From an uncultured delta proteobacterium (GTDB taxonomy: Bacteria; Desulfobacterota; Binatia; Binatales; Binataceae), in contig CAVQEQ010000004.1 in assembly GCA_963711565.1 (NCBI GenBank), positions 224,001-288,000 on the forward strand: a stretch of DNA of 64,000 nucleotides, given 5' to 3'. The position numbers and the translations under genes are program-made. Shown piece by piece: positions 1 through 64,000 of this stretch; the stretch's first letter is position 1; each line of letters starts with the position of its first letter. Below the pieces are notes generated by a model that saw nothing but the letters and a program-made list of their open reading frames with translations, did not search any database and was not told the DNA's origin.

Positions 1-652
1 GCTCGCGCTGGGCGTCTTCGCGCGCGGGAGTCGGCATCGCGAGCACTCGCGCCGGGATAACTCGCTCCGGCAGATCGTACAGCCGCTCGAAGCCGCGACG
101 TCCCGCCGCCGCGACTCGACCCGCGGCGAACAGCGCCTCGAGCGCGTGCTTGCCGTCACTCCATCCCCACCATCCGCCCTTGCTCGCACCCGCGCCGGTA
201 ATCTCGCGAGCCGCGAGCGGGCCGCGCTCGCGGATCTCATCGAGCGCCGCCTGCATGAAGCCGGGGCGGCTGCGATTGAGACGCCCAAAAATGTCCTCGT
301 TCTTGTCAGCCGCCTGCGCCATCCGCCAGCGCAGCAAGGGATGCATTTCGAACGGCATCAACGACGCCATGTGCCCCCAATATTCGAACAGCTCGCGCTT
401 GGCCGGCGCGCCGAGCCACGACGAGTCGAGCAGTTCCGGTGCGTAGTTGCCGAGGCGCGAAAAAAGCGGCATGTAATGCGATCGCACCAGCACGTTGACC
501 GAATCGATTTGCAACAGCCCGATCTGCGCGATGACGCGTCGCAAATGCCGGCGGTCGAGACGCCCGGACGGCCGCGGCTCCGCAAACCCCTGCGCCGCAA
601 GCGCAATCCGTCGCGCTTCATCCGCCGAGATTTTCTCGATTCTCCCGCTCAT
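1..652 (-). CDS. YcaQ/HTH_42-family winged-helix DNA glycosylase (interstrand crosslink repair-like), runs off the window start
   Basis: Not in the ORF track. Hand translation from ATG 652: MSGRIEKISADEARRIALAAQGF...LLQIDSVNVLVRSHYMPLFSRLG...LFEYWGHMASL...GWWGWSDGKHALE...GFERLYDLPERVIP. QIDS and FEYWxH are YcaQ-family motifs. Confidence 0.85.
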   Translation of the reverse strand, partial: MSGRIEKISADEARRIALAAQGFAEPRPSGRLDRRHLRRVIAQIGLLQIDSVNVLVRSHYMPLFSRLGNYAPELLDSSWLGAPAKRELFEYWGHMASLMPFEMHPLLRWRMAQAADKNEDIFGRLNRSRPGFMQAALDEIRERGPLAAREITGAGASKGGWWGWSDGKHALEALFAAGRVAAAGRRGFERLYDLPERVIPARVLAMPTPAREDAQRE

Positions 653-883
653 AGCGCGGCCCGTTTCCACGTTCTGTCGCTGACGCAAGCAAAAAGATTA
701 GTCCTAAATGTCCATGGTATCCTTGAAATCCGACGACTTCCCCCGCGAAACTTCAGCCAACAAATTCGCCGCAGAGCGTCGTCCCTGAGTGCAAATCAGC
801 GGCGCTTCCAAAAATGTTTCAGTGGGTGGCTACGATCTGTTATGTTTGAGGCCTTCCAAACGTAGCGTCACATTGAATGGGAG

Positions 884-1942
884 GTGGGTGTCGTGAAGGA
901 ATCGGCACGTTTCCAATTTCCAACATCCGGAAGCTTTTTGGGATCGCACTACGCGAGTTTTTCCCGGGCTGCCGAAATTGCGGCTAGTCTCCAATCGAAT
1001 ATCTCGATAGGCAATTCCATCTTAGCAGCTAAGTATCTTTCTCCCCCCGCGTACTTACGAAATCTTGATGTCTTCTCGACATTAGGTGCAATGACGGAGT
1101 CTTTCGAGGCGACGCGCCGGAGTATTGAGTCCTTTTCCCATGTAGCCGAGATCCCGGCCGGCCTCCGATCGACTATCTCGATAGGCAATTCCTTTTTAGC
1201 AGACAGGTATCTATCGGCCCCTGCATACTTTCAACATCTCGATGTTCTCTCGGCTTTCGATGTGGTGACGAAGTCCTTTCATGCGACGCGCCAGATGATC
1301 GAGGCCTTTGACAGCTGCAGAAATCTGATGGACGAATTCCGTCAGTACGAAGAAACGATAGCGACAAATGCCGAAAAGCTGGGATCTCTTGGATGGACGA
1401 TCCCAATGGACGCCACCATTCCAGATTGTATGCGTCTACTCGAAAGGAGCTCGAATTCCGAAACAGCGGACACGGCATTTACGGCATTTTATAACGCAGA
1501 CGAGCGCGCTGCCTATTTGGCATTGAAGGAAAGGCTTCTTGCAGAAACCGAGCTAGCGATGTGGCGAGAAGATCTGATCACAGCCCTCGCAAGGTTCGAA
1601 CACGATGATTACCTCAGCTGCGTAAGCGTACTTCTTCCTAGAGTTGAAGGTTTCTTAGCGACCAAAGGCAAGGAACCTAGATTCTACATGAAGGGAGCAC
1701 GAGAGCGCTTCTTCGCGCAAAAACTGAACACCGCCGATAAGTCGCCGCTAAACGACGCTCTTTGGTGTTCCGTCAGGGCTTTTGTCGATCGTCTGTACGA
1801 GCCTGTAGACTTTACAGATCAGGTTCAGCTCACCAATCGATTGAATAGACATGCTTGTGTTCATGGACGCGGCAACTACAAACACACGCAAGCAGACTGC
1901 TTGCGCCTGTTACAAGCGCTAGACACTTTGTCATCCTTGTGA
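884..1942 (+). CDS. Accessory protein with N-terminal tandem repeat and C-terminal HEPN-like domain
   Basis: 352-aa ORF with GGAGG before the GTG. Visibly lower GC than its neighbours. C-terminal LNRHACVHG fits the HEPN R-x4-H motif. Confidence 0.6.
   Translation: MGVVKESARFQFPTSGSFLGSHYASFSRAAEIAASLQSNISIGNSILAAKYLSPPAYLRNLDVFSTLGAMTESFEATRRSIESFSHVAEIPAGLRSTISIGNSFLADRYLSAPAYFQHLDVLSAFDVVTKSFHATRQMIEAFDSCRNLMDEFRQYEETIATNAEKLGSLGWTIPMDATIPDCMRLLERSSNSETADTAFTAFYNADERAAYLALKERLLAETELAMWREDLITALARFEHDDYLSCVSVLLPRVEGFLATKGKEPRFYMKGARERFFAQKLNTADKSPLNDALWCSVRAFVDRLYEPVDFTDQVQLTNRLNRHACVHGRGNYKHTQADCLRLLQALDTLSSL
956..1303 (+). repeat. Two diverged tandem 174-bp (58-aa) units inside the HEPN-like gene
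   Basis: SFSRAAEIAASLQSNISIGNSILAAKYLSPPAYLRNLDVFSTLGAMTESFEATRRSIE vs SFSHVAEIPAGLRSTISIGNSFLADRYLSAPAYFQHLDVLSAFDVVTKSFHATRQMIE. ATCTCGATAGGCAATTCC is identical at 1001 and 1175 (offset 174). Confidence 0.9.
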
Positions 1943-1983
1943 GCGAGCCGACGCATGACCTCCATGTACTTCGACGGTCGGTG

Positions 1984-3747
1984 ATGGCCAACGCCTCAAA
2001 CGATCAGGCCGCCGCTGCGCTCGTTGCGCCCGATTGCCGCGGGATGAACTTTTATCGCATCGACCGCGGATTGCGCGACCTGCTCGATCTCCATATGGAG
2101 CCGCGGTTGCGCGCCGCGATGGAGCCGCATCTCGATCGCCTCGGCCAGCTCGCGGGCGGCCGGCTCGACGAGCTTGCGGAAATCGCCGACAAGCATCCGC
2201 CGGTGCTCCATTCGCGCGATCGTTTCGGCCGCGACGAGGACTGGGTCGAGTTCCATCCGGCGTATCGCGAGATGGAGCGGATTGCTTTCGGCGAATTCGG
2301 GCTGCATGCGATGGCGCATCGGCCCGGCGTGCTCGGATGGCCCGAGCCGCTCCCGTACATCGCGAAGTACGCGTTCCAGTATCTGTTCGTGCAGGCCGAG
2401 TTCGGCCTGATGTGCCCGATCAGCGTGACCGACACCGGCGCGGTGCTGGTCGAGAACTACGGCAGCGCCGATCTCAAGTCGCGCTACCTCGGCCGCATGC
2501 TCTCGCAGAACATGGACGGGATTTTCAAGGGCGCGCAATACATGACCGAGCGCGCCGGCGGCTCCGATCTCGGCAACAGCGCCGTCGTCGCGAAGCGCGA
2601 CGGCGATTTCTGGCGGCTCTACGGCGACAAGTGGTTTTGCTCGGCGGTTGACGGCGACGTCGTACTACTACTCGCTCGGCCCGACGGTGCGCCCAGCGGC
2701 TCGAAAGGGCTCGGGCTGTTCCTGATGCCGCGGCGATTGGAAAACGGCGAGCGCAACAGTTATCGAATCGCGCGGCTCAAGGATAAATTCGGCACGCGGT
2801 CGATGGCGAGCGGCGAGGTCGTGCTCGAGGGCGCAATCGCGTTCCAAATCGGCGCGCTCGATCGCGGCCTGCGCCAGATGATGGACATGGTGAATCTCAG
2901 CCGCATGTCGCACGGCGCGCGCGCCGCCGGCATGATGCGCCGATGCCTCAACGAGTCGCTCGCGGTCGCGCGTCATCGCGCGGCGTTCGGCAAACCGATC
3001 ATCGAGCATCCGCTGCTGCGGCGCCAGTTGATGAAACTGATGGTGCCGACCGAGCAGGCGCTGTCGGTTTTCACTTACGACGCGACGATGATGGACCGGG
3101 CGCGCGGCGGTGACGCGGAAGCCGAGCGTGTGCTGCGCATCCTGACCGCGGTGCTGAAGTTCCGGGCGTGCCGCGACAACATCCGCGTCGCGACGGGCGC
3201 GATGGAGGTGCGCGGCGGCAACGGCTACATCGAGGATTGGGTGAACTCGCGGCTCATCCGCGACGCGCATATCGGCGTGCTGTGGGAGGGCACCAGTAAC
3301 ATCAACGCGCTCGACGTGATCAATCGCGCAGTCGCCAAATCCGGCGGCCACGAGACGCTCGCGCGCGCGCTGAAAGCCAAGCTCCAGGCCGCAACCGCCG
3401 CTCCCGCTGCCTTCCGCGCAGAGATCGCGCAGCTAATCGATCGCGCCGTTACATTCGCGGGCGAAGTCGCATCCAAGCCGAAGAACGAACGACTGGCGCG
3501 CGTGGCGACCGACGCGCTCTACAATGTAGCGAGCGCGGCGCTGATGACGTGGGAAGGTGCGACGGCAGGCGCCAACGGCCACGACGCTCGCCGCATGATC
3601 CTCGCGCGCATGGTCGTCGAGCATCGCCTGCGCCCGGAAGATCCTTTGGCGATAGCAGAGTCAGACTGGGAAGAAGACGCGATCATCGCGCTACTCGACC
3701 CGAGCGCGGTATCCATCGAAAAAGCTGCGCGACTTGTGTCTGGCTGA
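1984..3747 (+). CDS. Acyl-CoA dehydrogenase (AidB-like subgroup)
   Basis: Motifs GLMCPISVTD, QYMTERAGGSDLG, LYGDKWFCS, RLKDKFGTRSMASGEV, EVRGGNGYIEDW, VLWEGTSNINALD. Start moved to ATG 1984. Confidence 0.88.
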   Translation: MANASNDQAAAALVAPDCRGMNFYRIDRGLRDLLDLHMEPRLRAAMEPHLDRLGQLAGGRLDELAEIADKHPPVLHSRDRFGRDEDWVEFHPAYREMERIAFGEFGLHAMAHRPGVLGWPEPLPYIAKYAFQYLFVQAEFGLMCPISVTDTGAVLVENYGSADLKSRYLGRMLSQNMDGIFKGAQYMTERAGGSDLGNSAVVAKRDGDFWRLYGDKWFCSAVDGDVVLLLARPDGAPSGSKGLGLFLMPRRLENGERNSYRIARLKDKFGTRSMASGEVVLEGAIAFQIGALDRGLRQMMDMVNLSRMSHGARAAGMMRRCLNESLAVARHRAAFGKPIIEHPLLRRQLMKLMVPTEQALSVFTYDATMMDRARGGDAEAERVLRILTAVLKFRACRDNIRVATGAMEVRGGNGYIEDWVNSRLIRDAHIGVLWEGTSNINALDVINRAVAKSGGHETLARALKAKLQAATAAPAAFRAEIAQLIDRAVTFAGEVASKPKNERLARVATDALYNVASAALMTWEGATAGANGHDARRMILARMVVEHRLRPEDPLAIAESDWEEDAIIALLDPSAVSIEKAARLVSG

Positions 3748-3843
3748 TGCGTCCGCGTCGCTGTGCAAGCCGCGACTCGGCATCGCTCGATTGTGGAGAT
3801 TGCCCGGGTTCGTTGCGGGTCTTTATAATATTTGTAGTGATTT

Positions 3844-6402
3844 GTGACTGTTAGACGAACTGTGACGAGGCTATTGGTTGGCGCGACGGCGCTCGCAGCC
3901 TGCGGGTTCCTTTTGGGACAGGCCTCGTACGCCGGTGACGTCCCGCTTCGCGGTAATCATCCGGCCGAAGCGGCTACTCTAACCGCGGCGGTGCGCGCGG
4001 AGAGCACGCTGCCGCTCCATCTGACGATAGTATTGGGCCTTCGCAATCAGGCTGCGCTCACGCAACTGCTCGCCGATCAGCAAAATCCGTCGTCGCCACA
4101 TTATCGTAAGTGGCTCACGCCCAGGGAGTTCGCCCGCCGCTTCGGGCCGAGCGACAAGCAGGTGGGACTGGTCACGGACTGGCTGAAAGGGGAGGGCTTC
4201 GCCGTCACCTCAATCAATCGCCTCGCGCGCACTATTCAAGCGAGCGGCGACGCCGCGACGGCAGAGCGCGCATTTTCGACGACGCTGATCACCGACGGCG
4301 TGTCGTTTGCCAACACCACCGATCCCGCGATTCCCGCGCGGTTCGACGGCCTCGTCGCTGCAATCATGGGCTTGGATAACATGCACGCCGCGATGCCCGC
4401 GGGATTGCATCGAGTTGCGCCGCCGTCGCACTCGAGTACGCAGCGCAAGCCGGAAATTCTCGCGCTCGCCGACATGACCGGCAGCCCCGAGAACGCTCCC
4501 CAGATGCCGGCCGCCAGAGAAGGTGGCTCGACTGCGTTCGGACCAATCAACGTCGAGACCTTTTACGACGAGCTGCCTCTTCTCAACGCGGGGAACACTG
4601 GTTCGCCCTCGCCGGATTGCGTAGCGGTCGACGAAGATTCCGATTATCTTCCGTCGGCGGTCACTCTGTACGACAGCACCTTCGGACTCACGCCCGCGCC
4701 GATCACGAACGTCTATCCGGACGGCACTTCGCCGGGCATCACCGGCGATGAGGTCGAGACACTGCTCGATATCGAGTATTCCCAGGCGACTGCTCCGGGC
4801 ACGCCGATTCACCCGTACATCGGCACCAGTCTCTACGATGCGATGTCGCAAAGCGTGACGGATAATGTCTGCGGCGCGATCAGCGTCAGCTTCATCTTCT
4901 GCGGCGAGGAGTCGAGCTTCTACACGACGCTCGATATGCTCTTTCAAACCGCGGCGTCTCAGGGACAGTCGGTCTTCATCGCCACCGGCGATTGGGGTGC
5001 GGCAGGCTTACGGTACGCTGGCGGAACCTGCGTCGTCGGGACGACCAGGAATCCGAGCGAGATGGCGACCAGCCCGCACGTCACCGCGGTCGGTGGCACG
5101 ACCTTCAGTCCCCAGTATAATTCGTCGGGCAACGACACCAGCGTGGTCGGCGTCGCGCCGGGCGGAATCGAGAGCGGATGGAATGCGAGCGGCGGCGGCG
5201 AGAGCGCGATCTTCGCGAAACCCATGTGGCAGACCGGACCGGGCGTGCCGGCCGACGGTTTCCGCGATATCCCCGACGTTGCGATGATGGCGTGGGCGCC
5301 TTACGTTTTCATCGGCGCCGACGACGACGGCACTGCGATAATCCAGTGCTGCTGGGGCGGCACGAGTCTCGCCTCGCCGCTCTGGGCCGGCTATTCGCGA
5401 GTCCTCGCACAGGCGTCGAGCAGCGCGCGTCTCGGTCTGCTCAACCCCACGATTTACAATATCGCCGACGCGGGCCTGGCTGCCGACGGCGGCATCGAAG
5501 ATGTACTCAGCGGAAACAATAATTACAACGGAGTGACCGGCTATACGGCAGGCCCGGGGTTCGATCAGGTCACCGGATGGGGCAGCGTCGATATGACGCA
5601 ATTCGCGAGCGCATTCACGAGCGCGCCGCATCCGACGCCTACGGCAACGACCTCGGCGACGCCGACGCCGAGCGCCACGCCGACTGCAAGTGCTACATCG
5701 ACAAGAACTTCAACTCCGACCGCGACCACATCCGCGACGGCGACAACCACCCCAACTCCAACCGCCGCAGTCACGGCGACTCGAACAGCAACTGCCACTG
5801 CTACCGCGACTGGCACTCCGACTACGACCGCGACTGTCACTGCAACGGCAACTGTCACCGCAACCATGACTGTGACCGCAACTCCAACGCCCACCTCGAT
5901 GCCAACCGCCACGGCAACGGCGACTCGAAGCGCAACCGCTACTGCAACTTCAACCACAACTGCCACAACTACGCCGACCACGACCATGACCTCGACACCA
6001 ATAGCCACGGCAACAGCAACTCGAACCGCAATCGCCACTGCAACGCCAACAGCTACGGCGACGCCGGTTCCGACCTCGCTCAAATTCGAGCCCGCCAAGA
6101 TCAAGTTTGGCAAGGTCGCCATGGGCGCGACCAGCGACGTTCAGACGGTCACGCTCTCAAATCCGAACAAGAAGAAGGCGATGCCGATAACGCTCGAGGG
6201 ATGGAATTCAACGGGCGATTTCTCGGTCTCCGAGAGTCAGACGACTTGCGCGACATTTGAGACCTTAAGCCGCGGACAGAAATGTACGATAGGCCTGACG
6301 TTCACGCCTACCGTGACGGGCGCGCGCTCGGGTACGCTCACGATTCAGGACAACGCGAGCAACAACCGGCAGGTGGTTGAGCTGAAGGGAACCGGGAAAT
6401 AA
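3844..6402 (+). CDS. Secreted S53 (sedolisin/kumamolisin) peptidase with pro-domain, Thr-rich linker and C-terminal ASH/choice-of-anchor-D Ig-like domain
   Basis: Signal peptide; pro-domain WLTPREFARRFG; catalytic ETLLDIEY, ATGDWG and GGTSLASPLWAG; Ca-site GFDQVTGWGS; C-terminal IKFGKV...CTIGLTFTPT..GARSGTLTIQDNASN..QVVELKGTG. Confidence 0.9.
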   Translation: MTVRRTVTRLLVGATALAACGFLLGQASYAGDVPLRGNHPAEAATLTAAVRAESTLPLHLTIVLGLRNQAALTQLLADQQNPSSPHYRKWLTPREFARRFGPSDKQVGLVTDWLKGEGFAVTSINRLARTIQASGDAATAERAFSTTLITDGVSFANTTDPAIPARFDGLVAAIMGLDNMHAAMPAGLHRVAPPSHSSTQRKPEILALADMTGSPENAPQMPAAREGGSTAFGPINVETFYDELPLLNAGNTGSPSPDCVAVDEDSDYLPSAVTLYDSTFGLTPAPITNVYPDGTSPGITGDEVETLLDIEYSQATAPGTPIHPYIGTSLYDAMSQSVTDNVCGAISVSFIFCGEESSFYTTLDMLFQTAASQGQSVFIATGDWGAAGLRYAGGTCVVGTTRNPSEMATSPHVTAVGGTTFSPQYNSSGNDTSVVGVAPGGIESGWNASGGGESAIFAKPMWQTGPGVPADGFRDIPDVAMMAWAPYVFIGADDDGTAIIQCCWGGTSLASPLWAGYSRVLAQASSSARLGLLNPTIYNIADAGLAADGGIEDVLSGNNNYNGVTGYTAGPGFDQVTGWGSVDMTQFASAFTSAPHPTPTATTSATPTPSATPTASATSTRTSTPTATTSATATTTPTPTAAVTATRTATATATATGTPTTTATVTATATVTATMTVTATPTPTSMPTATATATRSATATATSTTTATTTPTTTMTSTPIATATATRTAIATATPTATATPVPTSLKFEPAKIKFGKVAMGATSDVQTVTLSNPNKKKAMPITLEGWNSTGDFSVSESQTTCATFETLSRGQKCTIGLTFTPTVTGARSGTLTIQDNASNNRQVVELKGTGK
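5626..6075 (+). repeat. Low-complexity Thr/Ala/Pro linker (TATATPT-type repeats)
   Basis: About 150 codons dominated by ACN/GCN/CCN. Confidence 0.9.
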
Positions 6403-6417
6403 GGCAGCGCAGTGCGC

Positions 6418-7221
6418 TCAGTTCCGTAGCCAGCTGACGATCCTCTGATGAATCCCGACCGGGTCTGATGCCTGAAATGCATGGCCCGCGCCCGGGATGA
6501 TGAACATCTCGGCCTGCGGGATTTTGCTCTTGATGAGATTCGCGTTCTCCGTCGGCACCAGCACGTCCTTGTCGCCGTGCACAATCAGCACCGGACATTT
6601 GATTTGCCCCAATCGATCGTACGCGTTGAACGTCTGGATTCCCGCAAACGCGCGGTCCGCGGTCTCCGGCGGCGTCGGCGGCGTCACCTTCGCTCCCGCG
6701 ATCATCATTTGCTTGATCTCGGGATGCGCCGCGACGAACTCCGCGGGCATCAGCGCCGGCATCAACAGGTCGAAAGCTTTCTCGGGATCGGTCGCCATGA
6801 TCTTGTTCGCCGTCATCAGCCGCTCGACGATGTCCGGCGTCGCCATCTTCGCGGTCGTGCCCCCTGCCATCGTGCATCCGAGCACAACCTTCGTGACCTG
6901 CTCGGGATGCCGGAGCGTGAGCTCCTGCGCGATCATCCCGCCCATCGACACGCCAAACACTTTCGCCTTTGCGATTCCGAGCGCCTTCAACAGGTTGCTC
7001 GCGTCATCGGCCATGCCCTCGACGGTATAGATGCTGTCGGGCTTGTCACTGAGTCCGGTGCCGCGATTGTCAAAGTAAATGGACTTGAAGCCGCCGAAAA
7101 ACGGCAGCGACGGAATCCATCCCGCACCCGACATGCCGAATCCCATGATCAGCAGCAGCGGCTCGCCGTCGCCGAAGGTGTCGTAGCTAATATTGACGTT
7201 GCCGGCTTTGATTAGTGGCAT
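6418..7221 (-). CDS. Alpha/beta hydrolase (enol-lactonase/esterase-like)
   Basis: FDNRGTGLSD, nucleophile GVSMGG, HGDKDVLVP, GAGH. Start at ATG 7221. Confidence 0.88.
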   Translation of the reverse strand: MPLIKAGNVNISYDTFGDGEPLLLIMGFGMSGAGWIPSLPFFGGFKSIYFDNRGTGLSDKPDSIYTVEGMADDASNLLKALGIAKAKVFGVSMGGMIAQELTLRHPEQVTKVVLGCTMAGGTTAKMATPDIVERLMTANKIMATDPEKAFDLLMPALMPAEFVAAHPEIKQMMIAGAKVTPPTPPETADRAFAGIQTFNAYDRLGQIKCPVLIVHGDKDVLVPTENANLIKSKIPQAEMFIIPGAGHAFQASDPVGIHQRIVSWLRN

Positions 7222-7317
7222 CGCGGAAAGATCCTCCCGATTGAAACGTGACAAATTAAAACGGACGCGGCTCCTTAGCGAGCTGCGTCCGCTGTTGCGC
7301 GCATTTACAGGTCTCTA

Positions 7318-7929
7318 TCAGGCGAGCTTCAGGATGCTCTCGGGATGCTGCTCGTTGGGATCGACGCCGGGTTCCATCGTGTAGATGACCGACTTGTCGA
7401 CCACCAATTGTCCGTCGTCGCCGACGTAGATCTTGAAGCGATCCATCGGACGCGGCGCCGGCCCCTCGAAATTCATCCCGCTGATGTAATAGCCGGAGCC
7501 ATGGCACGGGCACTTGAACTTTTGCTCCGTCTTCAGCCATCGCGGCGTGCATCCGAGATGAGTGCACTTGGCGAAGATCGCGTAGAAGCCCGCCTTGGTG
7601 CGGATGATCCAGGTGCGAAAATCCTGTTTGTATTTTTCGCTGACCTCGCCAATGACGTAGTCATCGGGAAAGCCGGCCTTGAACTTCGATGGCGGCAAAA
7701 AGAGCACGCGCGGAAACGCCGAACGAACGGCGGCGAGCAATCCGATCAGCGAGAAGGCGCCGAAGCCCGCCCATCCGAGCACGCCCAGAAAGTCGCGACG
7801 GCTCCACAAGGTGCCGAGCTCGGATTTTTCCTTGTCGCGTTTCGCGCGTTCTTTTGCCTGCTCGTCTTCGCGCCACTTCTTGAGTTCGGCGGGATCGGTC
7901 GGGGCTTTCTCTTTGAGTGCAACAGCCAT
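7318..7929 (-). CDS. Rieske 2Fe-2S protein (bc/b6f-type iron-sulfur subunit)
   Basis: Tat motif SRRDFL plus a TM helix; CTHLGC and CPCHGS boxes; GPAPRP. Confidence 0.9.
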   Translation of the reverse strand: MAVALKEKAPTDPAELKKWREDEQAKERAKRDKEKSELGTLWSRRDFLGVLGWAGFGAFSLIGLLAAVRSAFPRVLFLPPSKFKAGFPDDYVIGEVSEKYKQDFRTWIIRTKAGFYAIFAKCTHLGCTPRWLKTEQKFKCPCHGSGYYISGMNFEGPAPRPMDRFKIYVGDDGQLVVDKSVIYTMEPGVDPNEQHPESILKLA

Positions 7930-8111
7930 CTAAGTGACGCAACCTCCCAGCTTGGGACGAGCCTGCATTAGCTCACCCACATCTCATTGGACGTAATCGA
8001 TTAGTAAAAATTCTATTACTCAAAGATACGCAACATTCAAGGGCGAAGATAACCCTCGAAGGCTTGGCAATATTGCGACGATTGCGATGTTTCCCGGCGA
8101 GATGCGAAAAT

Positions 8112-8552
8112 TCAGTGAAGCGTCGGCTGGCCGCTCGACGGGGGCAGCGGCGCTGCCGGTGGTACGGCCTGTCTGACCACGGTCGCATTGGTCGTGAGGG
8201 GCTTGCGCGTCGGGGACCAATCCTGCGGTGTCGTCAACGTCGTGACCTCGTCCATCGTGTTGTCGGGGATTATCGGAACCGGCGGCGGTGGTGACATATC
8301 GTCGCCGCCCACGGGCCGGAAGATCGGCGCCGCGGAACTGTTGTGCGACAGGTAGTGCATCGGACGCGCTATAGCCCACTCCAGCGCGTATCCAACCGGA
8401 TAGAGGATGTCGGCGAAGAGCTCGAGCGGCTGCGAATCCTCGTCGGTATATTCTTTAGGGTTCTGTTGATCGTTGTCGTTGTACTGCGCGTGCGAAACCG
8501 TCGGCAGTCCAACAAACAGCGCGGCGCAGAAAATAATTGCAACTTTGCGCAT
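8112..8552 (-). CDS. Hypothetical exported protein, Pro-rich C-terminus
   Basis: Signal peptide MRKVAIIFCAALFVGLPTVSHA; genome-like codon usage. Confidence 0.65.
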   Translation of the reverse strand: MRKVAIIFCAALFVGLPTVSHAQYNDNDQQNPKEYTDEDSQPLELFADILYPVGYALEWAIARPMHYLSHNSSAAPIFRPVGGDDMSPPPPVPIIPDNTMDEVTTLTTPQDWSPTRKPLTTNATVVRQAVPPAAPLPPSSGQPTLH

Positions 8553-8642
8553 GCCGACAACTTTGCGCGTTCGCCCGCCGCCGTGTCAACAGATCGCGGT
8601 CGTTCTTGCGCTGGCGTCTTTGCAGGCGCAATTCTAAACGCG

Positions 8643-9998
8643 ATGACCGTATCAGCCATGCGCTCCATCCGTGCATGCTTGCAAATTTCCACCGCCGCGG
8701 CGGTCCTCCTGATATTCGCATTCGGATCCATCGCACATGGCGCGCCGCCGCCCGGCGAGATTGCTTTCGTCGGCACTGACTCCAACATCTACTACTGCGA
8801 CACGAAGTGCGCGGAGCCAAAATGTATCACGTGCAAAGCGGCCGCGATTCACGTCCGCCGCGATGACGCGGTCATGCCGGTCGCGCTCGCCGACAATGCC
8901 CCCGACGCGGTCCCCTCAGCCGGCGGCGGCACCGATTACGGATGGCCGGTGTTCTCGCCCGACGGTAAGCGCATCGCTTATTTTGCCGAGACGCACAAGC
9001 AAGCCGAGGATTCGTTCGCCGTGTGGGTCTACGATCTCGCGCGCGGCCAGGCGATGCTGATCTTTGAAAGCCGCTCCGAGCGCATCGTCTACCTGGTCTG
9101 GACGCCCGACGGGCAGCACCTTTCATTTCTGCTCGGCGAACCGCACGGACTCAGCCTGGTGCTCGCCGAGGTCAAGGAATCCACGCCCGTCAGAATCGTC
9201 ACGACCGGGATGCCGCTGTACTTCGATTGGGGCGCGCGCGCCGACGAAGTTGCGTTGCACACGCTCGCGCTCGACTCCGATCGCACCGAGCAGGTCTCTC
9301 TGATGAGCCTGACGCCGACCAGCCAGAACGTCATCAAAGTGCTGTCGCACGGCCGCACGCCGTTCAAGACCCCAGCCTGGTCGGCCGACGGCAAGCATCT
9401 CGCGTACGTCGAGAACTACAACGCCGAATCGAACATCGTGGTTGCCGACGCCGACGCCAGTCATCCGCGCTCGGTCGTGAGCTTGCCGGTGGGAGAGACC
9501 AGCTTCATCTGGGCGCCCGACTCAGCGCATCTGGCATATTCGACAGCGATCGATCCCCAGGATCCGACCTATCACGGCATCAAGCTGGTCAACATCGCCA
9601 CCGCGAATTCGAAGTGGCTGACCAAGGACGACGTCGCCGCATTTTTCTTCGCGCCCGACTCGCGCCATGTCGCGTTCATCGGCGTTCCCGCGGAGAAGCC
9701 GTACTACAGCTGGTCGGTCGTCAACGTTAAGAGCGGCGCCCAGAAAGCGCTCGGCAATTTTCTCGCGACTCCCGACGAATCGATCGCCTATCGTTACTTC
9801 GATCAGCTCGCCGTGTCGCACACGATCTGGTCGCCCGATTCGTCGTCATTTGTGTACGCGGGCGTACACCTGGAAGGGGCCCCGGACAAGGCGCTCGGCT
9901 ATGCGCCGCCGCCGTCGGTCTGGATTGTGCCCATCGACGGCAAAGCGCCGCGCGCTCTCTCAAACGCAGTGCTCGCGTTCTTCTCCCCGGCGAAGTAG
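8643..9998 (+). CDS. Periplasmic TolB-like / PD40 beta-propeller protein
   Basis: Repeated FSPDGKRIAY, WTPDGQHLSF, WSADGKHLAY, WAPDSAHLAY, WSPDSSSFVY. A signal peptide follows ATG 8643/8658. Confidence 0.8.
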   Translation: MTVSAMRSIRACLQISTAAAVLLIFAFGSIAHGAPPPGEIAFVGTDSNIYYCDTKCAEPKCITCKAAAIHVRRDDAVMPVALADNAPDAVPSAGGGTDYGWPVFSPDGKRIAYFAETHKQAEDSFAVWVYDLARGQAMLIFESRSERIVYLVWTPDGQHLSFLLGEPHGLSLVLAEVKESTPVRIVTTGMPLYFDWGARADEVALHTLALDSDRTEQVSLMSLTPTSQNVIKVLSHGRTPFKTPAWSADGKHLAYVENYNAESNIVVADADASHPRSVVSLPVGETSFIWAPDSAHLAYSTAIDPQDPTYHGIKLVNIATANSKWLTKDDVAAFFFAPDSRHVAFIGVPAEKPYYSWSVVNVKSGAQKALGNFLATPDESIAYRYFDQLAVSHTIWSPDSSSFVYAGVHLEGAPDKALGYAPPPSVWIVPIDGKAPRALSNAVLAFFSPAK

Positions 9999-10028
9999 GG
10001 CGGTCTCTCGTTAGCCGAAAGGGCGTGT

Positions 10029-10313
10029 ATGGACAAGCTCGAACGGATTGGCCATCTTATAGTCGAGGCGCGATCGAAGGCCAGATTGTTAGCGACTTTC
10101 GCACTCAAGCCGGAACTCAGAGTAAAGGCAGCGGATCTAATGAAACGTGTAAACGGGAGCCATCAGAAGCTTCAGACTTTGAGCCGAGCCTCTCAGGGAA
10201 ATGGAAAGGGGTTGGATCAGGCGAAGCTCGATCATGCCCTCGACGATTTGATCAAAACGTTTGAGGACGTCAACAGGAAGCTCGACGAGCTGATCGCCGA
10301 AGCCAAGGAATAA
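10029..10313 (+). CDS. Hypothetical helical/coiled-coil protein
   Basis: 94-aa ATG ORF with purine-rich RBS and amphipathic helical pattern. Confidence 0.55.
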   Translation: MDKLERIGHLIVEARSKARLLATFALKPELRVKAADLMKRVNGSHQKLQTLSRASQGNGKGLDQAKLDHALDDLIKTFEDVNRKLDELIAEAKE

Positions 10314-10402
10314 AGCCGGCGAGGGTTCGGCCCTTCGCCTGACAAGTTCCAACAGGGACGAAGAGCCGGGATTCTTCGCTTCGCGCTGAATGACACGAAA
10401 AT

Positions 10403-10472
10403 ACTGGGTGCAGGGCTCAGCCCTGCCGAAGGAAGCGTGAAACCCACCGCGGGTTTCACATTCGATAAAGCG
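10403..10472 (+). repeat. 70-bp double-hairpin intergenic repeat, family A copy 1
   Basis: ACTGGGTGCAGGGCTCAGCCCTGCCGAAGGAAGCGTGAAACCCACCGCGGGTTTCACATTCGATAAAGCG; near-identical copies at 24317, 38581 and 43105. Confidence 0.92.
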
Positions 10473-10473
10473 A

Positions 10474-11640
10474 TTATGCCTTGCTACAAACGTAAATCGC
10501 CGCCGGCTGGCCGAGTACCGATACGCGAATGATCTTGCTCGGCGCGATCTTGCGCGTGCGCTCGAGCTCGCGCATCAGCCGCCACTCCAACGTCAGCATC
10601 ACCATCATGCCGCCGCTCCTGAGCACCCGCGCGAACTCTTTGAACCACAGTGGATACAGCTTTCGATTCTCGCCGTGCGAGCCGTAGCGCAGTCCCCACG
10701 GCAAGTTGGTGACGATTTTACTTACACTCGCGTCGCCGAGCGGCAGCGCCCCAGCGTCCCAGTTTTCGAGCTGGATTGGCTTGTAGCGCGTGCCGACGTT
10801 GACGCGCGCCGCCGCGAGCGCCGCATGATCGCGATCGCTGCCCAGCAGCATTGCGTACCGTCCCAGATGGGCCCGCTCGATCAATATCGTGCCCGCGCCG
10901 CAGAACGGATCGAGCGCCACGTCGTCCTCGCGCGGCCCGGACAGCCACGCGAGCGCCGCCGCACTCGACGCGCGGAGCGACGCCGGGCGATGGGCACTCT
11001 TGTACTCGCGATGCCGCATCTTGTCGTCGCTGAGCCGCACGGTAAGAAAAAACTCGGCGTCGATCATCGTCGCCCACAACTCAACGTCGGCGTCCTCTTC
11101 TTCCAGCCGCCAGGTGTGATCGCTGCGCTCGAGAATCCCGCGCTCGACCGCGCGCTGAAAATCGACGCGCCGATATTCATGCTCACCGGCCATCCTGGCG
11201 ATCACGCGGAACTTGAGCCTGCGGCCCGCGCGCGTCCCCGGCGAGACTTTGACGCGCGCCGCCAGCGCCGCCTCGACCAGCGGCGCCTCGCGCGACGCGC
11301 CGCGAATCTTGTCCAGTTCTTTGTTCTCCGGCCCGATAGCGGCGCGGTAGCCGGCCAGTCCGAACAGATCTTCAGCCGTGCGCAGTACGGCCAGCTTCTC
11401 GGCCGCCGGCGCGAAAAAAATCGTCATCCCGGCGCGATCGGGCACCACGCGCCGCGTGATCTCTCTCGCGCCGCTGATTCGGCCCGCTATCTCGTCAGCC
11501 GCGATTCCCTCGAACCCCGGCTGCGTATGCGCGATGTAGAGATTAGGGCCAAAGCGTAGCGGATGCGGATGCGCGCGCTCGGGCGACGCCGCCTTGCGAT
11601 CGCGCCCGGTATTTCGATACGTCTGGCGCGCGCTAATCAA
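10474..11640 (-). CDS. THUMP-type SAM-dependent N-methyltransferase (Trm14/TrmN/RlmL-like)
   Basis: HTQPGFEGIAADEI, HRPASLRASSAAAL, LDPFCGAGTILIE, IVTNLPWG. Start codon uncertain. Confidence 0.8.
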   Translation of the reverse strand: MISARQTYRNTGRDRKAASPERAHPHPLRFGPNLYIAHTQPGFEGIAADEIAGRISGAREITRRVVPDRAGMTIFFAPAAEKLAVLRTAEDLFGLAGYRAAIGPENKELDKIRGASREAPLVEAALAARVKVSPGTRAGRRLKFRVIARMAGEHEYRRVDFQRAVERGILERSDHTWRLEEEDADVELWATMIDAEFFLTVRLSDDKMRHREYKSAHRPASLRASSAAALAWLSGPREDDVALDPFCGAGTILIERAHLGRYAMLLGSDRDHAALAAARVNVGTRYKPIQLENWDAGALPLGDASVSKIVTNLPWGLRYGSHGENRKLYPLWFKEFARVLRSGGMMVMLTLEWRLMRELERTRKIAPSKIIRVSVLGQPAAIYVCSKA

Positions 11641-11651
11641 TTCTCAACCCG

Positions 11652-12215
11652 CTACTTCGAGCGTGACAGGTACTCGTGCGTCTCGGTGTTGATCGTGATC
11701 ATGTCGCCCTCGGCGACGAAATGCGGCACGTTGATTACCATCCCGGTCTCGAGCGTCGCGGGCTTCAGCGTGTTGTTCACCGCCGCCGTCTTCATCCCCG
11801 GGTCGGTCTGCACCACCTTGAGCGCGACCGTCTTGGGCAGAGTCACGTTGAGGGGAGTCGTCTCGTAGAACTCGACTTCGACTTCGAGGTTCGGCGTCAG
11901 GAATCCGACCACGTCCTCGATCAGTTCCTTGGGAATCGTAATCTGCTCGTAGTTCTCGGTGTTCATGAAATGGAAATCGTCGCCGTCCTGGTAGAGGAAC
12001 TGCATCTTGCTCTGATTCAGGATGACCCGCTCGACGCGGTCTTCCGAGCGGAACCGGTTCTCGGTCTGCGAGCCCGTCTTGACGTTGCGCAGCTTGGTCT
12101 GCACCATCCCGCGCCAGTTACCGGGGGTGATATGCGTGATCGTCATTATCCGCCACAGGTCCTTGTTGTATTCGACAATCATACCAGGGCGCAGTTGCGT
12201 CGCTTGAATCAGCAT
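11652..12215 (-). CDS. efp: Translation elongation factor P
   Basis: LRPGM, TPGNWRG loop, KLRNVKTG, QFLYQDGDDFHFMNTENYEQI, KPATLETG, VPHFV. Confidence 0.95.
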   Translation of the reverse strand: MLIQATQLRPGMIVEYNKDLWRIMTITHITPGNWRGMVQTKLRNVKTGSQTENRFRSEDRVERVILNQSKMQFLYQDGDDFHFMNTENYEQITIPKELIEDVVGFLTPNLEVEVEFYETTPLNVTLPKTVALKVVQTDPGMKTAAVNNTLKPATLETGMVINVPHFVAEGDMITINTETHEYLSRSK

Positions 12216-12301
12216 CGTGTGAACACTCTCGATAAAGAACGAAGGTTAAGAAGCGAATATTACGCAACCCCGCCGCGCGCGGCAAGTTCGCGCCGGCGCC
12301 G

Positions 12302-12360
12302 GGTACTGTCTAAATTTGAGGCTGAGTATCTGAATTTGAAAACGCGAGTGTCTTATTTTG
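12302..12360 (+). repeat. 59-bp IS-end-like sequence with three internal subrepeats, copy 1
   Basis: GGTACTGTCTAAATTTGAGGCTGAGTATCTGAATTTGAAAACGCGAGTGTCTTATTTTG; direct repeat at 12923 (offset 621). Confidence 0.8.
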
Positions 12361-12709
12361 ATTTGAGGCGGGGATCGTCGGTCGAAATGCAGAGCGCTTC
12401 CGTCGCGTATTCGAATTGGTCAGCGACCAGAAACTCTGAATCCGAGAAGTTATCGGGCGAGAGGCCCTGACGTTGCTCCGCTAGATGATGCTGTTCATCC
12501 ATATTCGTCGTCGCTGTATCCAGATTTTTCTTTTTGGCAGCTTCACACGCCTGCGCTGAATCGTAAGAATTCCGAATTGTCCACTGATTGAGTGGCGCGT
12601 TGTCATTCGGTGGCGCGGTGCTGGCGCCGATCGAACGTGGCGGACCTGGTGGCGGCGCTATCAGAACCCAGCCCACAAGCGCGAGCGCGGCAACGTGACA
12701 GGGTTTCAT
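12353..12709 (-). CDS. Small secreted two-Cys protein (MKPxHxAALALVGW...SYDSAQACE...CISTDDPRLK type)
   Basis: Signal peptide and two Cys; lower GC; the stop codon lies inside the third subrepeat of the IS-end-like sequence. Confidence 0.7.
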   Translation of the reverse strand: MKPCHVAALALVGWVLIAPPPGPPRSIGASTAPPNDNAPLNQWTIRNSYDSAQACEAAKKKNLDTATTNMDEQHHLAEQRQGLSPDNFSDSEFLVADQFEYATEALCISTDDPRLKSK

Positions 12710-12719
12710 AACCCATGAT

Positions 12720-12922
12720 TTAACCGTAATGCTCTGCGGTGTTCCATAGGCGCATCAGGCTTTTACGGTCATCATCATGGAATGCTGCACGCAGCTTGTC
12801 GAATAGTCCCGGCTCGAAGCGATAAAGCGCTTCCTTCCTGAAGCCGACTGAATCGCGGTCGCCCTCCCTACGTACCTCAACCGCACGACCCCAATCCGAA
12901 ATGGAAACGAGCTTGATCGGTT
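12720..12922 (-). pseudogene. 3' remnant of an unknown gene, truncated by the second IS-end-like repeat
   Basis: The first ~20 codons of ORF 12720-12983 are just the repeat sequence; the rest reads like a protein C-terminus. Confidence 0.45.
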
Positions 12923-12981
12923 GGTACTGTCTTAATTCGGGTCTGAGTGTCGGAATTTGAAATCGCGAGTGTCGTAATTTC
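12923..12981 (+). repeat. 59-bp IS-end-like sequence, copy 2
   Basis: GGTACTGTCTTAATTCGGGTCTGAGTGTCGGAATTTGAAATCGCGAGTGTCGTAATTTC; subrepeat spacing 20/22 bp as in copy 1. Confidence 0.8.
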
Positions 12982-13246
12982 AAGGCGCAGGGTAAATGCG
13001 ATTCCTGCTACTGTCTTGCAGCAGAGGGTCGAGCAATGTCGGGTGAATAGTCAGCAATCCGCAGAGAATGCACACCGCACCTAAGAAATACGTGAATAGA
13101 ACGACTGCCCTTTTGCCGAACATCTCTTTGAGACAGGCCTGTGAGTACCATAGGTCAAGCGGCCTCTTGATCGGGGGATCGACCAACCAGCGCCAGCGAA
13201 AGAACGCCCCACACCAAAGGAAGACGCCTACAGCGATGAGAAACAT
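12980..13246 (-). CDS. Small two-TM membrane protein (immunity-protein-like)
   Basis: MFLIAVGVFLWCGAFFRWRWL...GKRAVVLFTYFLGAVCILCGLL; lower GC; stop abuts the repeat. Confidence 0.55.
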   Translation of the reverse strand: MFLIAVGVFLWCGAFFRWRWLVDPPIKRPLDLWYSQACLKEMFGKRAVVLFTYFLGAVCILCGLLTIHPTLLDPLLQDSSRNRIYPAP

Positions 13247-13303
13247 ATTTTCACCAGACCACAAGCGCGAGCGCGGTTGCGTGGCGGGGCCTCATCGCGC
13301 GCA

Positions 13304-14725
13304 CTAAGGAAGCAGCTTGCTGTACCACGGCCTCGACGGCGGAGTCGTGGCGTATGGCGGCGGGTATCCATACGGATTCGGCGCGTAGTAGGGCGAGTGC
13401 AGATACGCCGGGTCGGTTCCGTACGGCGCTGGGTACATCGGCGGATTGCGATACTCGGTCATCCCGCTGCCGCCGCCGACCGTATCCACCGACGCCTCGA
13501 CGAAATCAGTGCCGTTGCCGTATGCGCGAATCCTCGCGTCGCTGCCCGCCGGCATCGGGAACGTCACGTCGAACGCGCTGTAGCCGGTGGGGCTGATCGC
13601 GATCGGCTCGGCCAGCCGCCCGTTGACGTAAACCCCCGCATGACGCACGCCGGGCCCCGCAACCTGCCCGACCACTTCGACGTTGCCTGGCGCCGCCATC
13701 GATTCTTCGGCGTCGATAATGTTGATCTGCACGTTCGTCAGCGGTCCGAGCGACGAGTTCGCGTCGATATGACGGCGCGACGGCGAATCTTCGTCATCCG
13801 CGCCTGGAATCTCGGCCGTGTTGTCGCCCCGCGAGGGACCCGCCGACGCGATCGGGCTGTCCGCCAACGGCCCCGCCTCGCCCGACGACGCGCTCGCGCC
13901 CGGCTCGACTTCAATCAGCTCCTCGCTCCCGCGCATCGCGCCGACCCCTTCCGGGTCGGGCGAGACCAGTGCCTGCGCCTCGCGGCCGTAAACGTCCTCG
14001 ACGCGAATCGCCTGCGTCAGCGTCGGCTGGTCAATCGAAAAATCGAAATTGAGTCGCTGCTCGCCGGGCGTACTCGCGACGTCGATATCCTTGCTCTTCG
14101 TGTCGCCGTCGAAAATTCCCGCCGACTTGAGATCGGTGCCTTCCAGGTAGCCCTTCACCCGCACCATTGCGCCCACGAAGACCCGCGATTCGATTTTGAC
14201 CTTCGGAGCAGCCGGCATCGCTTCTCCGGCCGGCGGCGAGACCGACGAGTGCGACGCGGGCATCTCGCTGCTCGCTACAGACCCCTTCGCTGCGGGCACC
14301 TGCTTTTCGAGCGCCGCAATCTTCTCGCGGATTGAGGTCCACTGCTCAGGATACTGGCCGCCCGCAATCTTCGCCGCCGCTTCTATCTTGTCGCGATCGC
14401 CGAGCACCGCCGCCATCGCATTTGCCGCCGCGGCGCTGTCATTTGCACCCAGCGCGGTGGACAGCGTTTGCGCATCGCCCGCAAGGCTGGCGGCAGGAGC
14501 CAGGATTGGACCGGAGTTACCGGACGCGTTGATGGCATTGAGCATCGAGAAGGCATGATCGCTCAACTCGAGCGCCTGCGATTGTGCGTCCTGCGCGCAG
14601 GATTGCCGCGGTCCGATTCCCACCGCAAACAGCGCACAGACAAAAATCGTCGCCGCGATCCGTCCGCCGACGGACCCGATTCGCGCCACGAGCGCGCCGC
14701 TTCGATGCGCGACGAAATCGATCAC
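13304..14725 (-). CDS. Hypothetical exported protein (helical N-terminus, two Ig-like beta regions, Pro/Tyr tail)
   Basis: 473-aa ORF with genome-like codon usage and a signal-like hydrophobic segment. Confidence 0.65.
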   Translation of the reverse strand: MIDFVAHRSGALVARIGSVGGRIAATIFVCALFAVGIGPRQSCAQDAQSQALELSDHAFSMLNAINASGNSGPILAPAASLAGDAQTLSTALGANDSAAAANAMAAVLGDRDKIEAAAKIAGGQYPEQWTSIREKIAALEKQVPAAKGSVASSEMPASHSSVSPPAGEAMPAAPKVKIESRVFVGAMVRVKGYLEGTDLKSAGIFDGDTKSKDIDVASTPGEQRLNFDFSIDQPTLTQAIRVEDVYGREAQALVSPDPEGVGAMRGSEELIEVEPGASASSGEAGPLADSPIASAGPSRGDNTAEIPGADDEDSPSRRHIDANSSLGPLTNVQINIIDAEESMAAPGNVEVVGQVAGPGVRHAGVYVNGRLAEPIAISPTGYSAFDVTFPMPAGSDARIRAYGNGTDFVEASVDTVGGGSGMTEYRNPPMYPAPYGTDPAYLHSPYYAPNPYGYPPPYATTPPSRPWYSKLLP

Positions 14726-14743
14726 CCCTCTCGACCTGCGGGG

Positions 14744-14881
14744 CTACGGCGATTGCCGGTAGCGTTCAGCCGTTTGCTTTATCTGGCGAGAGAGCTTCAG
14801 GAATATCTCTCCCTCGTCGTAGATGAAGAGTGCGAGAGCGCCGCCGGCGCCGACAATCAGACCGAGGATAAACGCGCCCAT
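14744..14881 (-). CDS. 45-aa single-TM small protein (YtxH-like N-terminus), not in the ORF track
   Basis: GGAGGAG RBS, then MGAFILGLIVGAGGALALFIYDEGEIFLKLSRQIKQTAERYRQSP*. Confidence 0.7.
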   Translation of the reverse strand: MGAFILGLIVGAGGALALFIYDEGEIFLKLSRQIKQTAERYRQSP

Positions 14882-14944
14882 AAGTTCGCTCCTCCGGTAG
14901 CCCGAATTATATTCAAATTCGCGCAGTTACGCCTACCGGAAAAA

Positions 14945-15000
14945 ACCTCGTCCTAATCCTCCTAATCCGGTTCCCCTTGCAGGGGAAGCGATTAGGTTCC
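14945..15000 (-). repeat. Degenerate palindromic repeat related to family B
   Basis: Minus strand GGAACCTAATCGCTTCCCCTGCAAGGGGAACCGGATTAGG shares AACCTAA...AAGGGGAAC with the copies at 26581 and 44726. Confidence 0.45.
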
Positions 15001-15003
15001 CTG

Positions 15004-15529
15004 GGTACTGGCTGAATTCAGTTGATGGGCTTACTGTCGGCGTGAGGTGCGTCGCGCGCCGCTTGACGACGATCCGCAATGAAAAGTAGTTAATTGAATG
15101 ACATCGCATCGAAAAATCCCCAGGACTACGGCAAGGAAATTGTGAAAGCAACCACGATCATGTTCCTGGCGCTCGCGATTACGATTTCGGGGTGCAGCGA
15201 CGCCGCGGAAGACAATCAAGCGATGCAGGCTGCTGCGGAAAATAATCAGGCGCGCAGCGACATGATACAGGCGAAAGACGCTTACACTAAATGCCTACAA
15301 GAAAACAGCGCGGAGACGCAGAAGTGCGCTGGATTCAAGGAGGCGTACGAGGTCAACTTACAGGCATATCGAGCGACTTCGGGGGAGGGGGGAGGCGCGA
15401 GCGTCATTTTTAACGGACCTACCGTGAACTCAAACCAACCTTCAAAACCTCAACAATTGGAAGAACAGCGTCAGCAGATCCAGCAATTGAAAGAACAACA
15501 GGAAACTGAATAGCTCAGACTGTCCTACC
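15004..15529. mobile_element. Non-autonomous single-gene cassette with GGTA...TACC ends and an imperfect 8-bp target duplication
   Basis: Left end GGTACTGGCTGAATTCAG, right end TCAGACTGTCCTACC; flanks GTTCCCTG (14996-15003) and GTTCCTTG (15530-15537); lower-GC interior. Confidence 0.55.
15142..15513 (+). CDS. Small lipoprotein, Gln-rich C-terminus
   Basis: AAGGA plus GTG start; lipobox ITISG-C; YTKCLQEN...QKCAGFKEAYE Cys pair. Confidence 0.7.
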   Translation: MKATTIMFLALAITISGCSDAAEDNQAMQAAAENNQARSDMIQAKDAYTKCLQENSAETQKCAGFKEAYEVNLQAYRATSGEGGGASVIFNGPTVNSNQPSKPQQLEEQRQQIQQLKEQQETE

Positions 15530-15583
15530 GTTCCTTGCCGCGCAGTACGCAACGCCGCCACTTTCCAGTATCTTGATTCTATC

Positions 15584-16522
15584 GTGCCGCATTCCGAATC
15601 TACCGACATCCCGCCAGCTGGCGTTCTCGCCCTCGACGGCCGCATCGTCGTCCGCGTGACCGGCGACGATCGCGCGTCGTTTTTCCACGGGATGTGCACT
15701 GCCGACGTGAAGGGCGCGCGCTTCGGTTCAATCCTGCCGGCGCTTTTTCTCACCGAGCATGCGCACGTAATCGCCGATGCGTTCATCTGGGTGACGCCTG
15801 CCGCGCTCCTGCTCGACATCGACGCCGACGCATGGACGCGCACGCGCGCGCATCTCGAAAAATTACTCGTCGCCGACGATGTGGAATTCGAAGACGCCGC
15901 AGACCTCGCCGTCATCAACGTCGAAGGACCTGCCGCCCTCGATGCAACCGCCAAATCGCCGCGCACGCCCTGGAGCTTCATCAAGGCCGGCAGCTCGCTG
16001 GTCGGCAACCTGCCACGCTACGGCGGCTCCGCGGTATCTGTCATCGCTCCGCGCGATTCGATTGATTCGACTATCGCCGCAATTCTCGCGAAGGTGCCGC
16101 ATTCGCGCCGCAGCGATCTCGCGATGCTCGAGACCATTCGCATCGAAAACGGCATCGCCCGCGTCGGCGTCGATACCACCGACAAAACCATCGCGCTCGA
16201 AGCGCGCCTCAATCGCTCGATCTCGTTCAACAAGGGATGCTACCTCGGCCAGGAAACCATCGAGCGCGCGACCGCCCGCGGCGGTTTGAAAAAACGGATG
16301 TTCGGACTTAAGTTCAATACTGCGGACGTGCCGAACGCCGGTGCGGTCCTCAGTCTGGACGGCAAGGAAGTCGGCCGCGTGAGCAGCAGTGTGCGTTCGC
16401 CGCGCTTCGGCGCGATCGGGCTTGCGATCCTGCATCACAGTGCATGGACGCTCGGCATCGAGCTGAAAGTGGGCGAGGGCGGCGGTGCAATCGTAACCGA
16501 GTTGCCGTTCGCGCAGAGTTGA
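15584..16522 (+). CDS. ygfZ: Folate-binding YgfZ/GcvT-family Fe-S/tRNA-modification factor
   Basis: VTGDDRASFFHGMCT and signature SFNKGCYLGQE. Confidence 0.9.
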   Translation: MPHSESTDIPPAGVLALDGRIVVRVTGDDRASFFHGMCTADVKGARFGSILPALFLTEHAHVIADAFIWVTPAALLLDIDADAWTRTRAHLEKLLVADDVEFEDAADLAVINVEGPAALDATAKSPRTPWSFIKAGSSLVGNLPRYGGSAVSVIAPRDSIDSTIAAILAKVPHSRRSDLAMLETIRIENGIARVGVDTTDKTIALEARLNRSISFNKGCYLGQETIERATARGGLKKRMFGLKFNTADVPNAGAVLSLDGKEVGRVSSSVRSPRFGAIGLAILHHSAWTLGIELKVGEGGGAIVTELPFAQS

Positions 16523-16560
16523 AGTGATACTTTGATTTTATTTTCAAGGGAGTTCAGAAG

Positions 16561-16704
16561 ATGGCTAACGTGCTCGGCAAGCGTTACATGTGCGAACACT
16601 GCGGCACCGAGGTGCTCTGCAACAAGGCCGGCACCGGCGGCCTCGAATGTTGCGACGTCGAGATGAAGATCAAGGAAGCCAAACCGCTTCCGAGTTCCGA
16701 CTAG
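16561..16704 (+). CDS. 47-aa desulforedoxin-like (CxxC...CC) protein with C-terminal KPLPSSD tail, not in the ORF track
   Basis: AAGGGAG RBS, then MANVLGKRYMCEHCGTEVLCNKAGTGGLECCDVEMKIKEAKPLPSSD*. Confidence 0.85.
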   Translation: MANVLGKRYMCEHCGTEVLCNKAGTGGLECCDVEMKIKEAKPLPSSD

Positions 16705-16713
16705 GACGACTCG

Positions 16714-18273
16714 GTGGTAAGCGCGCCCGGGAAAGCAGACCTGGTTCTGCACGAGGGTCTCGTCCTCGGCCACCCCGGCAGCGACTCGGTTGCAATCTCG
16801 CGCGGCTCGATTGCCGCGCACGGTGCATTCGCTGATCTGAAACCGCTGGTCGGTCCGCGAACTCATCTGATCAAGCTCGCCGGCCGCACCGTCGCCCCCG
16901 GCTTCATCGATTCGCATCTCCATTTTCGCGAGGCCGCCGCCGCTGCCACCGGAATTTCCGTGCAGCGATGCCGCACTGTCGGCGATCTGCTGGCCGACCT
17001 GCGGCTTGCCGCAGGCAAGACTCCGCCCGGCAACTGGATGCGCGCGTTCGGATGCGACGAAGCGTTGCTGCTGGACAGGCGCGGACCCACGCGCGCCGAG
17101 CTCGACGAATCGTTACCCAAGAATCCCCTGCGTCTCCGCCATCAGACCCTCCACGCCACGTGGCTGAATTCGCGCGCGATCGCACTGCTGGGCCTCGAGG
17201 CTCCCGGCTTCACTCCGCCGCTCGGCGCCAACATGGTCCGCGACGCTGCGGGTAAGCTCACCGGCCTTCTGGTCGGGATGGAGACGTGGCTGTCGGATCA
17301 TCTACCGCCCGTGACCGCGGCGGAAGCGGAATCGCGCGCGCGCATCATGAGCCGCGAGATGGCTGCGGCCGGAGTCACCGCGTTTACCGATGCCACCACG
17401 CGCAACGGTCCCGTCGAAGTCGAACAGTTCGCCAAGCTCGCGCAATCGAACGCGATATGCCAGCGCGTCGGGGTGATGATTGGCGGCCAGCATCTCGACT
17501 CCGCCGATCGATGCGAGCAGCTTGCTCGCGCCGCCGGGATCGCTCTTGCCGGCGCCAAGTTCATGCCCGGTTATCAGTACGACCCCGCCGGCCTGTCGCG
17601 GCCCGTCCTCCGCGCGCTCGAGCGCGGATTCGATTGCGCGTTCCACGTCACGGAAATCGAAGAGCTGGAAGAGTCGATTGCCGCTATCGAAGCTGCCAAA
17701 GCGCAGTTTTCCGGCGCACACGAGATCCCGCGCTTTCGGATCGAGCACGGCGGGATCATCACGCCCAACTACATCGACCGGCTGATGGCCGCCGGCGTGT
17801 GGGTCGTCACCAATCCCGGCTTCATCCACTTCCGCGGTCCCAAGTACGCCGCCGAGCCCGGCCTCGTCGCTCATCTGTATCGCGCGCGCAGTCTCAAAGA
17901 TGCCAATGTCCACCTGGTCGGCGCGACCGACGCGCCGGTGACGCCCGCGAAGCCGCTCGCTGCGATTGCCGCCGCCGTTTCGCGCACCTCGATCGACGGC
18001 GTCGAGCTCGCACCCGCCGAGGCGCTCTCGATGCATGACGCCTTCGCGCTCTTCACATCCGAAGCGGCGCGCCTCGCCCGTCTCGAGGCCGGCGTTATCG
18101 AGCCCGATCACCTGGCCGATCTGATCGTGCTGCCGCGCGACCCGTTCTCGCTGAATGCCGCCGATCTGATGAACCTCGTCGTCAACATAACCATCGTCGG
18201 CGGCCGTGTCGTTTACGAGCGCGGCCGTCCCGCCATCGCCAGCAGCGACAGCGCCGACCTGCGCTCCACCTGA
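16714..18273 (+). CDS. Metal-dependent amidohydrolase (Amidohydro_3 / YtcJ-like)
   Basis: PGFIDSHLHF, FHVTE, RIEHG, GATDAPV, LADLIVL, TIVGGRVVYE. Confidence 0.85.
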   Translation: MVSAPGKADLVLHEGLVLGHPGSDSVAISRGSIAAHGAFADLKPLVGPRTHLIKLAGRTVAPGFIDSHLHFREAAAAATGISVQRCRTVGDLLADLRLAAGKTPPGNWMRAFGCDEALLLDRRGPTRAELDESLPKNPLRLRHQTLHATWLNSRAIALLGLEAPGFTPPLGANMVRDAAGKLTGLLVGMETWLSDHLPPVTAAEAESRARIMSREMAAAGVTAFTDATTRNGPVEVEQFAKLAQSNAICQRVGVMIGGQHLDSADRCEQLARAAGIALAGAKFMPGYQYDPAGLSRPVLRALERGFDCAFHVTEIEELEESIAAIEAAKAQFSGAHEIPRFRIEHGGIITPNYIDRLMAAGVWVVTNPGFIHFRGPKYAAEPGLVAHLYRARSLKDANVHLVGATDAPVTPAKPLAAIAAAVSRTSIDGVELAPAEALSMHDAFALFTSEAARLARLEAGVIEPDHLADLIVLPRDPFSLNAADLMNLVVNITIVGGRVVYERGRPAIASSDSADLRST

Positions 18274-18286
18274 TGGCTTCGTGCTG

Positions 18287-19033
18287 ATGCAATCGAAGGC
18301 GAACGCTTCCAGCGCAGTGCTCTACGCCAGGCGCGGTCCCGTCGCATGGGTCACGCTCAATCGTCCCGCGCAATTCAACGCGTACAACGTGGCGATGCGC
18401 GACGACCTCTTTCAAATCCTCGCCGCCATCCACGACGACCGCGACGTGCGCGCGATGGTCCTGCGCGGCGCCGGCCAGGCCTTTTCGACCGGCGGCGATC
18501 TCGTCGAGTTCGGGATGGCGCCGTCGCCAATCGTCGCGCGATGGGTCCGCTTTCGCCGCGATGTGTGGGGGATGCTCCGCGCGCTGCCGATTCCGACCAT
18601 CGCCGCTATTCACGGTTACACAGTAGGCGGCGGACTCGAGATGGCGCTGTTGTGCGACCTCGCAATCGCCGCCGACGACACCCGCCTGTCCCTGCCCGAG
18701 ACCGGCGCCGGCATGATTCCCGGCGTCGCCGGCACGCAGACCGCCGCGCGCCGCCTTGGCCTCGGTCGCGCGCTGGACCTTTGCCTCACGGGCCGTTGGA
18801 TTGACGCCCAAGACGCGTTACTTGTAGGTATGGTCGCCGAAGTGGTCCCGCTGGCTGATCTGGATCGCCGCGCGCTGACGATCGCCCGCGCGTTTGCACG
18901 CGTCAGTCGCGAGCGTTCCGCGCTACTCAAGCTGGCGGTCTGGGGAGGCCTCGATTTGCCGCTGCGACAAGGACTCGAACTCGAACGCCGGCTCTGGAGG
19001 CGTTTACCCGCTGGGAGGAATCGCGCGCAGTGA
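18287..19033 (+). CDS. Enoyl-CoA hydratase/isomerase (crotonase), both catalytic Glu present
   Basis: VTLNRPAQFNA, AFSTGGDL, GGGLEMALLCD, LPETGAGMIPG. The stop overlaps the next GTG (GTGA). Confidence 0.88.
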   Translation: MQSKANASSAVLYARRGPVAWVTLNRPAQFNAYNVAMRDDLFQILAAIHDDRDVRAMVLRGAGQAFSTGGDLVEFGMAPSPIVARWVRFRRDVWGMLRALPIPTIAAIHGYTVGGGLEMALLCDLAIAADDTRLSLPETGAGMIPGVAGTQTAARRLGLGRALDLCLTGRWIDAQDALLVGMVAEVVPLADLDRRALTIARAFARVSRERSALLKLAVWGGLDLPLRQGLELERRLWRRLPAGRNRAQ

Positions 19034-20577
19034 ACACGGTTAACTTCGTCACGATCCCTGCTTCGATCGTGCCCGACCAGGAAATCCTGGTCTTCGGCTC
19101 GCGACGCCTTACCTATGCGGATCTGAACGACCAGGTCGCCTGCCTGTGCGCGGTCTTCAAGCAGTTCGGCCTCGCGCATGGCGACGTCATCGCCGTCCTC
19201 GACACCAACTCCGACCTCTACATCGAATGCTACTACGCCGCCGCCAAGGCCGGTCTCACGTTCCTGCCGCTGAACTATCGCGCCAAGGATGCCGAGCTCG
19301 AATACATGATCAACACCGCCGACGCCAAGGTGTTGCTCGTCGGCGATCGCTATCTCGAATTGATCGCGAAGATTCAGCCGCGGCTGCGCGCGAGCAAAGT
19401 CGTCGCGCTTGGCGACGGCGCCCGCGGATTGCCGCGCCTCGCCGATCTCATCGCCAAGGCCGAGCCCGACGAGGCCGAAGCTGAAGTCGAAGACGAGGAC
19501 ATTTCCATCCTCATGTACACCAGCGGCACCACCTCTCTACCGAAAGGCGTGCAGCTTCGCTTCCGCGATTTCGCCGCCTACGTCACCGCCAACGTCGAGA
19601 TGGCCGACGGCACCGACCGCGGCGTCGCGCTGGTGTGCGTGCCGTTTTACCACATCGCCGGAACCACCGCGTACATGACCACCATCTGGACCGGCCGCAA
19701 ACTGGTCATCATGCCGCAGTTCGACGCCAAGGCTTGGCTCGATCTCGTCGCGCGCGAGCACGTAACCCACGCCTTCGTCGTACCCACGATGATGAAACAG
19801 ATCATCGACGAGCCCGCATTCGCGAAAACCGATCTCTCCACGCTGACCAACCTCGCCTACGGCGGCGCGGCGATGCCGGTGCAGGTGATTCGCCGCGCGA
19901 TCGAGGTCTTCCCGAAAAAAGTCGGCTTCGTGAACGCCTACGGCCAGACCGAGACTACGTCATCGCTGACCGTGCTCGGTCCCGACGATCATCGAATCGA
20001 AGGCACGCCTGAGGAGGTCGAGCTAAAGCTCAAGCGCCTGAACTCGATCGGCAAGCCGCTGCCCAACGTCGAGATTCGCGTCCGCGACGAGGACGGCAAG
20101 TTCCTCCCGCACGGCCAGGTGGGCGAAATCATTATCCGCACCCCGCGCATCATGAAGGGCTACGCCGGCCGCGACGACGACGCGCGATTGCCCGATGGAT
20201 GGCGCGCGACCGGCGACCTCGGATGGCTCGACGACGACGGCTACGTCTTCTTCGCCGGGCGCAAGGACGACATGATCATCCGCGGCGGCGAAAATATAGC
20301 GCCCGCCGAAATCGAAACGGTCCTCATGAGCCATCCGGCGGTCGACGAATGCGCCGTTATCGGCGTGCCGTCCGTCGAATGGGGGCAAACCGTCAAGGCC
20401 TTCGTCGTCCCGCGCACGGGAATGAAGGTGGCCGAGTCCGAGCTCGAGGAATTCTGCCGCTCGCGTCTGGCGAGCTTCAAGCGTCCCGAGCGCATCGAGT
20501 TCATCGACGCGCTGCCGAAAAATCCGCTCGGCAAAATCCTGCGCAAAGATCTGCGCGCGCCCGCTGGAGGCGTCTGA
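19030..20577 (+). CDS. Adenylate-forming acyl-CoA synthetase (AMP-binding)
   Basis: YTSGTTSLPKG, NAYGQTET, TGDLG, GRKDDMIIRGGENI, LPKNPLGKILRK. Confidence 0.92.
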   Translation: MNTVNFVTIPASIVPDQEILVFGSRRLTYADLNDQVACLCAVFKQFGLAHGDVIAVLDTNSDLYIECYYAAAKAGLTFLPLNYRAKDAELEYMINTADAKVLLVGDRYLELIAKIQPRLRASKVVALGDGARGLPRLADLIAKAEPDEAEAEVEDEDISILMYTSGTTSLPKGVQLRFRDFAAYVTANVEMADGTDRGVALVCVPFYHIAGTTAYMTTIWTGRKLVIMPQFDAKAWLDLVAREHVTHAFVVPTMMKQIIDEPAFAKTDLSTLTNLAYGGAAMPVQVIRRAIEVFPKKVGFVNAYGQTETTSSLTVLGPDDHRIEGTPEEVELKLKRLNSIGKPLPNVEIRVRDEDGKFLPHGQVGEIIIRTPRIMKGYAGRDDDARLPDGWRATGDLGWLDDDGYVFFAGRKDDMIIRGGENIAPAEIETVLMSHPAVDECAVIGVPSVEWGQTVKAFVVPRTGMKVAESELEEFCRSRLASFKRPERIEFIDALPKNPLGKILRKDLRAPAGGV

Positions 20578-21362
20578 CGCCGCGGCCCGCTAAAAAATCC
20601 CGACCGCGCCGCGCCGCGCGCTCCACGCCCGCCGGCGTAATCGAAGTTTCCTTCGCCAGCGGATGCGTTAACGCTACCCTTCGATTCCCCGGCGCGCGCG
20701 CGATTGTCACGCCCGCGATGGCCGTCCGCTTGCTCGAGCTGTTCGAGCACGTTGAGGACGACGACGCCGCCCACATGCTCGCGATCACGGGCGCCGGTTC
20801 CGCGTTCTGCATCGGCTTGGACGACGCCGTCGATCCGCGCCTCGTCGAATCGCTCGCCGTGCTCTCGAAGCCCACCGTCGCGATCATCAACGGCGACGCC
20901 TTCGATGAAGGATTGGAACTCGCGATGGCCGCCGACATTCGCGTCGCGATTTCATCCGCTCGTTTCGCGATCACGCAAATCAAACGCGGCACGATGCCCC
21001 ATTTCGGCGCGACTCAGCGCCTCCCGCGCCTTATCGGCGCGGCCAACGCTATCCGCCTGATGCTGACCGGGACGGCCCTGGGAGCCGACGACGCGATGCG
21101 CACGGGACTCGTCACTTATCTTGCTGACAGGCCCGCCGAACTCGCCGCTACCAGCGGCCGCGTCGCCGAGGCTATTCTGAGCCGCGCGCCGCTCGCCGCG
21201 CGCCTGGTCAAGGACGCGGTGCTCAAGGGTTACGACATGACTTTGGACCAGGGCATCAGGCTTGAGGAGGATCTATACGCCCTGCTACAAACGACTTCCG
21301 ACCGCGCCGAAGGCGTCCGCGCTTTTCTCGAGAAGCGCAAACCGCTGTTCAGGGGCGCGTGA
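20574..21362 (+). CDS. Divergent crotonase-family protein; start uncertain (CTG overlapping the upstream TGA, or ATG 20718)
   Basis: KPTVAIINGDAFDEGLELAMAADIR, FAITQIKRG, GATQRLPRLIG, DRAEGVRAFLEKRKPLF. Confidence 0.8.
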   Translation: MTPRPAKKSRPRRAARSTPAGVIEVSFASGCVNATLRFPGARAIVTPAMAVRLLELFEHVEDDDAAHMLAITGAGSAFCIGLDDAVDPRLVESLAVLSKPTVAIINGDAFDEGLELAMAADIRVAISSARFAITQIKRGTMPHFGATQRLPRLIGAANAIRLMLTGTALGADDAMRTGLVTYLADRPAELAATSGRVAEAILSRAPLAARLVKDAVLKGYDMTLDQGIRLEEDLYALLQTTSDRAEGVRAFLEKRKPLFRGA

Positions 21363-21417
21363 ACTCTCGGCGCAAAATTTTAAGCGACAACGCGACTGAA
21401 AGGATCAGGATCCACGA

Positions 21418-21537
21418 ATGGCAAATCAGCTCGGCAAAGTTTATATCTGCGGCAACTGCAAATCGCAGGTCATCGTCACCAAGGCCGGCAACGGCCAGCT
21501 CAAGTGTTGCGGCGTTCCGATGGAACAAAAAAAGTAA
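21418..21537 (+). CDS. 39-aa desulforedoxin-like (CxxC...CC) protein, paralog of 16561-16704, not in the ORF track
   Basis: AGGA RBS, then MANQLGKVYICGNCKSQVIVTKAGNGQLKCCGVPMEQKK*. Confidence 0.85.
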   Translation: MANQLGKVYICGNCKSQVIVTKAGNGQLKCCGVPMEQKK

Positions 21538-21591
21538 CGACCGCGCTCTTTCGTTCGGGCGCTGTCGCGACAACGCGATGAGGGGTCCACG

Positions 21592-21831
21592 ATGCTCTAC
21601 TGGATTATAGTCGGAATAATCGCAGGCTGGTTGGCCGGGAAGCTGGTGCGCGGCGCGGGCTTCGGCTTGATCGGCGATCTCATCCTCGGCCTCGTCGGTG
21701 GCCTTGTCGGCGGATGGATCTTCGGCGCACTCGGTATTGCGGGACCCAACGGCCTGATCGGCGGCATCATCATCGCTACCGTCGGCGCCGTCATCCTGGT
21801 CTGGATCTCGCATATGATTCGCGAGGCCTGA
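21592..21831 (+). CDS. GlsB/YeaQ/YmgE (transglycosylase-associated) membrane protein
   Basis: WIIVGIIAGWLAG...GLIGDLILGLVGGLVGGWIF...IATVGAVILV. Confidence 0.9.
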   Translation: MLYWIIVGIIAGWLAGKLVRGAGFGLIGDLILGLVGGLVGGWIFGALGIAGPNGLIGGIIIATVGAVILVWISHMIREA

Positions 21832-21850
21832 GCAACCCCGCGCGCCGCGC

Positions 21851-22240
21851 TCACCCGCTAGCGCGGATGCGCAGCTCTTCGGCCTGCTTGCGAATCGGCT
21901 CCGGCAGCCTCACTTCCTGCGCGTCGATCCAGTTGCTCACGAGCCGGTAGAACTCGCGCGCCGGTTCGTAGAACACGTGGATCACGACGTCGTCGTAGTC
22001 GAGCACCACCCAGTGCGCATGGTGCATCCCCTCGACCGACAGTGCCCGTTGCCCGGCCTTGCCCAGCGCCTCCTCGATTCCGCGCGCAATCGCCTGCACC
22101 TGCACGTCGGAGCGCCCGGTCGCCACCAGGAAATAATCCGCCACCGATTTCAGATGCTCGGCTTCGAGCACGACCAGGTCGTAGGCCTTTTTCTCCAGCG
22201 CCGCTTCGGCCGCGACGAATGCCTTCTTCAGCGCCGTCAA
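21851..22240 (-). CDS. rsfS: Ribosome silencing factor
   Basis: KKAYDLVVL, ADYFLVATG, WVVLDYDDVVIHVF, REFYRL; follows nadD. Confidence 0.92.
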   Translation of the reverse strand: MTALKKAFVAAEAALEKKAYDLVVLEAEHLKSVADYFLVATGRSDVQVQAIARGIEEALGKAGQRALSVEGMHHAHWVVLDYDDVVIHVFYEPAREFYRLVSNWIDAQEVRLPEPIRKQAEELRIRASG

Positions 22241-22331
22241 GAAATCTGACCGCGATTGGCCGGCGGGTTCGCCGTTTGTCGATGGTTCGATCGGGATTGA
22301 AATGAACGCGAGATTTTAAGCAGAGAAATCC

Positions 22332-22970
22332 TCAATACAGCGCGTGGCGCTGGATATAATCGACGACATCGATCGGCATCAGGTACCGGACCGATTCACC
22401 GTGTTGCAGTTTGCCGCGAATTTCAGTCGCTGAAATGGGGAAGAACGTGGTGTCGACGAAAGATAGCGTTTGTCCGCTCGAATGCACGTAGTGATCGTCT
22501 GCCTGAGTGTAGCCAAACCGTTTGAGCGCGGCAACTGAAATTCGCGGCGGACCGTCTTGCCCTTCGGTTAACCTTGTATGAACGGCGAAATTGCACAGCC
22601 GCGCCAGTTCATCGGGCTCCTTCCACGATTCCAGCTCGGCAAACTGATCCGCGCCCATCAGCAGGTACAGCGTCGCCGGCTGCCTCAAGGTAGCCAGGAA
22701 GTAGCGCACCGTCTCTATCGTGTACGATCGCCCGGCGCGCTGAATCTCCACGTCGGAGGTCATGAAATGCCGGTTGCCCTTGGTCGCCAGCCGCACCATC
22801 GCCAGCCGATGCACCGCCGGGGCCAATTCGCCTTCCGCCTTATGCGGCGGCGATGCGGCCGGGATGAAATACACGAGGTCCAGTTGGAGCGCCTCGCGAA
22901 CCTCCTCGGCCGCGCGCAAATGCCCGAGATGAATCGGATTGAAACTGCCGCCGAACAATCCTACCCGCAT
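22332..22970 (-). CDS. nadD: Nicotinate-nucleotide adenylyltransferase
   Basis: GGSFNPIHLGHL, PPHK, SYTIET, LMGADQ, ISATEIR. Confidence 0.95.
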   Translation of the reverse strand: MRVGLFGGSFNPIHLGHLRAAEEVREALQLDLVYFIPAASPPHKAEGELAPAVHRLAMVRLATKGNRHFMTSDVEIQRAGRSYTIETVRYFLATLRQPATLYLLMGADQFAELESWKEPDELARLCNFAVHTRLTEGQDGPPRISVAALKRFGYTQADDHYVHSSGQTLSFVDTTFFPISATEIRGKLQHGESVRYLMPIDVVDYIQRHALY

Positions 22971-23009
22971 TTTTCTTCACTGCGCCCCCGTCGCAACGGG
23001 TCGCCGCGT

Positions 23010-24263
23010 TCAGGCGCGGACTTGTCCAGTCCCGCGAAGGACGTACTTATAGGTGGTCAACTCGTTGAGTCCCATCGGCCCGCGCGCGTGCAGCCGATTA
23101 GTCGAAATTCCCGTTTCCGCCCCGAATCCAAATTCGAAACCGTCGGTGAAACGCGTCGACGCGTTGACGTAAACCGTAGCCGAATCGACTTCACGTTCAA
23201 AGCGCGCGGCAGTTTCCGCGTCATCGGTAACGATCGCGTCGGCAAGATGCGATCCATGACGTGCGATAAACGCGATCGCCTCTTCAACCGAATCCACAAC
23301 TTTCACCGCCAGGATCAGGTCGAGATATTCCGCGTCCCAGTCTTCGTCGGTCGCCGCGCGCACCGCCGGCACGATTTTTCGCGTCGCGTCGTCGCCGCGA
23401 AGCTCAACGCCGGCCGCGGTCAATCGCGCGGCCACCGCCGGGAGGAATTTCTCCGCGACCGCGTGATGTACCAATAATTTCTCCATCGAATTGCAGACCG
23501 ACGGCCGCGAGCATTTCGCATTGACGCAGATCTCCTCGGCCATCTTCAGATTCGCCGCCCGATCGACGTAGGTGTGGCATTTGCCGTCGAAATGCGGCAA
23601 CAGAGGCACCTCCGATCCGTCCAACGCGTCCTTCAACGACTTGCCCCCGCGCGGAATTATCAGGTCGATCAACTCGCGGCTCAGCTTCATCACCTGGATC
23701 ACTTCGCGATCCGGATCGCGAATGAATGTCGCCGCATCAGCCTCGAGCCCCGCATCCTTCAACGCGCGCGAGATCAATCCTGCCAGGAATCCATTGCTGC
23801 TGAGCGCCTCGCTGCCTCCGCGTAGTACCACGGCGTTGCCGGCTTTGAGCGTCAGCGCGGCCGCATCGACGGTGACGTTGGGCCGCGACTCGTAAATCAT
23901 CGCGATCAGGCCGATCGGCACTCTGATCTTTTCGATCTTCAACCCGTTGGGCCGCGTCCACTTCTCGATCGCAGTGCCGACCGGATCGTGGAGCGCCTCG
24001 ACTTGAAGCACACCCGCAGCCATGGCCTCGATTCGCTTGTCATCGAGCGTCAGCCGCTCGACGAACGCACCGCCGCGTCCGCTGTTGCGCGAGCGCTCGA
24101 GGTCGATCGCGTTGGCGCGAATAATTTCCGCGCGCGACTCGCGTATCGCGCTGGCCAGCCGCCGCAGAAAATCGTTTTTCTGCGCCGTAGTCACGATCGC
24201 CATCCCCGGCGCCGCCGCCCGCGCCCGCCGCAGCGCGGCAACAGTATCAGCTTCAACCGTCAT
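23010..24263 (-). CDS. proA: Glutamate-5-semialdehyde dehydrogenase
   Basis: IYESRPNVT, IIPRGG, PSVCNSME, NASTRFTDGFEFGFGAE, HARGPMGL. Start at ATG 24263. Confidence 0.95.
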   Translation of the reverse strand: MTVEADTVAALRRARAAAPGMAIVTTAQKNDFLRRLASAIRESRAEIIRANAIDLERSRNSGRGGAFVERLTLDDKRIEAMAAGVLQVEALHDPVGTAIEKWTRPNGLKIEKIRVPIGLIAMIYESRPNVTVDAAALTLKAGNAVVLRGGSEALSSNGFLAGLISRALKDAGLEADAATFIRDPDREVIQVMKLSRELIDLIIPRGGKSLKDALDGSEVPLLPHFDGKCHTYVDRAANLKMAEEICVNAKCSRPSVCNSMEKLLVHHAVAEKFLPAVAARLTAAGVELRGDDATRKIVPAVRAATDEDWDAEYLDLILAVKVVDSVEEAIAFIARHGSHLADAIVTDDAETAARFEREVDSATVYVNASTRFTDGFEFGFGAETGISTNRLHARGPMGLNELTTYKYVLRGTGQVRA

Positions 24264-24316
24264 CGAACTTCGAGAATATATCCCGAGGCCAGTCAAATAA
24301 ACCGCACGCCGAGAAT

Positions 24317-24386
24317 ACTGGGTGCAGGGGTCACCCCTGCCGAAGGAAGCGTGAAACCCACCGCGGGGTTCACATTCAATAAAGTG
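24317..24386 (+). repeat. 70-bp double-hairpin repeat, family A copy 2 (between proB and proA)
   Basis: ACTGGGTGCAGGGGTCACCCCTGCCGAAGGAAGCGTGAAACCCACCGCGGGGTTCACATTCAATAAAGTG. Confidence 0.92.
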
Positions 24387-24390
24387 GACG

Positions 24391-25536
24391 CTACGCGATC
24401 TCTTTGATCAGCACGAAGTTGTCGCGATGGATAATCTCATCGGCAACTTTGTAACCAAGCAGAGCAGGAATCTCAGTCGAACGCCGCCCAGCCACCTTCA
24501 ACACATCCGACGCCGGATAATTCACCAACCCGCGGCCGAACTCGACGCCGTCGGGATCGAGCAGGCTCACGCAGTCGCCGCCGCCGAAATCTCCGCGCAC
24601 CTCGCGCACGCCCGAGGGCAGCAGCGACCGGCCGCGATTGCGGAGCGCGTCGGCCGCGCCCTTGTCGACGGCGAGCGATCCTGCCGGCCGCAGCGCGAAC
24701 GCGATCCAATGCTTTCTGCTCTTGAGCCGCACTCCCGCCGGCACGATCAGCGTGCCCGCTTCGCGCGCCGGATCGAGCGCGGCGGTAACGATTCCCGCCT
24801 CGCGCCCGCGCGCGATAATCACGGCGATTCCCGCGCGTGCCGCCTGCCGCGCCGCTTTCAACTTGGTCGCCATCCCGCCGACACCCAGCGGCCCCGCGTT
24901 CTCGGCGACCAGCCCGTGCATCTCGGCCTCCGGATCGCTGATCACAGGAATCAGCCGCGCGTCGGTACGCTCGCGCGGGTCGCCAGTCAGCACGCCGTCA
25001 ACATCGCTCAAAATAATCAGAAGCTGCGCCTGCACGAGGCTCGCGACCAGCGACGACAGCACGTCGTTGTCGCCGAGCCGGATTTCCTCGACCGCGACCG
25101 TGTCGTTCTCGTTGACGATCGGAATCACGCCCGCGCCGAGTAACTCGGTGACGGTTTGATTCGCGTTCTGACGGCGACGGCGTTCCGCCAAATCCTGATG
25201 GGTCAGCAAGATTTGCGCGACGCTTCGATCGTGGCCGCCGAATGCATGCGCCCACGCCGACATCAGCTCGATTTGCCCGGTGGCGGCGGCCGCCTGCCGC
25301 GCTGCGATCGTTGCGCCGTGAAGCTTCGAGAGTCGCGCACGTCCCGCGGCTACAGCGCCAGACGTGACGATCACGATTTCCTGGCCGGCCTGCACCGCCG
25401 ACTCGATCTGTGACGTTAGCTGTTCGATCACATCGACGCGCAGGCCGTCGGCGTCGGACAGCACAGCGCTGCCGACCTTGATCACGATCCGCCGCGCGCG
25501 CGCGACGGTCGATTCCTTATAGTTCAGTTGGGACAT
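24391..25536 (-). CDS. proB: Glutamate 5-kinase with PUA domain
   Basis: VIKVGS, TSGAV, NENDTV, GDNDVLS, GGMATKL, SLLPSGV, IHRDN. Confidence 0.95.
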   Translation of the reverse strand: MSQLNYKESTVARARRIVIKVGSAVLSDADGLRVDVIEQLTSQIESAVQAGQEIVIVTSGAVAAGRARLSKLHGATIAARQAAAATGQIELMSAWAHAFGGHDRSVAQILLTHQDLAERRRRQNANQTVTELLGAGVIPIVNENDTVAVEEIRLGDNDVLSSLVASLVQAQLLIILSDVDGVLTGDPRERTDARLIPVISDPEAEMHGLVAENAGPLGVGGMATKLKAARQAARAGIAVIIARGREAGIVTAALDPAREAGTLIVPAGVRLKSRKHWIAFALRPAGSLAVDKGAADALRNRGRSLLPSGVREVRGDFGGGDCVSLLDPDGVEFGRGLVNYPASDVLKVAGRRSTEIPALLGYKVADEIIHRDNFVLIKEIA

Positions 25537-26536
25537 GCGCCGGCTGATCCATCGTGTGAAGCATGCGCGCGATCGCCGCGACCAGCGGTGCGAGTTTCTC
25601 GCCCTTGTCAGCCGAAATCGGAAACACTTCGAGACCGGTGAGCTTGCGCAGCTTGCGCGCGGTCTTTGTCACTTCGGCCGCATCGAGCAGATCGATTTTG
25701 TTGAGCGCGACAATCGCGAGGCGCTCCGTCAGCACCGGATCGAACGCCGCGATCTCACCGCGCACAGTCGTAAACGCGGCCGCGGGATCGTCCGCAGCGT
25801 CGAGTACGTAAACGATCATCTGCGTGCGCATGATATGCCGCAGGAAACGAATCCCAAGCCCGTGTCCCTCGTGTGCTCCTTCGATCAGCCCGGGAATATC
25901 GGCGAGCGTGAAGCTCTCCTGATCGCCAATCGACACGCGGCCGATATTCGGCGCCAGCGTCGTGAACGGGTAGGGCGCGATCTTGGGCCGCGCCGCGCTG
26001 AGCGCGGTCAGCAGCGTCGATTTGCCCGCATTGGGAAGTCCCACGAGGCCCGCCTCCGCGACCAGCCGCAACTCCATGCGGACCCATCGCTGCTCGCCCG
26101 CGGTTCCCGGCGTCGCGATTCGCGGCGAGCGCCGAGTCGACGACGCGAAATGCATGTTGCCGCGGCCGCCTTCGCCACCCTGCGCGATTACCGCCGTGTC
26201 ACCCGGCATCACAAGGTCCGCGAGCGTCTTGCCGCTCTCGTCATCAAATACGATCGTGCCGGGCGGCACTCGCACGACAACGTCGTCGGAGCCGTGGCCG
26301 TACTGTTCCTTGCCGCGGCCGGACTCGCCGTCCTTCGCGATCAGACGCGGCTGATATTTGAAATCGAGCAGCGTCGACAAGCCTTCATCGACCTGGAAGA
26401 TGACGCTGCCGCCGCGCCCGCCGTTGCCGCCCGCCGGTCCGCCGAACGGCCGATACTTCTCGCGCAGAAACGCGATTGCACCGTCGCCGCCCTTCCCGGC
26501 GTGCACGAATACCCTGGCTTCATCGATAAATCGCAT
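25517..26536 (-). CDS. obgE: GTPase ObgE/CgtA
   Basis: MRFIDE, GGPAGGNGGRGG, GLPNAGKSTL, YPFTTL, DIPGLIEGA, NKID. Confidence 0.96.
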   Translation of the reverse strand: MRFIDEARVFVHAGKGGDGAIAFLREKYRPFGGPAGGNGGRGGSVIFQVDEGLSTLLDFKYQPRLIAKDGESGRGKEQYGHGSDDVVVRVPPGTIVFDDESGKTLADLVMPGDTAVIAQGGEGGRGNMHFASSTRRSPRIATPGTAGEQRWVRMELRLVAEAGLVGLPNAGKSTLLTALSAARPKIAPYPFTTLAPNIGRVSIGDQESFTLADIPGLIEGAHEGHGLGIRFLRHIMRTQMIVYVLDAADDPAAAFTTVRGEIAAFDPVLTERLAIVALNKIDLLDAAEVTKTARKLRKLTGLEVFPISADKGEKLAPLVAAIARMLHTMDQPAHVPTEL

Positions 26537-26580
26537 GGCGGCGTGATCACGTCAGTCTCTGCGCTGTGCTCGATTCGAGC

Positions 26581-26628
26581 AACCTAACCCCTAATCCCCT
26601 TCCCATAGTGGGAAGGGGAACAATCGCG
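26581..26628 (+). repeat. Palindromic REP-like element, family B
   Basis: AACCTAACCCCTAATCCCCTTCCCATAGTGGGAAGGGGAACAATCGCG (stem TCCCCTTCCCA/TGGGAAGGGGA); related copy at 44726-44780. Confidence 0.8.
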
Positions 26629-26644
26629 CTTGGATTTAGTCTTC

Positions 26645-27673
26645 TTACAGACAAATCTCCGCTAGCGCGCGGACCGTGTTGATGTCGCCGGTGCCGATCA
26701 GCATCGTCTTGACCGGTGACGCCTTCCACACCTTGAGCTGGTCCGCGATTCGCTCGCGATTACCGACCAGCGCGACCTCATCGACCAGCTTGTCCGGCAC
26801 CAGCGCCATCGCCTCGGCCTTCTTGCCGGCGAGGAACAGGTCCTGGATTTTCCCCGCAACGTCTTCATAGCCGAGCCGCTTGGCGTAGTCGTTGTAGAAA
26901 TTTTTCGCGCGCGCGCCCATCCCGCCGATGTACAGCGCGAGCATCCCCTTCACCGGCATCCGGCACTTCTCAACGTCCGGTCCCATGATGCAGGTGACGA
27001 ACGGCGCGACGTCGAAATTGTCGAGGCTCTTTTTGCCGCCGGTCTTCGCGAAGCCTTCCTTCAGCGGCGCATCATAGATGTCCCAGCGCTCCGGATTCAT
27101 CCAGACCGGAATCACGCCGTCCGCGATTTCCCCCGCGAGCGCGATTCCCTTGGGGCTGATCGACGCGGTGTAGATTGGCATGTCCTTGCGCCCGTGCAGG
27201 ATGCTCTTGAGCGGCTTGCCCAGGCCCGAGGCGCCGGGTCCGGTATACGGGATGTCGAATTCCTTGCCGTGATGCTCGACGGGAACTTCGCGCGCGAGAA
27301 TCGTGCGAACGATCTCGATGTACTCGCGCGTGCGCTGCAGCGGTTTGCCGTACGACACGCCGTGCCAGCCCTCGACCACCTGCGGACCCGACGGCCCGAT
27401 ACCGAGGATGAAGCGGCCGCCCGACAGCGCGTCGATCGTCATCGCGGTCATCGCAGTCATGGCGGGAGTGCGTCCCGGCATCTGCATGATACCGGTGCCG
27501 AGCCGGATCTTTTTGGTCAGCGCGCCGATCCACGCCAGCGGCGCGATCGCGTCGGAGCCGTACGCCTCAGCCGTCCACACCGAGTCGAAGCCAACGCGCT
27601 CGGCCTCGAGGATCGTGTCCATCGGCAGGCCCATCTGCGCGCCCGAATAGCCTGAGAGTAAACCTAGTCGCAT
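26645..27673 (-). CDS. LLM-class F420-dependent oxidoreductase
   Basis: [60 protein letters not shown]. Confidence 0.9.
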
Positions 27674-27728
27674 CGAAATTCCTCCCGTCGCGGAAGAGTC
27701 CGCGACACGTGTCGATTAAAGTCGCGTC

Positions 27729-27764
27729 AAAAAAAGAAGCCCCACGGCATTGCCGCAGGGCTTC
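27729..27764 (-). terminator. Rho-independent terminator after rplU-rpmA
   Basis: Minus-strand GAAGCCC...GGGCTTC stem followed by T7. Confidence 0.8.
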
Positions 27765-27787
27765 AGCTCAATTACGTTCCAAACGAT

Positions 27788-28075
27788 CTACGCAGACGCC
27801 CCTGCGGTGTTTTCGCTGCCGGCGGGGAGCGGCTCGACGCTCACTTGCCGCTTCTCACCCTTCGGCTCGTACTTAACCACACCGTCGATGAGCGCGTAAA
27901 TCGTATAGTCGCGGCCAAGGCCGACGTTGCGTCCCGGATGCACGCGCGTGCCGCACTGGCGGACGAGGATATTGCCGGCCTTGACGGTCTGGCCCGCGTA
28001 AATTTTGATACCACGGCGCTGGCCCGGACTATCGCGGCCATTGCGCGTCGAACCCTGGCCTTTTTTGTGCGCCAC
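27788..28075 (-). CDS. rpmA: 50S ribosomal protein L27
   Basis: [39 protein letters not shown]. Confidence 0.97.
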
Positions 28076-28138
28076 GCAGTGTCTCCTGGGATGAGCGGCC
28101 TTCCGGGCCGCAGTTCAATTAGAAATCGCGCGACGCGA

Positions 28139-28453
28139 TTATGCGCCCGCGGAAATTTCCTCGATTTTGAGAACGGTCAGCTCCTGCCGATGCCCGCGTT
28201 TACGGCGGTAATTCTTGCGGCGCTTTTTCTTGAACACGATTATCTTCGTGCCGCGCGGCTGCTGAACGATCTTCGCCGTCACCGACGCGCCCGCGACGAC
28301 CGGTGTGCCGACCTTGGGCGCGTCGCCGCCGACCGCCAGCACCTGGTCAAGTGATATAGCCGCGCCCACGTCGCCTTCGAGCCGCTCGACCGTAATCTGG
28401 TCGCCGACGCCGACGCGGTACTGTTTTCCGCCTGTCTTTACTATTGCAAACAT
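28139..28453 (-). CDS. rplU: 50S ribosomal protein L21
   Basis: [30 protein letters not shown]. Confidence 0.97.
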
Positions 28454-28497
28454 CGCTTATGTCGAACGAACACAATTATCGGACGCAGTCTGGCAAG

Positions 28498-28752
28498 TCA
28501 ACGCGGCGCGTGTTCCTGATTCAAGGAACTAGCGACAGATCGACGAAGAGGAATTCCCAGCCACAAACAGGTTAGAAAGCCGACTCCGACAAAGATGAAG
28601 GCCTTTATGAATATTCGCTCAAACTCAGAAAAAGTGTTCCAAAATACAAAATCGAATAGACAATCGAGACCAAAGGACACCGTAGCGACGACAAAAATCC
28701 AGTATAGACCCAGTCCAGTTCCAGTTCGCTTTATGGAGTGTTGATCAATCAA
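28498..28752 (-). CDS. Small two-TM hypothetical protein, AT-rich insertion
   Basis: 84-aa ORF overlapping the sufT stop; markedly lower GC. Confidence 0.45.
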   Translation of the reverse strand: MIDQHSIKRTGTGLGLYWIFVVATVSFGLDCLFDFVFWNTFSEFERIFIKAFIFVGVGFLTCLWLGIPLRRSVASSLNQEHAPR

Positions 28753-29287
28753 TGCCGAGTCTCTCGCGCCCCTCTGGCGAGATCATCTGCGGCGTCCATG
28801 GCGGATCCCAGACCAGATCGACATCCGCCTCCGACACTCCCGGCAGGCTCATGATTTTGTAGCGCGCGTCGGTTGCGATCGACGCGCCCATCCCGCAGCC
28901 CTGCGCCGTCAGCGTCATCTTCACTTCGACTTTCTTGGTGCCGTCGTCGGCGTCCTTCACTTCCATTCCATAGACGAGGCCGAGGTCCACGATGTTGACG
29001 GGAATCTCCGGATCGAAGCAGGTCTTGAGCTGCTCCCAAACCATCGCTTCGAGGTCGCCGCCGCCGGACGCCGACACTGCGCCCGCATCCGCAGGAGTTT
29101 TGCCGAGCGCGTCGGCGTCTTTGCCGGCGACGCGGAAGAGGCCGCCGTATGCGGGAATCTGCAACGTGAAGGTTCCGCCGAGCGATTGCGTGATAAAGGC
29201 TTCGAGCCCCTTTTCGAGCATCATCTTGTTCCCGGCCGGGACCTGCACGCCTTCGCATTCGCGGGCCAACTCAACGCGTTCCATCAT
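28745..29287 (-). CDS. sufT: Fe-S cluster assembly protein SufT (DUF59, PaaD-like)
   Basis: ITQSLGGTFT, DPEIPVNIVDLGLVY, MTLTAQGCGMG, LVWDPPW. Confidence 0.88.
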   Translation of the reverse strand: MMERVELARECEGVQVPAGNKMMLEKGLEAFITQSLGGTFTLQIPAYGGLFRVAGKDADALGKTPADAGAVSASGGGDLEAMVWEQLKTCFDPEIPVNIVDLGLVYGMEVKDADDGTKKVEVKMTLTAQGCGMGASIATDARYKIMSLPGVSEADVDLVWDPPWTPQMISPEGRERLGID

Positions 29288-29477
29288 CGGCTAATACCTT
29301 CCTTGTCAGAGCCACTATTCTAACCACCGAATCTCCTCGTGTCATCACGGCGAGAGCATGGCATGGCGCGCATGGAATGGCGGGCACGGCGGCCCGCCCC
29401 ACTGCATTCAATTCGATGAGTTGCTCGCGCGCGTTGCGGTCGCGAGGTGCTCCTGCTAAAGCGAAGGAAGGACGAAG

Positions 29478-31367
29478 GTGCGGGTGGTGGAAGAGGCGGG
29501 AATACCGGGCGCGAATCAGCCTCATTTCGGCGTTTCGGCCAAGCAGAAGCTCTACGAGTTTCTGTGCTCGCGGCCGGCGGGCGCCGATGCGGGCGAGCTG
29601 ATCGGTTTGCTGCTTAGCGGAGTCGGCTCGGATCCCGAACTCGGCGCGCGATTGGTTCGCCAACTCATCGGCGACGATCCGAATTTTATTTTCGATAACG
29701 ACGCTGCGCAGTGGCGGCTCGCGCAAAGCGATCGGCTCCGCGTCGGGCTTGACGCGGCCGAGTTTACTGTCGTCGATCTCGAGACTACGGGCGGACGCGC
29801 CGGTCCGGGCACGATCATCGAGATCGGCGCTTACCGAATGGTTGGTAAGCGGCTCACCGAATCATTCTCGCAGCTCGTTCGCCCGCATGGCGGCGTCGTG
29901 CCGCGCTTTATCACCGGGCTCACGTCGATCACGACCGAGATGGTTCGCGAGGCGCCACCGATCGAGGACGTGCTGCCCGCGTTTCGCGAGTTTATGGGCG
30001 ACCGCGTGATGGTCGCGCACAACGCGGCCTTCGATTTCGGATTTCTCGACTTCGAATATCGGCGCATCTTCGGCATCGGACTCGCCAATCCCGTCCTGTG
30101 CACGCTGCGGATGGCGCGCCGCTTCATGCCGTCGCTCAAGCGCCGCCGGCTCGACTTGCTCGCGACGCATTTCGGGCTCTCGCTCGAAGGACGGCATCGC
30201 GGCCTCGGCGACGCGCGGATGGCCGCGGAGATTCTTTCTATTTTTCTCGAGATGGCGCACCGGATGGGCATCACGCGGCTCGACCGCCTGCTCGACGACC
30301 ATCATCGCGGAATCGCCGGCAAACGAATCGAGCGTCACGTGCCGCCCGAGGAAATCGCGGCACTGCCGCATGCGCCGGGCGTTTACCTGATGCGCAATGA
30401 GCGCGGCGATTTGCTCTACATCGGCAAGGCGCGGCGGCTCCGGGAGCGGGTCAGCTCATACTTCTCCGCGTCGGTGAAGGCGAAGACGGCGGAGCTCGTC
30501 TCGCACGTTTACAAAATCGAGACGCGGGTGACGCGCTCGCCGCTCGAGGCGGCGCTCGACGAGGTGCGGCTCATCCGCGAACTGAAACCGCCGTACAACA
30601 GGATGCTCAAGTCGGCGGCGCCGGCGTATTTCATCAAGCTCGACCTGATGGACGAATTTCCGCGCGTGACGCTCTCCACCAGGATGAGCGCGCGGCGCGG
30701 CGTGATGCATCTCGGGCCGTTCATCGGCCGCCGCGGTATCGAGCATTCAGTTCGCGCGCTGTCGCGAATCCTCGGCCTGCGCACCTGCGGCGGGAAACTA
30801 GCGCCGAGCGAAGAAATCTCGCCATGCATCTACGGCCAGATGGGCCACTGCACCGCGCCATGTAACGTCAGCATCGGCGAAGAAAAATACGCGGAGCGGG
30901 TTCGACGCGCGGTTGGTTTTTTACGCGGGCGCAGCGGCCCTATCCTCGGCGAGCTGGCGCGGGCGCGCGACCAGGCCGCGGCCGCGATGCGCTTTGAAGA
31001 GGCGGCGCGCTTTCGGCGTTATCTCGAAGAGCTGACCACGCTGGCGCATCGCGCGAGCCGTCTCAGCGAGGTCGTGACGGAAAACAATCTGGTGATCGTG
31101 ACCGGCAACAATGGAGATCGCGCGGCGCACGTCGTGCTGTCGGGACGGCTTGCGATGACGATCAAGCTCGAGGGTTGCGAGGCAGCGTGTGAGGTGGTTC
31201 AGTTCGTCGCGGACAATTACGAGCGGTACAAGTTGAAGGCCGTCGAGCGCGGAGAGTTGGAACAGATGACGATCGTCGCGCGATGGCTTCGGGAGCGCAC
31301 GCCCGACGAGGGCCGGCTTTTCCATCTCGCCGGCCCACATCTGGATCCCCTCGCGCTGGCGCATTGA
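29478..31367 (+). CDS. DEDDh (DnaQ-like) exonuclease fused to a UvrC/Cho-type GIY-YIG endonuclease
   Basis: VVDLETTG, AHNAAFD, HRGLGDA; PGVYLM...LYIGKA..LRERVSSY; Cys cluster LRTC...PCIYGQMGHCTAPC; UVR motif FEEAARFR. Confidence 0.88.
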   Translation: MRVVEEAGIPGANQPHFGVSAKQKLYEFLCSRPAGADAGELIGLLLSGVGSDPELGARLVRQLIGDDPNFIFDNDAAQWRLAQSDRLRVGLDAAEFTVVDLETTGGRAGPGTIIEIGAYRMVGKRLTESFSQLVRPHGGVVPRFITGLTSITTEMVREAPPIEDVLPAFREFMGDRVMVAHNAAFDFGFLDFEYRRIFGIGLANPVLCTLRMARRFMPSLKRRRLDLLATHFGLSLEGRHRGLGDARMAAEILSIFLEMAHRMGITRLDRLLDDHHRGIAGKRIERHVPPEEIAALPHAPGVYLMRNERGDLLYIGKARRLRERVSSYFSASVKAKTAELVSHVYKIETRVTRSPLEAALDEVRLIRELKPPYNRMLKSAAPAYFIKLDLMDEFPRVTLSTRMSARRGVMHLGPFIGRRGIEHSVRALSRILGLRTCGGKLAPSEEISPCIYGQMGHCTAPCNVSIGEEKYAERVRRAVGFLRGRSGPILGELARARDQAAAAMRFEEAARFRRYLEELTTLAHRASRLSEVVTENNLVIVTGNNGDRAAHVVLSGRLAMTIKLEGCEAACEVVQFVADNYERYKLKAVERGELEQMTIVARWLRERTPDEGRLFHLAGPHLDPLALAH

Positions 31368-31394
31368 TCGCCAACTGTCGCCGCCGCGCGCGCG

Positions 31395-34300
31395 CTATTT
31401 CTTCGGGTGCGTTCCCTCGCCGGTCAAGCCGACAGAACTCGGCGAGTTGCTCGCGTTGCTGTCGATCGTCAGGGTGCCGTCGCGCGCGCCGAGCGCGGTG
31501 GGCGAGAACCGGACCTTCACGGTGCATTTGGCCTTGGGCCTGATGCTCGCGCCGCAGCCGTTTACTATCGCGAAATCGCCGCCGGCAGCGATGCTCGAAA
31601 AGGTGACCGCCGTGGTCTTGCTCTTATTCTGAATCGTGACCTTGCGGGGCTTGCTGACGCCGTCATTTCCGAACACGACCTTGCCGAGCTTGAGAGCGTG
31701 CGGTGAGACCTTCAGCGTGGCGGGGACCGGCGTGACCGTGGGAGTCGCCGTAGGAGTCAAAGTCGCGGTGGCAGTCGCCGTGGGGGTTGCGGTCGCCGTC
31801 ACGGTCGTAGTGGTAATCGGCGTGCCGGTAGCAGTCACGGTCGATGTCGGCGTGCCGGATGGGGTCGCGGTCGGCGTCTGAGTCGCAGTGACAGTACTAG
31901 TCGGCGTCGCTGTTACAGTTGCAGTGTTTGTCGCGGTTGCGGTCGGGGTGCCGGTCGCCGTGACGGTCGGCGTGCCGGTTGCCGTTGCGGTTTGAGTTGC
32001 GGTCGCAGTCGGAGTTGGCGTCGCGGTGCCGGTTGCAGTTGTCGTCGCAGTGTCGGTCGCGGTCGGAGTAGCCGTTGGAGTCGCGCTGGCGGTGGCGGTC
32101 GATGTTGGCGTCTCTGTGGTAGTCGCGGTCGTCGTTGCGGTGCCGGTCGGCGTCGCCGTTGCGGTATCAGTCACCGTCGCAGTTGCGGTGCCGGTTGCCG
32201 TGACAGTTGATGTCGGAGTGTTGGTAGCCGTCACGGTCGCAGTCTGAGTCGCAGTTGGCGTATCGGTAGGTGTGGCCGTTGCGGTTGCGGTATCAGTTGT
32301 AGTCGCAGTTGCACTATCGGTAGCCGTGACAGTTGATGTCGGAGTGTCGGTAGCCGTTGCGGTCGCGGTCTGAGTCGCAGTTGGCGTTGCCGTGGCAGTA
32401 TCCGTGGCAGTCGCGGCTGGCGTGCCGGTCGGCGTGGCCGTTGCGGTTGCGGTGTCAGTCGCTGTTGCGGTCGCAGTGACGGTTGGTGTCGGAGTATCGG
32501 TAAGTGTTGCAGTCGCGGTCTGAGTCGCAGTCGGGGTATCGGTCGCGGTTGTGGTTGCCGTGGCAGTATCCGTGGCAGTCGCGGCTGGCGTGCTGGTCGG
32601 CGTGGCCGTCGCGGTATCAGTCGCTGTCGCAGTGGCAGTATCGGTAGCCGTGGCAGTTGATGTCGGAGTGTCGGTAGCCGTTGGGGTCGCGGTCTGAGTC
32701 GCGGTGGGGGTATCGGTAGACACCGCGGTATCGGTTGCGGTCGCGGTTGCGGTCGCCTTGGCCGTCGGCGTTGGACTCGAGGACGGTATCATGGGGTTGT
32801 CGAAAACTAGCACGCGATTGTTCGCCTGGTCGGCGGTGTACAGGTTGCCCGCCGGATCCATCGCTACGCCGGCCGGATGGCACATCGCGCTGGCGCTGGG
32901 CGCGGGATCGCCGGGTGCGGAGTCGGCGCAGAAGCTGTCGGCGAAATCGGTGCCGCTCGCACCTTGTCCAAGGACCAGGTCGGCCGTGACGTTGCCTGTC
33001 GCCACGGGCTGGTTGTATTCGAGCACGCGATTGTTGGCTTGGTCGGCGACGATCAGGTCCCCGAAACTGTCGAGGCTGACACCGACGGGATTGCAAATTC
33101 CGGTGGCACTCGGCGGCGGCCCCGCCGAGCTCGAGCATACGTCGGTCGTTAAGCTCGCAGCGGTGCCGGCGGCGCCCTGGCCGAAAACCAGGTCCGCGGT
33201 CGTGTCACCCGCGCCAGTGATTGGATTGAACAAAGCCAGCGGTTGATTGAACTCGAGCACGCGTGAGTTGCCCGAGTCGGCGACAAACAGGTCGCCCGAC
33301 GGATCGGTAAGCAGCCCGCGCGGAGTGCATAGCGTGTTCGCGGTCGGACCGCTGCCACCGTTGCATTGGCCGGTGGTGAAAATTCCGCTCTGTCCGAACA
33401 CGTTGTCGGCGATCGTGTCGCCGGCGTTGAATTCGAGGACGCGATTATTGTTCGTATCGGATACGTACAGATTTCCCAGCCCATCTACCGTCAGACCTTC
33501 CGGCATGCACATCGTCGAGGCGTTGATAGTGCCCGGGTCCGTGCCGAGGTCGCATACGTTGGTCGTGAAACTGCCGCCTTGTCCGAACACCCGAATTGCG
33601 CTCAATCCGACGGGCGGCGAACCGCCGGCAAACGGAGCGGCGTATTCGAGCACGCGATTGTTGTCGGCGTCGGCCACATACAGATCGCCCGAAGCGTCCA
33701 CCGCCACGTCGATCGGATCGCATAGGCTGGCCGCGCCGATTCCGCCGTCGTTGCATCCGATCGAGAGGGCATCTGGCTGCCCGATGACGAGAGTGGCGGG
33801 CTCGTCGTTGGCGAATGCGCCGACGTCGGCCCATCCGAGCACGCGATTGTTGAGCGAGTCGGCGACGTAGAGGCGGTACGGCAAGCCGCCGCTGGGATCG
33901 ATCGCGAGTCCGGCCTGCCCTGCAGCGCGGACGCCGTCGGGTTGTTGACGCCGTTATGAGACAAGTCCGCTTCGCCGAGCACCAGGCTCGCCACCGGCGG
34001 AGACGCTTGCGGAGCCGTGTACTCGAGCACCCGGTTGTTCGATGCGTCCGCGACAAACACGTCGCCCAGACTGTCCAGCGCAACTCCGTCCGGCTGACAG
34101 AGAACTGATCCGCTCGGCGCGATCTCGGTGGTGCCGCCGCAGACGCCGGTGGTGAAGCTGCCGCTCTGGCCGAAGACAACGTCCGCCGTCACGTCGCCGC
34201 TACCGCCGGGCGTGCCGGGCGTTCCGCCGCCGGCGGCGAGCGGGGTCAGATATTCGAGCACGCGGCTGTTACTGATATCGGTCACGAACAAGTCGCCCGC

Positions 34301-35383
34301 AGCGTCGAGCGCGATTCCGCTCAAGTTGCAGAGGCCGTCCGCGCTCGTCGGATCGCCGTTGCCGTCGTAGCAGATGGAGTCGGTGAAATCGGTTCCACTC
34401 GAGCCCTGGCCGAAGACCAGGTCGGCGGTGACGTTGCCGTCGCTGCTGGTGACAGGATTGAAGGTTGTGAGCGGCTGATTGAACTCGAGCACGCGATGAT
34501 CGCCATCGTCCCCGACGTAAACATTCGCCGCGCCGTCGACGGCAACTGACAAGGGGTTGCACATCCCGACGTTGGTCGCGCTGCCGTTGTCCAGCACGCA
34601 ACTATTGTCGGTAAAGTCGATGCCGCTCGCGCCTTGTCCAAAGACGAGGTCCGCGATGGTGTCGCCCGCGCCCGTGACGGGATTGAACACTCCCAACGGC
34701 TGATTGTATTCGAGCACGCGGCTATTGCCCGCGTCGGCGACGTAAAGATTGTTGTTCGAATCGGATGCGACGCCCTGCGGAGAACACAGGCCCGCCGCCG
34801 TCTGCGCACATACGGTCTGGGTGAAGCTGCCGCCTTGACCGAACACGACATTGGCCGCAAAGCCGGCGCTGATCGCCTGCGTGAACGGCAGATTGTATTC
34901 GAGCACGCGATTGTTGCTCGTGTCCGCAACGTAGAGATTGCCCGCGCTATCGACCGCAACTCCGCCGGGCAGGCACAGACTGTCCGCGCCAAGGCCCGCG
35001 ACGTCGGCGAGCGCGGTGCCGCTATTGCACCGCGTGGTCTGAAAATCGGGTTGGCCGATCTCGATGTCCGCATTCTGGCCGTTGGTGAAGCTGTTGGCGT
35101 CATTCCAGCCCAGCACGCGGTTGTTGCTGCCGTCTACGACATACAGATGCTCGGGCGAGCTGTTCAGATCGACCGCCATCTGGCTCGGCGAATTGAGACT
35201 CGCCGCGCCGGGGTTGTTGATTCCGTTGTGCGCGAAGTCGATTTGTCCGAGCACCGCATCCGCGATGTAATCGCCGGTCGCCGCCGGCAACGCCGTCACC
35301 ATGAACAGGGCGACGATTGATACGACCGCGATAGTGCCGAGACGGATGCTGGAAAATGTGCGCGACGGTTTTCGTGCGGGCAT
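31395..35383 (-). pseudogene. Large secreted NHL-repeat beta-propeller protein with Thr-rich linker and ASH domain, split by a 1-nt frameshift near 33915
   Basis: Two ORFs (35383 onward and 33884-31395) carry the same LYVADxxNNRVLEY / ADLVFGQ repeats. The frame switches at ...ALQG / [27 protein letters not shown] before ATG 35383. Confidence 0.8.
31725..32780 (-). repeat. ~1-kb Thr/Ala-rich tandem repeat linker ([14 protein letters not shown]-type units)
   Basis: Directly visible repeated units in the translation. Confidence 0.9.
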
Positions 35384-35625
35384 GCTGTTCTCCATCAGTC
35401 GCCGCACGATCGATTCGACCTGCCGCAGCGAGACGACATTCAAGCAGTGTCGTGCCCGCGCAATAGCGAGGTAAGTGGGATGACAATTTGTGCCTAAACA
35501 TACTGCCGCGCGAACGCCGCGGCGCGTCGCGGAGCGGAGCCACCTTCGTTAGCGTGGAGTAGGGCGAGGAGATTCGGCGGGCGCATCTTGATGGGTCGAA
35601 AAGCGCCCGTCACCGCGACATTCTG

Positions 35626-37143
35626 CTACCCGCCGGTGGGAAGGGGAGATGCTCGCACCGCACGTTCGAACGCCCAGCCGCGAATGTGGTTGATCTGTTC
35701 CTTCATGGTTTGCGCCAGCGGAACCACCTCGCCGGCGGCCTGGAAAAGATCCTGCTCCGTAACCTCGAGGTCCTTCAGGCGTGCCTTGGTCAGTGCCGAT
35801 ACTACAGCCTGCTCGATCTCGGCGCCGGTCCAGCCCTTCATAAAGGCCGCCAACCGTTCGAGATTAAACTTGGACGCGTCGATTTCACGGCGGCCCAGGT
35901 GAATCTTCAGGATATCGACCCGTTCAGGAACCAGCGGCAGGTCGACGAAGAAAACCTCGTCGAAGCGTCCTTTGCGAATCATCTCGGCCGGCAGCAGGTC
36001 GATTCGGTTTGCGGTGGCGGCGACAAACAGCCCGCGCGCCTTCTCCTGCATCCAGGTCAGAAAGAAAGCGAAGATACGGCCCTGCTCGCCGCCCGGGTCT
36101 CCCGAAGTAATCCCCATCTCGATCTCGTCGAACCAGACCACGGCGGGCGTCATGTCCTCGAGCGTCTTGCAGGCCTGGACGAATGCGCCCTCGGGCTGCC
36201 CATGCCTGCCGGAGAAGACCTCGATCATGTCGATTCGATAGAGCGGCAGCTCGAAGCTCGAGGCGATAGCTTTGACGCACAGGCTCTTGCCACAGCCCGG
36301 GATGCCCATGATGAGCACGCCCTTGGGCACGATGTCGGTGCTCAGGCTCTCGCGCAGCTGAAATAGTTTGCGCCGTTCGAGCAGCCACTGCTTGAGGCGA
36401 TCGAGGCCGCCGACCTCCCCGATATTCGTGCCGTCGGCAAAGTATTCGATGACGCCGCCGCGATTGACCAGCAGGCGCTTCTCCTCGAGCAAGGCGGGCA
36501 ACGACTCGCGGCCGAGGCTTCGGTTCACTGCAAGAGCGCGGCGTATCGCATGTCGCGCCTCCTGCAGCGTTACTCCCTGCAGGGCTCGCGCGAGCGTGTG
36601 CAAGGTTTCGTCGCCCACCTCGGGCGCCGAGAGTTGCTGAGCCTCGCTCCGCAGAAGCTCGACCAGTTCGATCAGATCAGGCGGCCGGAGTTCGAGATAT
36701 AAAATGTCCCGCTCGATTTCCTCGGGAACGAATCGCACCGGCGAGCTGATGACGACGAACTTCCGTTGATAGAGACAGCTTTCGTACAGGTCTCGAAGAC
36801 GGCGCCTGACCTCCGGCGATTCGCGCAACGGCTCGTGAAAGTCCTTGAGATGGAAGATGGCGGCGTCCGTGTGGGCGGCGATGAAGTCCAGAGCCTCGCG
36901 AGGCTCCAGCGTGCCGGCCTGCGCCACGCCGTCATCGCGAAGCAATCCTTGGGTGAGGCTCCAGGTCCAAACCGGCACCGGTGCGGATTCTTGCAACGTC
37001 CGGCCGACCTCGCGCAGCACCCTTGCGATTCGCTGCTCTTCGGCGGATCGGATGTAAATAAGCGGCCGTCCGGATTGGAAGACCTCGCGCAGCAACTTTA
37101 CCGTGCGGCTCTCAACCGGCTGAGACTTTATAGAATCATTCAT
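35626..37143 (-). CDS. AAA+ ATPase, Ycf46-like
   Basis: LKDFH in the degenerate N-domain; VGGLDRLKQWL, GIPGCGKS, WFDEIE, ATANRIDLLPAEMIRKGRFDEVFFVDLP. Confidence 0.85.
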   Translation of the reverse strand: MNDSIKSQPVESRTVKLLREVFQSGRPLIYIRSAEEQRIARVLREVGRTLQESAPVPVWTWSLTQGLLRDDGVAQAGTLEPREALDFIAAHTDAAIFHLKDFHEPLRESPEVRRRLRDLYESCLYQRKFVVISSPVRFVPEEIERDILYLELRPPDLIELVELLRSEAQQLSAPEVGDETLHTLARALQGVTLQEARHAIRRALAVNRSLGRESLPALLEEKRLLVNRGGVIEYFADGTNIGEVGGLDRLKQWLLERRKLFQLRESLSTDIVPKGVLIMGIPGCGKSLCVKAIASSFELPLYRIDMIEVFSGRHGQPEGAFVQACKTLEDMTPAVVWFDEIEMGITSGDPGGEQGRIFAFFLTWMQEKARGLFVAATANRIDLLPAEMIRKGRFDEVFFVDLPLVPERVDILKIHLGRREIDASKFNLERLAAFMKGWTGAEIEQAVVSALTKARLKDLEVTEQDLFQAAGEVVPLAQTMKEQINHIRGWAFERAVRASPLPTGG

Positions 37144-37220
37144 ATGACAATAGCGGAGAGTGGCGAACCTGCGAGCGACCCTTCGGCAATCCTCAGATTA
37201 TATATGTAACTCGCGCCGAT

Positions 37221-37601
37221 TACTCCGCGGCCGCCACCTGCGTCACGCCGGCGGCGGATGAGCTGGTGGATGCCCTTCTTGCGGAGGGGCGCCGCCCCAG
37301 ATCAAAACGTCGGGGCAGAGGTCGGCACCGTTTGGCCATACCACCGTTCCTCCCTCTACTCGGACTTTCGCGAAGTCCGCCTGCTCCTTTCGGATAGGCT
37401 CAAATACTGGGCCGACCAGCAACTGCGACACATCGCGCTCGATGACAGAGCCATCGGTCAGCGTCAGCCTTAATTTGAAGTCTCCAGGAACTTCCACCTC
37501 GCGAATACGCAAAAGCGCCATATACTTCCACCTTAAGCTGAATCGCGCGCTTGAATAATGTGTCACCAAGTTCGCCTCGCATCTACTCCGCGGCCGCCAC
37601 C
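37221..37601. mobile_element. 363-bp islet bounded by 18-bp direct repeats that duplicate the 3' end of the TPR-SH3 gene
   Basis: TACTCCGCGGCCGCCACC at 37221-37238 and 37584-37601; the second copy encodes the final VAAAE codons of the TPR gene. Confidence 0.75.
37243..37521 (-). CDS. DUF2442-family protein (antitoxin-like)
   Basis: LRLTLTDG, GPVFEPIR, FAKVRVEGGTVVWPNGADLCPDVL. Start at ATG 37521. Confidence 0.85.
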   Translation of the reverse strand: MALLRIREVEVPGDFKLRLTLTDGSVIERDVSQLLVGPVFEPIRKEQADFAKVRVEGGTVVWPNGADLCPDVLIWGGAPPQEGHPPAHPPPA

Positions 37602-38476
37602 GGGATGAAGCCGATCGTGCCATTCTTGAGTTTGATCTGCAGATAGTCGCCCGCGATGCCCGTCACGTGGACGTATTTCTTGCGGCGCACCTGGCCGACG
37701 GTTGAGCTGGTCGTGTCGGGATTCTGATACACCGGCGAATTTTTGGTCAGCAGGAAAAGCTTGTTGAGCGGCTTGACCTGCGGCGCTGCCGCTCCGGCTG
37801 CCGACGCCGTTGTCGTCGCGGGCGCCTCCGCCGGCAGTGTGGCAGCGGTGGTCGCGACGGGCGCGGGCAGCAGCTTGACGTTGAGTGCTCGCACCTCGTC
37901 GAATTCAGCGTTGGCTTCGGCCGCGCGATCCGGCTCCGTCGCCAGCAGATTCGCCAAGGCCAGATGGGCCTTCGCGTTTTTGGGACTTAGCCCGATTGCG
38001 GTGCGAATTTGATCCTCGGCCTCTGCCGTCTTGCCTTCCTGTCTTAGCACCTCACCTAAATCGAGATGGTAGCTGTCGCGGTCCGGCTCGAGCGCGACTG
38101 CGGCGCGGTATTGATTCTCCGCGAGTCCGCGCTGGCTCTGATCGTTGTACAGGTTGCCGAGCGCGACATGGGTCGCCGCGTTTTTGGGATCGATCTCGAG
38201 CACCTTCATGAACTCGACTTGCGCGTCGCCCGGCTTGTGCTCGAAGATGTAGAGGTTTCCGAGCGCAATATGGACTCGCGGGTCGTTCGGCGCGATTTTC
38301 ACCGCCTGTTGGTAAGCTGTCTCCGCGTCGGCCAGCTTGGTCGCCTGCATATCAGCGTCGCCCTCGGCCAGAAGATCGTCGGGGGACGTGTGATGGCATC
38401 CCGCAACTATCAGGATCATCGCTCCGGCCACGATCATGGCGCCGCTCTGGTTGATTAGGCTTCGCTTCCCCATCAT
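37583..38476 (-). CDS. TPR-repeat lipoprotein with C-terminal SH3-like domain
   Basis: Lipobox IVAG-C; TPRs (AYQQAVKIAPNDPRVHIALGNLY etc.); C-terminal GDYLQIKLKNGTIGFIP. Confidence 0.8.
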   Translation of the reverse strand: MMGKRSLINQSGAMIVAGAMILIVAGCHHTSPDDLLAEGDADMQATKLADAETAYQQAVKIAPNDPRVHIALGNLYIFEHKPGDAQVEFMKVLEIDPKNAATHVALGNLYNDQSQRGLAENQYRAAVALEPDRDSYHLDLGEVLRQEGKTAEAEDQIRTAIGLSPKNAKAHLALANLLATEPDRAAEANAEFDEVRALNVKLLPAPVATTAATLPAEAPATTTASAAGAAAPQVKPLNKLFLLTKNSPVYQNPDTTSSTVGQVRRKKYVHVTGIAGDYLQIKLKNGTIGFIPVAAAE

Positions 38477-38580
38477 CGTTGAGATTCCTCCAGGAAACAG
38501 TCCAACTATTCTACCGCGTACTGAGATTCAGCGCCTCTTCCCCAAAACTTCCTAACAGGGACGAAGTCCCGCATCTTAGT

Positions 38581-38650
38581 ACTGAGTGCAGGGGTCACCC
38601 CGGCCCAGGGAAGCGTGAAACACACGGTGGGTTTCACAATAAATCAAGTG
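38581..38650 (+). repeat. 70-bp double-hairpin repeat, family A copy 3 (diverged)
   Basis: ACTGAGTGCAGGGGTCACCCCGGCCCAGGGAAGCGTGAAACACACGGTGGGTTTCACAATAAATCAAGTG. Confidence 0.85.
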
Positions 38651-38710
38651 ATTTCACTTGCCGAGATGCCCTTTGGATTGCTCGCGCTCGTTGGGCTATA
38701 AAGAAACGCC

Positions 38711-39355
38711 GTGCGCTTTATCCTGATTGCCGCCAAGCAGCTCGAATTTGCCAAGACCCGGCTCGCGCCGCTCCTGCCTCCCGGCGAGCGCCGCGCTCTG
38801 GCCGAGGCGATGTTTCGCGACGTGCTGGCCGCCGCGCTCGGCGCCACCGCTCCAGACCACGTCGCCGTAGTGACTTCCGACGCCGGGATGCTTGCGATGG
38901 CGCGCTCGGCCGGCGCTCTGCTGATCGACGAGGAATTTCCACGCGGCCTCAACGTTGCCGTCGCGCTCGGCACCTCCGCCTTGATTGCCCAGGGCGCGCA
39001 GACCGTCTGCACCCTGCTGTCCGACATCCCGCTCGTTGTCGCCGAAGATATCGACGCGGTCTTTGCCGCGATGCCCGCCGGACGCGGCGCGGTGCTGGTT
39101 CCCTCGCGCGACTTCTCCGGCACCAACATTATATGCCGCTCACCCGCCGACGCCGTGCCAACTCGCTTCGGCCGCATGAGCCTGGTGCGCCATCTGGACG
39201 ATTGCCGCACTGCCGACGTTCCAGCTAGAGTGCTGCGACTTACGCGGCCCGCGCTGGATCTCGACGTGATCGCCGATCTCGCCGAGTTCGAGCGTGCAGC
39301 GTCCGGCACCCATACTCAAAACCAGTTGGCCCGGCTCGGGATTGCTCACCACTAA
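38711..39355 (+). CDS. cofC: F420 biosynthesis guanylyltransferase CofC/FbiD
   Basis: AKTRLAPLL, AMFRDVL, GLNVAV, SDIPL, GTN, LDLDVIADL. Confidence 0.88.
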   Translation: MRFILIAAKQLEFAKTRLAPLLPPGERRALAEAMFRDVLAAALGATAPDHVAVVTSDAGMLAMARSAGALLIDEEFPRGLNVAVALGTSALIAQGAQTVCTLLSDIPLVVAEDIDAVFAAMPAGRGAVLVPSRDFSGTNIICRSPADAVPTRFGRMSLVRHLDDCRTADVPARVLRLTRPALDLDVIADLAEFERAASGTHTQNQLARLGIAHH

Positions 39356-39358
39356 AAA

Positions 39359-40150
39359 TTGAAAAACGGACTGATGTCGATCGTTGGAATGATTGAGCGG
39401 CTCGGCGCGCTTGTGCTCGACGGCATCGTCCGCCTCGGCGCGTTCGTGCTCTTTCTGCTCAACGCGGTGTTCTACGTGTTCCTGCCGCCCTTCAAGCCGC
39501 GCCTGTGGATCAGGCAGATACGGATCATCGGTGCCGATTCGCTTTTTCTGATCATCTTGATCGGCGGATTCACCGGCATGGTGCTCGGCCTGCAGGGCTA
39601 CAACACGCTGCGCCGCTTCGGCTCGGACGGCGCGCTCGGCACGGTCGTCGCCCTCGTGCTGGTGCGCGAGCTTGGTCCCGTGCTGGCCGCCATCATGATC
39701 ACGGCGCGCGCCGGTTCCGCGATGGCCGCCGAGCTCGGCTCGATGCAGTCCACGGAACAAATCGACGCGCTCACCGTCATGGCCATCAACCCCGTGCAGT
39801 ACCTGGTCTCGCCGCGGATGCTGGCGGGGGTGATCAGTTTCCCGCTGCTGACCTCGATCTTCGACGTGGTCGGAATCTTCGGTGGTTACATGGTCGGCGT
39901 CGGCCTGATGGGCGCGCCGTCGGGGGCCTACTTCAACGGTATCGCCGCCAACATGAGCGGCCACGACATCATGACCGGCCTCTACAAAGCGCTGCTGTTC
40001 GGCGTGATCGTAATGTGGGTCTGTTGCTACAAGGGATATCACGCCGAGCGGATGGCGACCGGGGTCAGCCGCGCCACCACTGAAGCGGTCGTACTGTCGA
40101 GCGTGCTGATTCTTGCTTTCGACTATTTTCTCACGTCGATACTTTTGTGA
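39359..40150 (+). CDS. mlaE: MlaE-type ABC permease
   Basis: RELGPVLAAIMITARAGSAMAAELGSM..TEQIDAL, GVSRATTEAVV. Confidence 0.92.
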   Translation: MKNGLMSIVGMIERLGALVLDGIVRLGAFVLFLLNAVFYVFLPPFKPRLWIRQIRIIGADSLFLIILIGGFTGMVLGLQGYNTLRRFGSDGALGTVVALVLVRELGPVLAAIMITARAGSAMAAELGSMQSTEQIDALTVMAINPVQYLVSPRMLAGVISFPLLTSIFDVVGIFGGYMVGVGLMGAPSGAYFNGIAANMSGHDIMTGLYKALLFGVIVMWVCCYKGYHAERMATGVSRATTEAVVLSSVLILAFDYFLTSILL

Positions 40151-40179
40151 TAACGCGTATCGATTCGATTTGATGAATC

Positions 40180-40974
40180 ATGAGCCAACCTGAGACCAAC
40201 CATACTGACGGCAACGCGATCGAAGTGCGCGATCTTCGCCGCCGCTTCGGCCACCAGCAGGTGCTCGAAGGCGTCACCCTCGATTTTCCCGCCGGCAAGA
40301 TTACGACCATCGTCGGCCCCAGCGGCTCCGGCAAGACCGTCCTGCTCAAGCATCTTAACCTGCTGCTGCGGCCCGATTCCGGCACAATCGTGTTCGACGG
40401 CATCGACGTAACGAAGCTGGGCTCGACCGGCCTGGACGCGGTGCGCGAGAAGTTCGGGATGCTCTTTCAGGCCGGCGCGCTGTTCGACTCGATGTCGGTA
40501 TTCGACAACGTCTCGTTCCCGCTGGTCGAGAAAACAAAACTCTCACGCGTCGAGATCGCCGAGCGCGTGCATGAAACGCTCAAGGCGGTCGGGCTCGAAG
40601 GCATGGAAGCCAAGTTCCCGTCCGAAATGAGTGGCGGGATGCAGAAACGCGCGGCTCTCGCGCGCGCATTGGTGCGCCGTCCGAAGATTCTCATGCTCGA
40701 CGAGCCGACCACCGGCCTCGATCCCTCGCGGACCGGCGCGATTCACGACCTCATCCGCCGCACGCAGGAGAATTTTCATCTGACCGCTGTCATGGTCAGT
40801 CACGACGTGCCCGCCGTCTTCCAGGTTTCCGACCGGGTCGCGTTTCTCCATAATGGCCGCACTCATCTCAATGGCACCGTGGCTGAGGTGATGGCGTCCG
40901 GCGACAACGTCTTCAAGCGCTTTCTGGCTGGCAAAGCATCCGGCGAGGAGAATGAATTAGCCTCCGCGGGCTGA
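40180..40974 (+). CDS. mlaF: MlaF-type ABC ATPase
   Basis: GPSGSGKT, GMLFQAGALFDSM, MSGGMQKR, LDEPTTGLDP. Confidence 0.9.
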   Translation: MSQPETNHTDGNAIEVRDLRRRFGHQQVLEGVTLDFPAGKITTIVGPSGSGKTVLLKHLNLLLRPDSGTIVFDGIDVTKLGSTGLDAVREKFGMLFQAGALFDSMSVFDNVSFPLVEKTKLSRVEIAERVHETLKAVGLEGMEAKFPSEMSGGMQKRAALARALVRRPKILMLDEPTTGLDPSRTGAIHDLIRRTQENFHLTAVMVSHDVPAVFQVSDRVAFLHNGRTHLNGTVAEVMASGDNVFKRFLAGKASGEENELASAG

Positions 40975-40985
40975 AACGAACACTT

Positions 40986-41495
40986 ATGTACGCAAGTCGA
41001 ACCACGCAGTTTATCGTCGGGATCTTCGCCATTCTCGGGATTGCCGCGCTCGCGGTTTTGTCTCTGTCGCTGGGCAAGATCTCAATCTTCCCCGCGCCCG
41101 GCTACACCCTCTACGCAAGTTTCGATAATATTTCAGGCTTGAAGACCGGTGATCAGGTTCAGCTCGACGGCGTGCAGATCGGCAAAGTGGTGCATATAGG
41201 TCTCAAGGACATGCGCGCGCGGGTTGCCCTGCGGGTGGACCAGGGCGTGCAGATCGACACGGACGCGATCGCTTCCGTCAAGACCAGCGGAATAATCGGC
41301 GACAAGTACATCTCCATCGCGCTCGGCCCCAGCGAACACATCCTCGGCAACGGTGATACGATTCGGCAAACCCAGTCGGCATTCGTGCTCGAGGACGCCA
41401 TCGGCCAGCTAATCAACAATTCCGGCAGTAGCGGAGACAAGGATAAATCCTCAGATTCAGACAAGGACCAGAAGCCCGCAAAATCGGAGAAGTAA
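40986..41495 (+). CDS. mlaD: MlaD (MCE domain)
   Basis: FDNISGLKTGDQVQLDGVQIGKV, KTSGIIGDKYISI, TQSAFVLEDAIGQ. Confidence 0.92.
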   Translation: MYASRTTQFIVGIFAILGIAALAVLSLSLGKISIFPAPGYTLYASFDNISGLKTGDQVQLDGVQIGKVVHIGLKDMRARVALRVDQGVQIDTDAIASVKTSGIIGDKYISIALGPSEHILGNGDTIRQTQSAFVLEDAIGQLINNSGSSGDKDKSSDSDKDQKPAKSEK

Positions 41496-41501
41496 CCGCG
41501 A

Positions 41502-42170
41502 ATGAAACTTATGATGACGCCACGTTCCATCCCTCGAATTCCGCAACGACGCTCGCTCGCGATACTCACGTTGACCGCCGCGCTGCTCGTCAGCCTCGCC
41601 CCGTCCCGCTTCATCGCACCCGCGTGGGCCGACGATCCAATGAGCGTCGTGCAGGGCACCGTCAATGAGGCCCTCGCCGTGCTCCGCGACACTCAAACGC
41701 CGCTGGCCCAGCGCCAGGACAAGCTCCGGCAGATCGTCTCCGGCACCTTCGATTTCACCGAGATGGCCAAGTCGGCACTCGGCTATCATTGGAAGCAGAT
41801 CACCCCCGCTCAGCAGCAGGAGTTCACCGCCGCTTTCGTCGCCTTCATCGAGGATTCCTACCTGAGCAAAATTAACGAGTACAACGGCCAGCAGGTGAAC
41901 TTCCTGCGAGCCACCAACGACGGCGCGCAATATTCCGAGGTCAATACCGACATCACGCAGCCCAAGGGCGAACCGATCCACGTGAACTACCGCCTGCTGC
42001 AGGAGGGCGGCACCTGGAAGATCTACAACGTCACCGTTGACGCCATCAGTATCATCGCGAACTACCGCAACCAGTTTAATCGCGTCATGAACAACAGCGG
42101 CTACGAGACTCTTATCAGTGATTTGAAGAGTAAGCAGGCCGCCCTTGCCGCAAGTCTGGCGAATCACTAA
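41502..42170 (+). CDS. mlaC: MlaC/Ttg2D periplasmic lipid-binding protein
   Basis: FDFTEMAKSALGYHW, WKIYNVTVDAISIIANYRNQF. Confidence 0.9.
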   Translation: MKLMMTPRSIPRIPQRRSLAILTLTAALLVSLAPSRFIAPAWADDPMSVVQGTVNEALAVLRDTQTPLAQRQDKLRQIVSGTFDFTEMAKSALGYHWKQITPAQQQEFTAAFVAFIEDSYLSKINEYNGQQVNFLRATNDGAQYSEVNTDITQPKGEPIHVNYRLLQEGGTWKIYNVTVDAISIIANYRNQFNRVMNNSGYETLISDLKSKQAALAASLANH

Positions 42171-42235
42171 CAGGTATGGATTCCTCGCGGACGGACAGCT
42201 ACCCTTCTACCGAAGATTCTAGAGGCGACCACGCC

Positions 42236-43024
42236 ATGGAGAGGCAAATGAGATCTGGTTCGAAACAAATCGAAAGGACAGGCGCGCGCTGGATGATGCT
42301 CGCATCGTCTCTGCTTGCGGTCATTTCGTTTGCTACCCCGGCGTTGAGCCAGGCCGGCAATCCGCAGACCCCTCCGGGCGAAAACCAGGCCGTCACCGCC
42401 GATCCCTTGTCGGGATTCAACGAGCCGATGTTCACCTTCAACCTCAAGCTCGACGACTGGGTGCTACGCCCCGTCGCCAGCGGCTACTCGTTCATCGCGC
42501 CGCAGCCCGTGCGCGAAGGCGTCGGCCGATTCTTTGACAACGCCCGCGTCATCCCGCGTTTCGCCAACAACCTGTTCCAGCTCAAGCTGGCCGAGGCCGG
42601 CACTGAAGTCGCGCGCTTCGGCATCAACACGACGATTGGGTTGGCGGGCTTTTTCGATCCGGCCGATGAGTTGTTCGGACTCGAAGAGCATCCCAACGAT
42701 TTCGGCCTCACCATTCGCTATTACAACATCCCCACAGGTCCGTACCTGATGCTGCCGTTCTTCGGACCTTCGACGATTGGCGACACTGTCGGCCTGGTGG
42801 CGGACGGTGCGATGGACCCGATCAGCTACTTCGTTCCGTGGTGGGTATCGATCACAGTCGCTACCGGCCAGCGCGCGGTTGAAGCCGTAAACTATCGCTC
42901 GCTCCACATGAACCAGTTCGAGGAAGCCGACCGCTACGCGATCGATCTCTATGGCGCCGTGCAGGACGCGTACCTGCAAACGCGCGACCACGAGGTCAAG
43001 AAGCTCCACGAGGAAGAGTGGTAA
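42236..43024 (+). CDS. mlaA: MlaA/VacJ-family protein; start uncertain
   Basis: DPLSGFNEPMFTFN, RFGINTTIGLAGFFDPA, DFGLT, GPYLMLPFFGPST. Confidence 0.88.
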   Translation: MERQMRSGSKQIERTGARWMMLASSLLAVISFATPALSQAGNPQTPPGENQAVTADPLSGFNEPMFTFNLKLDDWVLRPVASGYSFIAPQPVREGVGRFFDNARVIPRFANNLFQLKLAEAGTEVARFGINTTIGLAGFFDPADELFGLEEHPNDFGLTIRYYNIPTGPYLMLPFFGPSTIGDTVGLVADGAMDPISYFVPWWVSITVATGQRAVEAVNYRSLHMNQFEEADRYAIDLYGAVQDAYLQTRDHEVKKLHEEEW

Positions 43025-43058
43025 GCCGAACGTAGTACCAGTGTAATTTGCCGACCAA

Positions 43059-43099
43059 GCGCGCCGCGGAACCAAAATTCCGCGGCGCGTTTCTTTTTC
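43059..43099 (+). terminator. Rho-independent terminator after the mla operon
   Basis: CGCGCCGCGGAA/TTCCGCGGCGCG stem followed by TTTCTTTTTC. Confidence 0.85.
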
Positions 43100-43104
43100 T
43101 GAAC

Positions 43105-43174
43105 ACTGGGTGCAGGGGTCACCCCTGCCGAAGGAAGCGTGAAACCCACCGCGGGTTTCACATTCAATCAAGTG
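43105..43174 (+). repeat. 70-bp double-hairpin repeat, family A copy 4
   Basis: ACTGGGTGCAGGGGTCACCCCTGCCGAAGGAAGCGTGAAACCCACCGCGGGTTTCACATTCAATCAAGTG. Confidence 0.92.
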
Positions 43175-43177
43175 ATT

Positions 43178-44041
43178 TCACTGCACATGCTCCCACGCAT
43201 GATACGAACTCCTCACCAGCGGCCCCGATTCCACATGATGGAACCCCATCGCGAGCGCGACCGTCTTGATCTCCGCGAACTCCGCCGGCGGCACGTATCG
43301 CGCCACTGGAATATGCTCCGCTGACGGCCGCAGATACTGCCCGAGAGTCAGGATGTCACACTCGACAGTGCGCAAATCGCGGATCACGTCGAGGATTTCG
43401 GCGTTGGTCTCGCCCAGCCCAAGCATCACGCCTGCCTTGGTGAACATCGGCTTGCCGATCTCGCGCGCAACGTCCTTCGCATGACGGATCACGTCGAGCG
43501 AGCGCTGGTAGTTTCCGCCCGGCCGCACCGCGCGATAAAGACTCGGCACCGTTTCTATATTGTGGTTGTAAATGTCGATTGGCGATTCCACCACCGTCCT
43601 GACGCTGGCGAACGCTCCCTGAAAATCCGGCACCAGCACCTCGACCCGCGCCGGCGACGGATTCGCTTTGATCGCATGCGCCGTGGCCGCGAAATGCGCC
43701 GCGCCGCCGTCCGGCAAATCGTCGCGATCGACAGACGTGACGACTACATGCTGCAATCCCAGCCGCGCTACCGCCTCCGCGATCCGGCGCGGCTCGTCGG
43801 CATCCAGCGGCCGCACCTTGCCGTGCGCGACCGCGCAGTACGGGCAATTGCGCGTGCACACGTCGCCCATCAGCATGAAAGTGGCCGTGCGATGAGAAAA
43901 GCATTCGCCGATATTCGGGCAGCACGCCTCCTGGCAAACCGAATGCAGTTTCAGCTCGCCGAGGATCGCCTTGGTGCGAAAGTATTCGGGCGACACCGGC
44001 GCACGCACCTTAATCCAATCAGGATGCTTCCGTTCAGCCAT
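43178..44041 (-). CDS. lipA: Lipoyl synthase
   Basis: CQEACCPNIGEC, CTRNCPYC, TSVDRDDL, GPLVRSSYHA. Confidence 0.96.
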   Translation of the reverse strand: MAERKHPDWIKVRAPVSPEYFRTKAILGELKLHSVCQEACCPNIGECFSHRTATFMLMGDVCTRNCPYCAVAHGKVRPLDADEPRRIAEAVARLGLQHVVVTSVDRDDLPDGGAAHFAATAHAIKANPSPARVEVLVPDFQGAFASVRTVVESPIDIYNHNIETVPSLYRAVRPGGNYQRSLDVIRHAKDVAREIGKPMFTKAGVMLGLGETNAEILDVIRDLRTVECDILTLGQYLRPSAEHIPVARYVPPAEFAEIKTVALAMGFHHVESGPLVRSSYHAWEHVQ

Positions 44042-44798
44042 CGCTTGCCATCAACTCAGGCGTCGAAGCGCCGGCTAAAATTATCTCATCGTAGTTGAAC
44101 ACGCGCGCGAAACTCTCGCGCATCGTTTCGGCAAACTCGCGCACCGACACCGCGCGATTCGTGATTTCGCACACCAACGTCATCCGGCATCCCTCGATCC
44201 CGCACGGCACGATCGAATCGAAGTAGCTGAGGTCGGTGGATACGTTCAGCGCGAACCCATGCCACGTCGTCCAGCGCCGAATCCCGATGCCGATCGACGC
44301 GATCTTCCGCCCGCCGACCCACACGCCAGTCATCTTCTCGCGCCGCCCCGCGTCGATTCCAAATTTTGCGAGCGCGTCGATCATCGCCGTCTCGAGACAC
44401 CGCAGATACTTCGTAACGTCGCGGTCGCGCCCTTCAAGCTTGAGAATCGGATAACCGATCAGTTGCCCGGGCCCGTGATACGTCACCTGCCCGCCGCGCG
44501 ACACGCGCCGAACCGGCACAGTTTTCGTGTTACTAACTATGAAGCCCTCATCCGCCCCGCGCCCAAGTGTAAACACATGTGGATGCTCCATCATCAGCAT
44601 CGTATCGCCGACCCTCCCGTCGATCCGCGCCGCAAGCATCTCGCTCTGCATCGCGAGCGCCGCGTCATAATCCAAGACGCCCAAATTCGCTACGGTAAGT
44701 GCGCCGCGCGCATCCAACTGACTCTCGCGATTGTTCCCCTTTCCCGCGAGGGCCCGAAAAAAGGGGTTAGGGGTTAGGTTCCGCTCATCCACGAGCAT
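44034..44798 (-). CDS. lipB: Octanoyltransferase; start at ATG 44798 or TTG 44717
   Basis: EHPHVFTLGR, RGGQVTYHGPGQL, KIASIGI, HGFALNV, IVPCGI. Confidence 0.93.
   Translation of the reverse strand: MLVDERNLTPNPFFRALAGKGNNRESQLDARGALTVANLGVLDYDAALAMQSEMLAARIDGRVGDTMLMMEHPHVFTLGRGADEGFIVSNTKTVPVRRVSRGGQVTYHGPGQLIGYPILKLEGRDRDVTKYLRCLETAMIDALAKFGIDAGRREKMTGVWVGGRKIASIGIGIRRWTTWHGFALNVSTDLSYFDSIVPCGIEGCRMTLVCEITNRAVSVREFAETMRESFARVFNYDEIILAGASTPELMASDG
44726..44780 (-). repeat. Palindromic REP-like element, family B, within the 5' end of the lipB frame
   Basis: Minus strand AACCTAACCCCTAACCCC...GGGAAAGGGGAACAATCGCG matches 26581-26628. Confidence 0.75.
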
Positions 44799-44802
44799 CG
44801 CA

Positions 44803-46215
44803 CTAGAAGTCTATCGCTTCCCCATCCGCCGCCAAAGCCGCCTGCATGATCGCCTCCGACATCGTCGGATGCGGATGCGCGGTCTTCCCAATTTCCGTCA
44901 CCGTCGTCTCGAGCGCCTTCCCAAGCACGACCTCCGAAATGATATCGGTCGCCGCGTGTCCGATTATCTGGCATCCGATCACTTCGCCGTATTGCTTGGT
45001 CGCGACGATCTTCACAAATCCCGCCGTCTCGCCAATCGCCACCGCCTTGCCCATAGCACGAAACGGAATCTTGCCGACCTTTACCTCGATTCCGCGCGCC
45101 TTCGCCTCCGCCTCGCTCAGTCCCACCGTCGCCACTTCCGGCTCGCAGTAGATACACGCCGGAATCGCGAGCAGGTCGAAGCTCGGCTCGCGTACGCCCG
45201 CCATTATTTCCACCGCCGCGATTCCCTCCGAGCTCGCCTTATGCGCCAGCAGCGGCGGCCGGATCACGTCGCCGATCGAGTAGATACTCGGCACTTTGGT
45301 CTGGAACGAATCGTTCACCTTGATAAACCCGCCGCGCTCCAGCTCGATCCCAAGTTTCTCCAGCCCGACGTTCATGCTGAGCGGCGTCCGCCCAACGGCG
45401 ACCAGCACCACCTCTGCCTCGACCGATTTTTCCCCGCCGTCGGCCGAGACCGTGACCGACCACAACTCGCCCTTGCGCGCCATCGACTTGTATCCATGCC
45501 CAAGCATTACGGTGATTCCGCGTTTGACGAACGCGCGCCGCAACTCCTCGGCGACCTCCACGTCCATGCCCGGCAGCATCTGCTTTTCCAGCTCGACGAT
45601 CGTGACCTTGGCCCCGAACGCGCTGTAGAAATATCCGAACTCGGCCCCTATCGCGCCCGCCCCGATCACGACGACGCTCGCCGGCATCTTGTCGAGCACC
45701 AGCGCCTCGTGGCTGGTAACGACGCCGTCGCCGACTTTCATCCCGGGAAACAGTTTCTCCCCAGACCCGGCCGCAATCAGAATCCTCTCGCCCTCGAGCA
45801 CGCCCACGGATGGCGCCGCCTTGCCCTCGACCTGTTTGAGGGTGACGGAATGCGGCCCGGTGATCGTCGCATCAGCCTCGAAGTAATCGATCTTGTTTTT
45901 CCGAAAAAGATAAAGCACGCCCTTGGACAGCTTCTCCGCCGCCGCCCGCGAGCGCGCAATCACTTTCGCAAAATCAAACCGAACCTCGCCAACTTCGATC
46001 CCATGCTCCTTGGAAGCCCCGCGAATCGTATCCATCGCGCCGGCGGAGCTAAGCAGCGCCTTCGACGGGATGCATCCCCAGTTGAGGCATACGCCCCCAG
46101 GCCGATCCCGCTCAATCACCGCGACGCGCATCTTCAACTGCGCCGCCCGAATCGCCGCAACATACCCGCCAGGCCCGGAACCAATCACAACAAGGTCATA
46201 CCGAGAATTTTCCAA
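44803..46215 (-). CDS. lpdA: Dihydrolipoamide dehydrogenase (E3)
   Basis: GSGPGGYVAA, GGVCLNWGCIPSKAL, GAGAIG, LAHKAS, HPHPTMSEA. Confidence 0.96.
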   Translation of the reverse strand: MENSRYDLVVIGSGPGGYVAAIRAAQLKMRVAVIERDRPGGVCLNWGCIPSKALLSSAGAMDTIRGASKEHGIEVGEVRFDFAKVIARSRAAAEKLSKGVLYLFRKNKIDYFEADATITGPHSVTLKQVEGKAAPSVGVLEGERILIAAGSGEKLFPGMKVGDGVVTSHEALVLDKMPASVVVIGAGAIGAEFGYFYSAFGAKVTIVELEKQMLPGMDVEVAEELRRAFVKRGITVMLGHGYKSMARKGELWSVTVSADGGEKSVEAEVVLVAVGRTPLSMNVGLEKLGIELERGGFIKVNDSFQTKVPSIYSIGDVIRPPLLAHKASSEGIAAVEIMAGVREPSFDLLAIPACIYCEPEVATVGLSEAEAKARGIEVKVGKIPFRAMGKAVAIGETAGFVKIVATKQYGEVIGCQIIGHAATDIISEVVLGKALETTVTEIGKTAHPHPTMSEAIMQAALAADGEAIDF

Positions 46216-46331
46216 GATGAAGTCCTTCCAAATAATTTACTCATTATTGTCCGAATGTGGGTACCGAGTAAGGGCGGGCCACTATGGACCAACCGGCAAA
46301 GTTCGGTGAAGATACCACTTGAGGTTAGGTA

Positions 46332-47204
46332 ATGACCGACTTCGTAATTCGTTCCATCGAGGACGTACAAAGACTGTGGCTCAAGGTTCGGGAAGTGCCA
46401 AGTCGAACCGAGGGACGCAAGCATCACCATGAAGAGGAGTACTGCCTGGGAGTTTATCTGTCGGCCCTTGGCCGGAATGGGTTTTTGAATTACCCGTTCA
46501 CACTGAAGCGGGGTGAGTCGTCGAACCACTTCGTTCTGAAAGCGAAATCTGGCGAGGTCGTCGGGCTGCAGGTAACAAGTGCCTCCGAACCGTGGCTTCA
46601 GGGCGAAATGTCCAGCGCCATTAGAAAGTATCTGCGTGCGGAATTCACCACTCGCACTTTCGGATGGGTTGGCGACGAAGCGGAAAAGCAGTGGTGCGGT
46701 CTTATCCGCGGCGCGATTGAACTAGCGAAATTACGCCGGTTCGCGCCGGCTGCGCGTCACGATCTGCTCGTCTATGACGATACGCCGCTAGCCGCAGTCG
46801 ATCGTCGCAAGGTCATTGCCGCCCTCGATCCCTGGGTCAGAGAACTAAAATCCGATACTCCCACGCTGGGTCGAATCTCGATCATAGTTTCGCTCGACGT
46901 GCTTTTCGACGTTGGCGGACTATCCCGGATTCTGCCCTATGTTCATTGGTCCGCTCCTGATCTTGACGAGACTCCGATGCAGAGTTTTTCTGAACGAGTC
47001 GAGTTGGCGGGTAGGGTGGAAGTAGAGCGAGCCATCAGAGAGCCATCGGAAGATCGCATTCCCGCAGCGAAAAATTCAGCGCCCGCCTACTACGTCAGCA
47101 GCAACGGCCGCATCGTAAAACGAACCGCTGAAGGTCGCCGCTTTGAGGTGCGAATCAAGGAGAACGGGGGCGAAATCATAGTTCGAGAACTGCACTCCGC
47201 ATGA
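46332..47204 (+). CDS. Accessory protein: degenerate PD-(D/E)xK-like fold plus small C-terminal domain; probable partner of the downstream ATPase
   Basis: GAGG RBS; lower GC; GESSNHFVL...VGLQVT where ESPDF...GLEVT is usual; TGA overlaps the next ATG. Confidence 0.55.
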   Translation: MTDFVIRSIEDVQRLWLKVREVPSRTEGRKHHHEEEYCLGVYLSALGRNGFLNYPFTLKRGESSNHFVLKAKSGEVVGLQVTSASEPWLQGEMSSAIRKYLRAEFTTRTFGWVGDEAEKQWCGLIRGAIELAKLRRFAPAARHDLLVYDDTPLAAVDRRKVIAALDPWVRELKSDTPTLGRISIIVSLDVLFDVGGLSRILPYVHWSAPDLDETPMQSFSERVELAGRVEVERAIREPSEDRIPAAKNSAPAYYVSSNGRIVKRTAEGRRFEVRIKENGGEIIVRELHSA

Positions 47205-47801
47205 CGCAAAGCCCCCTGGCTGTGGCTGATAGCAGGCCCGAACGGAAGCGGGAAAAGCACCTACGCTCCGAACCTAACGTCAGTAGTCGAAGAAATCGTA
47301 AGGCCGGACGAACTCGCCTACGAACTGTCCCCGGATAAGCCTGAAAGTGTCGCGCTGAAAGCTGGACGGCTGGCGATCAACCGTATCGAGAGCCTGCTCG
47401 AACAGAAGCGGAGTTCCGCCGTTGAAACGACTCTTTCCGGTCGATTCCATCTCGACGCTGCACAGCGGGCCAAATCCGGAGGCTGGAACGTCGGGATTGT
47501 CTATATCGGACTCAGCAGCCCAACGGTGGCGATGAAACGCGTGCTCCTGCGGAAGCTCAGAGGCGGTCATTACGTGCCACCGGAGGACGTTCGACGCCGC
47601 TATCGGAGGAGCCTCGCGAACTTGGCGGTCATTTCCAAGATCGCTGACAGGCTTGTGGTCCTGGATAACTCTTCTTCGCGAACGCCAATGAAACGACTGT
47701 TTGAGACAGACCGCGGACAGATCGTCTTCCGGCATCGGTCTCTGCCGAAGTGGCTGATCGGCGCCTTGAATCCAATTCTGACAAGTCAACCAAAGAGGTA
47801 G
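47201..47801 (+). pseudogene. Zeta-toxin-like P-loop ATPase/kinase (COG4185 type), frameshifted just after the start
   Basis: WLWLIAGPNGSGKST...ETTLSG...YIGLSS...RVLLRKLRGGHYVPPEDVRRRYRRSLANL...VLDNS. ATG 47201 is out of frame by one extra C in the C5 run at 47212-47216. Confidence 0.8.
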
Positions 47802-47996
47802 AACTCGAGCTTTATTTCAAAAGGCTCAGGGATGGACTGTTTAGCGTGAAGCTTTCGCGCCCGCCGTACTAACAATCCGGTACGGTTACCCAGGACACTC
47901 CTCAATCGCCGGCCGCGCCCGCAACTCAACTGGCGACAACCAGACCTATAGTCGCGGTACAAGCATGCCAGCTAAACTCGCCGCGAGGTTTGCAAA

Positions 47997-48479
47997 ATGA
48001 ATCCTAACGGCTTGGGCAGCTGGATCGGCGACTGGGTGTGGAGCCTGCCGTTGATCGTGCTAACCGTCGTCATCCACGTATGCGGCCTGGCGGTCATCGG
48101 CGAAAGAGTTGTCGTTGCTGTGGGCGAGTCCGTCGATCGCCGCCGCTTCATGCTCAAATTCGCCGTCGTGATGGGCGCGACCTCGTTGCTTGCCACCCTC
48201 CTGCATGCAATTGAGGGAGGCATTTGGGCGGCCGCGTACCGTTTCCTTGGCGCCCTGCCGGACAACAGGACGGCGATGCTCTATTCGATCAGTGCGATGA
48301 CGACCTATGGCCACGCGAACCTGTACCTGGAAAATCGCTGGCAATTGATGGGCGCGTTGGAGGCGCTGAACGGGGTGCTGCTCTTCGGCCTGACCACGGC
48401 GTTTCTGTTCTCGATGATCCAAACGATATGGCCGCTTCGCAGTAGAGAACTACACCGGGATAGGAGCACGATTCAATGA
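47997..48479 (+). CDS. Small ion-channel-like membrane protein (Ion_trans_2-like)
   Basis: HAIEGGIWAAAY, YSISAMTTYGH (degenerate TTxGxG), LMGALEALNGVLLFGLTTAFLF. Confidence 0.75.
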   Translation: MNPNGLGSWIGDWVWSLPLIVLTVVIHVCGLAVIGERVVVAVGESVDRRRFMLKFAVVMGATSLLATLLHAIEGGIWAAAYRFLGALPDNRTAMLYSISAMTTYGHANLYLENRWQLMGALEALNGVLLFGLTTAFLFSMIQTIWPLRSRELHRDRSTIQ

Positions 48480-49510
48480 GTAAGCCGATCGTCAACCTTT
48501 GTCGAATCGTGGCCGCGGCAGTATTGATGCTTTGCGTGCTGAGTCTAACCGCTCATGCGCAAGCCGCGGCTGACCCGTTGCCGTCATGGAACGAAGGACC
48601 CGCCAAAAATGCAATCATCAAATTGGTTACTGCCACTACTACAGCGGGCAGCGCAGACTTCGTCGCTCCTGGCGATCGATTTGCCACATTCGATCAGGAC
48701 GGCACCCTGTGGGTCGAGCAACCTGTCTATACGCAAGTCGTATTTTCGCTGGATCGAGTCGTCGCGCTGGCGCCGGATCATCCGGGATGGAAGACGGTTG
48801 AGCCGTTCAAGTCGGTGATCGCCGGCGATCGCGCGGCGATGGCGAAGTTCACTACCAGGGACCTCGAGAAAATCGTCTTCGCCACTCATACCGGGATGAC
48901 TACTGGCGATTACACGGCACTCGTAAAGGACTGGATCGCGAAAGCGCGCGACCCGCGCTGGCATCGACCGTTCACCGACCTGGTTTACCAACCGATGCTC
49001 GAACTGATGCGCTATCTGCGCGCCAATGGTTACAATACCTACATCGTCACCGGCGGCGGTCAGGACTTTGTCCGCGCCTACGCCGATCATACCTACGGAA
49101 TCCCGCCCGAACAAATCATAGGATCGGCGCTCGACACCGACTTCACTTACAATGATGCCGGCAAGGCGATACTCATGCGCCCGCCGAAGCTTCTGCTCAA
49201 CAACAACTTCTCTGGCAAGCCCGAAGACATCTACCTGTTTATAGGACGCCATCCCCAAGCGGCGTTCGGCAACTCAACGGGTGACCGCGAGATGCTCGAA
49301 TACACTCAGGCAGGCGGCAAAGGCGCACTCATGATGCTGGTGTTACACGACGATCCGGCGCGTGAGTACGCTTACGGCCCGGCTGAAGGATTGCCCGCGA
49401 GCAAGGTCGGCACCTTTACTCAAGCGCTCTACGACGAAGCTATGAGCAAAGGCTGGAACGTGATCAGTATGAAGAAGGACTGGAAGCGGATTTTCAGCTT
49501 CGAGAAGTAG
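48476..49510 (+). CDS. Secreted HAD-family phosphatase
   Basis: Signal peptide; DPLPSWNEG, FDQDGTLWVEQP, VYQPMLEL, IVTGGG, FGNSTGDREML, HDDPAREYAY. Confidence 0.88.
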   Translation: MSKPIVNLCRIVAAAVLMLCVLSLTAHAQAAADPLPSWNEGPAKNAIIKLVTATTTAGSADFVAPGDRFATFDQDGTLWVEQPVYTQVVFSLDRVVALAPDHPGWKTVEPFKSVIAGDRAAMAKFTTRDLEKIVFATHTGMTTGDYTALVKDWIAKARDPRWHRPFTDLVYQPMLELMRYLRANGYNTYIVTGGGQDFVRAYADHTYGIPPEQIIGSALDTDFTYNDAGKAILMRPPKLLLNNNFSGKPEDIYLFIGRHPQAAFGNSTGDREMLEYTQAGGKGALMMLVLHDDPAREYAYGPAEGLPASKVGTFTQALYDEAMSKGWNVISMKKDWKRIFSFEK

Positions 49511-49519
49511 GGTGCTGCT

Positions 49520-50908
49520 TCAAAGCAGCAGGCTCGAGGGGTTCTCAAGGAAGCGCTTCAGTTCTTGCAGGAATCTTCCCGCTACTACGCCATCGACTAT
49601 GCGATGGTCGAACGATCCCGTCATCATCATCGTCTTGCCGACGGCTAGCTGGCCATTGCGAACTACCGGGCGATCCTTGATAGCACTTACAGCCAGAATC
49701 GCGGCTTGCGGCGGAACGATCACGGCGGCGAAGTGCTCGATGCCCAGCATTCCCATGTTAGAGATTGAAAACGTCGCGCCCGACAGCTCATCCGACGTGA
49801 AACCGCCGCGGCTCGACTTCGCGACCAGTCGATGCGCCGTGCGTGAGATCTCCAGCAGCGACAACCGCTCGCATTCGCGAATCACCGGCAGGATCAACCC
49901 CTCCTCGACCGCGACTGCCACTCCTATGTTGACGTTGGGATGAATGACGATGCCTTCGTCCTCGTAGCTCGCGTTGATCCGCGGATAGCGGCCGAGGGCG
50001 AGCGCGCACGCCTTCACGATGACATCGTTGTAGGTGATCGCCTCTTCGAACATCTCGGTCGCTTCGAGCGAGTCCTTCAAGCGCACCGCATCTTCCATCG
50101 CCACTTCGACGGTGACATAGAAATGCGGAATCTCGCGCTTCGACTGGGCCATCCGCTTGGCAATCGTCTTGCGCATCGCCGACAGTTCTTCGCGCGAACC
50201 GGGCGCGCCCTCGCGCGGCGACACCAGCCGGCGGAACTTGAAGAGTTGCTGCTCGCGGATAAAGTTGTCGATGTCGCGCTTGGTCACTCGCCCTTCGGGT
50301 CCGCTGCCGCGCACGTGAGCGATATCGACTCCCGCCTCCTCGGCCGCGCGGCGCGCAAGCGGAGACGCGCGCAGCTTGTGCCCGTCGCCCGCTTCGGAGT
50401 CAGCCGCGGGGGCCGGCGGCTCAGGCTCCGGCGGCGCGGCGATCGCGGTCGGTGCGGCACTCGGATTCGCGGACATCGCCGGATGCACGTGTAAATCGCG
50501 GGCGGAGCCGTCGGTCACGACGGCGGCCGGCGCGATCGACTTCTTCGGCGCGGCTTTCGGTTTTATCGCGATCGGCTTTGGAGGCTGCTCGGTTGCTGCG
50601 GCTTCAGCGCCCGGATCTTCCATCGCCGCGGCCGAAACCGGCTTGGCCTCGCCCTTGGCTTCCTTCGCGCCCGCCGATTTCATCAGTGCGATTACGGCGC
50701 CGACCGGCGCGCTCTCGCCCTCGTTCAGTTTGATCTGGTCGAGCACGCCTTCTTCGAACGACTCGAGCACCATGTCGGCCTTGTCGGTCTCGACTTCGGC
50801 GATCGCTTCGCCGCGCGCGATCTTGTCGCCGGGATGCTTGAGCCAGCGGAGGATCTTGCCTTCCTCCATCGTGTCCGAGAGCTTGGGCATCGTTATTTCG
50901 TTGCTCAT
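49520..50908 (-). CDS. pdhC: Pyruvate dehydrogenase E2 (dihydrolipoamide acetyltransferase)
   Basis: MPKLSDTMEEG, VETDKA, ASPLARRAA, GSGPEGRV, FSISNMG, FDHRIVDG. Confidence 0.93.
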   Translation of the reverse strand: MSNEITMPKLSDTMEEGKILRWLKHPGDKIARGEAIAEVETDKADMVLESFEEGVLDQIKLNEGESAPVGAVIALMKSAGAKEAKGEAKPVSAAAMEDPGAEAAATEQPPKPIAIKPKAAPKKSIAPAAVVTDGSARDLHVHPAMSANPSAAPTAIAAPPEPEPPAPAADSEAGDGHKLRASPLARRAAEEAGVDIAHVRGSGPEGRVTKRDIDNFIREQQLFKFRRLVSPREGAPGSREELSAMRKTIAKRMAQSKREIPHFYVTVEVAMEDAVRLKDSLEATEMFEEAITYNDVIVKACALALGRYPRINASYEDEGIVIHPNVNIGVAVAVEEGLILPVIRECERLSLLEISRTAHRLVAKSSRGGFTSDELSGATFSISNMGMLGIEHFAAVIVPPQAAILAVSAIKDRPVVRNGQLAVGKTMMMTGSFDHRIVDGVVAGRFLQELKRFLENPSSLLL

Positions 50909-50928
50909 GATTTCCCGCCCGATGACAT

Positions 50929-51903
50929 TCAGGTCAACTCTTCCGCCGCTTTGACGATATCACCCGCGCTCGGCAGCGACGCGTGCTCGAGATGCTTGTT
51001 ATATGGCATCGGTGAATCGAGCGCGGCGACGCGGACGACGGGCGCGTCCAGCGAATCGAAGGCGGCCTCGTGAATCTGCGCGGCAATCTCGGCAACGGCG
51101 CCGCCCGTGCGCCATCCTTCGTAAGCGACGATCGCCCGTCCGGTCTTTTTCACCGACGCGATCACCGTCGCCATGTCGAGCGGGTTCAGCGTTCTGAGAT
51201 CAACTATCTCGGCGTCGATGCCCGAGTTCTCGAGCACTTCCGCCGCGGCGATCGCGTCGTACACGCACTTCGAGTAAGTGACTATAGTCACATCCTTACC
51301 TTCGCGGATTACATTCGCCTTGCCGAACGGCACCATGAACTCTGGATCCTCAGGCACTTCGCCCTTCACGCCGTACAGCGACTCGTGTTCGAGGAACATC
51401 ACTGGATCGACCTGTCGAATCGCGGTTTTCAGCAATCCCTTGGCATCGGCGGGTGTGGCCGGGATGACCACGCGCAGCCCGGGGCAGTGCAGAAAGTACG
51501 CTTCGAGGCTCTGGCTGTGCTGCGCGCCAAGCTGATGGCCTCCGCCCTGCGGCGCGCGGATAACCAAAGGCACATTAGCCTTGCCACCGAACATGAAGTG
51601 TATTTTGGCCGCGCTATTGACTATTTGGTCTATAGCCAGAAGCGCAAAGTTGATAGTCATCAATTCGACTATTGGCTTGAGCCCGCCCATCGCAGCGCCG
51701 ATGCCCGCGCCGACTATCGTCAGTTCCGAGATTGGAGTGTCGCGCACGCGCTTCTCGCCATACACCGCCAGCAGTCCGTCGGTGACCTTGAACGCGCCGC
51801 CGAAGTAGCCGACCTCCTCGCCCATGATGAAGACGCGCTCGTCGCGATCGAGTTCCTCGCGCAAGGCCTGGTTCAACGCTTCGCGGTAAGTGATCTGCGC
51901 CAC
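50929..51903 (-). CDS. pdhB: Pyruvate dehydrogenase E1 beta
   Basis: YREALNQAL, GEEVG, DTPISE, GAQHSQ, DAKGLLK, DLRTLNPLD. Confidence 0.93.
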   Translation of the reverse strand: MAQITYREALNQALREELDRDERVFIMGEEVGYFGGAFKVTDGLLAVYGEKRVRDTPISELTIVGAGIGAAMGGLKPIVELMTINFALLAIDQIVNSAAKIHFMFGGKANVPLVIRAPQGGGHQLGAQHSQSLEAYFLHCPGLRVVIPATPADAKGLLKTAIRQVDPVMFLEHESLYGVKGEVPEDPEFMVPFGKANVIREGKDVTIVTYSKCVYDAIAAAEVLENSGIDAEIVDLRTLNPLDMATVIASVKKTGRAIVAYEGWRTGGAVAEIAAQIHEAAFDSLDAPVVRVAALDSPMPYNKHLEHASLPSAGDIVKAAEELT

Positions 51904-52917
51904 TCACTTTTCCTCGGAAGCGTAAACGCCCTTGCCGAGTTCATCCATCGACGGCTCGGGGCTCTCGTCGGCGAACTTGATCGCATCATCGACAGTCGCG
52001 GCGACTTCACGCTCGATTTCGTCGAGCTTCGCGTCGGTCGCGCGCTTCTCGGCGATCAGGCGACGGTGCAGATTCTTAATCGGGTCGCGTTCCTGCCAGA
52101 TTCTTTCCTCGCGCTTGGACCGGTACTCCGCCGGATCGGACATCGAATGGCCGCGGAAGCGGTAGGTGACGGCCTCGATCAACGACGGCCCGTCTCCCGC
52201 GCGCGCGCGGGCGACCGCTTCCATCGTGGCGCCGTAAACGTCGAGCACGTCCATCCCGTCCACGCGCACGCCCGGCATCTTGTACGGCTCGGCGAAGCGG
52301 TAGAGTTCCTCCTGGCTGATCGCATTCTGGACGAGCGTGCCCATCCCGTAAAAGTTGTTCTCGCAAATGAAAACCAGCGGCAGCTTCCACAGCGACGCCA
52401 TGTTGAGCGTCTCGTGAAAGGCGCCCTGCGGCAGCGCGCCGTCGCCGAAGAAGCAGCAGACGACTTCCGGGCCTTCGTTGTAACTGACCGCGAGCGCGAG
52501 GCCGCATGCGATCGGCAAGCCGCCGCCGACGATCGCGTAGCCGCCCATGAAGCGCAAATCCTGGTCGAACAGATGCATCGAGCCGCCGCGCCCGTGCGAG
52601 ATGCCCGTCGCCTTGCCGAACAACTCGGCCATCACGACGCGCGGGTCGGCGCCCTTGGCGAGGCAATGGCCGTGCTCGCGATAGGTCGAGACGACGTAGT
52701 CCTTGTCGTACAGCGCATAGATAGCCCCGACCGCCACGGCCTCCTCGCCGGCATAGAGATGGCAGAAGCCAGTGATCTTGCCGCGGCTGTACATCTCGGC
52801 GGTCTTCTCTTCGAAGCGGCGGATGAGCGTCATGCGGCGATAGAGGTCGAGGAGCTGGCTCTCGTGGAGCGTCAGCAGCGCGTGCTGAGCGGTATGCTTG
52901 TCGCGTTCGAGCGCCAT
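51904..52917 (-). CDS. pdhA: Pyruvate dehydrogenase E1 alpha
   Basis: GFCHLYAGEEA, YREHGH, GRGGSMH, FGDGA, CENN, TYRFRGHSMSDP. Start at ATG 52917. Confidence 0.93.
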   Translation of the reverse strand: MALERDKHTAQHALLTLHESQLLDLYRRMTLIRRFEEKTAEMYSRGKITGFCHLYAGEEAVAVGAIYALYDKDYVVSTYREHGHCLAKGADPRVVMAELFGKATGISHGRGGSMHLFDQDLRFMGGYAIVGGGLPIACGLALAVSYNEGPEVVCCFFGDGALPQGAFHETLNMASLWKLPLVFICENNFYGMGTLVQNAISQEELYRFAEPYKMPGVRVDGMDVLDVYGATMEAVARARAGDGPSLIEAVTYRFRGHSMSDPAEYRSKREERIWQERDPIKNLHRRLIAEKRATDAKLDEIEREVAATVDDAIKFADESPEPSMDELGKGVYASEEK

Positions 52918-52985
52918 GAACTTAATTGTAGTGCAACCCGTCGTTTGTTTCACGCTGCGGAGGTTCCGCGCGATTCCGATGACTG

Positions 52986-53013
52986 TTGACTTGGCGCTCA
53001 ACGCGGGTAGTGT
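52986..53013 (+). promoter_or_regulatory. Sigma70-like promoter for the riboswitch leader
   Basis: TTGACT-N16-TAGTGT; the predicted +1 falls just before the riboswitch closing helix. Confidence 0.55.
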
Positions 53014-53020
53014 TCATTCA

Positions 53021-53116
53021 GATTCGCCTGGGGAAGCCGGTGAGAGGCCGGCGCTGCCCCGCAACTGTGAGATGAGCGTCATGCGACGCTCATCGAGTCA
53101 GGCGACCTGGCGAATC
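53021..53116 (+). ncRNA. Cobalamin riboswitch (compact)
   Basis: GGGAA-GCCGG-TGAGAGG-CCGGC-GCTGCCCCGCAACTGT core, hairpin GATGAGCGTC/GACGCTCATC, B12-box GAGTCAGG..ACCTG, closing GATTCGCC/GGCGAATC. Confidence 0.85.
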
Positions 53117-53175
53117 GACGGAGCCGTAAGAACCTTCGCGGGAGAGGGAGGCTTCAGGAGTCTTTTCAGTGACTG

Positions 53176-54039
53176 GTGCCGGAGGTTCCCTGCCGCACAG
53201 TCGCCCATCGCTCCTGGCCATTCCATCTTCAGCTCGCGAAGCCTCGGCCGGGCGACTTGGAAAACGAAGACAAATCGCATCCTTTGTATGAGTCGACAGC
53301 GCCGCCTTCGCGGCGTCATCTCGCGTCGTTCGCGGCTTCGATCGCCGCTCATGCCGCTATCGTCGGGCTGATCCTGTGCTTCGCCGCGCCGCGCGCGCGA
53401 GTGCATAGCGAGTGGGTGCTGGCCTATCTGGTCGAAGGCACGGATGGTGTCTCCGGACGCGGCGGCGCGAGCGCCACCGCGCCCGGAGCGGCCGCGATGC
53501 GCGCGGCAGGCGCGCCGCCCGCGGCGATGCCGCTCGCCGCGGCGCACAAGCCACGTCTCGCGCCGGTGCATGCAGTCGCGCAAGCGCGACCGCCCGCACC
53601 GGCGCACAACGCCCCAGCCGCGTCGCATAGCGACGCGGCTGGCTCCGATGCCCGAGCCGCCGTTTCCGGAAACGGCGGCTCGGGCGCCGGAACAGGAGCA
53701 GGCCCGAGCGCCGCCCCCGGCGGCGACGGCGCTGGCGACTCTGACTCGACCGCGCACGCCGACTACGGCAGCGATCCTCCTCCCGTCTATCCTGCTGTTG
53801 CACGCCGACGGGAGGAGCAGGGCACCGTCACAGTGCGGGTGCTGATCGGCGCCGACGGGTCCGTCGAGCGCGCCGAAATCGCGGATTCGTCCGGCTTCGA
53901 CTCGCTCGATGACGCAGCATTGGAGGCCGTCCGTTCGCGATGGCGTTTCGTGCCGGCTCGCCACGGCGGCCTCGCCGTTGAGAGCTGGGTTTTGGTGCCG
54001 ATACGATTTGCCCTGGTCGAGGCCGACGCCGTTCGCTGA
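53176..54039 (+). CDS. TonB-family energy transducer; start uncertain (GTG 53176 or TTG 53257)
   Basis: TM with SxxxH (SIAAHAAIV); Ala/Pro/Gly spacer; YPAVARRREEQGTV, SSGFDSLDDAALEAV, WRFVPA, VPIRF. Confidence 0.88.
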   Translation: MPEVPCRTVAHRSWPFHLQLAKPRPGDLENEDKSHPLYESTAPPSRRHLASFAASIAAHAAIVGLILCFAAPRARVHSEWVLAYLVEGTDGVSGRGGASATAPGAAAMRAAGAPPAAMPLAAAHKPRLAPVHAVAQARPPAPAHNAPAASHSDAAGSDARAAVSGNGGSGAGTGAGPSAAPGGDGAGDSDSTAHADYGSDPPPVYPAVARRREEQGTVTVRVLIGADGSVERAEIADSSGFDSLDDAALEAVRSRWRFVPARHGGLAVESWVLVPIRFALVEADAVR

Positions 54040-54107
54040 ACTTCGCGCCCCGTGGTGATTATCGCGACAAGCCGTGATATAAGCCCAATCCGAGGAGGGT
54101 AGGAAAG

Positions 54108-54617
54108 ATGGCTGCGAAAGCATGTACTACTCTGGCGGCGGCGGGGTTGATTGTAGCGGTGGCGATTCTTGCTCCCATCCGCGCTCGCGCGATCGAAGTC
54201 AAAAAGGACCTCTACAACAACAGCGGTCCGGGCGGTCCGAGTGCTTCAGGTCCGGCGAAAGAGAATCCCATTCCCAAGGCGCAGGCCCAGGAGCTGAGCG
54301 ACACGATTGCGAACGAATCCGACACCTATGTCAGCGACGAGAGCGAGAAGAAGTCGTCGGGCCAGGTGTACGTCGATCTCGAGCACGCCAAGTTCCTCTA
54401 CTTGCCAACGATGAAGGCTGGCCACTGGACCGTGCTCGCGAAGCTGCAGGCGGCCGAGTACAAGCCGTCCAAGAGCGGCGAGGGCCGCGGCAAGCCGACC
54501 GGCAGGCAGAGGATTTTGGTGTTCACCTACCGCCTCGACGGCAGCAAGTGGACCGAGGTCGAGCAGCCGAAATGGGAAGACGTTGACGCCACTGGCGCAG
54601 CCGCCGCCGCGAAATAG
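54108..54617 (+). CDS. Hypothetical exported protein
   Basis: GAGGAGG RBS, signal peptide, genome-like codon usage. Confidence 0.65.
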   Translation: MAAKACTTLAAAGLIVAVAILAPIRARAIEVKKDLYNNSGPGGPSASGPAKENPIPKAQAQELSDTIANESDTYVSDESEKKSSGQVYVDLEHAKFLYLPTMKAGHWTVLAKLQAAEYKPSKSGEGRGKPTGRQRILVFTYRLDGSKWTEVEQPKWEDVDATGAAAAAK

Positions 54618-54660
54618 TCTTTTCAGTGACGCGGAGTAGCTTCTCCGCTGACAAACAAAA

Positions 54661-55092
54661 GTGAAAAGCAGAATACAGGACGATCTCAAGGCCGCGATGA
54701 AGAGCGGCGACAAGTTGCGCATGATGGCGTTGCGCAGTGTGCTGTCGGAGATCTCGCGCCTTGAGAAAGATGTTCGCCGCGACCCCAACGACGCCGAGAT
54801 TCTGCAAATCATCAAGCGCGAGCGGGCCAAGCGCGAAGAGTCGCTGGAATTCGCGCGCAAGGCCGCGCGCCAGGACTTGATCGATCAGAACGAGACCGAG
54901 GCGAGGATCCTCGAGTCATATCTGCCCGCTACAGCTTCGGCCGACGAAGTGCGCGCCGAAATCGCGGCCGCGATTGCGGCCGGCGCGTCGCAGATGGGCC
55001 CTCTGATGAAGGCGCTGCGCGACAAGTTCGGCGCGGGACTCGACGGCAAGACCGCCAGCGAACTCGCCAAGGAAGCGCTCGCGAAGAAGTAG
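54661..55092 (+). CDS. GatB/YqeY domain protein
   Basis: DLKAAMKSGDK, REESLEF, ILESYLP, MGPLMK, DGKTAS. Confidence 0.88.
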   Translation: MKSRIQDDLKAAMKSGDKLRMMALRSVLSEISRLEKDVRRDPNDAEILQIIKRERAKREESLEFARKAARQDLIDQNETEARILESYLPATASADEVRAEIAAAIAAGASQMGPLMKALRDKFGAGLDGKTASELAKEALAKK

Positions 55093-55101
55093 CTCGCGTC
55101 T

Positions 55102-55659
55102 CTATCGCAATCTCTTAAACAGTCCGGGATAGGTGACGACCAGCGCGTGACTGTCCACTTCGATATCGCGCGTGAAGTCGCTGTCGAGCGATTCGTAGCG
55201 GTAACGCTTGCGCGGCTCGAGGCACGTGTAGCGTTGCGGGTCGGTCGCGAGGGTGAGTGCAGGCGCGAGAATATAGACGGGGACAATCTCGGCGGATTGG
55301 CCGGTTCTCAGCTTGAGCCTGCGAATCGGCAGCGTGTTCGTGAACGGCGTCGCCGACAGATCAATATCGATCGCGCCGGCCAGCTTCGGCATGGGCTTGC
55401 CCATCGCGTCGGTCCAGTTGCCCTTGCCGTCGCCGGCGATTTCAATCTTGCGACTCTCACCGACCATCGCGAGCTCGGCGCTTCTCACACGCCACGACTT
55501 GTCGCATCGAATACGATACCGAATCGCAAAGAAGGAGTCGTTCGCCGATCCGACGACCACCGACTCGGCGACAATCTCGCGCGGGCCTTCGCGGAGAACG
55601 AGATGCTCGATTCCTCGCGCGTCCCAATCCTGCCATCGCGCCACGACTTGCTTGCTCAT
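55102..55659 (-). CDS. Putative glycolipid-binding domain protein (DUF1089/PA1994-like)
   Basis: YRIRCDKSWR, DIDLSATPFTNTLPIRRL, QRYTCL, LVVTYPGLF. Confidence 0.85.
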   Translation of the reverse strand: MSKQVVARWQDWDARGIEHLVLREGPREIVAESVVVGSANDSFFAIRYRIRCDKSWRVRSAELAMVGESRKIEIAGDGKGNWTDAMGKPMPKLAGAIDIDLSATPFTNTLPIRRLKLRTGQSAEIVPVYILAPALTLATDPQRYTCLEPRKRYRYESLDSDFTRDIEVDSHALVVTYPGLFKRLR

Positions 55660-55837
55660 GCATCAGCGTATCGCACAGTTTTCCGGCGCGACGCTATCCG
55701 CGAGATTGCGGTTGACGCCCAAACCCCTTTCCCGCTAGCAGTTGGGCGTAATTCCAGGTCCAAGTCCCGAGGTACAAACCACATGGCGATCGCAACCGGC
55801 GCGGGATTGCTGTAGGCGTCGCACGCGCGAGGTTCCC

Positions 55838-56992
55838 ATGGCTGAAAAAATCGAACCGTTCCGCGTCGCGGTACCCGACGAAGTGCTCGCCGACTTGCGC
55901 GCGCGGCTCAGCATCACGCGCTTTCCCGACGAGGTTCCCGATACCGGCTGGGAGTACGGCACCAATCTCGCCTACTTGAAGGATTTGGTCGAGTACTGGC
56001 GGACGAAGTACGACTGGCGCGCGCATGAACGGGAGATCAATCGCTTCGCGCATTTCAAGGCCAGCGTTGACGGACTCGGAATTCATTTCATCCACGAAAA
56101 AGGCAAGGGGCCGAATCCCAAACCGTTGCTACTGATTCACGGATGGCCGGGTTCGATCTGCGAGTTTATGCAAATCATCCCGATGCTCACCGATCCTGCC
56201 GCGCACGGCGGCGATGCGAAGGATTCGTTCACCGTGGTCGCGCCGTCGCTGCCGGGCTATGGATTTTCGGATCATCCGCGCGCTCGCGCGATGAATATCC
56301 AGGCGATGGCGGATCTGTTTCACAAGCTGATGACCGAGACGCTCGGCTACAAGCGCTACGCGGTGCAGGGCGGCGACTGGGGCGCGGCGATCACGTCGCG
56401 AATCGGCGAAGTGCACGCCGACAGCGTCTTCGGGATTCACATCAATATGATCGCGATCGGTCCGGCCGAAGGACGCAGCGCCCCCGAGCTGACTCCCGAA
56501 GAGAAAGTGTTCCTCGGCGACCTGGAAAAATTCCGCACCGCCGAGACCGGCTACCAATGGATACAAGGCACCAAGCCGCAGACGCTCGCGTACGGCCTCA
56601 ACGATTCGCCCGCCGGACTACTGGCGTGGATCGTCGAGAAGTTCCGCACCTGGAGCGACTGTCATGGCGACGTTGAGAAGAGTTTCACGCGCGATCAGAT
56701 TCTGACCAACGTGATGATCTACTGGATCACGCAGACGATTAATTCGTCAACTCGGCTGTACTACGAGGCGCGGCATCAACCGTGGCGCCTCAAGCCCGGC
56801 ACGCGAATCGAGGCGCCGACCGCCGTCGCATTGTTCCCGGCCGAGTTGGTGCGTCCGCCGCGGCACTGGGCCGAGCGCGTATATAATGTCCGGCGCTGGA
56901 CTGTGATGCCGAAGGGCGGCCATTTCGCCGCGATGGAAGAACCGGAGCTGCTGGCGAAAGATGTTCGAGAATTCTACAGAGAGTTGAATTGA
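55838..56992 (+). CDS. Epoxide hydrolase (microsomal-type, EHN domain)
   Basis: YWRTKYDWR, LIHGWPGS, PSLPGYGFS, QGGDWG, DSPAGL, GGHFAAMEEP. Confidence 0.92.
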   Translation: MAEKIEPFRVAVPDEVLADLRARLSITRFPDEVPDTGWEYGTNLAYLKDLVEYWRTKYDWRAHEREINRFAHFKASVDGLGIHFIHEKGKGPNPKPLLLIHGWPGSICEFMQIIPMLTDPAAHGGDAKDSFTVVAPSLPGYGFSDHPRARAMNIQAMADLFHKLMTETLGYKRYAVQGGDWGAAITSRIGEVHADSVFGIHINMIAIGPAEGRSAPELTPEEKVFLGDLEKFRTAETGYQWIQGTKPQTLAYGLNDSPAGLLAWIVEKFRTWSDCHGDVEKSFTRDQILTNVMIYWITQTINSSTRLYYEARHQPWRLKPGTRIEAPTAVALFPAELVRPPRHWAERVYNVRRWTVMPKGGHFAAMEEPELLAKDVREFYRELN

Positions 56993-56993
56993 A

Positions 56994-58967
56994 TCACGCC
57001 GATGCGGCTTCGTCGAACTTGACGAGGTCGGCGTACAGCTTCTCGATCTCGCGGCCGAGCCGTTCGTAGCGGGCAATCAGATCGTCGGCGTCTTTGCGCG
57101 CTAGATAGAAATTCGGATCGTTCATCTCGGTGGCAATCGCGGCGCGTTCGTTTTCCTTCTGTTCGATCTCGGCTTCGATCTGTCCACGCTGGCGGGCGAT
57201 TCGCTCGCGCTTGCGAGAAGCGTCGCGATCGTCTTTCTCCGGATGCGCGGCCTTCGGAGTTTCTTTCTTCTTTGGTTGCGGCGCGGTGCCATTGTTGCCG
57301 CGCGCGTCGCGCAAATGCACCGGCGCGGACCGCACGGGCTGCGCCGACGCCGACGGCGCCTCGGTCTGCGCCTTCTTCTCGAGGTACTCGTCGTAGTTGC
57401 CTAGGTAGCGAATCGCTTGTCCCTGGCCGACTTCGAGCACTTCGGTCACCAGCTCATTCAGGATGAAGCGATCGTGACTGACAATTATAACGGTGCCCGG
57501 AAATCGACGGAGCGCTTCCAGCAGCGTGTCCTTCGCGACGATATCGAGGTTGTTGGTCGGTTCGTCGAGCAGCAGGCAATTGCTCGGATGCGCGAGTACT
57601 TTCGCCAGCGCGAGCCGCGCGCGCTCGCCGCCCGACAGCACTTCGACCCGCTTCTGCACGTCGTCGCCCGAGAACAGCATCGCGCCGAGAATCGCGCGAA
57701 TCTCCGCCATCGTGCGGCCCTGCGCGCTGTCGCTCAGCTCGTCGAGCACCGTCTTGTCATACGAGAGCGACTCGGCGAGATTCTGCGCGAAGTACCCGGC
57801 CTGCACGCTGGCGCCCACGATTCGCTCGCCGCCGGTCATCGGCTCGACGCCCGCCAGCAGCTTCATCATGGTGGATTTTCCCGAGCCGTTGGGACCGACG
57901 AGAGCGATTCGCGCGCCGCGCTCGATCGTCAGATCGACGCCGTCGTAAACCGTGTGCGCGCCGTAGCGTTTGACCGCGCCCTTGAGCTCGAACACGCGCC
58001 GCGTGCTGCGCTCGCATTTGGGAAACGAAATCGCGGGCGGCTTCTGCGATCCTTCCGGCGGCTCGAGGCGTTCGAGCTTGTCGAGCTGCTTGATGCGGCT
58101 TTGCACGAGGCGCGCCTTGCTCGCCTGGTAGCGGAAGCGGCTGATGAAGCTTTCCATGTGCTCGATCTCTTCGCGCTGCCGCTCGTACGCCGCCATCTCG
58201 AGCGCGAACCGTTCCTCGCGCAGGACGAGGTAGCGCGAGTAGCCGCCGACGTATTCGGTCAGCCGCCCGCGCGACACTTCGACGGTGCGCTTGGTCACGC
58301 GGTCGAGAAAATAGCGGTCATGCGAGACGAGAATGATGCCGCCCTGGTACGCGACCAGGTAATCCTCGAGCCAGTTGCGCGCCTCGATGTCGAGATGGTT
58401 GGTCGGCTCGTCGAGCATCATGAAGTCGGGCGCGTCGAGCAGGAGCTTCGCCAGCGCGATACGCATCCGGATGCCGCCGGAGAATTCGCTGACATCGCGC
58501 GCGAGGTCTTCATCCGTAAAGCCCAGCCCGAACAGCACCGAGGTGGCGCGACTCTCGGCGCTGTAGAAGTCGTGATGCTCGAGCTCGGTCAGCACCTCGC
58601 CTAATTCCTCGAGCGCGGCGTCATGCGCCGGCCCGGAATGCTCGTGCGCGAGAATCTGCTCGACCTCCTTGCGGCGCAGGTCGAGCGCCTGCATCCGGTC
58701 CAGCGCCGCCAGCGTCTCGCGTAGCACCGACCTGCCGCCCATCTCGGGCGCGTCCTGCGCCAGGTAGCCGACGCGGGTGCGCTGCGGCCGGGCGATTCGC
58801 CCCGAATCCAGCGGGATCACCTCGGCGATCATCTTGAGCAGCGTCGATTTGCCGGCCCCGTTGAGCCCGACCAGGCCGACCCGGCCGTCGTCGGCCATCG
58901 ACCAGCTCACCCCGTCGAGGATCTTGCGGCCCCCGTAGGACTTGGAAAGGTTGTCGAGACTAAGCAT
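56994..58967 (-). CDS. ABC-F family ATPase (YheS/Uup-like)
   Basis: Two NBDs (GLNGAGKST, FSGG, LDEPTNHLD; GPNGSGKST, LSGGE, LDEPTNNLD), no TM, C-terminal coiled coil. Confidence 0.92.
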   Translation of the reverse strand: MLSLDNLSKSYGGRKILDGVSWSMADDGRVGLVGLNGAGKSTLLKMIAEVIPLDSGRIARPQRTRVGYLAQDAPEMGGRSVLRETLAALDRMQALDLRRKEVEQILAHEHSGPAHDAALEELGEVLTELEHHDFYSAESRATSVLFGLGFTDEDLARDVSEFSGGIRMRIALAKLLLDAPDFMMLDEPTNHLDIEARNWLEDYLVAYQGGIILVSHDRYFLDRVTKRTVEVSRGRLTEYVGGYSRYLVLREERFALEMAAYERQREEIEHMESFISRFRYQASKARLVQSRIKQLDKLERLEPPEGSQKPPAISFPKCERSTRRVFELKGAVKRYGAHTVYDGVDLTIERGARIALVGPNGSGKSTMMKLLAGVEPMTGGERIVGASVQAGYFAQNLAESLSYDKTVLDELSDSAQGRTMAEIRAILGAMLFSGDDVQKRVEVLSGGERARLALAKVLAHPSNCLLLDEPTNNLDIVAKDTLLEALRRFPGTVIIVSHDRFILNELVTEVLEVGQGQAIRYLGNYDEYLEKKAQTEAPSASAQPVRSAPVHLRDARGNNGTAPQPKKKETPKAAHPEKDDRDASRKRERIARQRGQIEAEIEQKENERAAIATEMNDPNFYLARKDADDLIARYERLGREIEKLYADLVKFDEAASA

Positions 58968-59080
58968 GGTGAAAGAAGTCATCTTAACAGCGCCGTTTGC
59001 GTGCCGAAAGTGACGCCCGCCCGCCATGATGTTTGAGGGGCTTCCTTGAAACCGAACATTATGTTAGGAAATGTTACACT

Positions 59081-62000
59081 ATGGCAAAATTCGCCCCCGG
59101 TTATCCGCTGCCCAGGAGCGCTGACGAGTTCGAAAGACTCTGTCTGAAGCTGCTGCGGCGTCATTGGCAGCTTCCTCAGCTCGAGCGATTCCGCGACCCG
59201 GATCGCGCCGAGAAGGGGATCAACCTGATCGAGATCAGCGGCCGTCCGCGACTCGCCGCCGTCAAGTGCGATCTGCGCGCCTCGCGCAGCGAACTGACGA
59301 TTGCCGAGATCAAGGACGCCGTGGACCGGGCCGCGAGCCTGAAGCTTCCAATCGGACGCTTCGTGATCGCGACTACGGCCGCCAAGCCTGAAGGCTTGCA
59401 ACGGTCGCTGTTCGATCTCAACCGCGCCAACCGCAAGGACGGCATCTCGGCGATCGAAGTTCTGACGTGGGATGATATTGAGGAGCTGCTCGACGAGTAT
59501 CCTCAGATACTCACCGACTTCGGAACCGCCGCCAAGCGCCAGGCGCTGACGCGCGCCGACGCGGTCGTTCATCTCGAGGCACGATGCGAGCCCGCGGCGC
59601 CGGGACCGTCCGACGCGCTGGGAGAGGAGATCTCGGCCGCCGCGGCTTTTCTTGAGAGCCACCAATATCAGCTTGCGCGCCTCGCCCTGCTCCGGCTGCG
59701 CGAGCAGAAGTGGAGCCAGCTCTCAAACCTGCACAAGTTCCGCGTGCTCTCGTATCTCGGCGCCGCATGGCTGAAGGAAGGCGAGCCGCGCAAATCGGCG
59801 ATGCTGTTTATCGCGGCGAAATCGTTGCAGCCCGACGAGGAGAACGCGTGCACCAACGAGGCGCTCGCGCACGAGCTGCTCGGTGAACGCGAGCGCGCGT
59901 TCGCCCTGGCCGACAAGCTGCGGATGCAATTTCCGTCGAGCGGCCGCGCGGTCGCGCTGTGGCTCAACAACGCGCCCAAGTCTTACGATGCGAGGACGCT
60001 CGAGGAAAACGTCGCGCCCGAGCTCTCATCCGATCCGGAAGTCGCGGTCGTGATGGCGCGCCGCGCGCTGCTCGATGCGCACTTCGATCGCGCTGAGCGC
60101 TATGCTCGCCTCGCCAGCGCCGCGTTGCCGAACAACTCGATCCCGTGGCTCGTCCTCGGACAGGCGATTCTGCTCAACGAACTGGAAGTCGCGGGAGAGG
60201 GCACGAGCGATGCGCCCGCGCAAAACGACGAGAACCGCGTGCGCGAAGCCGAGACTTCCTTCACCCAGGCGCTCACCCTCGCGCAGGCCGAACACCAGGC
60301 CTCGAGCGAAGTACAGGCGCTGATCGGACGGGCGCAGGCGCGAATTGCGCTGCGCGACACCGACGGCGCGGGCAAGGATATCGAACAAGCCCATAGCCTG
60401 GAGCGCGAGGATGCCAACGGGCTGTGCGAGTATGGAATCGTCCTGCGATCGCGCGGCAGCCTGACCGAGGCAATCGAAGTGTTGCGCCGCGCCGCTTCCG
60501 TCGGCGGCCGCGACGACATCGACTACCATCTCGCGGTCACGCTGCGCGAACGCGACGAGCCCGGCGATTTGCAGGAGGCCACCGAGCTGCTGATTCGATC
60601 GATCGCGCGGCCCGACGCGATCCCCGCCGGCGATTTTCCCTTCGCGGTCGCGGCCGCGGTCGAAGCGCTTTCGACCGCCGAGCGTTATCACGACGCCGAC
60701 GCGTTGCTGACCTCGATTGCAGAAGGGCGCCTGCCCGCGGTCACGATGCGTACGTTGCGCGCCAATCTACGACTGTCGCAAGGCAAGTTCGATCAAGCGT
60801 CAAAGCTTGCCGACGAGGCCCTGTCCGGACTCACGCCCGACATCGGCGCCGACAACCGGCGCAAACTCGCCGCGCTGCTCCATGATTTGGGACGTTATCG
60901 CGATGCGCTGCCGCTGTGGCAAACGCTCGCGCCCGCCGGCACCGCCGGGACGGATACCCGCCGCCTGCTCGATTGTGCGGGCCGCCTCGGCCGCGAAGAC
61001 ATCGTCGCAGAGATCTCGCGCCAGTTGCATCCCGAGAAAGCAGTCGATGCCACCTCTGCCGCCGATCAGCTTGACAAACTCGAACGCAGCGATCCCGAAG
61101 CCGCCCTGGCCGAACTCGAAGAGATGCTCCACGCGCGTCCCGATGACCGCGTGCTGCGGCTGCGTCGCTCGATTGTCGCGGCTCGCCTCGGCAAGGTGGA
61201 TTTGGTCGTCGCCGATCCGAATGCGATGCCGCCGGCGCGGGAAATTCCGCCGGCTCTCGGCCGCGCCGCCGTGCAATTCATGCGCGACGGTGGCCGCGCC
61301 AACGAGTCGCTCGCCTATGCTTACGAATTGCTGCGCCGTCAGGGTGGCAGCGTCGATGCGCATCGCGCGTACCTCGCCGCGCTCGGACCGGTCGGCCCGA
61401 TGCCGCATGTGCCCGATTTCGATAGCGCCGGCTCCGGGTGCGCGCTCAGCTTTGTCGAAGAAGGTTCCAACAGCGAAAAATGGATCATGCTCGAGGACGC
61501 CAACGACGCCGACGAGGCGCTCGACGAGTACGGCCCGCAACATCCGATGACCAAGGCCGTCAAGGGCAAGAAGGCCGGTGAAAAGTTCCAGCTTCCCGAA
61601 GGCCGCTTCAGCCGCCGTCAGGCCACTGTCAAGCAGATGATCAGCAAGTACGCATATCGCTACATGGACGTGCTCATTAACTGGCAGGCGCGATTCCCCG
61701 GCCAGGCTGAAATCGAAATGAGCTACGTGCGCTCCGACGCAATTCCCTGGAGCGATATGAATGACAGCTTCGAGTCGTTGTTCGAAGCGAGCAGCGGCAA
61801 TGGCAACGGCAACGGCGTCGCCATTGGCAATGGTGTCGCCAACGGCAAGGCTAATGGAATCGCCAATGGCCATGCCAACGTGAGTGCCAGCGGCAAGCGC
61901 GAGGACGTCCTCAAGCAGGCCGAGCGCACCTACGCCGACAACTCCATCCCGATCCATGCGGTGGCGGAACGGCTCAACCTGAACGATTTGCAGACCGTGT

Positions 62001-63016
62001 TCATCCTGGCCCAGCGTCCGGAGGCGCCGCTGAAGTGCTGCACCGGCTCGCCGGAGGAGCTAGAGGCCGCTCTGGGAGCCTTCGAGCGCGCCAACGCCGT
62101 CGTGCTCGATCTGACCGCGATCGCTACGCTGTGCATGCTCGGGCGGCTCAGCCTGCTGCCGACCTGGCCGCGTCAGTTCGTCATCTCGCAGTCCACGCTC
62201 GCCGAACTTCGGCGCTTGGCGTTCGAGGATACCCTCCTGCGCCTGCCGCCCGGATTCTCGGCCTCGATCGCCGGCACCGGCAACGATGGCAAGCGCGCCG
62301 ATGTCCAGTTGAAGGGGCTCGCCGATGCCTTGCAGTCGGTGTGCCGCGTGCGCGACGGCGCGGTGCTCGCCTCGATCGATCCTGAACGCCGCGAGCGGCT
62401 GGTCAAGTTCTTCGGCCGTCACGGCGCCGAGAGCATCGTGATCGGTTCGATGCCCGGGCACGTGCTCTGGACCGACGACATGATCCTTGCTGATCTCGCC
62501 AAGACTGAATTCGGTGTCCGACGCGTGTGGACCGAGGCGGCTCTGCAGGCTCGCGCGCAGGCGGGCAATCTCGATCCCGCCGAGTTGGCCACGGCCAGCA
62601 CCAAGCTCGCGGGCTGGGGCTACTCGTTTACAACCCCCAGCATCGAGACGCTGATGCGCGCGGGCTCGGTTGCGGTATGGAATCCCGATCAGTTCCCGCT
62701 CAAGCAGGCACTCGATCAGTTCGCGTCCGACTCGATGAACATTTCGGATGCAGTGCGGCTGGCGGCCGAGTTGATCGTCAAGATGTACAACGACCAGTAC
62801 CTGCGCGGGCAGCGCCGCACGGTGACCTCGCGGCTGCTCGACCGGCTCGCGATTCGCCCCGGCGGACGCGACGCTATCGAAACGCTGCCGCGGTCGTTGC
62901 CGATTCGCTTCGGACTCGACTTGATTCGGGCGCGCGAACTTAGCGACGTGGTGAGGGGATGGACCGCTTCCCAGGGTGAGGGACAGCAGACTGAGCGTCT
63001 GATGGCCGGTCGCTGA
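59081..63016 (+). CDS. Large multidomain protein: degenerate REase-like N-domain, TPR repeats, GreA/B-C-like domain, PIN domain (TPR-GreAB-C-PIN type)
   Basis: EFERLCLKLL...KGINLI...AAVKCD...EVLTWDDIEELL; TPR helices; HPMTKAVKGKKAGEKF; VVLDLTAI...LWTDD...EFGVRRVWT. Confidence 0.7.
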   Translation: MAKFAPGYPLPRSADEFERLCLKLLRRHWQLPQLERFRDPDRAEKGINLIEISGRPRLAAVKCDLRASRSELTIAEIKDAVDRAASLKLPIGRFVIATTAAKPEGLQRSLFDLNRANRKDGISAIEVLTWDDIEELLDEYPQILTDFGTAAKRQALTRADAVVHLEARCEPAAPGPSDALGEEISAAAAFLESHQYQLARLALLRLREQKWSQLSNLHKFRVLSYLGAAWLKEGEPRKSAMLFIAAKSLQPDEENACTNEALAHELLGERERAFALADKLRMQFPSSGRAVALWLNNAPKSYDARTLEENVAPELSSDPEVAVVMARRALLDAHFDRAERYARLASAALPNNSIPWLVLGQAILLNELEVAGEGTSDAPAQNDENRVREAETSFTQALTLAQAEHQASSEVQALIGRAQARIALRDTDGAGKDIEQAHSLEREDANGLCEYGIVLRSRGSLTEAIEVLRRAASVGGRDDIDYHLAVTLRERDEPGDLQEATELLIRSIARPDAIPAGDFPFAVAAAVEALSTAERYHDADALLTSIAEGRLPAVTMRTLRANLRLSQGKFDQASKLADEALSGLTPDIGADNRRKLAALLHDLGRYRDALPLWQTLAPAGTAGTDTRRLLDCAGRLGREDIVAEISRQLHPEKAVDATSAADQLDKLERSDPEAALAELEEMLHARPDDRVLRLRRSIVAARLGKVDLVVADPNAMPPAREIPPALGRAAVQFMRDGGRANESLAYAYELLRRQGGSVDAHRAYLAALGPVGPMPHVPDFDSAGSGCALSFVEEGSNSEKWIMLEDANDADEALDEYGPQHPMTKAVKGKKAGEKFQLPEGRFSRRQATVKQMISKYAYRYMDVLINWQARFPGQAEIEMSYVRSDAIPWSDMNDSFESLFEASSGNGNGNGVAIGNGVANGKANGIANGHANVSASGKREDVLKQAERTYADNSIPIHAVAERLNLNDLQTVFILAQRPEAPLKCCTGSPEELEAALGAFERANAVVLDLTAIATLCMLGRLSLLPTWPRQFVISQSTLAELRRLAFEDTLLRLPPGFSASIAGTGNDGKRADVQLKGLADALQSVCRVRDGAVLASIDPERRERLVKFFGRHGAESIVIGSMPGHVLWTDDMILADLAKTEFGVRRVWTEAALQARAQAGNLDPAELATASTKLAGWGYSFTTPSIETLMRAGSVAVWNPDQFPLKQALDQFASDSMNISDAVRLAAELIVKMYNDQYLRGQRRTVTSRLLDRLAIRPGGRDAIETLPRSLPIRFGLDLIRARELSDVVRGWTASQGEGQQTERLMAGR

Positions 63017-63035
63017 TCTGGGACGCCGATAGATC

Positions 63036-63062
63036 CGGTAGTGGGTCGATTGCCCACTACCG
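63036..63062. other. Perfect 10-bp hairpin (terminator-like or collapsed IS-end pair)
   Basis: CGGTAGTGGG-TCGATTG-CCCACTACCG; no T-tract. Confidence 0.5.
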
Positions 63063-63139
63063 TTGATCTCGGCGCGTCGTCTTAGCCTTCGCGATCGAGT
63101 ACAATCCCGCCCGGGCTACGGCCACAGGAGGAACGCACG

Positions 63140-63481
63140 ATGGCGGCAATCGGCGAAGGGGACCGGATCGTCCTCATCGATCGCAGGCTCTTCAAGGACG
63201 ACAACACCCGGATTTTCGTGGGCATCGTCGAGACCACCGACGGCGTACTGATTCGTGCCCGCGGCTATGTCTTTCACGTCAGCTCCTACGAAGTCGCTGG
63301 CCAGGAACGCCGCGGTGAAGAGCGTTTGCGCGTGTTCTCGATGGGCTCCGGGGACATCGTGTACCTCCTGCCGCCAGGCCAGGACATCTCGCGCCTGATG
63401 CTCAAGCGCTCGCCCAAGTCGATGACGCTGAGCGACGGCCAATACGCGATGGACCTGAGCGACTTCCTGCTCCGCGCCTAA
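63140..63481 (+). CDS. Hypothetical protein
   Basis: AGGAGG RBS, 113 aa, genome-like codon usage. Confidence 0.7.
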   Translation: MAAIGEGDRIVLIDRRLFKDDNTRIFVGIVETTDGVLIRARGYVFHVSSYEVAGQERRGEERLRVFSMGSGDIVYLLPPGQDISRLMLKRSPKSMTLSDGQYAMDLSDFLLRA

Positions 63482-63529
63482 ATTCGGCTCAAATATCCCT
63501 TCTCGCTACAGTTATAATAGTTGGCGAGA

Positions 63530-64000
63530 ATGGCAACAAAAGCGGTTACCAGCGGCGCATCCCGAACCGCATCAGCAAAATCGACAGCGTCCTGGATCTC
63601 GCGGCTGCCTGTATTCCTCAAAGCCCTCGGTCCCGGCATAGTCACCGGTGCGGCTGACGACGATCCCAGCGGAATCGCGACCTATTCCCAGGTCGGCGCG
63701 CAGTTTGGATTCGCGATGCTCTGGACGATGGTTCTTACCTACCCGCTAATGGCGGCGATCCAGGAAATCAGCGCATGGATCGGGCGCGTCACCGGTATAG
63801 GACTGGCTGGCAACATCCGCCGCCACTACTCACCTCTTATTCTCTATCCCCTGGTCGCGCTCTTGCTGATCGCCAACGTGATCAACCTGGGCGCCGACAT
63901 AGGCGCTATGGGAAGCGCGCTGGAATTGGTGGTAGGAGGACCCGCGCTTTTGTATACCGTCGCATTCGGAGTGATTTCAGTGATAGCCGCGATCGCCTTT
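63530..64000 (+). CDS. NRAMP-family divalent metal transporter, partial (runs off the window end)
   Basis: Hand translation: LGPGIVTGAADDDPSGIATYSQVGAQFGFAMLW...IQEISAWIGRVTGIGL...ANVINLGADIGAMG. TATAAT at 63513. Confidence 0.88.
   Translation, partial: MATKAVTSGASRTASAKSTASWISRLPVFLKALGPGIVTGAADDDPSGIATYSQVGAQFGFAMLWTMVLTYPLMAAIQEISAWIGRVTGIGLAGNIRRHYSPLILYPLVALLLIANVINLGADIGAMGSALELVVGGPALLYTVAFGVISVIAAIAF

Follow-up and report, generated by a model that had tools for sequence, protein, structure and literature searches.

Closest described carrier and partner proteins

LysW, of the LysW/ArgW (AmCP) group, is an acidic protein with a tail of the EDWGE type, and its ligase LysX belongs to the ATP-grasp family. 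Phosphopantetheinylated ACP and PCP proteins are helical bundles with a DSL-type serine. A C-terminal Glu is described for LysW (PMC12998189). MbtH-like proteins (MLPs) are characterized by three conserved Trp residues (PMC10510592). In malonate decarboxylase, the carrier MdcC is accompanied by the transferase MdcA and the crotonase-fold pair MdcD–MdcE (PMC5534430). The spacing CxxC-X15-CC is given for the desulforedoxin domain (PMC3116461).

The two mini-proteins considered here, A and B, resemble each of these in part, but are not LysW, MbtH, MdcC or a superoxide reductase (SOR) partner. With LysW/ArgW they share small size, a metal knuckle in some members, an ATP-dependent ligase next door and an acidic residue that is conserved at the C-terminus and likely forms the working end. 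However, the tail PSSD ends in Asp and not Glu, the linked ligase is an ANL/AMP-binding class I enzyme and not LysX, the computed charge of A is neutral and that of B basic, the hydrolase is a dispensable Amidohydro_3 enzyme in place of the dedicated LysK, and a CoA-transferase can replace the ligase. The likeness to LysW/AmCP drawn in the preliminary description is thus functional at most.

Like MLPs, the mini-protein is a very small, separate partner whose gene lies next to that of an adenylating enzyme, with predicted docking on the large N-terminal domain; unlike them, it has another fold, partners a stand-alone acyl-CoA-type ligase, is predicted to insert its tail into the enzyme and is kept where the ligase is absent. 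Neither A nor B matched the MbtH profile at E values up to 0.1, and both lack Trp. The malonate decarboxylase ACP system has a similar parts list (a carrier of about 10 kDa, a transferase or ligase that forms thioesters, and two crotonases that make up a heteromer), but MdcC carries phosphoribosyl-dephospho-CoA on the internal Ser25, attached by MdcB and MdcG, and its fold is also unlike that of the mini-protein. An MdcC-type prosthetic group was rejected, as CitG/MdcB (PF01874) was found in none of five genomes with the mini-protein system, the control giving hits in 5 of 14. The mini-protein also differs from phosphopantetheinylated ACP and PCP proteins: the fused relative is modeled as all-beta, and no PP-binding Pfam match was found.

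Gene content and order of the locus

The window is the whole stretch of 64,000 nucleotides that was analysed, and all genes discussed lie on its + strand. Mini-protein A (16561..16704; 47 aa) combines a CxxC-X15-CC hairpin with the C-terminal tail KPLPSSD and corresponds to the C-terminal half of the fused form described below; a ygfZ/CAF17-like gene (15584..16522) lies directly upstream. A is followed by an Amidohydro_3 metallo-hydrolase (16714..18273), a frequent but dispensable cluster member, and by the core component ECH1 (18287..19033), a crotonase-fold protein of a dedicated clade possessing both catalytic Glu residues. Next come a class I adenylate-forming ligase of the acyl-CoA type (19030..20577), also of a dedicated clade and the predicted partner of A and B, and the degenerate crotonase ECH2 (20640..21362), in which one catalytic Glu is substituted with Gln. 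Mini-protein B (21418..21537; 39 aa) has the same Cys4 spacing as A, lacks the tail and corresponds to the N-terminal half of the fused form. Two starts are uncertain: for ECH1, ATG 18287 is likely and the frame is open from 18206; for ECH2, the first ATG is at 20718 and no canonical start codon occurs earlier.

The preliminary description had placed two micro-ORFs with ribosome-binding sites at the ends of an operon of amidohydrolase, crotonase, AMP-ligase and degenerate crotonase. The coordinates and translations of both were confirmed, each is preceded by a purine-rich RBS-like run, and domain matches agree with the gene content. Codon patterns identify A and B as real genes, conserved across Binatia, and not a chance pattern: in comparison with 80 related loci, the codon differences of A are synonymous in 924 cases and non-synonymous in 371, and the stop codon comes immediately after Asp47 in all 80; for B, compared across 60 loci, the figures are 492 and 270, respectively. 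The order ygfZ-A-amidohydrolase-ECH1-ligase-ECH2-B is kept in 59 of the 64 loci long enough to show it. A promoter and terminator scan of the locus gave nothing above chance. In a single soil metatranscriptome available as contigs, from which level, strand and co-transcription are not readable, 5% of the words were present and related contigs span A together with parts of the operon.

The amidohydrolase is an accessory, as is the metal site. The hydrolase is missing from eight Binatia clusters opened; whole-genome searches in five genomes of such clusters did not find it in two and gave a weak match in three, and it is present in 5 of 80 fused-type loci. Orthologues also occur near several Desulfobacterota clusters. 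Its proposed role in releasing cargo from the tail was rejected on account of these absences. The ygfZ neighbour, conserved in Binatia only, was rejected as a core part because the six non-Binatia clusters opened lack it; the gene is probably not part of the core.

A widespread fused family with a free C-terminal Ser-Ser-Asp

The relatives of A and B include an unnamed fused protein of about 100 aa, represented by 3,894 clusters. The preliminary description had mentioned two-domain proteins ending in KPLP(S/A)SD beside such ligases in other phyla and proposed that the two genes are their split form. Such proteins were found, and sequence matches show A and B to be this one widespread mini-protein in split form, B the N-half and A the C-half; in other Desulfobacterota the two genes are adjacent, in the order B-A, and B likely pairs with A. 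No Pfam or NCBIfam model specific to the family was found, and literature searches, covering listings and the beginnings of abstracts, returned no paper on it.

Across the homologues compared, the constant feature of the family is the free C-terminal Ser-Ser-Asp and not the Cys4 site. The motif [SAGT][SAGT]D stands at the extreme C-terminus in 122 of 150 distant representatives (five of the 150 end in Glu) and the tail is present in 119 of the 120 best fused hits, so the conserved and terminal tail assumed in the preliminary description holds. Asp103 occupies every row of a 90-row fused alignment, hand-chosen from whole-looking hits, and a terminal Asp is found in all 80 Binatia A sequences. 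Ten longer hits occur among 7,993 scored candidates; all ten retain the C-terminal tail, and several resemble frameshift read-throughs. Apparent fusions to ligase, P450, CoA-transferase or thiolase sequence are single, frameshift-like records and were rejected as fusion evidence.

The Cys4 site and its relation to desulforedoxin

Both A and B possess Cys11, Cys14, Cys30 and Cys31 in the arrangement CxxC-X15-CC, which is the desulforedoxin-type motif. The PF06397 profile scores 28.7 bits with B, above the 23-bit cut-off, and 21.4 bits with A, below it. Both proteins fall below the TIGR00319 cut-off and show weak sequence matches to 1dxg/1vzg. Motif and size are shared with desulforedoxin (Desulfovibrio gigas Dx; PDB 1dxg/1cfw) and with the N-terminal domain of desulfoferrodoxin (PF06397, TIGR00319). 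A differs from desulforedoxin by its invariant GKR strand and by a tail of nine residues with Asp at its end. Most fused members have lost the metal ligands, and the link is to a CoA ligase and crotonases, with the SOR partner missing. The SOR domain PF01880 was not found in the organism's own genome (94.9% complete; the control gave hits in 3 of 14 genomes), in agreement with the preliminary description, and a linkage to SOR was rejected on this ground. No redox enzyme is a constant neighbour of the mini-protein genes among the loci opened. Weak matches in about 100 Desulfobacterota genomes were not counted; they resemble ordinary desulfoferrodoxin domains, covered in their Cys4 part alone and lying in frames of about 125–160 aa, or, among those opened, Dx-like genes that lack the tail.

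Conservation of the Cys4 site is strict in A and B of Binatia and in anaerobic Desulfobacterota. Of 122 distant representatives that bear the tail, 60 retain the site in the tail domain, and 36 lack both the full Cys4 set and a version with three Cys and a substitute. Because none of the 120 best fused hits retains Cys4 in the tail domain, the alignments indicate that the metal site is not essential to the family. Fused members without Cys4 take the gene slot of the split pair (G201), and gene placement in G201 and G032 implies that Cys-free fused homologues stand in for B and A.

The predicted structure of the fused form is all-beta (pLDDT 92.5), with two hairpins and no helix of four or more residues, which is in keeping with the Dx dimer. 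The fused G036 member has no PF06397 match, and a Foldseek search of the fused model against the PDB returned nothing at E ≤ 0.001. A desulforedoxin fold is weakly suggested by the sequence matches and the predicted secondary structure.

A dedicated ligase and crotonase accompany the mini-protein

The partner ligases form one clade (27 rows; SH-aLRT 98 in a quick tree), with intact adenylation motifs and a retained Arg84. Judged by its position in the motif Pro-x-Asn-x-Arg, this residue likely corresponds to Arg87 of 4-chlorobenzoate ligase, described as CoA-binding (PMC6122825). The mini-protein is present in 55 of 71 Binatia genomes, mostly in single copy, and the clade ligase in 53 of these 55; in the other two, the contig ends immediately after the gene and truncates the ligase. 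Sixteen of the 71 genomes have neither, and none has the ligase without the mini-protein. The ECH1 clade is found in 54 of the 55.

Of 19 plasmid records, 17 have a clade ligase adjoining the mini-protein. The same holds for 45 of 80 metagenome loci, and in 29 of the 80, many of them short, no clade ligase was seen. In the genomes and loci surveyed, the mini-protein is accompanied by a single ligase clade and a single crotonase clade. Its neighbours are CoA-thioester catabolic genes. ECH1 of fused-type loci has a degenerate extension at its N-terminus that resembles the C-terminal part of ECH2.

Predicted complex with the ligase

The complex was predicted for a homologous pair (G036), whose A-like domain is 53% identical to A and whose ligase is 39% identical to that of the window. 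It scored 0.70 against 0.00 for the best control; the score mark is reached by 116 of 157 solved pairs and by 2 of 215 mismatched pairs. The runs have at least 65% of contacts in common, with a partner pLDDT of at least 85. In the model, the two-hairpin body docks on the ligase N-terminal domain via its GKR and L-x-T-K strands, and the interface comprises tail residues 96–101 and ligase residues 201, 231, 265, 267, 289–293 and 302, which, by analogy with ANL pocket positions, would form the far end of the acyl pocket. At this far end, a small Ala lies in 53 of 55 rows of clade ligases; among the pocket positions, a conserved basic residue for the second carboxylate of the terminal Asp is absent, and Tyr, Asn and Ser are found.

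The last two residues, Ser102 and Asp103, have no confident placement, and the model therefore gives the carboxylate no position at the AMP site. The preliminary description had asked whether the tail enters the ligase active site; in the homologous pair it is predicted to run along the acyl-pocket positions, with its end unplaced. The unplaced carboxylate, the use of a homologous pair, the mapping of the pocket by analogy and the lack of a conserved basic residue count against reading the tail as a substrate.

Replacement of the ligase by a CoA-transferase in one family

In one Desulfobacterota family (f12), B and A are kept in 8 of 61 genomes, at ten loci that all end in SSD; the pair is duplicated in places and some copies are frameshifted. 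These genomes are kin from three genera and count as approximately one event. The clade ligase was detected in none of the 61; six were rechecked with all candidates scored, the best reaching 428 bits, and one ligase-negative genome bearing B and A is a single 5.5-Mb contig. In 8 of the 10 loci (7 of 8 genomes), B is immediately preceded by the beta gene of a family I CoA-transferase, in which the catalytic Glu is kept where the region is covered. Comparison of this transferase with the clade ligase showed the two to be unrelated. The swap would be equally expected if ligase and transferase simply supply ECH1 with the same activated small acid and the mini-protein also binds ECH1/ECH2, which speaks against the substrate reading.

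Proposed mechanism and alternatives

We tentatively favour a scheme in which the tail aspartate is the acid that the ligase makes into a CoA thioester, so that the mini-protein would serve the crotonase pair as tethered substrate or carrier. In its favour are the invariant terminal acid, the single ligase clade with intact adenylation motifs, the co-occurrence in Binatia, the predicted complex and, as the observation that best separates the readings, the f12 loci with a transferase where the ligase would be. Sequence and gene order show that A and B match the two domains of a fused protein able to replace both. The body is predicted to dock on the ligase N-terminal domain while the tail threads along the acyl-pocket positions. 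The carboxylate of the terminal Asp would then be adenylated, giving a protein-Asp-CoA thioester, and where the ligase has been lost the CoA-transferase would likely make the identical thioester. In the weakest step, ECH1 and the degenerate ECH2 may act on this protein-bound thioester or pass it along. Literature searches yielded no description of an ANL ligase that acts on the C-terminus of a protein.

The main alternative, possible but less probable, is that A and B form a non-covalent, MbtH-like subunit whose tail seals or moulds the far end of the acyl pocket and thereby lets the ligase convert a small polar acid to an ordinary acyl-CoA for the crotonases. One-to-one co-occurrence with mostly single copies in Binatia, the catabolic neighbours, a ligase resembling a normal acyl-CoA ligase, and confident predicted docking in which tail residues 96–101 alone are placed all suit it, and small MLPs that raise the stability or activity of adenylation domains offer a precedent in the source consulted (PMC10510592). 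However, decay would be expected without the ligase, and yet B and A with intact SSD persist, even duplicated, in eight genomes where no clade ligase was detected; a free terminal acid is also a stricter demand than docking needs.

Returning to the substrate scheme, an extension that we regard as unlikely makes the ligase an E1-like ANL activator; the activated tail would then either serve the neighbouring CoA-transferases as a protein-bound source of CoA or be attached to another molecule in the manner of a Pup or ubiquitin tag. More doubtful still is a tail that plugs the ligase, and perhaps also the transferase, as a pseudo-substrate and so inhibits or gates it, the Cys4 hairpins serving, where they are kept, as a switch that responds to metal or redox state. 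The predicted tail position within the acyl pocket and the strict retention of Cys4 in Binatia and anaerobic Desulfobacterota would fit such a switch, but most fused members occupy the slot of the split pair without Cys4, and the lack of any Binatia genome with the ligase alone is unusual for a dispensable regulator.

The full LysW-like scheme, in which the ligase amide-links cargo to the tail, the crotonases process it and the amidohydrolase releases it, is very improbable. It draws on the invariant terminal acid, the small metal knuckle, the ATP-dependent ligase and the metallo-hydrolase in one operon, and on the hydrolase orthologues near Desulfobacterota clusters; against it stand the patchy distribution of the hydrolase and the replacement of the ligase by a CoA-transferase, which makes thioesters and not amides. 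The least probable reading treats A and B as common desulforedoxin-type carriers of electrons or metal that happen to share the operon, as the cysteine spacing and the weak PF06397, 1dxg and 1vzg matches are outweighed by the loss of Cys4 across fused homologues, a genome without an SOR domain and the absence of a constant redox-enzyme neighbour.

Implications

Thousands of clusters without a Pfam or NCBIfam model of their own are tied one-to-one to enzymes annotated as generic long-chain acyl-CoA ligases, and the cultured, non-pathogenic hosts Sphingobium and Rhodococcus carry the fused form. If the mini-protein is a subunit only, this would account for a possible lack of activity when such ligases are expressed on their own, and the MbtH principle would reach beyond NRPS. 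If the tail is a substrate, the clade ligases are mis-annotated, the acid substrates of ANL enzymes would come to include the C-terminus of a protein, and the mini-protein would be a new kind of carrier needing no attached prosthetic group. Should the E1-like reading be true, an undescribed protein-activation system would extend across Binatia, other Desulfobacterota, actinomycetes and sphingomonads.

Micro-Genes A and B and Their Operon

The micro-genes A (16561–16704; 47 aa, ending in KPLPSSD) and B (21418–21537; 39 aa) enclose genes encoding an Amidohydro_3 protein, the crotonase ECH1, a class I AMP-forming ligase and a second, degenerate crotonase, ECH2. The positions and translations that the preliminary description gave for A and B are correct. 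Both show the CxxC-X15-CC spacing that PMC3116461 gives for the desulforedoxin domain. Matches to PF06397 are weak (21.4 bits for A and 28.7 bits for B; cut-off 23), and those homologues of A that carry an organism name come from Candidatus Binataceae. A superoxide reductase, described earlier as absent, was indeed not found as a domain in the organism's own genome (94.9% complete).

Comparison of A with 80 related loci revealed 924 synonymous and 371 non-synonymous codon differences, the use of several codons for both tail serines, and a stop codon immediately behind Asp47 in all 80; for B, 60 loci yielded 492 synonymous and 270 non-synonymous differences. The synonymous excess in both genes and, for A, the stop kept after Asp47 indicate that they are under selection. 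The complete gene order is kept in 59 of the 64 loci of sufficient length.

At window 20578–20730, ECH2 has no ATG, GTG or TTG start before 20718, yet its similarity to relatives begins near 20640, where the codon is ATC; it may use a non-canonical start or be truncated at its N-terminus. A ygfZ/CAF17-like gene (window 15584–16522) ends 38 bp upstream of A, a junction kept in Binatia despite rearrangement of the remaining cluster (G235, G201). Two clusters (G032, G194) have lost A and B, and ygfZ remains there with the enzymes; no ygfZ neighbour was seen in non-Binatia clusters. The other surrounding genes are ordinary neighbours: an RNA methyltransferase and elongation factor P upstream (window 10474–12215; names read from translations) and, after the operon (window 21592–28075), a transglycosylase-associated protein (PF04226) followed by minus-strand rsfS, nadD, proA, proB, obgE, an LLM-type oxidoreductase gene and rpmA (names likewise read from translations).

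Split and Fused Forms of the Mini-Protein

A and B are two halves of one protein. In genome G036, a 103-aa gene ending 16 bp ahead of a related ligase encodes a B-like N-terminal half and an A-like C-terminal half including the tail, bearing out the earlier suggestion of a fused two-domain form. This form comprises 3,894 clusters at 90% identity, the top Atlas clusters being unnamed; the G036 member matches nothing in Pfam at E up to 1, and for two further members the matches are all sub-threshold. Elsewhere in Desulfobacterota A and B are separate but adjoining genes, with B first. In G201 the slot of A holds a fused gene that is Cys-free (L235 6402–6710), and B has been lost; in G032 both A and B are missing from the cluster, with a fused gene elsewhere in the genome.

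The conserved features of the family are a GKR strand and the tail. Its terminal position, proposed at the outset, is widely conserved: the C-terminal end is P[SA][SA]D in 119 of the 120 best fused hits and [SAGT][SAGT]D in 122 of 150 distant representatives. The metal site, by contrast, is not constant: four cysteines are present in the tail domain of 0/120 best fused hits and 60/122 tail-bearing representatives. An AlphaFold2 model of the fused protein is all-beta (mean pLDDT 92.5, about 70 at the last residues). Sequence searches returned weak desulforedoxin hits and nothing else, Foldseek of this model against PDB gave no match at E up to 0.001, and neither route turned up a solved structure for a mini-protein of this kind.

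Several variants were also observed. Binatia-type fused B-A genes without metal cysteines lie distant from the ligase in G032, G037, G194, G217 and G224 (loci L021 8758–9156, L023 7975–8331, L241, L243 and L244). A double-Cys4 subfamily of about 95–101 aa ends in Ser-Glu or Ala-Ala-Phe in place of Ser-Ser-Asp (P0235, P0257, P0293, P0298, P0305, P0324), and in a subfamily of 104–118 aa an unrelated charged N-terminal region replaces the B domain ahead of the A domain and tail (P0267, P0284, P0286, P0292, P0301, P0303, P0306, P0314, P0327, P0335, P0340, P0344, P0353). G189:C10 has, outside the cluster, a diverged third copy of A whose N-terminus is altered and whose tail is longer (L240 4492–4833). 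Other Desulfobacterota loci contain tail-less, unannotated desulforedoxin-like micro-genes, either tandem double-domain forms (L128, L133, L137) or single ones adjoining rubrerythrin-like genes (L134, L135, L138; name read from translations).

Association with a Ligase Clade and ECH1

Ligases adjoining mini-protein genes belong to one clade (27 of 41 rows; SH-aLRT 98 in a quick tree), ranging across Binatia, other Desulfobacterota, actinomycetes and sphingomonads. The proposed linkage to the ligase is borne out in 71 evenly drawn Binatia genomes, which as kin are not independent trials: with up to 22 ligase candidates scored per genome, 55 carry the mini-protein, 53 carry the clade ligase in one copy each, and 16 have neither. 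In the two genomes with the mini-protein but no scored ligase, a contig end cuts the ligase directly behind the gene. The ligase is adjacent to the mini-protein gene in 17 of 19 plasmid records (7 judged from annotated regions, 10 from coordinates) and about 15 and 28 kb off in the remaining two. Among 80 fused-type metagenome loci, assigned by best BLAST hit and in a few cases at low identity, it is adjacent and co-oriented in 45, further off or opposed in 6, and not seen in 29, many of them short.

ECH1 forms a clade of its own, with both catalytic Glu residues and clade-specific Glu and Arg residues; all but one of the 55 mini-protein-bearing Binatia genomes (54) have a member of this clade, as do 11 of the 80 fused-type loci. 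The weakest ECH1-like matches come from three genomes of one family (G198, G229, G237) with neither mini-protein nor clade ligase.

A CoA-Transferase in the Probable Place of the Ligase

In G177, a genome of the Desulfobacterota family f12, the cluster order is ECH2-ECH1-[CoA-transferase alpha, beta]-B-A, and no clade ligase was found in the genome. The transferase beta belongs to family I, its catalytic Glu aligning with that of solved relatives, and is unrelated to the clade ligase. Eight of 61 genomes drawn from f12 carry B and A (10 loci, 3 genera, SSD end in all), and none of the 61 yielded a clade ligase among up to 25 candidates scored. For six of these eight, including the single 5.5-Mb contig of G278, all ligase candidates were scored, the best reaching 428 bits vs 543–768 bits for clade ligases of the Binatia draw. 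Eight of the 10 loci, from 7 of the 8 genomes, have the beta gene directly ahead of B; at the other two, transporter-like genes or a family III transferase stand there. The transferase is frameshifted in two complete clusters, and one second copy is a fragment. Taken together, these genomes amount to about one event.

In G104 (L125 1698–4327), a family I CoA-transferase pair lies on the opposite strand between two B copies, beside an intact clade ligase (identity to the f12 pair 66% for beta, 53% for alpha); this arrangement may represent an intermediate step in the ligase-to-transferase swap. Genes recurring beside four f12 clusters (L248, L250, L252, L254) encode 2-hydroxyacyl-CoA dehydratase-like subunits with an activator (read from translations), paired CoA-transferases of family III and an enzyme of the NMO family.

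Predicted Complex and Possible Mechanism

The complex was modelled for the adjacent G036 pair, each partner supplied as an alignment. It scored 0.70 vs 0.00 for the best control; the score mark, which 116 of 157 solved complexes reach as opposed to 2 of 215 mismatched pairs, is a rough guide with custom alignments. Runs share at least 65% of contacts, with partner pLDDT of at least 85, and the model thus supports, short of proof, binding of the mini-protein to the ligase. The predicted interface involves both halves of the partner (residues 6–9, 20, 22 and 61–64, 75, 77–78) and tail residues 96–101; on the ligase it includes the first helix, the post-P-loop helix 170–177 with clade-specific Glu174, and residues 201, 231, 265, 267, 289, 291, 293, 302, 305 and 307–308. 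As the listed confident pairs all lie in the body, tail–ligase contacts are deduced from the two residue lists. In this model of a homologous pair, tail residues 96–101 are placed at the ligase, whereas Ser102 and Asp103 have no confident placement. By presumed ANL pocket positions (NRPS specificity code and 4-chlorobenzoate ligase numbering), the acyl pocket would be lined by residues 267, 293 and 302 and continued outward by 201, 231, 265, 289 and 291; in 53 of 55 clade rows, residue 293 is Ala. All adenylation motifs are intact in the ligase. It also has the Arg that, by motif position, is equivalent to the one contacting the CoA phosphate in 4-chlorobenzoate ligase (PMC6122825).

We tentatively favour, at somewhat less than even chances, a tail acting as tethered substrate: the mini-protein would dock on the ligase, its terminal Asp would be adenylated and transferred to CoA, and ECH1/ECH2 may then act on the protein-bound thioester. 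A tail that is itself the activated acid is expected to be retained, and the persistence of B and A in f12, where no clade ligase was found, fits this. Against it count the lack of a conserved basic residue at the presumed pocket positions, the so far hypothetical adduct, the two unplaced residues and a model built on homologues. Less probable is a non-covalent, MbtH-like subunit shaping the ligase pocket: a ligase-only subunit should have decayed in f12, yet B and A are retained there, unless ligase and transferase both activate one small acid and the mini-protein also serves the crotonases. The mini-protein may work like MLPs (PMC10510592), but has neither an MbtH match nor Trp. That the tail is an inhibitory plug seems improbable.

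An amide cargo released by the amidohydrolase, the scheme first proposed, is more doubtful still. This enzyme lies outside the core: 8 opened Binatia clusters lack it (7 chosen from the Binatia draw for short A-B or A-ligase spacing), it appears in 5 of the 80 fused-type loci, and whole-genome searches in five genomes with such clusters gave no match in two and weak matches only in three. Least probable of all is a plain electron carrier; A and B have a motif in common with desulforedoxin, but the mini-protein has no SOR link and its metal site is not conserved.

Relation to Known Systems

The working mode may resemble that of LysW, loaded on its C-terminal Glu (PMC12998189), but the mini-protein differs in its last residue, in the class of its ligase, in charge (A has 7 acidic and 6 basic residues, B has 1 and 6) and in the release enzyme. 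The parts list is similar to that of malonate decarboxylase (PMC5534430), but CitG/MdcB was found in 0/5 genomes with the system. No description of the motif, family or context was found in titles and opening lines of abstracts of openly accessible papers, nor any mention of the family in the available portions of PMC8305020 and PMC11726168.

The carrier idea of the preliminary description survives in altered form, with amidohydrolase and metal outside the core. Because f12 swaps the ligase for a transferase, the minimal system would consist of the mini-protein, ECH1 (with or without ECH2) and a CoA-thioester-making enzyme; this small-protein system is real, conserved and undescribed.
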